Shown: piece after piece, positions 1 to 30,012 of the stretch | How the letters are laid out: each line of letters starts with the position of its first letter | How positions within the stretch are numbered: position 1 is the first letter of the stretch | Source of the DNA: a virus | Direction: 5' to 3' (one strand) | UHGV virus genome: UHGV-0120925 | DNA length: 30,012 nucleotides | Program-made: the position numbers and the translations under genes | Notes under the pieces: model-generated | What the model was told of the DNA's origin: nothing | Databases searched by the model: none | Seen by the model: the letters and a program-made list of their open reading frames with translations, nothing else

Positions 1-38
1 GTAGCGGCAGGTGTCTATGAACACGTTTCAGTGAAACC

Positions 39-55
39 ATTTAAGAAAGTGTTCT
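39..55. repeat. Left copy of 17-bp perfect direct repeat ATTTAAGAAAGTGTTCT; candidate att core
   Basis: Identical 17-mer at 29958..29974; the two copies bracket the invertase end and the integrase end. A second shorter similarity (TTAAAGGGCAC at 118..128 vs TTAAGGGCAC near 29993) lies just inside/outside. Confidence 0.4.
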
Positions 56-121
56 AATTTATTAGAATTTTGCACTTAAATCAAAAAGTTACTGACAATT
101 CAACCACCAATCAATAAATTA

Positions 122-156
122 AAGGGCACATTAAAGTACACAATATTTGTGCCCTT
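122..156. terminator. Hairpin with perfect 9-bp inverted repeat (AAGGGCACA / TGTGCCCTT) and 17-nt loop, downstream of the invertase gene; possibly bidirectional
   Basis: Stem 122..130 pairs with 148..156; T-rich run follows on the plus strand and an AT-rich run on the minus strand. Loop contains GTACACA, the motif repeated next to int. Confidence 0.4.
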
Positions 157-175
157 CTCTGTTTCTTTCCCGTTA

Positions 176-724
176 TCAGCTAGCTGGAAACTTTTTATAC
201 AGAGTTGAGAGCCCTACTCCATACGTTTTTGATACGCTTTGTCGTGATTCACCGGTTGCCATCCGCTCCCCCATTTCCCGCCATTGCTCATCCGTGAACT
301 TAGGCCTGCGACCACCAACTCGCCATTTTGCCCTGGCTACGGCCAGCCCTGCTAAGGTACGTTCGCTATTAAGATCAGATTCATATTGTGCTGCGGAAAG
401 GATGTTACGAAAGTTATAGCGGCCGCTGGCTGTTTTGAGATCCACGCCATCGGTAATACTGCGGAAGTTGATACCCTTTTCCTGTAACTGCTGGAACATC
501 AACAGCGCATGCAGAACGTTGCGGCCTATCCTGTCCAGCTTCCAGACCACCAGTTCATCCCCCGGCTGCATAGTGGTGATCAGCCGCTTCAGTACCGGAC
601 GATTAGATTTTCTCCCGCTTGCATGCTCTTCAAAAATGTGATCACATCCTGATAACTCAAGGGCAGAGCGCTGAAGTTCAGTATCCTGATGGTTTGTAGA
701 TACTCGGGCATAGCCGTAAATCAT
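176..724 (-). CDS. Serine recombinase, DNA invertase of the Hin/Gin/Cin/Pin family
   Basis: Translation from ATG 724 reads MIYGYARVSTNHQD...LVVWKLDRIGR...ERTLAGLAVARA...GVGLSTLYKKFPAS, matching the N-terminal catalytic serine region and C-terminal HTH of Hin/Pin. RBS AGGAGA upstream. The longer track ORF from 769 is an upstream extension. Confidence 0.92.
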   Translation of the reverse strand: MIYGYARVSTNHQDTELQRSALELSGCDHIFEEHASGRKSNRPVLKRLITTMQPGDELVVWKLDRIGRNVLHALLMFQQLQEKGINFRSITDGVDLKTASGRYNFRNILSAAQYESDLNSERTLAGLAVARAKWRVGGRRPKFTDEQWREMGERMATGESRQSVSKTYGVGLSTLYKKFPAS

Positions 725-779
725 GGGATTTCTCCTGTTATGAAAACAGGAGAAACGGCGAAGCATCACCAGATTTTTG

Positions 780-1586
780 ATGGTTATAAAAAAGGTCGGT
801 TTGGGAAGTGCAGCTATTCTTGATTCTGGGGCAGGACTGAATCAGGTGCTTACATCAACGAATGATGGCACTAAAAGTTTTGGGTTAGGAGCAACGTATC
901 CATCTGTCAGCACTAATGGCCAAGTGGCTACAGATTCAACGGGGTTTTACAGACAAAATAATACAACGGGCTCCAATTTCTTTGGGCATTGGGGGGCTGG
1001 GGTTGGGATTATGTATAGCTCCCCAACTAAATTTAATATTTTCGTCAGGCAAGATGGCAAAATTTATTTCAATAAAGTTTCATCTGGATCAGAAGACTGG
1101 AGAGCTATAGCCAAGACAACACTTAACACGACTGTCGATAGCAATGGTTTCCTTAAAACGGCCTCACCCGTCGTTAAGATTTTCAGCAGCGGTAGATGTG
1201 AAACTAATGAAGAATCGGAAGGTTGTACTGTAACTCGCATGAAAACTGGAGAGTATCTGATCGAGGGCTGCATGGGAATGAACTCAGATGCTGCCTGGGG
1301 AGGTGTTGATGGTGGGTTTGTTATCCCTAAAGATCGCAATGGGCAGGCATTAATATGGCTTGACTACGAGGTAAATGCCGACGGGTCAGTGCTCGTGAAA
1401 ACATTCCACCGGGAATACCCGACAGCACCGATATTTGCGAGGAACTCACGGGAAGGTTTAGTAGATGGTGAACCGGCCGATATTCCGGCCGATCAGTTTG
1501 TCAGTGTCCGGGTAGAGATGCCGCAAAACAGTATCTGGAATCAGCGTGTGGCTATGGATGAAGTTCCTGATTTATCCGCTGATTAA
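780..1586 (+). CDS. Alternative tail-fibre C-terminal cassette, silent in this orientation
   Basis: No RBS before ATG 780. Begins VIKKVGLGS, paralleling ARKNLGLGD in the expressed fibre; C-terminus FVSVRVEMPQNSIWNQR parallels SWIDVRLDMPDDSAFNQR. Converges on and overlaps the expressed cassette by 35 bp. Confidence 0.7.
   Translation: MVIKKVGLGSAAILDSGAGLNQVLTSTNDGTKSFGLGATYPSVSTNGQVATDSTGFYRQNNTTGSNFFGHWGAGVGIMYSSPTKFNIFVRQDGKIYFNKVSSGSEDWRAIAKTTLNTTVDSNGFLKTASPVVKIFSSGRCETNEESEGCTVTRMKTGEYLIEGCMGMNSDAAWGGVDGGFVIPKDRNGQALIWLDYEVNADGSVLVKTFHREYPTAPIFARNSREGLVDGEPADIPADQFVSVRVEMPQNSIWNQRVAMDEVPDLSAD
784..809. repeat. Inversion crossover site 1 (hix/gix-like), adjacent to the invertase gene
   Basis: Core AAAAAGG-TC-GGTTTGGGA is an imperfect inverted copy of the site at 2342..2367 (15 of 18 core positions identical). 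Lies at the first codons of the silent cassette. Confidence 0.6.
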
Positions 1587-2829
1587 AGGCAGAATCATCT
1601 GGCATATCCAGGCGAACATCGATCCAACTGTTCACCGGCACGTCCATCGGTTCCCCTTTCGTTTTGACGATCTCCACGCCATCGCTCAGCATGTATTTCT
1701 GTTTAAACAAGCGGATAGTCAGTCCGCAGCTTTCAGTCTGCTCCGCTTCAACAACACCCATCTCGCCCATGCCGCCAGGGTCCATTGGCGGCAGTATCTG
1801 CCATCCCTCAGAAGCCAGGCCTGCCGAACCGGCGAGCACGTAAACACCGACGTCGAGACGAAAAAGAGTTATTCCCTCCGCCTCAGAGTTCGCCGTTCCA
1901 CAGCCACACCAGGAGAAACCATCCTCTGCAACATCAGCGCGTTCCGTTTCTTCCCGGCTTTTGACAATACGGGCCACTGGTGATGCTGCTTTAAGCGTAC
2001 CATCGGAGGATTTTGTTGTATTAGCAGTTGTATATAATTCTGCTGCAGCCCAGGCGTTAGGGTTCGTAGAGTGTCGACATCGGATGATAGCTCTTGGTGA
2101 CTCGGCGTATGCGTTCAAAATAAACTGACCGCCGACTGCCCCGCCACCTTTAATATTTAATCCGACCTGCCACTGACCCGGGAATACTCCTCCGCCGGAA
2201 GAATTCCAGTAACCGAAACCGGTTGTTTCATTGCCTCCCAGCGGAACCACTGTACTCGCACCATTAAGCGTAATACCCAGCCCGAAAGCACCAACTCCCA
2301 TCACATCATTGCTGCCTGCACCTACACTCCTGGTCGCACTGTCTCCTAAACCGAGGTTTTTGCGAGCGTCTTCTGCCTTCGTTGCCCCGGTCCCGCCGTC
2401 AGCGATTGCAAGCGCACCATTGCTCCCTTTCTGCGCAAGTTTACCGATGCCTGGGATGGTTACGGCGGTGCCGTTGATGGTAACTGTGATGCTTTGGTTT
2501 GCTGAGGTGGTGGCGAACGTCTCCCACGCGCCAATATTCTCGTCATACTCCTTGATAAGCTGCGACATGGCCTGCGCCAGCCCATCAACCGAGATATTGT
2601 CTGATACCAGAATGCCGTACTTCTGGCCGCTCAGCGCCGGAGAAGCTGCAGGCGTTACCGTCATTGACGTGGCGCTATTCACGGATGAAATCTGGAACAT
2701 CTGAACCGGGTTAGACATGACAATAATCGTCTGGCCAGCGCGAACCTGGCTGGCCGGTGCAGTCCAGTTTGTACCGGAGCCGGTTGCGGTATTTCCGTTA
2801 ATAGAGATAGTTCCGGTGCTATAAATCAT
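1552..2829 (-). CDS. Side tail-fibre protein: constant N-terminal part (2355..2829) fused to the currently expressed variable cassette
   Basis: RBS TAGGAG before ATG 2829. GGTGATKAEDARKNLGLG motif is typical of phage tail fibres. Crossover site falls in codons KNLGLG. Confidence 0.85.
   Translation of the reverse strand: MIYSTGTISINGNTATGSGTNWTAPASQVRAGQTIIVMSNPVQMFQISSVNSATSMTVTPAASPALSGQKYGILVSDNISVDGLAQAMSQLIKEYDENIGAWETFATTSANQSITVTINGTAVTIPGIGKLAQKGSNGALAIADGGTGATKAEDARKNLGLGDSATRSVGAGSNDVMGVGAFGLGITLNGASTVVPLGGNETTGFGYWNSSGGGVFPGQWQVGLNIKGGGAVGGQFILNAYAESPRAIIRCRHSTNPNAWAAAELYTTANTTKSSDGTLKAASPVARIVKSREETERADVAEDGFSWCGCGTANSEAEGITLFRLDVGVYVLAGSAGLASEGWQILPPMDPGGMGEMGVVEAEQTESCGLTIRLFKQKYMLSDGVEIVKTKGEPMDVPVNSWIDVRLDMPDDSAFNQRINQELHP
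2342..2367. repeat. Inversion crossover site 2 (hix/gix-like) inside the tail-fibre gene
   Basis: TCTCCTAAACC-GA-GGTTTTTGCGAG has a palindromic core AAACC-GA-GGTTT resembling gix/hix sites. Inverted relative to site 1. Confidence 0.65.
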
Positions 2830-2909
2830 AACAACTCCTAAATTTAGACAACATGAAGCCCGGAGAGGTATATAACCCTCACCAGAAATAATTTCTGAAT
2901 TGGTTTTTA

Positions 2910-3209
2910 ATACATGTTGGGCAACGCCAGTGTTGGCATAGCTATAGTTGTATCAAATGCCATTGACCACCCACCCAAATAATAATTGCCGACTACTTTA
3001 TTCCTTTCTGCTCTGACATTCCCACCTGTCATTACAATTCCTTTATACCTAATATTTCCGTAACCACCAACGTGTCGACAGTTAGCCCCGGTATAAACAA
3101 TCTGGCAAAATTCATCACCAATATTCAGGTTCGCATTGGCGATATTTATTGTCCCATCAAAAATGAATGGCTTCGTGCAAGTAAGAAGACGTTTGCGTTG
3201 ACGATTGGT
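2910..3209 (-). pseudogene. Start-less open frame of 100 codons in AT-rich DNA; possible decayed gene remnant between J and the tail fibre
   Basis: Hand translation of the minus strand is stop-free from 3209 to 2910 (...PFIFDGTINIANANLNIGDEF...GNYYLGGWSMAFDTT...), with the first ATG only at codon 60. Confidence 0.2.
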
Positions 3210-3334
3210 TTATTCAATCCATCAACTAAAATACCATGTAAACGAATTGCCATAACATTTCCAACTTTATTTTACTTACTCAACACAACAAGTATATTAA
3301 AATTGAACCTTGTCAACAACACAAAGGAGTCCCA

Positions 3335-3565
3335 ATGAAACTCGCTCTAATTATGCTGCCATTATGTCTGTCCCTCACTGCATGTGGTAGTGGCCTGAAT
3401 ACCGGTAAACCGAATTCCGGCGTTATCCCAAAACCCTTGGATTGGGATAACGGTTCTTTAATTTATGATACCGAAAAGCTTCCAATGACTGGGCAATGGT
3501 GCCATGAGATTGATCATGAATACCGACGAATTGGTTCACCTTCAAACTGTGTAGCTAACTACTAA
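3335..3565 (+). CDS. Small secreted lipoprotein (moron), predicted outer-membrane localised
   Basis: MKLALIMLPLCLSLTAC has a signal peptide and lipobox L-T-A-C, with Gly at +2. RBS AAGGAG, AT-rich upstream region, opposite strand to the flanking tail genes, terminator immediately downstream. Confidence 0.75.
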   Translation: MKLALIMLPLCLSLTACGSGLNTGKPNSGVIPKPLDWDNGSLIYDTEKLPMTGQWCHEIDHEYRRIGSPSNCVANY

Positions 3566-3571
3566 AAGAAA

Positions 3572-3598
3572 CCCCCCGCGCTAAGCGTGGTTGTTTTT
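3572..3598. terminator. Rho-independent terminator hairpin shared by the lipoprotein gene (plus) and J (minus)
   Basis: CCGCGC-TAA-GCGTGG stem (one G-U pair) followed by TTGTTTTT on the plus strand; the complement gives a U-rich tail after the J stop. Confidence 0.55.
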
Positions 3599-6500
3599 AT
3601 CCTGAGAATGAACCAGAACCGCGCGACACAATGACGGTCGGTGAATTTATATAAGCCCCCATACTATTTTGAGCGGATACCTTAATTTTAACTGTAACGG
3701 CACTACTGGTTACAGGTGATGAGTGCATTACAAGACGCTCGTTGCCGTCTATAGAAAGTTTTTTTTCTGAACCGTCAATGTTTATCGTGCAGCCACCAAA
3801 ACCTTTAACGTTTGCCATAACGCAGATATGTCTTCTATGTGCTGCACTTGATGTGTCATTGTATGTAATTGTTTTTTCGAGTACGCCATCATTTAACCTG
3901 CTAACGTCAGATCCTGTGTACATATTCGCAACGTCTCCCACAAAACTGGTAGCTTCCACAGTACCCGTGAATTTACCTCTTGTTGCTTGTATCTCACCAG
4001 TAAAGCTACCGCCACTAGCATATACTACACCTCTGACGGTCACATTGTTGAATTCAGCATCTCCAGCTTTATTCAACTTCCAACCAGCAGAACCAGCTGC
4101 ATAGTTGTTGGACTGGATATAGTTGCCGATTTTGGCGTTCTCAATGGTGCCGTCCTGGATGAAGCTGGCCCGGATGAATGTCTGCCCGTTCTGGATCACG
4201 AACGGCAAAGCTACGCCGTTACCGGCAGCTGTCGTGACTGCGAAGCGGTCAGCCAGGAAGATGACCTGTGACTGCATGCCGGACGGCGTATTCTCCACGC
4301 CGATCCCCATCCCTGCGGCGTAATACTGACCATTGCTGGAGACACCAACCTTGATGCTGTACATCGCCTTCAGATCACCGTTAACGTTCGCTATGGCCTC
4401 AGCGTTGGTGGTGATCGCAGAAGTATGTCCATTTACGGTCGCCGTGATGCTGTTTACCTGCGTGGCCATAGCCTGCTGGTAATCCGAAAACGTCTGGTTC
4501 AGGCTGTTGATGGAAGCCTTATTGCCGTTCACGTCAGTCTGCAAACTCAGCAGCGAACGCGCCGTTGCCTCCTTCTCGTTGACGATCACCTCATCAATGC
4601 GGTCCAGCTGCGCGCTGTTACCGGCGACGGATGCAGACAGCGTTTTGCGCGCCGCCACCTGCGCCAGGTTGCCCTGAATAATCGCGATGGCAGAGTTCTT
4701 CACTCCTCCCGTCATACCGTCCACAGACACGCTGATGTTATCGATGCGCTGGCCCAGCGCGGTATCAGCCGTCGCCACTGTCTGCTCAAGCTTGCTCAGA
4801 GAAGAAGACACATCTCCGACCGTGCTCGACAGGTTTGTAACGCTGGTCTGAACCTTCCCGATATCCTGGGCGTTTTTGGCGATATCTTTCGCTTGCTGCT
4901 CCAGCTCGTCGGCATGGTTTTTGATTTCGTCAGCCATGCCAGCAATTTTTTCATTGCTGTCCACTGCGCTCTCAATCAGATCTTTAAACGTATCGGAGTC
5001 TTTAATTTCCTCCAGAATCACATCTGTGATATCGGAAACATCGATGCTGGCCTGTCCTCGCACCCATTCTGTGTACCCTGATTCGTTGCCGCTGCGGTCC
5101 ACCAGCTGCGCGCGGTACCAGAAAATCTGCCCAGCCTTTAATCCCATCTGCTGATATTTACGCTGTGGGTATGGCACATCGGCCAGCAATATCGCATCAC
5201 CATCAGTACCGGTCAGGCTGTACTGAATTTCCGTCTTCAGCGTGTCGTCGGTATTCGCCGGGAATCCCCAGTTCAGCTCGATGCCGAAAACCACATTTTC
5301 AGAAGCGATGAAGCCAACCGGTTTCGGCGGATTGCCCACTTTACCCGTAAGATTTACTTCTGATGATGTCGCCCATACTGATGAAACGTCGCTGGCGTTC
5401 ACCGCCCTGACACGGACCAGATAGCGACCCGAGTAGATACCCTGCACTTCAAAGCCGAGAGAAGACGTTCGGGGCACACTAATCCAGTTGCCGCTGTCAC
5501 GCCGCCATTCCGCCTCGTACGCAACTGCACCCTGAACAGAATCCCAGGCAACGCGCATAGTGGTAATCGCAATGTTCTGGTTAACCGTAGAGTAACTGTC
5601 TACGACAATATTTCCTGGGGGAGCCTGAACCCCCGGTGGAATGACACTGACTGGCCGCTCGTCCAGTCTTGCGCCGGTATCAACAGCGGAATAGATATCA
5701 GGGTTGTAAGTCGTCCCGGTGACCTCGAAAGTACCGTCGTTGTTGTCCCGCGTTCCCGTAACACGGAAAAGCGCTATAAACAGATCGTCAGAGTCCACAC
5801 CCCAGTTACATTCAGCCTCCGGCGTTTCGCTGTAGGGTGTGGTGACAGTGACTGTGTTTCCGTTAACGGCCTGGACGGTTCTGGCCTGAGCTGTGCCTGA
5901 CGGAAGATTCAAAAACAGCCTGTTACCGGCTTTCACATCAGCAGCGCGATCGAGGGTTATGTTGCGGCCGTTAACCGCACTCACCCTGCCGCCGATAGTT
6001 CTTCCGGCCAGCTCGTTAGCAGCCACGCCGATCACCTCACCAACAGGGGGGACGTCCATGCCTGTGCTGAAGGTCACCACCTCGCCGATACCGTTGGTAA
6101 GCAGCGCCCAGCGCCCCCGCCGGTTTGCCTCTGACTGCCTGGTGCAGCCGATCGCAGTCATTTCGAGCTGACGATAATCGAAACGCATGGCCAGATCGCT
6201 ATCGTAAACAGGCTCAGGCGTATCTTTGTAGTGGTTGGCAGGGTCTGACCAGTTCACCAGCGCGGCAGTGTTTCGGGTGGTTTCACTCGGGTCCGCAAAG
6301 GTAAATTTACCCTCAACTACGCTGGCGTGGTTATAGATATGCCACACATCGCGGGGCATATCAGCCAGGACATACATCTTATTGTCACCCCAGTACGTCA
6401 TGCCGCGAAATATACCCGCCAGATCACGAAGTACGGTCCAGGCGTCATTACGGTCCTGGATATAAACGTTGCAACGAAAACGAGGCTCCGTCCCGCTGCC

Positions 6501-7493
6501 GCCCTTGCCGTCTGGTACCAGTTGATCGCAATACTGGGCGATGCGATAAAGTTCCCATTTGTCTATCTGAGTCGCATCGATTCTTTGACCCAGCCCGAAG
6601 CGCTCGTTCAGAATGATGTCGTAATAAATCCAGGCAGGGTTATCCGTCCACGCCCATTTAAATACGCCCTCCCATGTACCAGAATAAGTGCGGGTTTCGG
6701 GATCATAAGTATCAGGTACACGGATGATTCGCCCTTTCGGATTACACACAACCTGAGGAATGCCATTAGGGAACTGCTTTGCGTCAAACTCTACATACAG
6801 CAGCGCTGTGTTAACGTAGCGAAGTTTGGCGTCAATAATTTCAGTAACGGCCACAACGCGCATGGTGTCGACGATATTCACGCTCGTGGAATCCGGTGTG
6901 ATTCTGCGAACCCGCAACTGCCATCCAGTCGAGGCTTTCGGAAGATTGACGCGGTGACTGCGCTCATAAAGCGACGTGGTTTTGTCATCAACAGCACCGT
7001 TAACCACCGTTTCATACGGCCCGCCATCGACCGACAGATCGATAGCATACTCAACGCGGGTGCCGACTTTATCGCCGTTGTTTTTCTGGAGTAAAAGAGT
7101 TGGCCATCCCAGGCGAATTCGCAGCGCAGAGAGCTGCGTGTTGGATACCGCGCGCACGTACGGCACAGCCTGTTTCAGCTCATATGAAACCTGAAGTTCG
7201 TTTTCAATGCCCGGAAAGCCCTGAATGTAATCCTGGTCCTGAGTACCGGAACGGAACTCGTATTTTACATTATTGAAATTGTAACTTCCGTCGGCGTTCT
7301 GGAGAGGCGTGTATGAAGATGAGTCACCAAGGAAAATATTTTTACCATCAAGCCCACCGGCGAACTCCCCCTCCCCAAGAGCAATAAGCACTTTTGCCCT
7401 GGCAATGGACTGAATGCTGTCCGGTGCCTCAACAGGCGTTCGGGTCTGATTGCTGCCACCTTTGCCGCGGCCTTTGATGATTGTCGTCGTCAT
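3597..7493 (-). CDS. J: Central tail fibre / host specificity protein J
   Basis: 1298 aa. Strong similarity to lambda J in the region ...NTALLYVEFDAKQF...YSGTWEGVFKWAW...DKWELYRIAQYCDQLVPDG.... Position after I matches lambda order. Confidence 0.93.
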   Translation of the reverse strand: MTTTIIKGRGKGGSNQTRTPVEAPDSIQSIARAKVLIALGEGEFAGGLDGKNIFLGDSSSYTPLQNADGSYNFNNVKYEFRSGTQDQDYIQGFPGIENELQVSYELKQAVPYVRAVSNTQLSALRIRLGWPTLLLQKNNGDKVGTRVEYAIDLSVDGGPYETVVNGAVDDKTTSLYERSHRVNLPKASTGWQLRVRRITPDSTSVNIVDTMRVVAVTEIIDAKLRYVNTALLYVEFDAKQFPNGIPQVVCNPKGRIIRVPDTYDPETRTYSGTWEGVFKWAWTDNPAWIYYDIILNERFGLGQRIDATQIDKWELYRIAQYCDQLVPDGKGGSGTEPRFRCNVYIQDRNDAWTVLRDLAGIFRGMTYWGDNKMYVLADMPRDVWHIYNHASVVEGKFTFADPSETTRNTAALVNWSDPANHYKDTPEPVYDSDLAMRFDYRQLEMTAIGCTRQSEANRRGRWALLTNGIGEVVTFSTGMDVPPVGEVIGVAANELAGRTIGGRVSAVNGRNITLDRAADVKAGNRLFLNLPSGTAQARTVQAVNGNTVTVTTPYSETPEAECNWGVDSDDLFIALFRVTGTRDNNDGTFEVTGTTYNPDIYSAVDTGARLDERPVSVIPPGVQAPPGNIVVDSYSTVNQNIAITTMRVAWDSVQGAVAYEAEWRRDSGNWISVPRTSSLGFEVQGIYSGRYLVRVRAVNASDVSSVWATSSEVNLTGKVGNPPKPVGFIASENVVFGIELNWGFPANTDDTLKTEIQYSLTGTDGDAILLADVPYPQRKYQQMGLKAGQIFWYRAQLVDRSGNESGYTEWVRGQASIDVSDITDVILEEIKDSDTFKDLIESAVDSNEKIAGMADEIKNHADELEQQAKDIAKNAQDIGKVQTSVTNLSSTVGDVSSSLSKLEQTVATADTALGQRIDNISVSVDGMTGGVKNSAIAIIQGNLAQVAARKTLSASVAGNSAQLDRIDEVIVNEKEATARSLLSLQTDVNGNKASINSLNQTFSDYQQAMATQVNSITATVNGHTSAITTNAEAIANVNGDLKAMYSIKVGVSSNGQYYAAGMGIGVENTPSGMQSQVIFLADRFAVTTAAGNGVALPFVIQNGQTFIRASFIQDGTIENAKIGNYIQSNNYAAGSAGWKLNKAGDAEFNNVTVRGVVYASGGSFTGEIQATRGKFTGTVEATSFVGDVANMYTGSDVSRLNDGVLEKTITYNDTSSAAHRRHICVMANVKGFGGCTINIDGSEKKLSIDGNERLVMHSSPVTSSAVTVKIKVSAQNSMGAYINSPTVIVSRGSGSFSG

Positions 7494-7503
7494 ATCGCGT
7501 CCA

Positions 7504-7528
7504 TAAAAAAAGCCACCGTTAGGTGGCT
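7504..7528 (-). terminator. Strong intrinsic terminator between I and J
   Basis: On the minus strand AGCCACC-UAAC-GGUGGCU is followed by six U residues, ending 10 nt before the J start codon. Confidence 0.55.
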
Positions 7529-7546
7529 TACAGTGGGTGGTTTGGT

Positions 7547-8131
7547 TTATTGCTGATCTTCTGCATATATCCCGGCGGAGATAATAGCGCCGCCTATTTC
7601 TCGCTGACCATAAAGCAGGGGAACGGGATTACCGGAAGCTGTCGTATTAACGGGTCCACCAAACGCATAGGAAGGTTTGTTATCAGGATCTTGCCGCATT
7701 CGCAGACCTGAGACCTGAGGAGAGAGCATTTGCACTACACCGCCAACGGCCATCGCGGCACCTACGGAAAACATTAGGTTACTTGCTGCAATACTAACTC
7801 CTGGCATCCATATGGCCGCAGCCACCAAAGCCGTTCCGAGCAATGCCTGGAAAACTCCCGCTCTTTTGCTTCCCCTTATTACAGGGATTATTCTCAGTTC
7901 ATCCCCTGGGCCCAGGAGCTCAAACTCTTCGTGTCCGATATTGCGGCGATCCCGGAAAATAACAAAATCCAGTCCCTTTGCCCGAGCTTCACGCAGATAA
8001 GCATCAAAGCCGTCAATGGTGTTAGAAAGCGCCCTGAACACTTCGCTGGCAGACGTTAGTGCGCGGCGATGTGTCCTGCCAAATCGCTGAGCCATTGAAC
8101 CACTGAGTTTAATGACGGTTTTTCTTTCCAT
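7547..8131 (-). CDS. I: Tail assembly protein I
   Basis: Position after K with a 1-nt stop/start overlap at 8131. Gly/Ala-rich hydrophobic C-terminal half typical of lambda gpI. Confidence 0.8.
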   Translation of the reverse strand: MERKTVIKLSGSMAQRFGRTHRRALTSASEVFRALSNTIDGFDAYLREARAKGLDFVIFRDRRNIGHEEFELLGPGDELRIIPVIRGSKRAGVFQALLGTALVAAAIWMPGVSIAASNLMFSVGAAMAVGGVVQMLSPQVSGLRMRQDPDNKPSYAFGGPVNTTASGNPVPLLYGQREIGGAIISAGIYAEDQQ

Positions 8132-8841
8132 TACATCAAATCCTTATAGCGCAGAATTTTGATGGTACGGTCACGATAATAGCCACCGTATGGAATACGC
8201 TGACTTAGCTGGCCATACATGTGGTGAAGGAGCACATTACCCTCAAGCAAAATACCCGCGTGGTTTGGGACTGCGGACTGTACCTGCATGATCACCATGT
8301 CACCTGGCTGGGAAGGCCCGTCGAACTCCCTGAATCCACACTCATACCAGTTGTCCATGTAGAGGTTTTCGCCCTGCTCCCACCAGTGACGATCCACGCT
8401 GTAATTCGGTAACGTAATACCGTGCTCAGTACGGAAGTAATCCATGATGAGAGACCAGCAGTCGGCGTGACCGAGCACAAACTGGCGACCAGTTAACGGG
8501 CGATCACCACGAGGCATGACGGTACGAATATCCCCTTCAGGCCAGGATGCAATTACCCATGGCAATTCAGTGGCATCGCACATCAGCATGTCGAGTTCAC
8601 TGGGCTGGGTTGTCGCGCCGTCACCAGGATGGCTGTGCACGATAGCAACTACTGTGCCCTGCTCTTCAGCCGCTGCATAATCTTCAGGAGACAATTCAAA
8701 CTGCTCAGTCGGGGATTCAGCCTGATTTCTGCAAGGGATGTATTTCTCTACTCGCCCCTTCTGTATGACAACGCCACAGCATTCGTCTGGACACGATGCG
8801 GCCGCGTGCGCCAGAATGGCGCTAACTGTTTTGTCGCGCAT
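8131..8841 (-). CDS. K: Tail assembly protein K (JAB/MPN plus NlpC/P60-like)
   Basis: HSHP metal-binding motif and Cys/His residues typical of lambda gpK. RBS GAGAGG. Position between L and I. Confidence 0.88.
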   Translation of the reverse strand: MRDKTVSAILAHAAASCPDECCGVVIQKGRVEKYIPCRNQAESPTEQFELSPEDYAAAEEQGTVVAIVHSHPGDGATTQPSELDMLMCDATELPWVIASWPEGDIRTVMPRGDRPLTGRQFVLGHADCWSLIMDYFRTEHGITLPNYSVDRHWWEQGENLYMDNWYECGFREFDGPSQPGDMVIMQVQSAVPNHAGILLEGNVLLHHMYGQLSQRIPYGGYYRDRTIKILRYKDLM

Positions 8842-8843
8842 GA

Positions 8844-9602
8844 TTATCCTCTCAGAAGTGAAGCCCCGGGGAACCCGCCATAATCCAGCTGCTCATTCTC
8901 TCCGAAACGAGGTTTGCAGCCCGTTGACAGCAGTCCGGAGCAAACATCCTGTGAAGGATCGTCCACACGGTTGCCGTCTTTATCGAACCAGCCGTTTTGC
9001 CCGGCGTAGGTGCAGCCGTTCCCGGTTTTGTACCAGCCCCGCATGCACCACGTGCACATTGGCTGAATTTGCCGGGTCGGAATAAGTTGCCCGCGCAGAT
9101 CGGCTGGACTGGAAAGCTCAAACTCTACGGTTTCATCGTCTGACCCTGATTTACGGTCAATGTAATAAACCTGTTTGCGCTCCTCGTTGGGATTCGCAGT
9201 CGGGTTCCCGCCAGGAAAATTTCTTGCGTCCAGGTAGTGTGCAAAGGTGTCATGGATGATCACCTTTGCTTTAGCCATCCCCTGAAATCTTCGGCACAGC
9301 GCGCCAATCGTGCCGCTGATGTTTGCCACGGTGAGAGACGGCCGTGAACTCTGCCCGTCACTGCTGACAGATATGCCGGTCAGTTCATACGGCCACGCGC
9401 CATACTCCTGCCCCTGCCACCACACCGACTTCGGCTCAAGTTTTGACTCGTCGCCGCCTGCGGCGATGATTTCCGCCTCGGTATGCGGGATTGTCTCGTT
9501 GTGAAAGCGAAGAATACCCGCACCGAACGCTGAGCCGTCCACCTCGATCAGGCGGACGCGCTTACCCGGTTCCAGTTTCTGGACATCAGATGAAATACTC
9601 AT
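8844..9602 (-). CDS. L: Minor tail protein L
   Basis: Similar to lambda L (WQGQEYGAWPY..., Cys-rich C-terminus). Start placed at ATG 9602 because it forms an ATGA overlap with the M stop; the longer track ORF from 9692 is an upstream extension. Confidence 0.85.
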   Translation of the reverse strand: MSISSDVQKLEPGKRVRLIEVDGSAFGAGILRFHNETIPHTEAEIIAAGGDESKLEPKSVWWQGQEYGAWPYELTGISVSSDGQSSRPSLTVANISGTIGALCRRFQGMAKAKVIIHDTFAHYLDARNFPGGNPTANPNEERKQVYYIDRKSGSDDETVEFELSSPADLRGQLIPTRQIQPMCTWCMRGWYKTGNGCTYAGQNGWFDKDGNRVDDPSQDVCSGLLSTGCKPRFGENEQLDYGGFPGASLLRG

Positions 9603-9937
9603 GGATGGTATGCCTGTATGAATGTGCTGCTGAGGGTGTATTTTTTGTTGCCGTGGGTAGATATCTGGAAGGATTCCGCGCGCCATAAACATGAAGGCTC
9701 AAGCGGCGGCTTCCAGATAAATGACTTCCACCCGGCATGTCTGTTGAGAAAGTTTTTAATGGCCTGAATGTAAGCCTCGTCACCGGTAAAGCTCACGCTC
9801 CACTGAGGTGTTACCGGGTTGATACCGTCTCCGGCCACCTGCGCATAGCCATCGCCAAACTGTGCCTTTCGGGTACGAAAATTTGTATCAACCTGAGAGG
9901 CAACCTTTGGGCACCAGCTGAAGGTTTCGACTGCCAT
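9599..9937 (-). CDS. M: Minor tail protein M
   Basis: Similar to lambda M (FGDGY.Q, GGWKSF.W.PP). Start at ATG 9937 with RBS AGGGGG, directly after the tape-measure stop. Confidence 0.85.
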   Translation of the reverse strand: MAVETFSWCPKVASQVDTNFRTRKAQFGDGYAQVAGDGINPVTPQWSVSFTGDEAYIQAIKNFLNRHAGWKSFIWKPPLEPSCLWRAESFQISTHGNKKYTLSSTFIQAYHP

Positions 9938-9939
9938 GG

Positions 9940-12900
9940 TTAAACCCCCTTGATTAAACGCCACAGAGGCGATCCAGGCATGCTGGCCTGTTCATTAATG
10001 ACGCCAGTGATGGCATCCTTAAGCTGCCAGCCTGCTGCTCCGGCAGTACCCTGACTGGACGCCTGTGGAGATCCGCCCTGAATATTGATATCGCCGAAGT
10101 TAACTGAAGGCACGCCGCCAGAGACCTGCGGAGTACCAACTGCCCTAACGCCAAGCGAACCGTCAGCTGCCCGCGTGAGTGGCATAATGGCTTCCGGTCC
10201 TGCCTCGGCAAAAACCCCTGCGCCTTTGGCAAAAGCAAACAGCTGAGGCGTCTGGAAAACGCCATTGCTGAAAGCGCTCAGGGACGGAGAGTCGTAAACA
10301 TTACCCTTCGCATTAAAGGTGAAGTTCGCCCCAGCATTCTGAATAGCGGTACCGCTGCTGGCGGTAGCGGATGACGAAGCCCCAAAACTGAACAGTGAAC
10401 CAATTGAGCTAACGCCATTAGCAACAGCCATATTCACCAGCACGTTCTGGATAATCTTCAGTACGCTGACGCCCCAGTCCTTCCAGCTGTCAACGTTGCC
10501 ATTGAGCATGTCGGTGATCGTGGTGACCGCGCCCCCCATAGCCTGCTTCATGCCGTCAGCGGCCATGGAAGAATAGTCAGTAGCTTCGTCCACCCAGTTC
10601 GCATAACCCTCAGACAGTCCCGTCATCCAGTCGTCACGCTGCGCATCAGAAGCTGCGTAATATCCCTCCTGGTCGCGCAGACGCTCCTCGAGATAGCGCT
10701 TATTAAGTGCCAGTCCCTGCTGATAGAACGTCTCGTCGATTTCACCAGCCTGACGCTGGCGGAGAAGATCGGTATTCTTTTGCTCGAACTCCTTACGCAG
10801 ATTGAACTGCTCCTGAAGTCTTTCACGGAACCTGGAGCCCTGCCCGTAGCCCAGCAGTTGCGCTTCATTGGCTGCGCGGGCGCTGGCGTTACTGTCAGCA
10901 AGGTTGGCTTCGTAATTTCGCAGTTGCTCACGTAATTTAACCTGGTCAATCAGCGCAGCATTCTGCAATACCGTCTTTTTCTGGGCTTCTGTCAGAGAAG
11001 CAAGTTCGCCCTGACTAACCTGGTATTTAACCTTCGCCAGTTCAGTATTCTGGCCTTGCAGGGCAATCTGCTCTTTTTGCTGTTTGATCAGCTTGTCATA
11101 GGCATCAGCTGTTTTTTCCGCCTCGGATTTCCCGCCCTTATGGCGGCTTGAGTCACGAATAGCTTGCAACTGCCTGGCTGACTCAACTTCCATGCTGACA
11201 TACTTCTCACGCCAACCAGCAGGGAGATTAAGGTCAGATGCATCGAATTCCGCCTGCTTGCGGGTTTTGTCCAATCCCTTAAGACCGGACAACTCAAGCT
11301 GTCGCTGCGCCTTGTCTATAGCTTGCTGCTGCTTATTATCAAGTGCAGGAAGTACAGGCCCTGCATATTTTGGTGGGGACACTGCTGTAGACTGTCTGGA
11401 AACCTTGTTCAGACGGTCATACATCTCTGTAAGATAACTTACGGCGCCAGCCATTTCTACTGTTTTATTTATAGCCTGATCAGTTATGTCGTTTATTAAC
11501 TGTTGTGTTTGCTTTCTTTTATTGAGCATTTGCTCAAGTCGGCCTTCTTCAACCGCAAGTTCTGAAGCAAACTCTGCTGATTTCTCAACCGCATCGTTAT
11601 ACAGCCATGTTCCATCTGAAGCAGAATTGGCTGCTAATTTTGCGTTATAAAGTTGATTGGATAATTCAGCAACTTTCTGCTTCTGCTGTTCAATCGCACT
11701 ATTTTGAGCATCCAGTGAAATATTCGCCTGTCCAAGGTTGGCGGATATCTGCGTCTGAGACATTGATTTCAGATTATCTCGTACCTGCTCGATTGTGTCC
11801 GCATATTGGATTGCAGATTCCCTGGCTTGTTCTTGGCGTTGATACATCGTGTACCACGCCCCAGCACCCAACATTAAAATTCCTGGCAAACCACCAACTA
11901 ACGACAAAAGCCCCGTAGCGCCAGACTTGAATAAATTCATTACCGATGTTGATCGGTTGAGTGCTTCTTGCGACGCTGATACTGCTTTATTTGACTGAAC
12001 GAGAGTGGCATTGGCGGCTATCATTTCACGCCGTTTGGCAATAGAATTTTGTGTAGCTGTCGCTTCTGCATTTGTGTTTTTTGCAAGTTCCAACTCGGAT
12101 AGCGAGAGCTGATAAGCACGCTCGGCAGCAATCGCATCTGCTGCCGCCTTTCGTTGTGATTGGGTAGCAGATTCAGCCCTTGCAGATGCGAGCGCAATTT
12201 CGTTCTTTCTGGCATCTATTAATTGCGCCGTTTGGTTCCCAAGATCGCCAAACATCCCTCCAAGATAGCGAGCTCCACCTATTGCAGCCAAAGCTCCGGC
12301 AGCCGTAGCCACAGTGTCGATATTGTCAGAAACTGTATTCAATACAGCAACAAGAGCACTTGTCGCACCAGTAGCTTCATTAGCTCCACCTACCCATGCC
12401 ATGAAAGCATTTTCGACTTTCGTCGTGGCAGCAGAAACGGTCTGCGGCATTGCCTCAAATTCACCACGCATAGTGCCAAGTTGACTTATCAGGGCCGGGA
12501 CAACTTTATCTGCGGTTAGCATCCCCTGATCGGCCATTGCCTTCAGATCTTTACGAGCTACACCCATCCCAGCGGCCAGCGCACGGATAACTCGATCACC
12601 GTTTTCGTTAACAGAGTTGAATTCCTCGCCCCGCAGAACGCCCTGAGCTAATGCCTGACTAAACTGGGTGATAACAGAACTTGCCTCTGCCGTGCTGGCG
12701 CCGGATAGCTTTAGTCCAGTAGAAATGGCCTCGGTTACATCCAGAACTTGCTGCGAACTGTATCCGTATTCACGCATTGATGCGGCGGAACGCGCAAAAA
12801 GACTCGCATTATCAGAGAAGGCGGTTCCGGTTCGTTGGCTAATATCCATCAGCGCCCGCTGAGACTCCGTGAAATCATCAGACGATTGGGAAGCCTGCTT

Positions 12901-13206
12901 TAGCCTGGCATTAACAGAGCTCCATTCATCGGCCAGCGATATAAGATGACCAGTCGCAAATACTCCAGCAAATGCACCTGCCATTCCCAGCGCTGAGGCC
13001 TTCGCGGTGTTTATTTGACTAGTTACCTCAGCTAAGGCACGCTGAGTTTCACGCGAAGCTGCGGCCGCTTGGCGTCCTCCAGTCTGCATTACCCGGTAAT
13101 AGTCATTCCCCATTCTTGAAGCACGAGAAATTTCAGACTGAAATGACTGAGAGTTTGCAGATATTTTGATGATCAGTTCGCGCAACGTAGCCATATTTTC
13201 ACCCAT
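9940..13206 (-). CDS. H: Tail tape measure protein
   Basis: 1088 aa, coiled-coil and Ala/Gln-rich, at the position of lambda H between T and M. Start could be ATG 13206 or 13194. Confidence 0.9.
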   Translation of the reverse strand: MGENMATLRELIIKISANSQSFQSEISRASRMGNDYYRVMQTGGRQAAAASRETQRALAEVTSQINTAKASALGMAGAFAGVFATGHLISLADEWSSVNARLKQASQSSDDFTESQRALMDISQRTGTAFSDNASLFARSAASMREYGYSSQQVLDVTEAISTGLKLSGASTAEASSVITQFSQALAQGVLRGEEFNSVNENGDRVIRALAAGMGVARKDLKAMADQGMLTADKVVPALISQLGTMRGEFEAMPQTVSAATTKVENAFMAWVGGANEATGATSALVAVLNTVSDNIDTVATAAGALAAIGGARYLGGMFGDLGNQTAQLIDARKNEIALASARAESATQSQRKAAADAIAAERAYQLSLSELELAKNTNAEATATQNSIAKRREMIAANATLVQSNKAVSASQEALNRSTSVMNLFKSGATGLLSLVGGLPGILMLGAGAWYTMYQRQEQARESAIQYADTIEQVRDNLKSMSQTQISANLGQANISLDAQNSAIEQQKQKVAELSNQLYNAKLAANSASDGTWLYNDAVEKSAEFASELAVEEGRLEQMLNKRKQTQQLINDITDQAINKTVEMAGAVSYLTEMYDRLNKVSRQSTAVSPPKYAGPVLPALDNKQQQAIDKAQRQLELSGLKGLDKTRKQAEFDASDLNLPAGWREKYVSMEVESARQLQAIRDSSRHKGGKSEAEKTADAYDKLIKQQKEQIALQGQNTELAKVKYQVSQGELASLTEAQKKTVLQNAALIDQVKLREQLRNYEANLADSNASARAANEAQLLGYGQGSRFRERLQEQFNLRKEFEQKNTDLLRQRQAGEIDETFYQQGLALNKRYLEERLRDQEGYYAASDAQRDDWMTGLSEGYANWVDEATDYSSMAADGMKQAMGGAVTTITDMLNGNVDSWKDWGVSVLKIIQNVLVNMAVANGVSSIGSLFSFGASSSATASSGTAIQNAGANFTFNAKGNVYDSPSLSAFSNGVFQTPQLFAFAKGAGVFAEAGPEAIMPLTRAADGSLGVRAVGTPQVSGGVPSVNFGDINIQGGSPQASSQGTAGAAGWQLKDAITGVINEQASMPGSPLWRLIKGV

Positions 13207-13236
13207 AAAAAAACCCGCTTGATAGCGGGTCGTGAG
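13207..13236 (-). terminator. Intrinsic terminator immediately upstream of the tape-measure start
   Basis: On the minus strand ACCCGC-UAUCAA-GCGGGU is followed by seven U residues and then the ATG of the tape-measure gene. Confidence 0.55.
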
Positions 13237-13425
13237 TTATAAACTGTCTTTTCTTTTGTGAGCGACTTGTATTAATAAATCTATTTGCGCATCTTGTTTT
13301 TTATTTATCTCTTTAAGGGCTTCAACTTGTTCATTTGCCCTTGTGCTAAACCGTATTAAATAAAAAATCACAATTAGATTTATCAACCAGCCGAATATTC
13401 CAAACACTACTACCAGTGGTTCCAT
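13237..13425 (-). CDS. Small single-pass membrane protein (moron between T and tape measure)
   Basis: Strong RBS AAGGAGG 4 nt before ATG 13425. 62 aa with one hydrophobic helix (PLVVVFGIFGWLINLIVIFYLI) and a charged tail. Lambda has no gene at this position. Confidence 0.6.
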   Translation of the reverse strand: MEPLVVVFGIFGWLINLIVIFYLIRFSTRANEQVEALKEINKKQDAQIDLLIQVAHKRKDSL

Positions 13426-13482
13426 AACGCCTCCTTTTCTTAAGGAAAGAGCGTATCGCCACATTGATGACATGTGAAGCAA

Positions 13483-13761
13483 TTATTGTGTCGCAGCTGT
13501 AAGAGCAGCCTCAAGCCCTGCAAACGGGTCCTTCGGTTCTGATTGCTCATCGCCACCCCATCGCAGGATCGCATCGTCCAGCGGTACTTTTGCCCCCTGC
13601 GAACCGTAGATGGCAGAGACGAGCTGGGCTGCCTGAATGTCGCCACGGATATCGCCAACCGGACTTTGCCTGTCGAACTCAATCCACATCAGAAGCTCGC
13701 TTGCCGTCATATTCTGCCGAAGCTCTGAGAGCGTGCGCCCCATCCGGAGCGCAAGCGACAT
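13483..13761 (-). CDS. T: Tail assembly protein T region, expected to be made as a G-T fusion by -1 frameshift
   Basis: Sequence ...LRMGRTLSEL...ELLMWIEFD...GDIRGDIQAAQLVSAIY... matches the phage tail T family. The frame is open upstream to 13821, overlapping the end of G. Confidence 0.8.
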   Translation of the reverse strand: MSLALRMGRTLSELRQNMTASELLMWIEFDRQSPVGDIRGDIQAAQLVSAIYGSQGAKVPLDDAILRWGGDEQSEPKDPFAGLEAALTAATQ

Positions 13762-13769
13762 CAGAAACT

Positions 13770-14153
13770 TTACCCCGGGGGTTGAGACTTTTCCCGCGCT
13801 TCGTCCGCATTGTTGATCAGGTCAAGCGCCTGTTTGAGCAGACGTGAGTGCACGGGCCCGTAAATTTCACGCACCTGCTCTTCTTCGTCTACGCTGAATA
13901 CCGGTTGCTTATCGGTGTCACACAGAACGTCAATGAAGAGCACCACGTCAGCGCAAAGATTACGGTGCGCCTTTTCCGATACCGACACATTTTCATCGTC
14001 GGCCCCCCCTTTCACCACTTCCTGCCAGCGCAGCCAGGCTTCACCTGACGGCTCACGGAGAACCACTTTGACGCCTTCCCACTCAGGAACGGCGACCGTC
14101 TTATGACGAAATCCCGACATCTTAGCCAGGGCGAGATTTTTAATATTCTTCAT
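13770..14153 (-). CDS. G: Tail assembly chaperone G
   Basis: Position directly after the tail tube gene, RBS GAGAGG, acidic protein, followed by the overlapping -1 frame T ORF. Confidence 0.8.
   Translation of the reverse strand: MKNIKNLALAKMSGFRHKTVAVPEWEGVKVVLREPSGEAWLRWQEVVKGGADDENVSVSEKAHRNLCADVVLFIDVLCDTDKQPVFSVDEEEQVREIYGPVHSRLLKQALDLINNADEAREKSQPPG
13788..13795 (-). other. Candidate programmed -1 ribosomal frameshift site GGGAAAAG
   Basis: On the minus strand the G frame reads CGG GAA AAG, six codons before the G stop. A -1 slip of the Lys tRNA from AAG to AAA enters the T frame (predicted junction ...AREK/VSTPGVKFLMSLALR...). Resembles the lambda GGGAAAG site but with one extra A. 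Confidence 0.45.
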
Positions 14154-14161
14154 GAGACCTC

Positions 14162-14605
14162 TCAGGAGCCAGACTCGATGTTTTCAGGCTTACCTTTCAG
14201 GCGCAGGGAGAACGTTGCCGCCACTACGCCGTTGGTACCGGAAGACCAGGTGTGCTGGCGGATTTCAGCCAGGAACTTAAAGCCCTTGCCGGACGGGAAG
14301 ATAACCTGGAACGCGTAGGTCGTATCGTTGTCATACGCTTCACGCAAGGCGTCCTGCGCCTGATTCTTGTAGAAGTTGCCGGACAGAGAGATTTCTGACG
14401 GAGAAGACAGGCCGTTGATGTTCTCCTGCTCGGTAGAGCAAAGTGTTGTTACGTCGATATCCTGCTTCTGACCACCGGTGAACTGAATTTCTTTGATGGT
14501 GCAACTCAGATCGAGGAAGGTTGCTGAATCCATCGTTTCTTTGGTGGCTGGCAGGGAGGAAATAAGGATCTTCGTCAGCTGCGATTTTTCATAAAGTGCA
14601 GACAT
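14162..14605 (-). CDS. Major tail (tube) protein
   Basis: 147 aa at the position of lambda V between the tail terminator and G. RBS AGGAGA. Hairpin directly upstream. Confidence 0.7.
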   Translation of the reverse strand: MSALYEKSQLTKILISSLPATKETMDSATFLDLSCTIKEIQFTGGQKQDIDVTTLCSTEQENINGLSSPSEISLSGNFYKNQAQDALREAYDNDTTYAFQVIFPSGKGFKFLAEIRQHTWSSGTNGVVAATFSLRLKGKPENIESGS

Positions 14606-14611
14606 ATCTGT

Positions 14612-14645
14612 CTCCTGGAAAAAGAAAACCCGCCATTAGCGGGCT
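14612..14645 (-). terminator. Terminator-like hairpin between the tail terminator gene and the tail tube gene
   Basis: On the minus strand AGCCCGC-UAAUG-GCGGGUU (one G-U pair) is followed by UUCUUUUU and then the tail tube RBS. Confidence 0.45.
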
Positions 14646-14663
14646 CGTTGGGTGAATTAATTG

Positions 14664-15011
14664 TCAGGGGGTAACTTTAAAATCCAGGGTGGCACGGTAG
14701 AGCCGACGGTCTGGCTCGTATCCGTGGATTTTTACCACCTCTGTAGGGTTTAACGGCTTAAGCGAAGAGAGCGCCAAATCTCTCAGAGAGCGTGATTCTT
14801 TTATGGTCGTTGAATACACATCGACCTGAACGGAAACCCTGCTCTCTGCCTGGCCACACATCACGTCAGCGGAAACATCATCGACGATGGAAAAGATAAT
14901 CCAGGGTGGAGTGACCGACGGTTTCCCGTCACTACCTAATGGCGCAACATAGGGGTATACCCGTCCCTCTGCCAGGGTAGAAAGCAAGGCGTAGATATTA
15001 TCTTCATTCAC
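14664..15011 (-). CDS. Tail terminator protein (gpU-like)
   Basis: GTG start overlapping the upstream stop (GTGA), SD GAGGTG. Position before the tail tube gene. Family assignment from recalled motif pattern only. Confidence 0.65.
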   Translation of the reverse strand: MNEDNIYALLSTLAEGRVYPYVAPLGSDGKPSVTPPWIIFSIVDDVSADVMCGQAESRVSVQVDVYSTTIKESRSLRDLALSSLKPLNPTEVVKIHGYEPDRRLYRATLDFKVTP

Positions 15012-15457
15012 TTGCTCAGCACCTCATCAATAGCCTGATTCATCCTGGCAATGGCGACGCTGGCGGCCTCTTCCTCGCGCGTATCGTAAGCGGGTCGCAC
15101 AAAAGGATGCGCAGGCATGTTCGCAGTGCCAAGCTCCACAAAGCGCCAGTAAAAGGCGTTTCTCGGGTTATTCGCCTTCATCGTGTTATCGCTGTTTCCG
15201 GTGCGCGGGTTAACGCCACGAATGTGGACACCGGAAGAAATTTCCCCGCGGCGGCGGCTTTTTTGGGTCACCACCACCACGTTTTTTTTCAGTTTGCCGG
15301 TTCGTTCAGGTGCCCTTTCTATCACCTCATCTTTCAGAACCTCAGCACCAGCTCGAGTGGCATCACGCAGAACTTTGTTGTTTTCGGCACGGCTCAGTAA
15401 TTCCAGATCGCGGGATATCTCTTCAAGGCCAGAAAAATCCAGAGTGATATCAATCAT
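15008..15457 (-). CDS. HK97 gp10-family tail-completion / head-tail adaptor protein
   Basis: ATGA overlap with the upstream gene. Motifs ...ELGTANMPAHPFVRPAYD... are typical of the HK97 gp10 family. Confidence 0.72.
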   Translation of the reverse strand: MIDITLDFSGLEEISRDLELLSRAENNKVLRDATRAGAEVLKDEVIERAPERTGKLKKNVVVVTQKSRRRGEISSGVHIRGVNPRTGNSDNTMKANNPRNAFYWRFVELGTANMPAHPFVRPAYDTREEEAASVAIARMNQAIDEVLSK

Positions 15458-15792
15458 TTTTCCGCTCCATTTTTACAGAGTATTTCCAGCCTGGTGGCTT
15501 TACTGTCGGGTATGGGGGGGCTGATGATATTCAGTACCGCGCCTTTAAATGGTCCTGTGAGCACCTTTAATCTTGACGCAGCAGTCACATCACGCCGGAA
15601 ACGGACCCACACCCGGATCGTTGCCTGCGCCGTTTCCGCCCCCGATTGCAACTGCTCCCTGCCACTGATACCCAGCACTTCCGCCCATATGGTCTTTCCC
15701 TCCTGCCACTCTTCAACCGGCTGGCCTGTCGTATCGCGAAAAGAAGAAAAGTTCAGGATAGTGATACGATGGCGTAATCGACCTGCCTGCAT
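15454..15792 (-). CDS. Head-tail joining (head closure) protein
   Basis: RBS AGGAGGG. N-terminus ...RLRHRITI... is typical of the phage head-tail joining family. Position after the gp6-like connector. Confidence 0.72.
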   Translation of the reverse strand: MQAGRLRHRITILNFSSFRDTTGQPVEEWQEGKTIWAEVLGISGREQLQSGAETAQATIRVWVRFRRDVTAASRLKVLTGPFKGAVLNIISPPIPDSKATRLEILCKNGAEK

Positions 15793-15800
15793 AATCCCTC

Positions 15801-16121
15801 CTACGTTCCCGGTCTTTTGCGGTGCTGTTTGAGAATAGCCTCAACACCGAATGGAATAGTATTGACGCTGTCGTGACTTACTGGCTCTCTGTTCTCATAC
15901 CAGTGCGATACAAGCAACATCAGGGCCAGCTTGACATCGTCATCAATTACCAGTCCATCCGGGTCATCTTCCGGAACAGCGTCATCATAAAGATGGCGAT
16001 TAACAATTTTTTCGGCATGTTTCAGAGAGGCATTAAGGTACAGTTCCAGCATTACATCTTCGGCATCGTCATCACTGTCGATGTGGCATTGGTAGCGAAG
16101 CTCTTGTATGGATGGCTTCAT
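15801..16121 (-). CDS. gp6-like head-tail connector protein
   Basis: Acidic ~106 aa protein with ...LKHAEKIVNRHL...LALMLLVSHWYENRE... typical of the gp6 family. ATGA overlap with the upstream ORF. Confidence 0.72.
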   Translation of the reverse strand: MKPSIQELRYQCHIDSDDDAEDVMLELYLNASLKHAEKIVNRHLYDDAVPEDDPDGLVIDDDVKLALMLLVSHWYENREPVSHDSVNTIPFGVEAILKQHRKRPGT

Positions 16122-16330
16122 TTGGTTTTCCCGCGTTTTGTTACCGCTGGCTCTGGATCTGACTCTGCAGCGACATGAACATCGCCACCACCAAATTTAA
16201 TAATGCGAAGTTCGGCAGCAATTTCCTCAGCGCGAGCAGGTAGCTCACCGTCCGAATACACCCCAGCGGGAATGGATTCGACAATACAACCATCTGGGGA
16301 CCACTTAAGTTCACGCAGTAATTCAGGCAT
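16118..16330 (-). CDS. Hypothetical 70-aa protein between major capsid and connector genes
   Basis: SD GAGGTG before ATG 16330, and translationally coupled (ATGA) to the connector gene. No recognisable family. Confidence 0.5.
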   Translation of the reverse strand: MPELLRELKWSPDGCIVESIPAGVYSDGELPARAEEIAAELRIIKFGGGDVHVAAESDPEPAVTKRGKTK

Positions 16331-16339
16331 AAATCACCT

Positions 16340-16362
16340 CGAAAATCGGGGCCGAAGCCCCA
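16340..16362 (-). terminator. Hairpin immediately downstream of the major capsid gene
   Basis: On the minus strand GGGGC-UUCG-GCCCC is followed by GAUUUUCG. Expression-balancing hairpins after capsid genes are common in phages. Confidence 0.45.
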
Positions 16363-16367
16363 CAGAA

Positions 16368-17576
16368 TTAAGCGCCAGTGCCGATCTGCAGCAGTTTAAT
16401 GGCCTGAGAATCCACCAGCATTCCCCCGGTGCGTTTGGTGGTATAGAAACCAACGAATGGTTTTTTGGTGTAGGGGTCACGAAGAATGCGGGTGCCGATG
16501 CGGTCAACGATGGTATAGCCGCGTTTAAAGTTACCGAACGCAATGGCTTTCGCATCAGCAGCGATATCCGGCATTTGCTCATTCTCAGCAACGCCATAAC
16601 CCGCCAGAGAGGAAGGCTGGCCCAGCTCAAGGCCCGGACGCCAGAGATAGTTACCCTCTGAGTCCTTCAGAATGCGAACCGCAAACAGACTGTTGTTGTT
16701 CATCATGAACTTAGCGCCGTTGCGGTGCACCTTGCGCATGGTGTAGACCAGCTTGATAATCGCATCGGCCGTCACACCCGCCGCCGCACCGGAAAGAATG
16801 TGCTGCAGGGTGCCAAAAGCACGGGTTTTATCGTCATCCAGAGAAGAGGCATAGGCCAGAAAGCCTTTCGGTTTTTTCGTACCGTTGCCGCTGGTAAAGG
16901 CGATTTCTTCCTGCTCTGCAAACTCAATTGCCAGTTCGCTGTTGATCCAGTCTTCGACGTTGAAAAAGGCATCATCCAGCATGGTTTGAGTCGCCTGCGG
17001 GTTACCGTAAATTTCTCCCATGAACGGCTCAATCTGACCGAGTTTAGACGCATCGGTTTCCGGGCGGGCATCAGTTTCACCAACCCAGCCGGAAGCCGTA
17101 CCGCCGAGATTAACCAGTTTTTTATAGTTAGCGCCGCCGACTGTGATGGTTGTCGCCTCCTGGCGCATCACCACTTCATCTTTCAGAAGATTAAGGATCG
17201 TGCGATCCAGCTCTTCCGGCACGGCGTAGCCACCATCTTCATCCACACCGACCTGCAGAGCTTTGCGTTCAAGTTCGCGCAGCCCGTCATCTTTACCCTT
17301 ACGCATAAAGTCAATGAAAGCGGTTTTATGCTCGCTTGCGGCTTTGCTCTGATAACCACCAGTTGGACGTTTAACCTGCTTCAGTTCCTCTTCCAGCGCG
17401 GATTTAAGCTCATCCAGTTCAGACAACTTGCCGTTTAATGTTTCAACCTCCCCCGCCAGATTGCCCTTTTCCTGTTCAACTGCTTCCAGGCGCTTATCGT
17501 TCTTTTCTTTGAACGCATCAAACTTCGCCTGCAGTTCCTGCGCGACCTGCTCTACGTCTTTAACGTCAACTGACAT
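16368..17576 (-). CDS. Major capsid protein, HK97 fold family
   Basis: 402 aa, RBS AGGAG. Position after the prohead protease. N-terminal coiled-coil delta-domain-like region followed by a capsid body. Confidence 0.9.
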   Translation of the reverse strand: MSVDVKDVEQVAQELQAKFDAFKEKNDKRLEAVEQEKGNLAGEVETLNGKLSELDELKSALEEELKQVKRPTGGYQSKAASEHKTAFIDFMRKGKDDGLRELERKALQVGVDEDGGYAVPEELDRTILNLLKDEVVMRQEATTITVGGANYKKLVNLGGTASGWVGETDARPETDASKLGQIEPFMGEIYGNPQATQTMLDDAFFNVEDWINSELAIEFAEQEEIAFTSGNGTKKPKGFLAYASSLDDDKTRAFGTLQHILSGAAAGVTADAIIKLVYTMRKVHRNGAKFMMNNNSLFAVRILKDSEGNYLWRPGLELGQPSSLAGYGVAENEQMPDIAADAKAIAFGNFKRGYTIVDRIGTRILRDPYTKKPFVGFYTTKRTGGMLVDSQAIKLLQIGTGA

Positions 17577-17589
17577 AATTAACTCCTGA

Positions 17590-18243
17590 TTAAAATTTGA
17601 TGTTTTTCAGTGCATCCAGTGCGGTACTCACTTCATCAACATCACGCTGTGAAAGTGAGCCATAACCCCCGGCCATGAATGCTTTAGCCTGGGTGCGTGA
17701 GAGCCCAACATCGCGCAGGACTCGTTCAATACTTTTTTGAGAAGGGATTTCTCCGCGGGAAAATGCGCTTTTGACATCACTTACCCGCGCTTCATCGTTC
17801 GACGGAAACGTTACGAGACTGACTTCCCACAGGTCGATCTCTTTGAGAAGGAACACGCCCTTAACACGGTCGTACTCCCAGTCTTTCAGCATGTAACCAA
17901 TAGAAAGGCCGGTTAAAGAACCGGCCTTCATGTGGGCGTGTGCGCGTTTCGAAAGGGGATCGTCATCAATGAGTAACCGGCCTTTAACATAAAGGCCAAC
18001 CTCATCTTCTTTCATCTCAGTGTAAATACCGATGGGTTCATCCATACGGTGCTGCCAGAGTAATGCAGGGAGAGCATTCTTTTCTTTCCATGCCTGAAGG
18101 GAGGCCGAAAAAGCGCCTGGCACAACAACATCATCGTAGCTGTCCTTTACGCCAAAAACAGAGCCATAGCCTTCAAACTCCCCGCTGTCGCTGACAGACT
18201 TTAGCTGTAGCGGAATATCCAGCCGCTGTTTAGTCATCGGCAT
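17590..18243 (-). CDS. Prohead protease (HK97 family)
   Basis: 217 aa between portal and capsid genes, overlapping the portal 3' end. Sequence ...GYGSVFGV.DSYDDVV.PGAF... is typical of this family. Confidence 0.88.
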   Translation of the reverse strand: MPMTKQRLDIPLQLKSVSDSGEFEGYGSVFGVKDSYDDVVVPGAFSASLQAWKEKNALPALLWQHRMDEPIGIYTEMKEDEVGLYVKGRLLIDDDPLSKRAHAHMKAGSLTGLSIGYMLKDWEYDRVKGVFLLKEIDLWEVSLVTFPSNDEARVSDVKSAFSRGEIPSQKSIERVLRDVGLSRTQAKAFMAGGYGSLSQRDVDEVSTALDALKNIKF

Positions 18244-19459
18244 TATGTTGCTCCTCGGTTGTTTTGTTCTTGCTGCTGTCTGACGGCTTCGTCGTCATGT
18301 TCATTGGCGTAAGGTAAATATCTCCGCCTGCGCGTGGGTTAAGTTCTTCAAGTTCCCGGCAGTCATTTGGTGAGTAAATCCCCCAGTTAATGCCTGTTGA
18401 ATACGCCTCAAATCGCGACTTCATATCCCCGCGCAGCAATGCGCCGGCATTGAATTTTGCGTAGTACACACCCTGCTTTGATTCCTTCACCAGCCCAATG
18501 TTGATTCGCTGCTCAATGCGGGTCATATACGGAACGAGTGAATAATTGATAAACCCCATGCCGAGGTTTTCAATATTGTTAAACGTAGAGCGGTCAGTGT
18601 TCTGCACCATGTGCATCGGCACCCGGAACAGGCGGCATATTTCCTCCAGCTGAAATTTTCTGGTCTCAAGGAACTGACTGTCTTCCGCATTGAGCGCCAT
18701 CGACTTCCAGTCCAGTCCCATTTCGAGAATCATTGGTCGGTGCGCGTTGCTCAGCCCGAGGTGACGATCCTCAAAATCTTTTTTCAGCCTTGCGTAAGCA
18801 GCATCAGTGAGAGTTTGTTCAGTACGGAGTACGCCGGAGGTAACCGCGCCATTTGAGAACAACCGAGCCCCATGTTCCTCTGTTGCCATTCCCAGAGATA
18901 TTGCTTCTCTTGCATAGGCTATAGGGTTGAGCCCCACCAGTCCGTCAAAGGTAAGCGTTCTGACATGCCAGATATCATCCTGCCCAAGCACATCTGTTGA
19001 ACCATCGGGGAATGTTACCTGGTAAACCGGCTGCCACTGGCTGTTAAGCTTTGGTTCAACACACCCGGGGTCAATAGGAAGCAGCTCCACCACCTCGCCA
19101 AGCGCTTTAACTTTGTAGGCGTAAAAATTACCGCGAAGACAAAGACAGACAATGACCAGCTCCCAGAACTCCTGGGGGGTCATGTAATCATTTGGCTTCA
19201 TCGTCAGTAATTTATGCAGCCTTTCAGAAGTCGCTTTTTGTTTACTGTTTCCGGTTATCTTGTACAGGTTACAGGGCAGCATACCCATCGACTCAGCAAG
19301 AACCCTGATACAACCGAAAACTGCTGTAAGCCGCATGGCTTTCTGGCTGCTTACCCTTTTCCCTGTATAGGTGTCGTAAGTCATTCCCACTGCTTCAGCG
19401 AGTTCTGCCGGAGTAGTGACAGGGGCGTCACTTTTTTTGAACATTCCGGGGAAAAACAT
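18230..19459 (-). CDS. Portal protein
   Basis: 409 aa directly downstream of terL. Typical HK97-type portal length and position. Confidence 0.88.
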   Translation of the reverse strand: MFFPGMFKKSDAPVTTPAELAEAVGMTYDTYTGKRVSSQKAMRLTAVFGCIRVLAESMGMLPCNLYKITGNSKQKATSERLHKLLTMKPNDYMTPQEFWELVIVCLCLRGNFYAYKVKALGEVVELLPIDPGCVEPKLNSQWQPVYQVTFPDGSTDVLGQDDIWHVRTLTFDGLVGLNPIAYAREAISLGMATEEHGARLFSNGAVTSGVLRTEQTLTDAAYARLKKDFEDRHLGLSNAHRPMILEMGLDWKSMALNAEDSQFLETRKFQLEEICRLFRVPMHMVQNTDRSTFNNIENLGMGFINYSLVPYMTRIEQRINIGLVKESKQGVYYAKFNAGALLRGDMKSRFEAYSTGINWGIYSPNDCRELEELNPRAGGDIYLTPMNMTTKPSDSSKNKTTEEQHNADD

Positions 19460-19644
19460 CAGTCAGTCCCTCCTCGCAATGTTTTCCCGGCCAGCGAAAG
19501 CGTGCGGGAAACCAGCCATGACCAGATAAGGCAAAGCATACCCGCACTGATTAAGCCTCCAGGCGGATAAATCATCCATACACCAAACGAAAGCAAAATA
19601 GCGCCCATCACCCCGATCAGTGGGGCGAGAATCATCAGGATCAT
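19459..19644 (-). CDS. Small two-helix membrane protein between terL and portal
   Basis: RBS AAGAGG before ATG 19644. Stop overlaps the portal start (TGATG). Two hydrophobic segments in 61 aa. Confidence 0.5.
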   Translation of the reverse strand: MILMILAPLIGVMGAILLSFGVWMIYPPGGLISAGMLCLIWSWLVSRTLSLAGKTLRGGTD

Positions 19645-19654
19645 AACTGCCTCT

Positions 19655-21412
19655 TTATAATGAACGGACGCCGTAACTTTCCAGATGGTCAGAGAGGCTG
19701 TCCTGTTGTTCGCCGCCGTTTACAAGCATGCGGCTCATTGCGGTAAACAAGGCGGCAGGCCCGTCTATTTTCGCTTCTGGCGTGGATTTGTTCGGAAAGA
19801 TATTGTCGTTTTTGTCAGGCTTGACGGTGACGTTAGACATCATCCAGTTCATAACCGGATGATTGCTGTGATGAAAACGCCCGCCATAAACCAGAGACTC
19901 CACCTCTTTCATTGACTCAGAAAAGTTTCTGACCGTCTGCGGAACCTCCACCAGCGGTACACCCTCTTCTGCCAGAGCCAGGCTAAACTGCGTTGCGCTC
20001 CACGGATCGAATCCCGTTTCCTTCAGGTTTTCGCCGCTAATCCATTCCAGAAAATCAGCCTTAATCTGCGCGTGATCGATAACATCACCATCAGTCAGTT
20101 CCAGCTTCCCAAGCTCAGCCCATTTACGGTACATCTGCGCCATTTGAGCGGAACATTTTTCCAGCCGCCCTTCGGGTAACCAGAATTTAAAGTCTGCATG
20201 CGCGTGACCGTTGTCTGCCCGCCAGAGTTTTACTGCTGCGCAAATATCAATCTTGTGGGCCAGATCCACGCCAGCCCACATCGGGTAGGTTTTCAGCTCA
20301 TGACGTGGGGCTATAAACTCACAGTTTTCCCACTTAATCATGTCCATCCAAGCTGACTCAGCGGTCACCCAGATATTCATGTGCTTGGTGAAAAAGTTAA
20401 CCCTGGCGGAAACCTGTTCTTTGGCCTTCTTAGCCAGACGGCGAAGGTCATCCCAGCGCTTACAGATACCGAGTCCGGGGTTAGCCTTTTGCCAGACCGT
20501 TTCATCAAACGGATCATCATCTTTATCCAGGGTGAAGATGATGGCGAAAAAAGTGTCATCCTTCACCGCGCCTTCCACTTCGCTGTTATAGCCACGCAGC
20601 ACCTTAATGGCATAATCGCGCAGCTCGTAACAAATCCCTTCTTTATTAAACCCGGCTGTCGTTATGCCAAACAGAAGAGACTGCAATCGTGCGCCGGTTG
20701 CAGTCTCCAGAACATCCCAGACATCACGGGTTTTATGCGCATGAAGTTCGTCGACGATGCCACAATGGATATTGAGACCATCCAGATTGTTGGCATCAGA
20801 AGAAAGCGGTTCAAACTTGGATGCTGTCTGCTCCTGGTAGATCGCCAGTTTATTGAATTCAAACAGTCGCCCCAGTGTGGGTTTCGCTTTTTTAACCATG
20901 TTTTTCGCATCTTCAAAAACGATGCGAGCCTGATCCCGCGTTGTCGCTGCGGAATAAACCTCTGCCCCACCCTCACCATCGGCGCCAGCCATATAAAGAC
21001 CAACACCAGAAGATAATGTCGACTTGGCGTTTTTACGGGCTACCTCGTTATATGCTGTGCGAAACCGGCGGACCATCACCGGACGACCGCTGCCATCATT
21101 ACGCAGCACAACTTCGCCTGTTTCTTCATTTACCAGGGGGATAACAAAACCGAAGATGTTGATCAGAATGAAAACATGCCAGTCCATCAGCTCAATCGGC
21201 TGGCCTGCCAGTGCTCCTTTAACATGAGGCACGAATTTATAAAAATTGAGGATATGTTGTGCGCGGGGCTCGCTGAAATAGATGCCACGTTCTTCACCGT
21301 GCTTCAGATCATCAAGAAATCGCTGACAGGAAAGACGGACAAATTCACAGGCAATAACCTCCCCGGCAACGACGCGTTCGGCGTAACGTATGCCATCAGT
21401 AACTTTTGCCAT
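19655..21412 (-). CDS. Terminase large subunit
   Basis: 585 aa with ATPase and nuclease regions typical of phage TerL. Start overlaps the terS stop. Confidence 0.93.
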   Translation of the reverse strand: MAKVTDGIRYAERVVAGEVIACEFVRLSCQRFLDDLKHGEERGIYFSEPRAQHILNFYKFVPHVKGALAGQPIELMDWHVFILINIFGFVIPLVNEETGEVVLRNDGSGRPVMVRRFRTAYNEVARKNAKSTLSSGVGLYMAGADGEGGAEVYSAATTRDQARIVFEDAKNMVKKAKPTLGRLFEFNKLAIYQEQTASKFEPLSSDANNLDGLNIHCGIVDELHAHKTRDVWDVLETATGARLQSLLFGITTAGFNKEGICYELRDYAIKVLRGYNSEVEGAVKDDTFFAIIFTLDKDDDPFDETVWQKANPGLGICKRWDDLRRLAKKAKEQVSARVNFFTKHMNIWVTAESAWMDMIKWENCEFIAPRHELKTYPMWAGVDLAHKIDICAAVKLWRADNGHAHADFKFWLPEGRLEKCSAQMAQMYRKWAELGKLELTDGDVIDHAQIKADFLEWISGENLKETGFDPWSATQFSLALAEEGVPLVEVPQTVRNFSESMKEVESLVYGGRFHHSNHPVMNWMMSNVTVKPDKNDNIFPNKSTPEAKIDGPAALFTAMSRMLVNGGEQQDSLSDHLESYGVRSL

Positions 21413-21909
21413 CAGTCCCTCGAATTAAGAAATTGACTTAACAGATCATCATCGTCTGGTTTGTCTTTACTGACCTTAGACCTGCTGGAAGGCGTCATAC
21501 CAAACTCCGCTAACATCGCGCGAAGTCGCTTCCAGGCATCAGCTTTCATCATGGCTGCCGGATGCGGCTTGATCATGCGTATTTCACGCTCTTTCCCTTC
21601 ATCAGCATCATCATCGCTGTATACCGCATAGGTATAACCTTCCCGATCCAGCGTTTCACAATGATGGCGGTATTCCGTATATGCCTCTACCAGCAACTCC
21701 AGAGCCCTGGCATCCAGCTGAGATATGACGCCAATGGCATCAAGTTCTTCGGCCATCCGCTTAAACCAGTACTTCCCCTGCTTGTCGAAATGCTTGGGAA
21801 CTGGGGGGACCCCTTTAGGTGGCTGCGGCTCGTTTTTGTTGATTGGTCGTTTGGAAGGGTTACCCCTCACCAAACGCAGATGGGTAGGGGTTTTCGGCGG
21901 TCCTGACAT
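21412..21909 (-). CDS. Terminase small subunit (P27 family)
   Basis: RBS AGGAG before ATG 21909. 165 aa with a basic N-terminus and acidic C-terminus. First gene of the minus-strand late operon. Confidence 0.82.
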   Translation of the reverse strand: MSGPPKTPTHLRLVRGNPSKRPINKNEPQPPKGVPPVPKHFDKQGKYWFKRMAEELDAIGVISQLDARALELLVEAYTEYRHHCETLDREGYTYAVYSDDDADEGKEREIRMIKPHPAAMMKADAWKRLRAMLAEFGMTPSSRSKVSKDKPDDDDLLSQFLNSRD

Positions 21910-22443
21910 AATCGAAAACTCCTATTAATCATCGGCTGTGGGACCCCAAAAAAAGTTTTCTAACCTGCGGCGATGTGAAGAAAGGCTAGGCGGCGGTCCT
22001 TTTGGCGCCCGGTTACAGGGATTTGACCTCCCCCTCCCCTCCACATCCGTTGATGGTAATCATTATCATTTGAAGCGTTCACGCCCTGTTTTCGAGCGGT
22101 GGCAAGGCCAGCACAGGCTTTCAAGGTTCGAATCATCATCGGTACACGTAAACGTGCTGTATCACCGGGTGCGATCCGGTCGGTGAGAGAGTATCCCCGC
22201 GCGAGAGCGAGAACGGCGTGAGAACGGGCAACACTGGCAGGGAGTTGGCGCTGACCAATACAGGGAATGTTATGGGATGTGGTGAAGGGTTCATGGACGG
22301 GAATATGTCGCACGTAAAGCGGCGAGGCCCGAGGAGCTATTGCCGAAGATAAGTAGGCCGAATCGGGTCGAAATGGGTCTCCCACCTACCACAGCACCAA
22401 AGCATTTCTCCCGCATCAGCGGGTAACTAAGTGGAGAGTAAGT
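21910..22443. promoter_or_regulatory. Non-coding divergent control region between the late (minus) and early-left (plus) operons; likely holds promoters and the packaging site
   Basis: About 530 bp with no RBS-supported ORF. GC-rich, with short direct repeats (GAGAACGG twice at 22207..22226). Exact promoter and cos/pac positions cannot be fixed from sequence alone. Confidence 0.4.
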
Positions 22444-22632
22444 ATGCACAAGTGTCAATTCTGTGGGTACTTTCTGGCATCTGAAGAGATGCAGAGAATA
22501 TCTGTAAACATGGTTGGCAGGCCTTACAACATCTGCATTCCATGCTCAGAAAAGTACAAAAAGAAAGGCCTGTGGGATTCGGCAAAAAACGATATCGACT
22601 GGAAAGCACTTCCATGCGTCGATGAGACATAA
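22444..22632 (+). CDS. Small zinc-ribbon protein (CxxC...CxxC), unknown function
   Basis: RBS GGAGAG. 62 aa with Cys pairs at residues 4/7 and 31/34. First gene of the plus-strand early operon. Confidence 0.6.
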   Translation: MHKCQFCGYFLASEEMQRISVNMVGRPYNICIPCSEKYKKKGLWDSAKNDIDWKALPCVDET

Positions 22633-22665
22633 CCGCATCAGCGGGTAACGACAGAGGGTAAGGGG

Positions 22666-22962
22666 ATGATCGACGACATCAAGCGCATCGACTCAATGAT
22701 AAATGCGCTTCGCAATATGAAACAGGACATCAAGCGTCAGCAGAAACTAAGTGAAATAAACAGTTTAGACCTGTCGCCGAAGCAAGCTCAAAAGCGCAAT
22801 GCCGATGCTGACTGGATTGCGATGGAACAGATTAAGCGTCGGCATGAGCTGCACGCTCTGTCTGTTGAGCTTGGGTTCGCTGAGCGCCGGGAAAGTTATG
22901 CTCCATTTGAATTAACTGACGGGTGGCACCGATTCGACCACAAGCCGCGCGAACCTCAATAG
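22666..22962 (+). CDS. Hypothetical protein (98 aa)
   Basis: RBS AAGGGG. Preceded at fixed spacing by the repeated 17-nt motif. Terminator follows. Confidence 0.55.
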   Translation: MIDDIKRIDSMINALRNMKQDIKRQQKLSEINSLDLSPKQAQKRNADADWIAMEQIKRRHELHALSVELGFAERRESYAPFELTDGWHRFDHKPREPQ

Positions 22963-22984
22963 CCGCCTAACCAGCGGCTTTTTC
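22961..22984 (+). terminator. Rho-independent terminator within the early operon
   Basis: AGCCGC-CTAACCA-GCGGCT followed by TTTTT, overlapping the stop codon of the 98-aa ORF. Confidence 0.55.
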
Positions 22985-23118
22985 ATACCTGGAGTCATTT
23001 ACGAGTGGCTCAAGTTATGACAACCGGCGGCCATCCACCGCCCATTGAAACACTGAATAAATGCGTTGAAGTCTTGTATTAACCGTTCCGTTCGCCGCGA
23101 TAAGGCCAAGAGGAAATC

Positions 23119-23325
23119 ATGGTAAACCAGCACTACGGTACACAGACAGTAAACCGCGGCGCAGTTCAGCCGGGGATGCTCGTCAAACACAAGGATTCAA
23201 CCTGGACGGCATCAGCTAATGCTCGTGGTCGTTTGTATCTGCATCGCGGCGTTGAGATGACTTACACCAGGGATTTGCTGGTTGAAGTTTATCTGAACGG
23301 TCTGGGGAATGGCCTCAGCCATTAA
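23119..23325 (+). CDS. Hypothetical protein (68 aa)
   Basis: RBS AGAGGA before the ATG. No recognisable family. Confidence 0.45.
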   Translation: MVNQHYGTQTVNRGAVQPGMLVKHKDSTWTASANARGRLYLHRGVEMTYTRDLLVEVYLNGLGNGLSH

Positions 23326-23358
23326 CGGAGAGTTGCCAAAACACTTTAAGGACAGGTG

Positions 23359-23517
23359 ATGAAAAAAGAATGTGGTTATTGCCACAAGCCTGTTGAAGAA
23401 GGCGCAGAAGTAAAGAGCACCTTGCTCTATCTCAACGGTTCGCAACTGGCACAGAAAGAAAAAGAATATTGCTCTAAGCAATGCGCTGAATACGACCAGA
23501 TGGCGCACGAAAGTTAA
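23359..23517 (+). CDS. Small zinc-ribbon protein (52 aa), found by hand because it is below the ORF-track cutoff
   Basis: RBS AAGGACAGG before ATG 23359. MKKECGYCHKP...YCSKQCAEY has CxxC and CxxxC pairs. Confidence 0.45.
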   Translation: MKKECGYCHKPVEEGAEVKSTLLYLNGSQLAQKEKEYCSKQCAEYDQMAHES

Positions 23518-23602
23518 ATAGCAGTCCTGAAATATGAAATGAAAAATTCGCCATTAATTTGGCGCGGCTTCTTACACCCTTAATTTAACAACTGGAGATT
23601 TT

Positions 23603-23890
23603 ATGGAAATCGTAAAAATCGAAATGAACCTGAAAGCAGTGAATAAAGAAGTGGCTGCATTCAACTGCGAGAAGAAAGTATCAGGCGTTATTCACTCAAC
23701 TACAAACGGTGAAACAACAGTCATTCTCGACGGTGGCTATGTGCTTGGCAAGTTTGATTGCCCGCACTGCGCCATTGAGGAGATCAGCTTGCTGGTACTC
23801 AAAATCAGCGATAGCGATTACGCCGGCTGGGGAACCTACCGTACATACAAGCAAGATTTTATGAATGAGGCGATCGTAGCCGTCAGTTAA
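23603..23890 (+). CDS. Hypothetical protein (95 aa) with CxxC pair
   Basis: RBS GGAG before the ATG. Followed by hairpin GCCCAC-CGAA-GTGGGC (23897..23912) without a U tract. Confidence 0.5.
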   Translation: MEIVKIEMNLKAVNKEVAAFNCEKKVSGVIHSTTNGETTVILDGGYVLGKFDCPHCAIEEISLLVLKISDSDYAGWGTYRTYKQDFMNEAIVAVS

Positions 23891-24030
23891 GCGAAAGCCC
23901 ACCGAAGTGGGCCCGCCATGTCCGGCCTCACCGACCAAAGTTACACCGGAAACAACATTAAAACCAAAGTTAACCCAATGGGCGCTATCAATGGTCCGGG
24001 GATTCTAACACCCAAAAATGAGGATCTCAC

Positions 24031-26937
24031 ATGGAATTCTTTAATGTGGTTAAAGCCACTCAGAAATCCGGAAAGCAAGATGCAGTGGTCTGGTTCACTG
24101 CTAAAACCGAGGCTCGCGCCAATCTGATGCTGGATGTTGCGCTGGAAGATGCAGGTATCGAAACAGGTCGGGGTAAGGACTACGCCAAACCGATTCGCAC
24201 TGATTTCCCAGTTGTCGACGGCCTGCCGAAAGAAGGTGAAGTTGATTTTACCTGGTGTGATCGCTACGAGCTTCATGACGATGGGCGCACCTGGCTGCCA
24301 AAAGTCACAGCTGAAAACTCTGACGAGAAAACGGCTCAGACCGTTGATAGTCACATAACTACTGAGTCAACGCTGTCAGAAACCGCTGGCATCACGCTGG
24401 ACGAACACGACGACGACTCAACCCTCTACCCGGTAGTGCAGATGCCGTTTCGTAAGCAACTGCTTTCCCAGTTCACCGCCGACGAACTGCGCCACCACGT
24501 AACCCATGAAGAGTACGAAGCTATCGGCGCGCTGGAGATGGACACTGATAACAGTTACGTCCAGAACTTGCTGTTAGCTGCTGAGAACTGCCCGGAAGTG
24601 AAGGGTTACGACACCAAAGACCTGTGGCGTTACACCGATGCCATTCGCAAAGTGTTCAGCCAGGACAAGCGTCACGAACTCGCGCTGGTACTCCGTTTCA
24701 CCAGAATGTGGGCGGCGACTGATTACATTGACCGTGGCATCCTGGCGCGTGAATGGGCCGCCGGTAATCGCATCAGTAGTGTGCAGCGTACTGATTCCGG
24801 CACTAATGCCGACGGCGGTTACGTCACTGACCGTGGACCTGAGGCACACCACACACTGGACACTCTCGATTTAGAGATTGCGTGTGCCCTTCTGCCTATG
24901 GACTTCAACCACTTCGAGATCCCGGGCAGCATTCTTCGTCGCGCTAAAGAAATCGTGACCAAAAAAGAAGAACCATGGAAATCATGGAGCAACATCCTGC
25001 GCAATCAGCCAGGCGTTCTGGGTGTTAACCGCACGGCTATTTTTAACCTGGTACGTATCGCACCGGAAAATATTCATTTAACTCCTGTCGCTCACCTGGA
25101 ATTTGTTAACCAGACCATGACAGCCGCGTTCAATTCCGCGGTCGAGTTATTGCCGTTGCATGAAGCTGAACCCGCAGCACAGGAAATTCCCCAACCTGAA
25201 GGTAAGGAGTCTCCGCGCAAATCCTTCTGCACTCACGAAGAGAACCTGCAACGCGTGCGTGAAGAAGGAGCACGCCGCCGCGCAGAGGAAGCGGCAGCAC
25301 AACCGCAGAAAGTCGAACAAGAACTGGTTAAAAATGTCGGCAACGGAATATTCGACGTTACGGCTTTGCTGCAGAACTCAGCAACTCATGGCACGAAAAA
25401 GGCTACGGAGACCACCAGCAATGTGCAGGTTCAAGAAACTGTCAGTGATGAAAAACAAGCTGGTGATGAAGTACAGCCAGGCGAAAGCAGTCTGGAGTCT
25501 GGTGAAGAGTCAGATACCAGCCAGAAGGACGATGTAGACCAGAATACGGATTCTGTCGCCAAAAATAGCGATTCTGTAAGCCAAACCGAACCAGTTGCAA
25601 CACAAACCGAGCCAGAAGCGCAATCTGACGAACCAGCTGTTGTTTATCCCGCTTATTTCGAGCCAGGCCGCTATGAAGGGCTGCCAAACGAGGTTTACCA
25701 CGCCGCCAACGGCATCAGCTCAACCCAGGTGAAAGATGCGCGCGTTTCGCTGATGTACTTCAATGCGCGCCACGTAGAGAAAACCATCGTCAAAGAGCGC
25801 TCAGCGGTGCTGGACATGGGCAACTTGGTGCATGCGCTGGCGTTGCAGCCTGAACTACTGGACGCAGAATTCAGCGTTGAACCGGTGATCCCTGAAGGCG
25901 CATTCACAACGGCCGCGACCCTGCGCGCCTTTATCGATGAGCACAATGCCAGCCTGCCGGCGCTGCTGTCTGCCGACGACATCAAGGTGTTACTGGAAGA
26001 GTACAACGCCACCCTGCCGCCGCAGGTTCCGCTTGGCGCTAACCTGGAAGAAACGGCACAGAACTATATGGCGCTGCCAGCTGACTTCCAGCGTATTGAT
26101 GGTGACCAGAAGCAGACGGCGACGGCAATGAAGGCATGCATTAAAGAGTACAACGCCACCCTGCCGCCGCCGGTTAAAACCAGCGGCAGCCGTGACGCGC
26201 TGCTGGAGCAGTTGGCAATCATCAACCCTGACCTTGTGGCTCAGGAAGCACAGAAACCGGCACCACTGAAAGTGTCCGGTACCAAAGCAGACATGATCCA
26301 GGCCGTGAAGGCAGTCAAACCAGATGCCGTATTTGCCGACGAACTGCTGGATGCCTGGCGCGATAACCCGGAAGGAAAAGTGCTGGTCACCCGCCAGCAG
26401 CTGAGCACCGCGCTGAATATTCAAAAAGCGCTTCTGGCACACCCGACCGCCGGCATGCTGCTGACCCACCCTAGCCGAGCCGTTGAGGTGAGCTACTTTG
26501 GTTTTGACGAGGAGACGGGCTTGGAAGTTCGTGTGCGCCCTGACCTTGAGATCGACCTGGATGGCGTGCGTATAGGTGCAGACCTGAAAACCATCAGCAT
26601 GTGGAATGTTAAGCAGGAAAGCCTGCGCGCCAGGCTACACCGGGAAATTATTGAACGTGATTATCACCTGAGCGCGGCTATGTACTGCGAAACCGCAGCG
26701 CTGGATCAGTTCTTCTGGATTTTCGTCAACAAAGACGAGAACTACCACTGGATCGCCATCATCGAGGCATCCGCTGAACTACTGGAGCTGGGTATGCTCG
26801 AGTACCGCAAAGCGATGCGCAATATCGCAACCGGATTCGACACAGGTGAATGGCCAGCGCCAATCACTGCTGACTACACCGACGAACTGAACGACTTCGA
26901 CCTGCGCCGCCTTGAAGCGCTGCGTACTCAGGCATAA
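24031..26937 (+). CDS. recE: RecE-like exonuclease VIII (C-terminal PD-(D/E)XK nuclease domain) with long N-terminal extension
   Basis: 968 aa immediately upstream of recT. C-terminal region ...YFEPGRYEGLPNEVYHAANGISSTQ...DLEIDLDGVRIGADLKT... is consistent with a RecE/YqaJ-type nuclease. Central acidic low-complexity stretch. Confidence 0.8.
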   Translation: MEFFNVVKATQKSGKQDAVVWFTAKTEARANLMLDVALEDAGIETGRGKDYAKPIRTDFPVVDGLPKEGEVDFTWCDRYELHDDGRTWLPKVTAENSDEKTAQTVDSHITTESTLSETAGITLDEHDDDSTLYPVVQMPFRKQLLSQFTADELRHHVTHEEYEAIGALEMDTDNSYVQNLLLAAENCPEVKGYDTKDLWRYTDAIRKVFSQDKRHELALVLRFTRMWAATDYIDRGILAREWAAGNRISSVQRTDSGTNADGGYVTDRGPEAHHTLDTLDLEIACALLPMDFNHFEIPGSILRRAKEIVTKKEEPWKSWSNILRNQPGVLGVNRTAIFNLVRIAPENIHLTPVAHLEFVNQTMTAAFNSAVELLPLHEAEPAAQEIPQPEGKESPRKSFCTHEENLQRVREEGARRRAEEAAAQPQKVEQELVKNVGNGIFDVTALLQNSATHGTKKATETTSNVQVQETVSDEKQAGDEVQPGESSLESGEESDTSQKDDVDQNTDSVAKNSDSVSQTEPVATQTEPEAQSDEPAVVYPAYFEPGRYEGLPNEVYHAANGISSTQVKDARVSLMYFNARHVEKTIVKERSAVLDMGNLVHALALQPELLDAEFSVEPVIPEGAFTTAATLRAFIDEHNASLPALLSADDIKVLLEEYNATLPPQVPLGANLEETAQNYMALPADFQRIDGDQKQTATAMKACIKEYNATLPPPVKTSGSRDALLEQLAIINPDLVAQEAQKPAPLKVSGTKADMIQAVKAVKPDAVFADELLDAWRDNPEGKVLVTRQQLSTALNIQKALLAHPTAGMLLTHPSRAVEVSYFGFDEETGLEVRVRPDLEIDLDGVRIGADLKTISMWNVKQESLRARLHREIIERDYHLSAAMYCETAALDQFFWIFVNKDENYHWIAIIEASAELLELGMLEYRKAMRNIATGFDTGEWPAPITADYTDELNDFDLRRLEALRTQA

Positions 26938-26942
26938 GGGGA

Positions 26943-28061
26943 ATGATGATGGAAAACACGAATATCGTAACCGCTGAACAGCAGACTCCAAACACGATCT
27001 CAGCCAGCAATGCCATTTTCAACGTGCAGGCTTTAACCCAGCTTCAGTCTGTCGCCGGGTTGATGGCACAGGCAGCCGTAACGGTGCCTGAGCACCTCCG
27101 CGGCAATCCGGCAGACTGCATGGCCATCATCATGCAGGCGATGCAGTGGGGTATGAACCCTTACGCCGTGGCGCAAAAGACGCACCTGGTTAACGGTGTC
27201 CTGGGATACGAAGCGCAACTGGTTAATGCGGTGATCTCCAGCTCAAACGCCATCGTTGGCCGCTTTCACTATGAGTACGAGGGCGACTGGTCGAAATGTG
27301 CCAGCAGCCGCGAGATAACCGTTAAAAAGCCTGCGAAAGGTGGCGGGACGTACGACAAGAAAGAAATGGTACGCGGTTGGGAAAGTGCTGATGAACAAGG
27401 ACTGTCGGTACGGGTAGGTGCCGTTATTCGCGGTGAAAGTGATATCACCTGGGGAGAGCCTGTTTTACTCTCCAGCGTAATCACACGTAATTCTCCACTT
27501 TGGGTATCAAACCCGAAACAGCAGATCGCTTATCTGGCACTCAAATACTGGGCGCGCCTATATTGCCCTGCAGTTGTTCTTGGTGTGTACACCCCTGATG
27601 AGATTGAACAGCGCACAGAAAAAGAGATCAACCCAACGCCGCAACGCGTTAGCCTGGCTGATATCTCAGGTGACACCGTCACAACCACGCAAAGCGCACA
27701 GGAATCGTCGGTAAATGTCGACTCTCTTGCCGATGATTTCCGCGAACGCATCGAATCTGCTCAGGACGTGGATAGCACCAAATCGCTGCGTGCCGACATT
27801 GAAACGGCGAAAGCTACGCTGGGATCCGCACTATTCACCGAGCTGAAAAACAAAGCCGTAAAGCGTTATTACCTAGTGGATGCACGCAACAAGGTTGAGG
27901 AGGCTATTAAATCCCTGCCCCAGCCCGACGAGCCGCATGCAGCCGAACGGTTCGCTGAAGCCGAGCGCATGCTTACATCTTCAAAGCGTCACTTAGGCGA
28001 TGAACTGCACGATCAATTCAGCATCACCCTGGCGGATATGAAACCGGAATACGTGGCCTGA
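26943..28061 (+). CDS. recT: RecT single-strand annealing recombinase
   Basis: RBS AAGGGG. Region ...CMAIIMQAMQWGMNPYAVAQKTHLVNGVLGYEAQ... matches the RecT family. Paired with the upstream RecE-like gene. Confidence 0.9.
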   Translation: MMMENTNIVTAEQQTPNTISASNAIFNVQALTQLQSVAGLMAQAAVTVPEHLRGNPADCMAIIMQAMQWGMNPYAVAQKTHLVNGVLGYEAQLVNAVISSSNAIVGRFHYEYEGDWSKCASSREITVKKPAKGGGTYDKKEMVRGWESADEQGLSVRVGAVIRGESDITWGEPVLLSSVITRNSPLWVSNPKQQIAYLALKYWARLYCPAVVLGVYTPDEIEQRTEKEINPTPQRVSLADISGDTVTTTQSAQESSVNVDSLADDFRERIESAQDVDSTKSLRADIETAKATLGSALFTELKNKAVKRYYLVDARNKVEEAIKSLPQPDEPHAAERFAEAERMLTSSKRHLGDELHDQFSITLADMKPEYVA

Positions 28062-28099
28062 CGAGACCGGGAGGGGTAACCCTCCCTCAAGGAGATTAT

Positions 28100-28342
28100 A
28101 TGCGACTGATCAATCGAGGAAGTAAGCAATCACCTTTAGCTCGCCAAGCATGCGACATCGCGCTGGCAGCTCACTTGCAAACATATGGCGACTATGGGCG
28201 AAGCAAGATGAAAGAGACTTATACGGTGAAGGTTGAAGGCGTGAAAGTCTGGGTGGAGGTGGTGAACCGAAAGGCGAGCTACGTGGCCACAGCGATGACC
28301 GGCATGCGCCGTCTCCGCTCCCTGCCCGGGCAGGTTGGTTGA
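28100..28342 (+). CDS. Hypothetical protein (80 aa)
   Basis: RBS AAGGAG before ATG 28100. Preceded by the stable hairpin GGGAGGG-GTAA-CCCTCCC (28069..28086). Confidence 0.5.
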   Translation: MRLINRGSKQSPLARQACDIALAAHLQTYGDYGRSKMKETYTVKVEGVKVWVEVVNRKASYVATAMTGMRRLRSLPGQVG

Positions 28343-28383
28343 AAAAGATTTTGAATGGCCCGAACGGGCAACTGGAGAGAGCT

Positions 28384-28581
28384 ATGGATGATATTTTGGT
28401 AACGTCAGACCTGACCAGTCGCTACAAAATTTCACGCAAAACCCTTTGGTCATGGCAAAGTGCAGACACAATGCCTCGGGGCTTCGTATGCCCGTTCCCA
28501 CCCCCTGACTGGCCCGGCAACCCTAACCGCTGGCGCTCTGAGTCAATCAAAGAGTGGGAGGATAAAAAGAAGATAAATTAA
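28384..28581 (+). CDS. xis: Excisionase / AlpA-like DNA-binding protein
   Basis: Start at ATG 28384 with RBS GGAGAG; the track ORF from 28339 begins with TTG. Pattern ...[12 protein letters not shown]...PRGFVCPFP... fits the AlpA/Xis winged-helix family. Converges on the int 3' end. Confidence 0.6.
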
Positions 28582-29771
28582 CTGAAGGGCTCTCCGATGA
28601 TCTCTTCAAGATGGCTCTGCCAAACGCGGAGCCAGTGTTTCTGATCATCGATATAGTCATGAAGGTTGTAATGCGCCATAACCCCCACCATCTGATGCCC
28701 GAGCAGCTTTTCAATTACGTGCGGCGGGCAACCTAACTCAGAGAGATTTGTGGCTATCGTCCGCCTCATATCATGAAGCGACCACTCTGCCATACCTGTT
28801 CCATTCCAAATAGAACGGGCGTAATTGGATGCCACAGGTGAATGAACGGGCGAATCTTTGATCCCGCCATCAATTTTACGTTGTGAAGTCACCAGGTGAT
28901 TGGTGTTTATTTTCTTGAGGTGATTTCTGACCAGGTTAACGGCGGCGTCTGAGAGTCCCCTTCTAATATGTACCCGAGTTTTATAACTGCCCGCAGGCAC
29001 GACCCACTCATTATCATCCAATCGAAACCATGATCTCTCACTAAGTCGAATCTCAGCCGTACGGCATCCGGTAAGCATAATAAATTTCACCAGGAAAACG
29101 GACTCTATCGACATATGGCTTTTCAACCACTGATAGATTTTGCGCAGATCGTCATCGTCCATCCTGCGAGTTCTCTTTTTAGGCTTTTGCCCGACATCAG
29201 ATGGCAGTAATCCCTCGAGTGGGTTTGAGGCGATCACACTTCTGTTAACGCAGAACCTAAACGCCCGTTTGCACAGCGAAAGCATGTAATGAGCCATCAC
29301 CCTGCTTTCTATAGAATCGAAGACGTTGATCCAGTGCATTTTCGCTGTGTTATCGACTTTGACATTCTTCATCGGTTCGGCGATATGTTTCTCAAACACC
29401 TGGCGATAGTAATCGACTTTAACTAGCCCGTTAGCGATACAGTGCCTTTCAATCCAGTAATTGAACGCTTCGGCAACGGACATCGCTTCCTGTCGGGTCT
29501 GCTTATCCAGCTTCACCTGCTCTCGCGGATCCAGTCCCTCAGTTAACCAGTTTCTGAATTGTTGGCGACGCTCTCTTGCCTGGGTGATACTCATTGCAGG
29601 ATAATCACCAACATTGAGTTTTACCGCTTTACCGGCCCAGCGATACCGATAGAAAAATGATATTTTTCCGGCCTGGCTGATTCTGGCGTTGAGCCCGTGC
29701 GAATCAGAAATAATCTCGATATCATCTCTTTTCTTGCCGAGCGCCTTCCTGAGCTTTGTGTCGGTGATCAT
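28578..29771 (-). CDS. int: Tyrosine site-specific integrase
   Basis: C-terminal catalytic region with R...HDMRRT...H...Y residues ([30 protein letters not shown]). Start set at ATG 29771 ([10 protein letters not shown]), typical of P4-type integrase N-termini; upstream in-frame codons run through the GTACACA repeats and are probably untranslated. Confidence 0.88.
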
Positions 29772-29776
29772 TGAAT

Positions 29777-29817
29777 GGGTACACATTTTTGTTTTTGGGT
29801 ACACAAAAGTGTACACA
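29777..29817. repeat. Three direct repeats of G(G/T)GTACACA just upstream of the integrase start; candidate arm-type or operator sites
   Basis: GGGTACACA at 29777..29785 and 29797..29805, GTGTACACA at 29809..29817 (contains the palindrome GTGTACAC). A single GTACACA also sits in the left-end hairpin loop at 136..142. Confidence 0.4.
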
Positions 29818-29957
29818 AAGTTGCCCACTCAAAGCTACACGCAATGTAACACTAGTTCGCAGAGTGTTATGGTTTACATCCTTGAAAGCCTGCTGGATAA
29901 GGGTTTAGCGTAACAGAACGTTTTTACGCGGAATTGTTCGTAATATGCCAAATGACA

Positions 29958-29974
29958 ATTTAAGAAAGTGTTCT
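29958..29974. repeat. Right copy of the 17-bp perfect direct repeat; candidate att core
   Basis: Identical to 39..55. Located 130 bp beyond the integrase start. Confidence 0.4.
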
Positions 29975-30012
29975 GAATAGAGATTCAATATTTAAGGGCA
30001 CGGTTTTTGCAA

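Follow-up and report, generated by a model that had tools for sequence, protein, structure and literature searches.

A conserved block of about 45 nt, in which a short RNA hairpin stands a few nucleotides ahead of a ribosome binding site (RBS), forms the left border of a hypervariable slot that mostly holds one gene and in which at least 45 unrelated small-protein families are represented. More than 130 loci of lambdoid phages or prophages, spread over several enterobacterial genera, contain the block, and its 17-nt core occurs twice in the 30,012-nt stretch of viral DNA analysed here (the window). We consider it probable, on balance, that the block is a portable 5'-UTR/RBS module which serves at the same time as a homology patch for the exchange of gene cassettes in lambdoid phages of the phi80, HK639 and HK225 type.

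The window is a lambdoid prophage. Up to position 21909 the minus strand carries its tail, head and terminase genes; ORF1, ORF2, Kil (23119), RecE (24031) and RecT (26943) follow in this order on the plus strand, and an integrase gene occupies 28578-29828 on the minus strand. ORF1 (22444..22632, plus strand), the inserted gene of this account, encodes a 62-aa CxxC...CxxC zinc-ribbon protein which matches phrog_19863 over its full length and has homologues that are 68-97% identical. ORF2 (22666..22962, plus strand), which fills the variable slot here, encodes a 98-aa N protein of the phi80 type, and its DNA is 99.6% identical to the N gene of phage phi80 (M11919, JX871397). Judged by these matches, both are real genes. 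In phi80 the order is pL, a putative nutL boxA, the 'nutL core', a leader of about 290 nt, N and the terminator tL1A. The similarity of the window to phi80, and to the intact prophage of E. coli G3/10, starts at 22143, within the nutL core (22143..22156, plus strand; the hairpin CACGTAAACGTG, which the phi80 annotation carries as 'nutL core; putative'), and the 235 nt between terS and this point are packaging-module sequence of other phages. By this comparison, all that lies further upstream in phi80, such as pL, boxA and cI, is absent, and the prophage has lost its pL, boxA, immunity, replication, Q and lysis regions. With pL and boxA missing the element is possibly silent here, and in the present prophage it may not be expressed at all.

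A scan of the whole window found the 17-mer CCGCATCAGCGGGTAAC as two exact copies on the plus strand, copy 1 at 22411..22427 and copy 2 at 22633..22649, and no third site even with three mismatches allowed. Only 0.02 matches would be expected by chance, and none of 100 shuffles gave two or more. The 17-mer is the sole perfect direct repeat of at least 12 nt within 22100-23100, with a spacing of 222 nt; one further repeat family, 80% identical, is present in the same interval. The identity between the copies is limited to exactly 17 nt, with C versus A at -1 and T versus G at +1. Sixteen nucleotides separate the end of each copy from an ATG, that of ORF1 at 22444 and that of ORF2 at 22666. Coordinates and shuffle test thus agree with the first-pass annotation of this DNA, which had described an exact 17-nt motif placed twice, each time 16 nt before a start codon.

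The dyad which it had pointed out within the motif, CCGC-ATCA-GCGG, is likewise real. In copy 1 it is predicted to fold as a 5-bp hairpin, CCCGC/AUCA/GCGGG (C22410-C22414 paired with G22419-G22423, the loop AUCA, then UAAC), of -8.9 kcal/mol. In copy 2, which lies immediately 3' of the ORF1 stop codon, the predicted hairpin has only 4 bp (-6.6 kcal/mol) because the base preceding the motif is A. The two 16-nt spacers are unlike in sequence and have in common a shifted GAG(A/G)GTAAG core; the ORF1-specific spacer (22428..22443, plus strand) contains the Shine-Dalgarno (SD) sequence GGAG at 22433-22436, and the canonical spacer GACAGAGGGTAAGGGG (22650..22665, plus strand) contains GAGGG at 22654-22658. 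From the end of the hairpin it is 4-9 nt to the SD and 20 nt to the AUG, and the hairpin overlaps neither. A terminator or promoter at the motif was considered and rejected, as neither consensus is found there and the hairpin is followed by UAAC, not by a U run. The sole terminator found on the plus strand of the examined region lies at 22961-22979.

Comparison with phi80 explains the doubling. In phi80 the motif stands only once, 16 nt ahead of N, with the upstream flank of copy 1 and the downstream flank of copy 2. The window is phi80 plus a 222-bp insertion, made up of the 16-nt spacer, ORF1 and one motif copy, between 17-bp direct repeats. The motif-ORF1-motif cassette is found also in HK225 and in two further loci (L097 and L111); counting the window, it stands in three upstream leader contexts and before four downstream genes, and single-motif alleles without ORF1 exist for each of the three upstream contexts. 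These alleles show that the two copies go back to a single site, which was doubled when the ORF1 cassette was inserted, and did not evolve separately. On this comparison, a zinc-ribbon gene with its own RBS was inserted between the hairpin and the RBS of N, duplicating exactly 17 nt. Since the copies share ancestry, their common sequence and spacing within the window are not independent evidence. The first-pass annotation had rested its case on identical sequence at identical spacing, and that argument falls away, the copies being one duplicated site followed by spacers that differ.

The conservation on which that annotation had made its proposal depend was borne out by a search of related prophages, which found the motif in homologous regions of other phages. 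IMG/VR holds at least 120 exact matches, nearly always with one copy per locus, and a genome scan in which the 14 hairpin bases were left free recovered 11 enterobacterial species (in Citrobacter, Enterobacter, Scandinavium, Kosakonia and Trabulsiella), ten of them with the canonical hairpin and one with a G to A change. The conserved island exceeds 17 nt: it consists of (C)CAAAGCATTTCTC, the motif and GACAGAGGGTAAGGnnATG, the motif forming the core of the roughly 45-nt block CCAAAGCATTTCTC-motif-GACAGAGGGTAAGGnnATG. The module reads, from 5' to 3', CCAAAGCAUUUCUC (3' strand of the helix described below), CCGCAUCAGCGGGUAAC (hairpin and UAAC) and GACAGAGGGUAAGGnnAUG (Shine-Dalgarno). The flanks AAAGCATTTCTC and GACAGAGGGTAAGG are conserved among the at least 120 IMG/VR matches, and divergence is complete directly past the ATG. 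Among the matches listed, the distance from motif to start codon is 16 nt in 95 of the 113 occurrences that have a nearby start. No further motif site with up to three mismatches was found in 141 loci, searched over about 7 kb on each side (1.35 Mb in total).

A sample which is unbiased for the motif was obtained by anchoring on ATGACAACCGGCGGCCATCCACCGCC, the conserved block at the right border of the slot. It comprised 139 loci, of which 75 had the exact motif, 13 had close variants and 44 showed a different architecture without the slot; the variants included the loops AUCU and AUCG and the arm GCGGA. In these right-block-anchored loci the nucleotide diversity (pi) of the 17-mer was 0.016, compared with 0.37-0.43 over all three codon positions of kil. 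The motif is thus about 25 times less diverse than this neighbouring gene and so is probably under constraint. A variant with a 2-nt deletion, CCCG/UCAG/CGGG, still folds and heads stacked cassettes after terminators. A few cassettes have the RBS block alone, half a motif or no motif.

Could such a motif be without function, a scar left by recombination or a hitch-hiking junction sequence, kept in place by the exchange of cassettes at this point? Mosaic break points do fall at the motif, the homology of Stx phages stops just before it, and the insertion of ORF1 is bounded by it. We nevertheless regard this as quite unlikely. A neutral 17-mer, being below the pairing threshold, would decay, and the reduced diversity relative to the adjacent gene holds across several genera. 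The motif is moreover retained before the RBS in every kind of rearranged context. It persists where the leader has been replaced by ORFs, either a gene of the HK225_041 type or an HNH/AP2-like ORF, and its retention beside replaced leaders argues against a neutral scar.

What follows the motif is extremely variable. Among 82 distinct protein sequences encoded behind it we counted 45 unrelated families, of which three have a Pfam match and 25 a PHROG match, each to a different PHROG and none with a known function; many of the proteins are small and acidic. The N gene of phi80 follows the motif in only 8 of 129 occurrences. The right border of the slot consists of tL1 and a further conserved block: an intrinsic terminator lies 193-993 nt past the motif in 93 of 103 loci, and behind it come a small covarying hairpin and the block ATGACAACCGGCGGCCATCCACCGCC. 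In the window the intrinsic terminator tL1A (AGCCGCCTAACCAGCGGCT and a T run) occupies 22961..22984, and the right-border block 23017..23042, both on the plus strand. In the annotated phages phi80, HK639, HK225, CobraSix and KO-TP1 the element lies between pL/nutL, or a putL-like region, and kil, gam and recT, in the order pL, nutL or putL-like RNA, leader, motif, variable ORF, terminator and kil/gam/recT. We take lambda N and HK022 nun to hold the position equivalent to this slot.

On its upstream side the motif adjoins a long helix of the leader. In the window its 5' strand is 22264..22283 (GGAATGTTATGG and GATGTGGT) and its 3' strand is 22388..22408 (ACCACAGC-A-CCAAAGCATTTC), the last 12 nt of which are the conserved sequence before motif copy 1; the two strands enclose a hypervariable structured RNA domain of the phi80 type (22284..22387; all on the plus strand). 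The partner of the 12 nt is GGAAUGUUUUGG plus 6-9 more bases. When 111 leaders were folded with RNAfold, all 12 upstream nucleotides were paired in 70, and the motif hairpin was part of the minimum-energy fold in 101. Covariation was tested on an alignment of 29 sequences from which the inner domain had been removed. In this alignment the helix was 92% paired, against about 45% in slid controls, and eight pairs were changed on both sides, in 41 cells compared with 13 in shuffles; none of 500 shuffles scored as high. The long leader helix is supported by this covariation. It comprises 21 bp with a bulge of 1-2 nt and ends 1 nt before the hairpin, with the motif lying outside it. The domain which it closes measures 60-178 nt and falls into 18 unrelated families among 93 leaders, and in several leader classes the helix resembles the extended acceptor stem of a tRNA-like domain. 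With E values up to 10 allowed, Rfam has no family for either leader or motif; its only match was a 16S fragment within the variable RNA domain in a single leader class.

The hairpin itself hardly varies. The alignment shows no change in any of its five pairs, and covariation is uninformative on it. Four IUPAC-exclusion scans of IMG/VR and one free-hairpin genome scan yielded no compensatory change; the IUPAC scans, which excluded the canonical base at each position of the 5' arm, returned only four loci, none of them compensatory. The rare variants are single-sided (CACGC, CCUGC, CCCAC...GCGGU and GCGGA). No conserved complementary 8-mer at a consistent position was found within 4 kb on either side of the motif. 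The predicted accessibility of the RBS was 0.51 for the wild type and 0.46-0.48 with the 3' arm broken or the hairpin deleted, and breaking the 5' arm had no effect; this very small modelled effect lends weak support to the idea that the hairpin might insulate the RBS. An anti-SD switch, in which UUUCU pairs with the SD when the long helix is not formed, was unsupported (0.51 versus 0.47 and 0.55, not significant). That loop and UAAC are both invariant is a better fit to sequence-specific recognition than to a purely structural role.

Recognition of this kind is the substance of an alternative, in essence that of the first-pass annotation, in which hairpin and UAAC are an operator for a conserved trans-acting factor of host or phage, such as an RNA-binding protein or an RNase, that controls the translation or processing of the slot gene. 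Stem, loop and unpaired UAAC are nearly invariant across genera between flanks that are both hypervariable, the distance to the start codon is fixed, and each phage has a single copy at one position. Such an operator is possible, though we think it doubtful: the slot proteins are mutually unrelated, there is no Rfam family for the region, some cassettes are without the hairpin, and the hairpin stands clear of SD and AUG. The features of translational operators of the MS2 coat, T4 RegA and Mu Com type, namely overlap with the SD or AUG and a co-occurring cognate protein, were not found here. No candidate ligand emerged either. The zinc-ribbon protein, which the first-pass annotation had proposed as a partner of the motif, is encoded in only 4 of about 130 motif-bearing loci and therefore cannot be a general ligand. 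Its more distant homologues, at 68-69% identity, directly follow lambda-type N genes and precede the terminator, with no motif, and this distribution rules it out. What stands of the control site suggested by that annotation is a conserved element in cis whose position is linked to the start codon; the independence of the two copies and the zinc-ribbon partner do not stand. A role of the motif in translation or in mRNA processing is plausible.

Small size and a place in the pL leader, shortly before N, are what one would also expect of a boxB hairpin in a nut site bound by phi80 N. This identity seems to us most improbable. In phi80 the motif (L002 2769) sits about 310 nt past boxA (2450-2458), not beside it, and about 265 nt past the annotated nutL core, and it has a tetraloop where boxB has a GNRA-like pentaloop. 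A nutR-like copy is absent from the 141 loci over about 7 kb on each side, and the phi80 annotation contains no nutR. The motif is constant across N types and stays invariant while the slot protein changes, with phi80 N behind so few of its occurrences, and it is present also in HK639, which uses a put-like antiterminator RNA. Position, the missing partner site and the independence from N type together rule out a boxB or nut element.

A further alternative starts from the likeness of the motif to CRISPR repeats of type I-E. The terminal I-E repeat of E. coli K-12, GTGTTCCCCGCATCAGCGGGGATAAACCG, has exactly the 14-nt core of the motif, CCCGCATCAGCGGG, and the core of the canonical repeat differs from it in two loop bases only. 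The motif might then titrate Cas6e, as a partial solitary repeat unit or RNA anti-CRISPR, or be cut by it, and would be expressed immediate-early along with a variable counter-defence protein. The motif is early and intergenic and lies outside any array, with one copy per locus and, where it is doubled, a gene between the copies; the hosts are Enterobacteriaceae, many slot proteins are small and acidic, and phage-encoded solitary repeats, as well as RNA anti-CRISPRs (Racr) beside acr genes, are documented (Camara-Wilpert et al. 2023, PMC10651486). The match is nevertheless confined to the core. It amounts to 20/29 positions of the K-12 terminal repeat and 18/29 of the canonical one, the stem is 1 bp shorter, the handles, including the 5'-handle AUAAACCG, are absent, and the flank similarity of 6/15 is at chance level. 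The motif is therefore below the published detection thresholds, the SRUFinder rule being at least 90% identity over at least 90% of the repeat (PMC10651486), and it does not appear in the text-form part of the supplementary lists of that paper. Terminators with a CCCGC-N4-GCGGG stem and one of at least ten other loops are common in these loci, and none of the slot proteins matches a family known for an anti-CRISPR function. We thus consider a CRISPR repeat mimic very unlikely. A wider proposal takes hairpin and UAAC as a sequence-specific element, for example a Cas6e/type I-E decoy or the site of another host factor, which joins two adjacent hypervariable slots, one for RNA and one for protein, into one immediate-early counter-defence module expressed from a single leader. 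Here the RNA slot would hold the tRNA-like, 16S-like and other structured domains inside the conserved helix and the protein slot the at least 45 small-protein families, with the motif as the constant link between the two. This, too, we regard as unlikely.

We return to the reading we prefer, the portable 5'-UTR/RBS module that doubles as a homology patch. For the RNA, we infer that the hairpin moves together with the RBS and would provide the same 5' context for any occupant of the slot. It would set the RBS apart from the leader, which is structured and probably processed, and is probably a boundary, or a stabiliser of the 5' end, once the leader has folded or been processed. It may protect the 5' terminus following cleavage of the adjoining helix; the length of that helix is sufficient for RNase III.

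The recombination route, which we likewise infer, concerns the DNA. The invariant stretches of 29-31 nt that flank the variable gene would allow a cassette to be swapped or added by RecT/Red-type recombination. If a cassette has the arms 'CCAAAGCATTTCTC+motif' and 'motif+GACAGAGGGTAAGG', these arms overlap in the 17-mer, so that its insertion would generate exactly the duplication found in the window. The minimal efficient pairing segment of Red-beta is 23-27 bp, and RecT-dependent exchange has been demonstrated experimentally for phi80 (PMC3945230). Seventeen nucleotides alone are shorter than this segment, and the route depends on the 29-31-nt arms. The window has recE and recT just downstream.

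Among known systems the closest working likeness, by analogy, is to the PeSL (promoter-early stem-loop) regulatory cassettes of T4-type phages (Arbiol et al. 2010, PMC2839356). In both cases short conserved non-coding stem-loop signals flank small ORFans in hypervariable regions, and in both there are repeat-bounded indels between related phages, recombination between copies shuffling the genes in the PeSL case (PMC2839356). The 222-bp indel described above is such a repeat-bounded indel, with filled and empty alleles in three contexts. The motif differs from PeSL in that it has no sigma-70 early promoter or terminator and places the hairpin with an RBS inside a leader; it also occurs normally once per genome, bordering a single slot, in temperate lambdoid phages.

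The leader of lambda N, with nutL, the RNase III stem and the N RBS, is alike in its position between pL/nutL and the first gene before tL1, and in both leaders a long helix precedes the RBS. There is no sequence similarity between them, however, and here the helix encloses a hypervariable RNA domain, an invariant hairpin is interposed between helix and SD, and the downstream gene is usually not N. With 21 bp, the helix has the length of about 20 bp or more that characterises an RNase III site in a leader, and the motif lies outside it. Stabilisers of the ompA 5' stem-loop type in E. coli mRNAs and the hairpins at T7 RNase III sites are small stable hairpins near an RBS at a processed 5' end. 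The motif hairpin, a few nucleotides upstream of the RBS and at a likely processed 5' end, would by analogy resemble these.

We found no description of the element in the literature searched, which covered the phi80 nutL/N leader, HK639, the RNase III N leader and the motif string, and within that literature it appears to be undescribed. It is best filed with the conserved regulatory or linker modules at the borders of phage gene cassettes.

The hairpin-plus-RBS block of about 45 nt provides a searchable landmark for the entry to a hypervariable immediate-early slot in many enterobacterial temperate phages. This slot is the sole gene position transcribed from pL ahead of the first terminator. 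In phi80 it holds N, at a position like that of lambda N, and elsewhere it holds dozens of small proteins without known function, which are natural candidates for roles in host takeover or anti-defence and which the landmark makes easier to collect. The module is a natural "plug-and-play" context for asking how phages keep an RBS working before arbitrary genes, and the locus described here exemplifies the gain of a cassette between copies of a short repeat. Should the hairpin prove a specific recognition site, it would constitute a new post-transcriptional control point of lambdoid early expression.

The sequence shared by the prophage with phi80 and with the intact E. coli prophage G3/10 begins at position 22143, within the putative nutL core, and to the left of this point the sequence is that of the terS-proximal region of other phages. 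The deletion junction that this homology marks was placed at 21910-22145, and it was observed in none of the complete E. coli genomes of the collection searched. Since pL, boxA, cI, cro and the replication, Q and lysis genes are all absent, the prophage is defective.

Distant homologues of the zinc-ribbon gene ORF1, with 68-69% identity, were found in three loci (L146, L147 and L148), where they lie directly 3' of a lambda-type N gene (PF25694) and 5' of a terminator. This ties the ORF1 family habitually to the N position, and in different lambdoid lineages. In the window (22444-22962), the start codons of ORF1 and of the phi80-type N gene are 222 nt apart and in the same frame, and the only in-frame stop in the 33 nt between the two genes is that of ORF1 itself; this shared frame is probably a coincidence. 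Read-through of the ORF1 stop would yield an ORF1-N fusion protein.

Further to the right, in 23017-23082, lies the right-border block, which is conserved in more than 120 loci, and a small putative ORF (MTTGGHPPP...) starts with it. The block may be part of a peptide gene, or else a signal at the RNA or DNA level. The block was also observed in 44 loci which carry neither the hairpin motif nor the protein slot, and there it lies near operator-like repeats. On the minus strand at 23892-23989, antisense to the stretch between the 95-aa ORF and recE, we noticed a match to the Hfq-binding sRNA isrB (Rfam, 38.2 bits; gathering score 35).

The phi80 leader is common to Stx and Oslovirus phages at approximately 96% identity (as in the Stx-type phage PA2, L127, 1950-2270), in which it is preceded by the boxA TGCTCTTTAACAA, identical to the rrn boxA. 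Their homology to phi80 ends at AAAGCATTTC, immediately 5' of the hairpin, with unlike sequence beyond. The break point falls inside the conserved leader-hairpin module. In two other loci (oriented coordinates L019 1178-1720 and L044 954-1496), the structured leader is replaced by a 180-aa HNH/AP2-like ORF terminating a few nt 5' of the motif; judged by eye from its sequence, this is likely to be a homing endonuclease. Downstream of this ORF and its motif, L044 carries a second full unit of leader, motif, gene and terminator.

Covariation supports a long helix in the pL leader (22264-22408 in the window; loci L004-L126), which closes round a hypervariable RNA domain of 60-178 nt. Across 93 leaders, the enclosed domains fall into 18 unrelated families. 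One contains a 47-nt copy of positions 237-283 of bacterial 16S rRNA (Rfam 32-37 bits, E ~1e-7), and apart from this fragment the domains matched no Rfam family. Other families carry a tRNA T-arm-like GGUUCGAWUCC and a terminal NCCA, and ARAGORN called a tRNA in six leader loci, HK639 among them. The leader domain looks like a hypervariable RNA slot adjoining the protein slot.

Follow-up and report, generated by a model that had tools for sequence, protein, structure and literature searches.

A short exact repeat marks predicted helix-linker-helix modules inserted in the nuclease domain of a RecE-family phage exonuclease

The window analysed here is the whole 30,012-nt stretch of the virus genome UHGV-0120925. 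On its + strand, which carries every feature located below, lies a recE-like gene (24031..26937) encoding a protein of 968 aa. Directly 3' of it follows recT (26943..28061; Pfam RecT, E=2e-36), the gene of the annealase partner, and the pairing with a RecT-type annealase that marks the RecE family is thus found here. In the product, an N-terminal Exonuc_VIII region (PF06630, aa 4-180) is followed by an acidic linker and then by a C-terminal PD-(D/E)XK nuclease domain into which an array of modules is set. PF12684 (DUF3799) matches aa 791-943 at 39.8 bits, above its cut-off of 26, and the protein matches phrog_607, 'exonuclease', at 1192 bits; in the annotation of phage mEp237 and of E. coli genomes it is a RecE family exodeoxyribonuclease. 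The NCBIfam model NF007259, the exodeoxyribonuclease VIII equivalog, scores 461.8 bits, short of its cut-off of 1269, with its best-scoring stretch at aa 7-530. The catalytic set, H601 (in LVHAL), D838 (RPD) and D851-x-K853 (ADLKT), is complete and shows no variation in alignments A1 and A2, and H601 aligns with H652 of Rac RecE. Sequence and structural modelling together identify the predicted product as a RecE-family exonuclease of the PD-(D/E)XK type.

The acidic linker (aa ~431-545; 25321..25665) is of low complexity, has a net charge of -18 and a pI of 4.05, varies in length in alignment A1, and contains imperfect 21-nt repeats of its own (25533-25615). The nuclease domain begins near aa 546 and falls into two parts. 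The first (aa 546-619; 25666..25887), with the GISST motif and H601, is confidently modelled by AF2 and aligns by phmmer to chain residues 5-66 of 3H4R, the Rac RecE structure; the second (aa 782-968; 26374..26934), with D838, D851-x-K853 and the PF12684 match, aligns to chain residues 92-252. Between them lies a stretch, aa 620-781 (25888..26373), on both flanks of which 3H4R aligns, and not across it. This insert of roughly 160 aa (162 residues) follows the active-site H601 and precedes the GKVLVT strand (aa 782). When H601 is matched to RecE H652, the insert takes the place of the Rac segment ending in GKTVIT, residues 665-698. The first-pass annotation had assigned the repeats described below to a linker preceding the nuclease; their actual place is aa 636-712, within this insertion and so inside the nuclease domain, and the true inter-domain linker is the acidic one. 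Because the insert interrupts the domain, PF12684 covers only its second half, a lesson for the annotation of insert-bearing proteins. In Rac RecE, residues 665-698 form a disordered loop that probably captures dsDNA; the loop becomes partly ordered in DNA complexes and has been described as DNA-binding (PMC11611040).

The 25-mer GAGTACAACGCCACCCTGCCGCCGC occurs exactly twice, at 25999-26023 and 26146-26170, and 100 dinucleotide-preserving shuffles gave an expectation of no such pair. Exact 25-nt repeats and a third, diverged copy had been reported previously, and both are confirmed at those sites, exact identity in fact running to 27 nt (AAGAGTACAACGCCACCCTGCCGCCGC; 25997-26023 and 26144-26170). 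Near-identity extends further, to 31/32 nt (25997-26028 vs 26144-26175). Copy 1 (25937..25968), 75% identical to the reference copy, encodes DEHNASLPAL at the end of predicted helix A1 and in its linker; copy 2 (25997..26028) encodes EEYNATLPPQV at the end of helix A2, and copy 3 (26144..26175) KEYNATLPPPV at the end of helix A3. The motif peptides are DEHNASLP (aa 636-643), EEYNATLP (aa 656-663) and KEYNATLP (aa 705-712); the (D/E)E prefix once claimed for all three is correct for the first two and fails in the third. Since the spacings are 60 and 147 nt, or 20 and 49 codons, the copies are all in frame. Tandem Repeats Finder detected no tandem array in the gene. Beyond the short core, the nucleotide sequences of the copies have drifted apart; the unit that repeats is a protein module, and only a short core is shared as DNA. 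A fourth 'copy' at 24509-24540 (63% identity) was discarded as a resemblance due to chance, and a reading of the motif as an N-x-S/T sequon was set aside as unlikely in a cytoplasmic phage enzyme.

AF2 returned a mean pLDDT of 87.6 for the nuclease domain and of 91.1 for the insert alone, whose model is all-helical, with eight helices at a pLDDT of about 90. Each motif copy there forms the C-terminus of a helix and then an extended Pro-rich segment. On this model, the triplicated motif would be the end-of-helix and Pro-rich-linker signature of helix-linker-helix modules. Foldseek returned 3H4R as the best PDB match of the whole-domain model (E=1.3e-8; TM 0.58 normalised to the target) and no significant match for the insert alone. 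The insert carries a net charge of -10 with a pI of 4.5, and most of it falls in insertion columns of the PHROG 607 alignment. Its dN/dS, 0.06-0.17 in nine comparisons, is similar to that of the catalytic core; the insert evolves under purifying selection. Both subfamilies keep the Asn of the YN motif and the Gly of the SG motif without exception.

The most SAP-like part of the array is aa 695-765 (26113..26325), judged by its AF2 helices (aa 697-709, 721-731, 733-740 and 752-762) and a sub-threshold Pfam SAP match (E=0.03 on SGTKADMIQAVKAV). Along it run helix A3, PPPVKTSGSR, helix B1, a short helix, PAPLKVSGTK and helix B2. The window's own modules reach at best 14.4 bits with Pfam SAP (PF02037) against a cut-off of 23.9, over profile positions 19-33 only, and its first A3-B1 unit gave no Pfam SAP match. 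Among homologues, 24 of 43 module units match Pfam SAP at E<=1 (best E=1.3e-6) and 14 of the 43 match SAP_new25; many KA2-1-type relatives bear a precomputed PF02037 annotation. Run against the PDB, a profile of the modules matched the MKL1 SAP domain (2KVU, E=2.9e-4) and also N-WASP WH2 motifs, its matches spanning 13-16 residues, the 'SG(T/S)K..L..RI' half only. Structural matches of the modules to solved SAP domains were not significant, and the net acidity of the insert, unusual for a DNA-binding element, calls for caution. A literature search for RecE together with SAP found nothing, and one on DUF3799 found no account of an insert of the aa 620-781 type.

Searched with phmmer, the insert found RecE-like proteins only, in 73 representative clusters among 1.84 billion; matches to P0311 (2580 aa), a junk-like repeat ORF, and to P0307 (1718 aa), a β-rich Ig/FN3-like repeat protein, were rejected as spurious. 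The 3+2 module architecture is retained down to 44% identity, and the architecture together with motif residues is conserved to 25-44% identity. Motif spacings of 20 and 49 aa are kept in Rac-SA53, an Actinobacillus phage, an Aeromonas phage and most 50%-identity representatives. At the DNA level, the longest run shared by the copies is 5-15 nt in the other phage lineages examined and 14-22 nt in 3/4 diverged E. coli alleles.

Differences in array length correspond to entire modules (20, 31 or 49 aa) gained or lost in register. Protein alignment, a length census and the three-way DNA alignment A3 place a 147-nt (49-aa) variable unit at 25997..26143, its boundaries ambiguous inside the 27-nt repeat. 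E. coli 730V1 (GCF_014771275.1) has lost exactly 147 nt (aa 657-705 deleted) and E. coli CUWW10 (GCF_048012795.1) has gained exactly 147 nt by tandem duplication. Both breakpoints fall in the 27-mer, neither allele differs from the window elsewhere in the stretch compared (25900-26257), and the two are exact reciprocal products at the repeat, each represented by one assembly. Length variants account for 2/61 complete E. coli genomes (~3%) and for eight of the 118 scorable close protein clusters (120 in all), while a 27-mer scan of IMG/VR returned no ±147 variant at 42 loci, all of canonical length. Among homologues, P0012 carries an additional 49 aa as diverged duplicates and P0252 lacks 49 aa; the Klebsiella group and P0013 have gained 20 and 31 aa, P0279 and P0281 have three 20-aa and three 31-aa units, and KA2-1 relatives are dimorphic, the difference being two modules. 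Prophage decay, by deletion or truncation, and not the repeats, accounts for two partial E. coli matches that end in the insert (NCTC_13148 and EC2001).

The earlier suggestion of a modular, recombination-prone segment survives in weakened form. The ±147 variants and the 20-, 31- and 49-aa units speak for it, but the architecture is kept and copy-number change is rare, so that 'recombination-prone' holds only in a relative sense. The first-pass annotation had named as the contrary case repeats that lie within a conserved folded domain and have a fixed copy number in all homologues. As to location this holds, the repeats falling in a conserved region that is predicted to fold, but their number, although mostly fixed across the homologues compared, is not invariant. 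In several lineages copies 2 and 3 have the same allele-specific synonymous states, and in several they are well diverged; a concerted-evolution permutation test between them gave p=0.06, and the signal of gene conversion is only suggestive.

We favour, at a probability of about 0.55, a reading in which the motif marks helix-linker-helix modules arrayed in the RecE nuclease domain at the site of the Rac loop, the repeats drive the ±147 changes, and the resulting arms capture DNA. The array takes the place of Rac RecE loop 665-698, at the rim of the ring channel. The 27-nt repeats would give rise to the ±147 events through replication slippage, unequal homologous exchange or annealing, and short-patch gene conversion may keep or regenerate their identity in modules 2 and 3. 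If the modules are SAP/HeH-like, a RecE tetramer could present four extended arms round the dsDNA entrance. Such arms may help to capture or hold the duplex, with module number setting arm length, and this is the least certain step. A stronger version is doubtful, namely that each RecE ring bears four SAP-like arms of tunable length that capture DNA ends, that module number sets substrate preference or processivity, and that the exact repeats are substrates of short-homology (RecET-type) annealing, by which the recombination system would now and then alter the length of its own arm.

The biochemical role of the insert would lie in DNA binding or in partner docking, and docking is the main alternative to a DNA-capturing arm. 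RecT, SSB or a host factor could dock on the array, module number then tuning partner binding, a possibility that deserves attention even if we think it rather unlikely. It would suit the overall acidity of the insert and the position of recT immediately after recE. SAP domains can moreover bind protein, as that of SLX4 binds MUS81 (PMC13171448), and RecE binds RecT specifically, at a site that is unmapped (PMC11611040). However, the equivalent Rac RecE loop is the one described as DNA-binding, and the lambda annealase docks on the 3'-overhang exit face, whereas the RecE loops lie at the presumed dsDNA-entry rim (PMC11611040). KA2-1-type phages also argue against docking, since the same kind of SAP-like modules occurs there in a nuclease flanked by helicase genes and not by recT.

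Neutral duplication in a tolerant surface loop is an improbable source of the array. Under it, the modules would be old remnants that serve no specific function, the 27-mer a coincidence of codon usage, and the length variants of no consequence for selection or artefacts of assembly. Rac RecE does work without the array, having a 34-residue loop only, and the insertion columns of PHROG 607, the non-significant conversion test and the rarity of length variants, each in a single assembly, speak in its favour. Yet neutrality sits poorly with a dN/dS as low as that of the catalytic core across nine comparisons, with a high-pLDDT model, and with architecture and motif residues that persist to 25-44% identity. 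Nine consecutive identical codons would, by a rough estimate, have a chance of about 1e-3 given identical peptides. The exact reciprocity of 730V1 and CUWW10, together with independent, diverged +49 and -49 variants elsewhere, likewise speaks for real events. Least credible of all is a programmed contingency locus, by which recE would be toggled frequently, either on and off or from one functional state to another. Direct repeats within a coding region and variants in both directions are reminiscent of such loci, but units of 60, 93 and 147 nt are multiples of 3 and never break the frame; there are two long copies and no tract, about 3% of E. coli genomes and 0/42 viral contigs have a variant, and the hypermutable tract altering frame or expression by which contingency loci are recognized is absent.

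RecET systems underlie recombineering, and to our knowledge structural study of RecE nuclease domains has been of Rac RecE alone. On the reading we favour, a widespread subfamily (mEp237, Gifsy-1/2, Rac-SA53, and Klebsiella and Aeromonas phages) would possess an ordered, conserved and modular helical array instead of a disordered loop. The natural -1 and +1 module variants are ready reagents for probing the role of the loop in DNA-end engagement, processivity and RecT loading, and could show whether arm length can be engineered.

Compared with known systems, the window protein has the predicted fold of Rac RecE (exonuclease VIII, 3H4R), its PF12684 domain and His/PD/DxK catalytic set, a homologous N-terminal Exonuc_VIII region, and the recE-recT gene pair. 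It departs from Rac RecE in a 162-residue predicted helical array where Rac has the 34-residue disordered loop (665-698), and the nuclease domains are about 20% identical only. Closer are the exonucleases of mEp237, HK225, Gifsy-1/2, SPN3UB and Klebsiella prophages, orthologues 59-97% identical with the same insert and three motifs. Only the mEp237-type allele group has the 27-nt exact repeat, and some Klebsiella alleles, unlike the window, carry extra 20- and 31-aa units.

SAP and helix-extended-helix (HeH) elements are exemplified by the MKL1 SAP (2KVU), the Ku70 C-terminal SAP and the Rho N-terminal domain. As in these, the window modules are predicted to consist of two helices and an extended linker, and helix 2 opens with a conserved Gly and, after it, a basic residue ('TSGSR..LL..L', 'VSGTK..MI..V'). 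They differ in that the linker is longer and Pro-rich, the array is acidic, and the modules stand in tandem within a nuclease domain and not at a terminus. As for the repeats, precise reciprocal gain and loss of one unit bounded by exact direct repeats is shared with length variation by slippage or unequal recombination, whereas hypermutable tracts differ from this array of only two long copies, with units diverged in DNA and events that are rare. The protein is a modest new variant of a known enzyme family and otherwise an ordinary case of repeat-mediated in-frame length variation.

The recE-like ORF (24031-26937, 968 aa) lies upstream of recT (26943-28061), which is followed by an integrase gene (28578-29828). 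Its product contains a Pfam Exonuc_VIII region (aa 4-180), a PD-(D/E)XK match to PF12684 (aa 791-943) and a complete catalytic set (H601, D838, D851-x-K853). A phmmer search of PDB sequences returned one match only, the Rac RecE nuclease domain (3H4R), with an alignment split into two segments, the first pairing the query from aa 554 with the chain from residue 5 and the second pairing query 782-946 with chain 92-252. The same structure was the top PDB match in Foldseek (E=1.3e-8), ahead of other PD-(D/E)XK nucleases, for an AlphaFold2 model of aa 535-968 (mean pLDDT 87.6). With H601 anchored on RecE H652, such that chain residue n corresponds to RecE residue n+601, aa 620-781 stand in place of RecE 665-698, a loop with a probable role in dsDNA capture that shows disorder in the crystal structure and partial order in DNA complexes as yet unpublished (PMC11611040). 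The split alignment and anchored numbering thus place the internal repeats of this gene within the nuclease domain itself, rather than in an upstream linker as the first-pass annotation had proposed. The true linker is an acidic stretch at aa ~431-545. This Asp/Glu/Ser-rich segment has two pairs of imperfect 21-nt tandem repeats of its own (25533-25615, 71-80% identical), strongly variable in length among homologues (alignment A1).

The position of the RecE DNA-capture loop is occupied by a conserved, constrained and modular helical array. Within it, the window's only two exact copies of the 25-mer GAGTACAACGCCACCCTGCCGCCGC lie at the positions first reported (25999-26023 and 26146-26170), with no occurrence expected by chance (100 shuffles); the exact identity in fact extends over 27 nt (25997-26023 and 26144-26170), with 31 of 32 nt agreeing between 25997-26028 and 26144-26175. 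A third, diverged copy (25937-25968) is 75% identical. Start-to-start spacings of 60 and then 147 nt keep all three in frame. Tandem Repeats Finder detected no array in the gene. The peptide motif (D/E)E(H/Y)NA(S/T)LP is indeed tripled, as DEHNASLP (aa 636-643), EEYNATLP (aa 656-663) and KEYNATLP (aa 705-712), although the last departs from the proposed consensus in beginning KE. An antisense ORF of 159 aa overlaps the repeats (25990-26469, minus strand); it is without support and probably spurious.

The insert is predicted to be all-helical (aa 628-641, 648-661, 672-680, 697-709, 721-731, 733-740, 752-762 and 769-778), confidently so in both AlphaFold2 models, with a pLDDT of 91.1 when modeled alone. 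In every motif copy a helix makes its final turn (..EYNAT) and the chain then continues as an extended Pro-rich segment (LPPxV). Defining an A unit as a helix with (Y/H)NA(S/T)LP at its end, we count three, plus a related fourth (ADELLDAWRDNPEGK) running back into the core; B units, an extended segment and then a helix starting (T/V)SG(S/T)(R/K), number two, plus a diverged B0 behind A2. The motifs also fit the extended bacterial N-glycosylation sequon D/E-x-N-x-S/T, once as EHNAS and twice as EYNAT (25936-25959, 25996-26019 and 26143-26166), with the Asn invariant in distant homologues. It most likely serves as a helix C-cap and not as a site of modification. Even in comparison with the KA2-1 family (25% identity), every YN motif keeps its N and the SG motif its G without variation, and dN/dS of the insert (0.06-0.17 in nine pairwise comparisons) is much like that of the core. 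Only 73 matches to the insert were found by phmmer among 1.84 billion representatives. All full-length matches bar two are RecE-like proteins; those two, repeat proteins, were dismissed as spurious.

The suggestion of a modular, recombination-prone segment finds weak support: whole modules are gained and lost in register at the exact repeat, but such events are rare. The canonical architecture (three A motifs, placed +77, +97 and +146 relative to GISST, together with two B motifs) was present in 110 of 118 scorable close protein clusters (of 120), in most 50%-identity representatives, in 59/61 E. coli complete genomes carrying the region and in all 42 IMG/VR loci with the 27-mer. In E. coli O19:H7 730V1 a deletion removes precisely aa 657-705 (-147 nt), and E. 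coli CUWW10 has an exact tandem duplication (+147 nt); both otherwise equal the window over the compared 25900-26257, with breakpoints in the 27-nt repeat, and are the reciprocal products expected of slippage or unequal exchange. The deletion fuses helix A2 straight to the A3 linker and B1 (..IKVLLE|EYNATLPPPVKTSGSR..), so that a complete module is kept. Among protein relatives, P0012 is longer by 49 aa and its duplicates have diverged, indicating an older, retained duplication; a Klebsiella group and P0013 carry +20 and +31 aa, P0279 and P0281 have three 20-aa and three 31-aa units, and the Gifsy-type P0252 is shorter by 49. Two decayed E. coli prophages have junctions within the array: in NCTC_13148 (L059) recE adjoins, at ~26286, a recT lacking its N-terminal part, and in EC2001 (L060) all sequence upstream of ~26040 is gone; in the latter the RecT gene downstream is also cut short, with an IS26 transposase gene after it.

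At the peptide level the triplication is ancient. DNA copies usually share runs of just 5-15 nt; the run is 27 nt in the window allele, 22 nt in E. coli H6 and Res13, and 21 nt in AR0119. Copies 2 and 3 have allele-specific synonymous states in common (CCG CCG, CCA GCG, CCC GCG, and CCC GCC in Klebsiella), a pattern that suggests short-patch gene conversion between them. The permutation test for this signal reached only p=0.06 because the copies have diverged in other lineages.

An E. coli prophage gene with 99.7% identity is annotated 'RecE family exodeoxyribonuclease', and protein identity is 97% to phage mEp237, ~61% to Gifsy-1/2 and 44% to Rac-SA53. The NCBIfam exoVIII equivalog scored far under its cut-off, its best stretch being mainly aa 7-530, which argues for a Rac-RecE-like N-terminal part and a nuclease domain of a different subtype. 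Several phage tblastn matches are likewise confined to the N-terminal third to half (aa ~8-530), and identity to Rac RecE in the nuclease domain is only ~20%. From sequence comparison, the gene appears mosaic, with a Rac-like N-terminal region (24031-25620) joined to another nuclease subtype (25666-26937). Among E. coli alleles, some reach 97.8% identity overall and 100% within 25700-26600; others show 90% and 80%, respectively. Dozens of 'partial' Salmonella homologues (P0022-P0108), graded in length and stopping at contig ends, likely reflect assembly breaks within recE, of which Gifsy-1 and Gifsy-2 have near-identical copies.

As for function, A3+B1 (AMKACIKEYNATLPPPVKTSGSRDALLEQL) and the next unit (PDLVAQEAQKPAPLKVSGTKADMIQAVKAV) read like SAP/HeH motifs. 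Pfam SAP matched the window protein below threshold only (E=0.03, helix-2 half), the insert of Klebsiella phage KA2-1 at E=1.4e-4, and 24 of 43 non-redundant 36-aa modules from homologues (best E=1.3e-6), 14 of which 43 matched SAP_new25; many KA2-1-type relatives bear a precomputed PF02037 annotation, and the module profile matched the MKL1 SAP domain 2KVU (E=2.9e-4). These results support 'SAP-like' for the family, without establishing it for the window protein. The profile is an equally good match to the SAP domain and to the actin-binding WH2 motifs of N-WASP (SGNKAALLDQIRE), the latter over just 13 residues; this likeness (B1/B2 helices, 26176-26325) is a short amphipathic-helix resemblance, and matches of 13-16 residues are easily over-read. 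We infer that the modules may form SAP/HeH-like arms round the dsDNA entrance of the ring. The main rival is a partner-docking element, favored by the acidity of the insert (net charge -10, pI 4.5; only aa 695-765 neutral to slightly basic) and by precedents for SAP-protein contacts.

Our literature search found no paper linking RecE with SAP and none describing the insert. The gene family is already well known, and modest novelty attaches to the insert and to the copy-number polymorphism within it; their main use is as a handle on RecE loop function. The KA2-1 relatives (P0121-P0240; KA2-1 is locus L007) differ in being distant stand-alone RecE-like nucleases (~25% identity) without the N-terminal region, with helicase genes, not recT, as neighbours, and with clearer SAP modules; the family is dimorphic in length (372-380 vs 436-454 aa), depending on whether a 25-aa module and a 41-aa module are present. 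The RecE-like nuclease of Vibrio phage XM1 (L006, 32% identity) has another internal duplication (EKYNAWVEAGKPE, twice) at the same insertion point, which appears to be a recurrent site for repeat expansion.

Follow-up and report, generated by a model that had tools for sequence, protein, structure and literature searches.

The DNA analysed here, a stretch of 30,012 nucleotides (the window), carries an exact 17-bp direct repeat at both ends, indicating that the whole of it represents one prophage with both att junctions; the element runs from 39 to 29974 and measures only ~29.9 kb. The host target is yciI, as for phi80; in thousands of E. coli genomes this gene matches the final 55-58 bases of the window. 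A tRNA scan was negative, the insertion target being yciI and no tRNA gene. The segment 28560-29978 is 99.9% identical to the int-xis-attP region of phi80 (JX871397, NC_021190 and X04051) and to that of HK225, mEp237 and mEpX1. Int, xis, the intergenic region and the core are the same DNA (99.9%) in the two elements, and insertion at yciI is common to both, whereas the remainder of the prophage is not phi80 and its structural genes are HK97/mEpX1-like. The features that define the element and its recombination genes are as follows.

39-55, no strand assigned: att core at the far junction, the exact 17-mer ATTTAAGAAAGTGTTCT
28384-28581, plus strand: xis, excisionase of 65 aa (PHROG 1553 excisionase, E=7e-34)
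28578-29771, minus strand: int, tyrosine integrase of 397 aa with PF13356 and PF00589, most likely start ATG 29771
29958-29974, no strand assigned: att core at the int-side junction, ATTTAAGAAAGTGTTCT, an exact 17-bp direct repeat with 39-55

The phi80 records JX871397 and X04051 annotate int, xis, the 17-bp attP core, one IHF site and a 'possible promoter pI', and arm-type sites are annotated in neither. The attP core of JX871397 corresponds to 29955-29971 of the window, an offset of 3 nt from the exact repeat, and at positions 36-38 the two junctions differ (ACC vs ACA). The genes xis and int are convergent, with 3' ends that overlap by 4 bp (28578-28581); the same convergent arrangement is seen in the phages Pm34 and SEN34, and a putative leftward terminator is annotated within the 3' end of int in JX871397. 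In E. coli MSB1_9D (NZ_LR890349.1), the same int gene is interrupted by an IS903B insertion and its halves are annotated apart, one of them as 'Arm DNA-binding domain-containing protein'.

Elsewhere in the element, the minus strand up to 21909 carries pin and the tail, head and terminase genes, and beyond 21909 small unknown ORFs are followed by the genes for a RecE-like 968-aa exonuclease (24031-26937) and RecT (26943-28061) and then by xis and int. No lysis, Q, replication or immunity modules were seen in the prophage, which looks like a deleted, defective lambdoid element. Among the small unknown ORFs, a 17-nt exact direct repeat, CCGCATCAGCGGGTAAC, occurs at 22411-22427 and 22633-22649, 222 bp apart. 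Within the RecE-like gene (25937-26175), a 32-nt repeat is present three times with 75-97% identity and spacings of 60 and 147 bp, which suggests an internally repeated protein segment.

Repeats on both arms of the attachment site

The 186 bp between the int start (29771) and the core (29958) contain no other gene. The first-pass annotation had described three copies of GTACACA in this interval, between the start codon of int (ATG 29771, minus strand) and the att core (29958-29974), at spacings of 20 and 12 bp. Both the position and the spacings are correct; the copies are exact and lie at 29779-29785, 29799-29805 and 29811-29817 on the plus strand, the spacings being counted from start to start. 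The repeat unit is longer than the heptamer, reading GGGTACACA, GGGTACACA and GTGTACACA on the plus strand, while the int strand shows TGTGTAC with CC, CC or AC after it. The P arm has the following features.

29777-29785, minus strand: proximal P-arm site, TGTGTACCC on the int strand, 20 bp from the middle copy
29797-29805, minus strand: middle P-arm site, TGTGTACCC on the int strand, 12 bp from the distal copy
29809-29817, minus strand: distal P-arm site, TGTGTACAC on the int strand and GTGTACACA on the plus strand, holding the palindrome GTGTACAC
29907-29957, minus strand: conserved block beside the core, near-invariant in relatives with 79-90% Int identity, with 29861-29906 variable

Heptamers are short and the region is A+T-rich, so that the repeats might be a chance cluster or a by-product of local composition or coding. 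The counts speak against such an origin. GTACACA occurs nine times in the window against 2.4 expected, a number that none of 100 shuffles reached, and the three copies form the only non-overlapping triple of any (non-trivial) 7-mer within 45 bp in the 30-kb window. When 30 kb were simulated 300 times with a first-order Markov model, only 3% of the runs produced a cluster of this kind, whatever the 7-mer.

One copy had also been described as forming a palindrome. An 8-bp palindrome, GTGTACAC, does exist at 29809-29816, but relatives have TGTGTACTC, TGTGTACAT or TGTGTACCA at this position, and the lack of conservation indicates that the symmetry is incidental. A functional role of the palindrome as a dimer site or cruciform was accordingly rejected, because relatives vary in the two bases needed for its symmetry.

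When attP is rebuilt by joining the ends of the window, its order is int, the three repeats, 140 bp, the core, 68 bp and a second set of sites on the P' arm. This set, which the first-pass annotation had missed, consists of a fourth exact GTACACA (136-142) and a degenerate GGGCACA (124-130) on the opposite att arm. The features of the P' arm are listed in order from the core.

79-91, plus strand: IHF consensus site AATCAAAAAGTTA, a perfect match, given as an IHF protein_bind feature in JX871397
109-121, plus strand: second IHF consensus site AATCAATAAATTA, a perfect match that directly adjoins the P' pair and has no annotation in the phi80 records
124-130, minus strand: P'-arm site 2, degenerate, TGTGCCC on the int strand, 12 bp from site 1 on its core side
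136-142, minus strand: P'-arm site 1, TGTGTAC on the int strand and GTACACA on the plus strand, oriented as the P-arm copies

Read on the int strand, the P' pair is TGTGTACTTTAA TGTGCCCTTTAA, a 10/12 direct repeat, and the same TGTGTAC-N5-TGTGCCC pair is found as the P-arm pair of two relatives with 60% Int identity (L265 and L266 below). The two IHF sites are the only perfect matches to WATCAANNNNTTR in the 30-kb window and both lie between the core (39-55) and the P' pair; in the P arm there is no IHF match with ≤1 mismatch. The core, ATTTAAGAAAGTGTTCT, bears no resemblance to the arm motif. A motif that is present on both arms and unlike the core, with IHF sites in between, is the classical anatomy of arm-type integrase sites.

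The P' GTACACA is also enclosed by an inverted repeat, GGGCACA (124-130) and TGTGCCC (148-154), which is followed by a T-rich run on the minus strand; the 124-154 structure looks like a weak terminator for pin. As a functional unit of the attachment site the inverted repeat was rejected, being absent as such from the Klebsiella phage Kp4864-1, whereas the direct pair is conserved there.

The repeat layout in related elements

In relatives with 79-90% Int identity (Citrobacter and Kluyvera prophages and IMG/VR contigs) the whole P arm can be aligned, and it contains the near-invariant block TTTGTGTACAC TTTTG(T/C)GTAC(C/T)C ... AAATGTGTAC(C/T)(C/T), in which the middle copy is spaced from the proximal one by 19 and not 20. 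The repeat block remains near-invariant across 72-90% Int identity (Citrobacter, Kluyvera and Klebsiella), whereas the 8-9 nt immediately upstream of it vary; in the 79-90% group, a more distant stretch of 45 bp is equally free to vary. Conservation of the repeats where their flanks are not conserved is difficult to reconcile with a chance cluster. In Kp4864-1 (77% Int identity) all three P-arm copies are kept, and the much-diverged P' arm retains TGTGTAC-N5-TGTGTCC; P' site 1 is thus conserved in spite of its diverged flanks and site 2 reads TGTGTCC.

In addition to 29907-29957, the 79-90% relatives share a second near-invariant P-arm block at 29840-29853, and the DNA between the two blocks varies. 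On the int strand, 29840-29853 reads AGTGTTACATTGCG and 29907-29957 reads TGTCATT...AAAAACGTTCTGTTACGCT. These blocks are candidate Xis, IHF/host-factor or activator sites. The first of them contains TTGC just upstream of the annotated -35 of int, an arrangement that recalls cII-activated promoters.

The layout of the repeats is kept from 90% down to 32% Int identity, and the flanking DNA of the deeper relatives cannot be aligned. On the int side it consists of a pair spaced by 12 bp, to which a third copy that abuts the int start is usually added, as in the following elements (int strand, upstream of int).

L265 and L266, 60-61% Int identity: TGTGTACTCTTT TGTGCC(C/T) ... AGTGTAC
L273 and L274, 54% Int identity: TGTGTACATAGG TGCGTAC
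Klebsiella ST11-VIM1phi8.2 and related loci, 52% Int identity: TGTGTACACTGA TGTGTAT ... GGTGTAC
Stx2a-converting phage LC727874, 52% Int identity: TGTGTACACTAA AGTGTAT ... GGTGTAC

Members of the 52% group have a TTG start that is directly abutted by the last copy, and some of the Klebsiella elements adjoin sapC instead of yciI. The arm-binding domain of these integrases is 70-74% identical to that of phi80, compared with 46-47% for the remaining protein, which fits the retention of the same arm motif together with a different chromosomal target. At about 34% Int identity, Proteus phage Pm34 has three int-side copies, 12 and 19 bp apart and the last against the ATG, and a second 12-bp pair ~230 bp upstream of them; Salmonella phage Oslo, also at about 34%, has one pair on each side. 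In whole phage genomes the far 12-bp pair lies ~200-250 bp upstream, across the putative core, and the sequence CATGTGATCTTGCGTATAAG, which Oslo and Pm34 have in common between both sets of sites, is presumably the core. In each of these two phages, TGTTTCA also occurs three times in the P arm (L207 460-520 and L208 464-534), with the putative core on one side and the TGTGTAC sites on the other; there the TGTTTCA copies may be bound by an RDF or a host factor.

The individual copies differ in how strictly they are kept. The distal site is invariant as TGTGTAC in all relatives that use TGTGTAC, from 90% to 34% Int identity. The 12-bp pairing of the middle site with the distal one is preserved in every relative, while its sequence drifts to TGCGTAC, TGTGTAT or TGTGCCC. 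The proximal copy adjoins the start codon in most relatives, at a spacing of 19-23 bp, and is absent in Oslo, vB_KppS-Ant and L273/L274.

Two lineages have changed the motif. SEN34 and Klebsiella phage P12620-1 have GAGTACA or AAGTACA in all five sites (three int-side, two far-side), and vB_KppS-Ant has TGTATAAACA in both of its 12-bp pairs. A motif that is switched in all copies together is expected of a recognition sequence evolving with its binding protein. The P' arm was examined in six elements, namely the contiguous attP of Oslo, Pm34, SEN34, P12620-1 and vB_KppS-Ant, all with equivalent far pairs, and that of Kp4864-1, joined across the ends of its record; a second pair is present on the far side of the core in every attP that could be read as a whole. 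An IMG/VR search with the core 17-mer of the relatives returned int-side junctions only and no far (P') junctions, and the far end of LC727874 has neither a 12-mer in common with the int-side flank nor a motif pair.

These comparisons also bear on a second interpretation, in which the repeats are sites of the excisionase Xis, an AlpA-type recombination directionality factor (RDF), that serve to bend the arm in excision and possibly to repress int. In lambda, P2, HP1 and KplE1, the RDF is known to act on a single arm, whereas phi80 and the five other contiguous attP have pairs of the motif on both; the motif thus does not have the form of tandem direct repeats confined to one attP arm. According to PMC7498355, an RDF typically binds short direct repeats that follow one another at about one helical turn, a description with which the 12-bp pairs agree. 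Homologues of Xis co-occur with the motif in Pm34 and SEN34; the Xis proteins of these two phages turned out to be homologous (AlpA-like) when relatives with an unrelated Xis were sought, so that co-conservation alone does not separate Int sites from Xis sites. In KplE1, intS is repressed by the RDF TorI, which binds to the arm next to int (PMC2951348), but the copies that lie against the int start occupy the place where KplE1 has IntS sites and not TorI sites, and the other conserved blocks (29907-29957 and 29840-29853) are free for Xis. On balance, it is improbable that the repeats are Xis sites.

The integrase start and the putative int promoter

The integrase of the window is 100% identical to phi80 Int. 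Its residues 2-87 match PF13356, Arm-DNA-bind_3 (formerly DUF4102), with E=1.4e-18 and 67 bits against a cutoff of 27, and the catalytic domain PF00589 lies C-terminal to this arm-binding domain. The domain type marks the IntSXT subgroup of arm-binding tyrosine recombinases, which includes the P4 and Sf6 integrases (PMC8138268).

Alternative in-frame starts of int exist at ATG 29786, which the proximal site overlaps, and at GTG 29828. The longest ORF, 28578-29828, encodes 416 aa (the form in X04051) and reads from GTG 29828 through all three repeats, while the proximal site ends 5 nt before ATG 29771. TGTGTAC is without a stop codon in any sense frame, which helps to keep the frame of the extension open. 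In relatives, a 1-nt indel between the middle and proximal copies shifts this frame; relatives with 52-61% Int identity have no protein similarity upstream of M-(I/L)-T-D-T-K; the Pfam match begins at residue 2; and the start codon position of the 397-aa form is conserved as ATG or TTG. For these reasons the extension is considered non-coding. The first-pass annotation, which had called the N-terminal extension spurious and attributed it to the repeats, was therefore right for the part beyond ATG 29786, while the form with five more codons from ATG 29786 (402 aa, the start used in JX871397) is in frame in all phi80-like elements and may be used in them. Although the 416-aa ORF formally covers the repeats, a frame that is broken by an indel in relatives does not account for them as a by-product of coding, and the comparative data effectively refute a chance or compositional origin.

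Because int is directed away from the core, the 186 bp that form the P arm must also contain the int promoter. In JX871397 the -10 of the 'possible' pI, TACACT (29808-29813), falls inside the distal repeat; the -35 annotated for pI, GTGTAG, is poor and the spacer measures 21 nt, and a scan of 29600-30012 for sigma-70 promoter and terminator consensus sequences found nothing. In the 52% relatives and in Pm34, the proximal repeat is placed between a Shine-Dalgarno-like element (GAGG, GGGG or AGGG) and the start codon.

An annotated -10 within the distal copy and a proximal copy between the Shine-Dalgarno position and the start codon in relatives are what would be expected if the repeats were purely a transcriptional or translational operator of int for some other phage or host regulator, with no role in recombination. 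Such an operator, however, has no need of a second pair ~230 bp away, on the far side of the core and beside the IHF sites, and the motif follows the integrase lineage across phages whose DNA is otherwise unrelated. A purely regulatory function is therefore very unlikely, even more so than the assignment of the repeats to Xis. A regulatory role in addition to arm binding is another matter. The P-arm sites stay linked to int in the prophage, and they span the 5' untranslated region as far as the start codon and the putative -10, so that bound Int would probably repress its own gene. The operator reading is plausible, the 'possible promoter' note in GenBank being the sole source of the promoter assignment.

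Known systems and the proposed role of the repeats

The two arms of lambda attP carry five short arm-type repeats (P1, P2 and P'1-P'3) that are unlike the core, and IHF sites separate arm-type repeats from core. The phi80 attP resembles it in these respects. It differs in the motif, TGTGTAC, and in the distribution of the repeats, 3+2 in phi80 vs 2+3 in lambda. In addition, the arm-binding domain of phi80 Int is of the DUF4102/PF13356 type, and phi80 int is transcribed away from attP from its own promoter and not through xis. The arm-type sites of lambda are bound by the N-terminal domain of the integrase (PMC2951348).

A closer parallel for the int side is offered by KplE1 (CPS-53), whose IntS is 24% identical to phi80 Int (E=6e-15). 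There, the arm-type sites lie within ~50 bp of the intS ATG and over the -10, and it has been shown experimentally that IntS represses PintS, as does IntS together with the RDF TorI (PMC2951348). The two systems share the family of the arm domain, an int promoter inside an att arm, sites at the ATG and the -10 (a putative one in phi80), and separate transcription of int and the RDF gene. They differ in that the KplE1 motif is GGGTAAAA, in direct and inverted copies, and the KplE1 target is a tRNA gene; moreover, binding and repression are experimental in KplE1, whereas the phi80 sites are predicted from sequence. P4 Int, an integrase of the same broad family, likewise controls its own gene, binding near the transcription start and repressing it (Piazzolla et al. 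2006, as summarised in PMC2951348), the difference being that the P4 protein Vis is proposed to act on mRNA. Negative control of int by Int is also reported for the PAI I536 integrase (PMC2951348, PMC7286903). Given the same arrangement in KplE1 and the control of int by Int in P4 and PAI I536, autoregulation of phi80 int is likely, and by analogy with KplE1 IntS and P4 Int the repeats probably serve also as its operator.

Taken together, the proposal in the first-pass annotation that the repeats are arm-type integrase sites is strongly supported by a motif on both arms, by the arm-binding domain of the integrase, by a layout that is kept to ~32% Int identity and by two concerted switches of the motif. 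On this comparative evidence, the three repeats are very probably the P-arm arm-type sites of phi80 Int, with 136-142 and 124-130 as the P' set. The operator function that had been proposed as the alternative fits the evidence as well, and the two functions are not mutually exclusive.

On the lambda Int paradigm, from which the mechanism is taken, the N-terminal arm-binding domain of Int would bind the TGTGTAC sites while the C-terminal domains would bind the core ~70-140 bp away. Bends made by IHF at 79-91 and 109-121 would bring arm and core together in an intasome, which would carry out integration and, with Xis, excision. For phi80 Int/Xis, excision has been obtained with att fragments of which one extends from the int ATG outward and the other from inside pin outward (PMC2532685). 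The primers of that study map to 29767-29791 (P2) and 352-376 (P3). As the first fragment starts at the int ATG, it contains all three P-arm repeats, and the two fragments together hold all five sites. Functional att fragments of this extent are consistent with the assignment of the repeats as arm-type sites.

The kind of element described here is textbook and the locus is classical; arm-type sites and the autoregulation of int through a promoter embedded in an arm are both established. TGTGTAC is named as the phi80 arm motif in no annotation or accessible paper that was found, the original att papers (Leong et al. 1985, 1986) lying outside the search, and no Int binding, footprint or mutational data for these phi80 sites were found in the searchable literature. 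At the level of the motif, the clade-wide attP plan appears undescribed in the searchable literature.

The observations can be combined into one broader and tentative picture, to which we give somewhat less than an even chance, of a clade-wide attP plan in which sites have a dual role and a fixed arm module is joined to a changing target. The DUF4102-type integrases of phi80 and of the Stx2a-converting, Klebsiella, Proteus and Salmonella phages may form the clade, and their attP may be built on TGTGTAC-like 12-bp pairs, one on each arm, and a third copy that abuts the start codon of int. The same sites may act as the arm sites of the intasome and as a -10/5'-UTR operator that limits the synthesis of Int. 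In evolution, the arm-binding domain and its motif may have remained fixed while the core-binding part changed the chromosomal target.

The conservation of this layout across a broad integrase clade is of modest interest in itself. CRIM plasmids and the Dual-In/Out method make everyday use of phi80 Int and attP, and knowledge of the probable docking sites of Int may help in trimming and engineering att sites. The role of the repeats would also explain the weak expression of int from its native upstream region. Knowledge of these sites may also help to predict cross-reactivity between related integrases; the 52%-identical integrases of the Stx2a and Klebsiella phages keep the same arm motif. 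For this clade as a whole, the signature of 12-bp pairs would provide a simple means of delimiting the att arms and of choosing the correct start of int.
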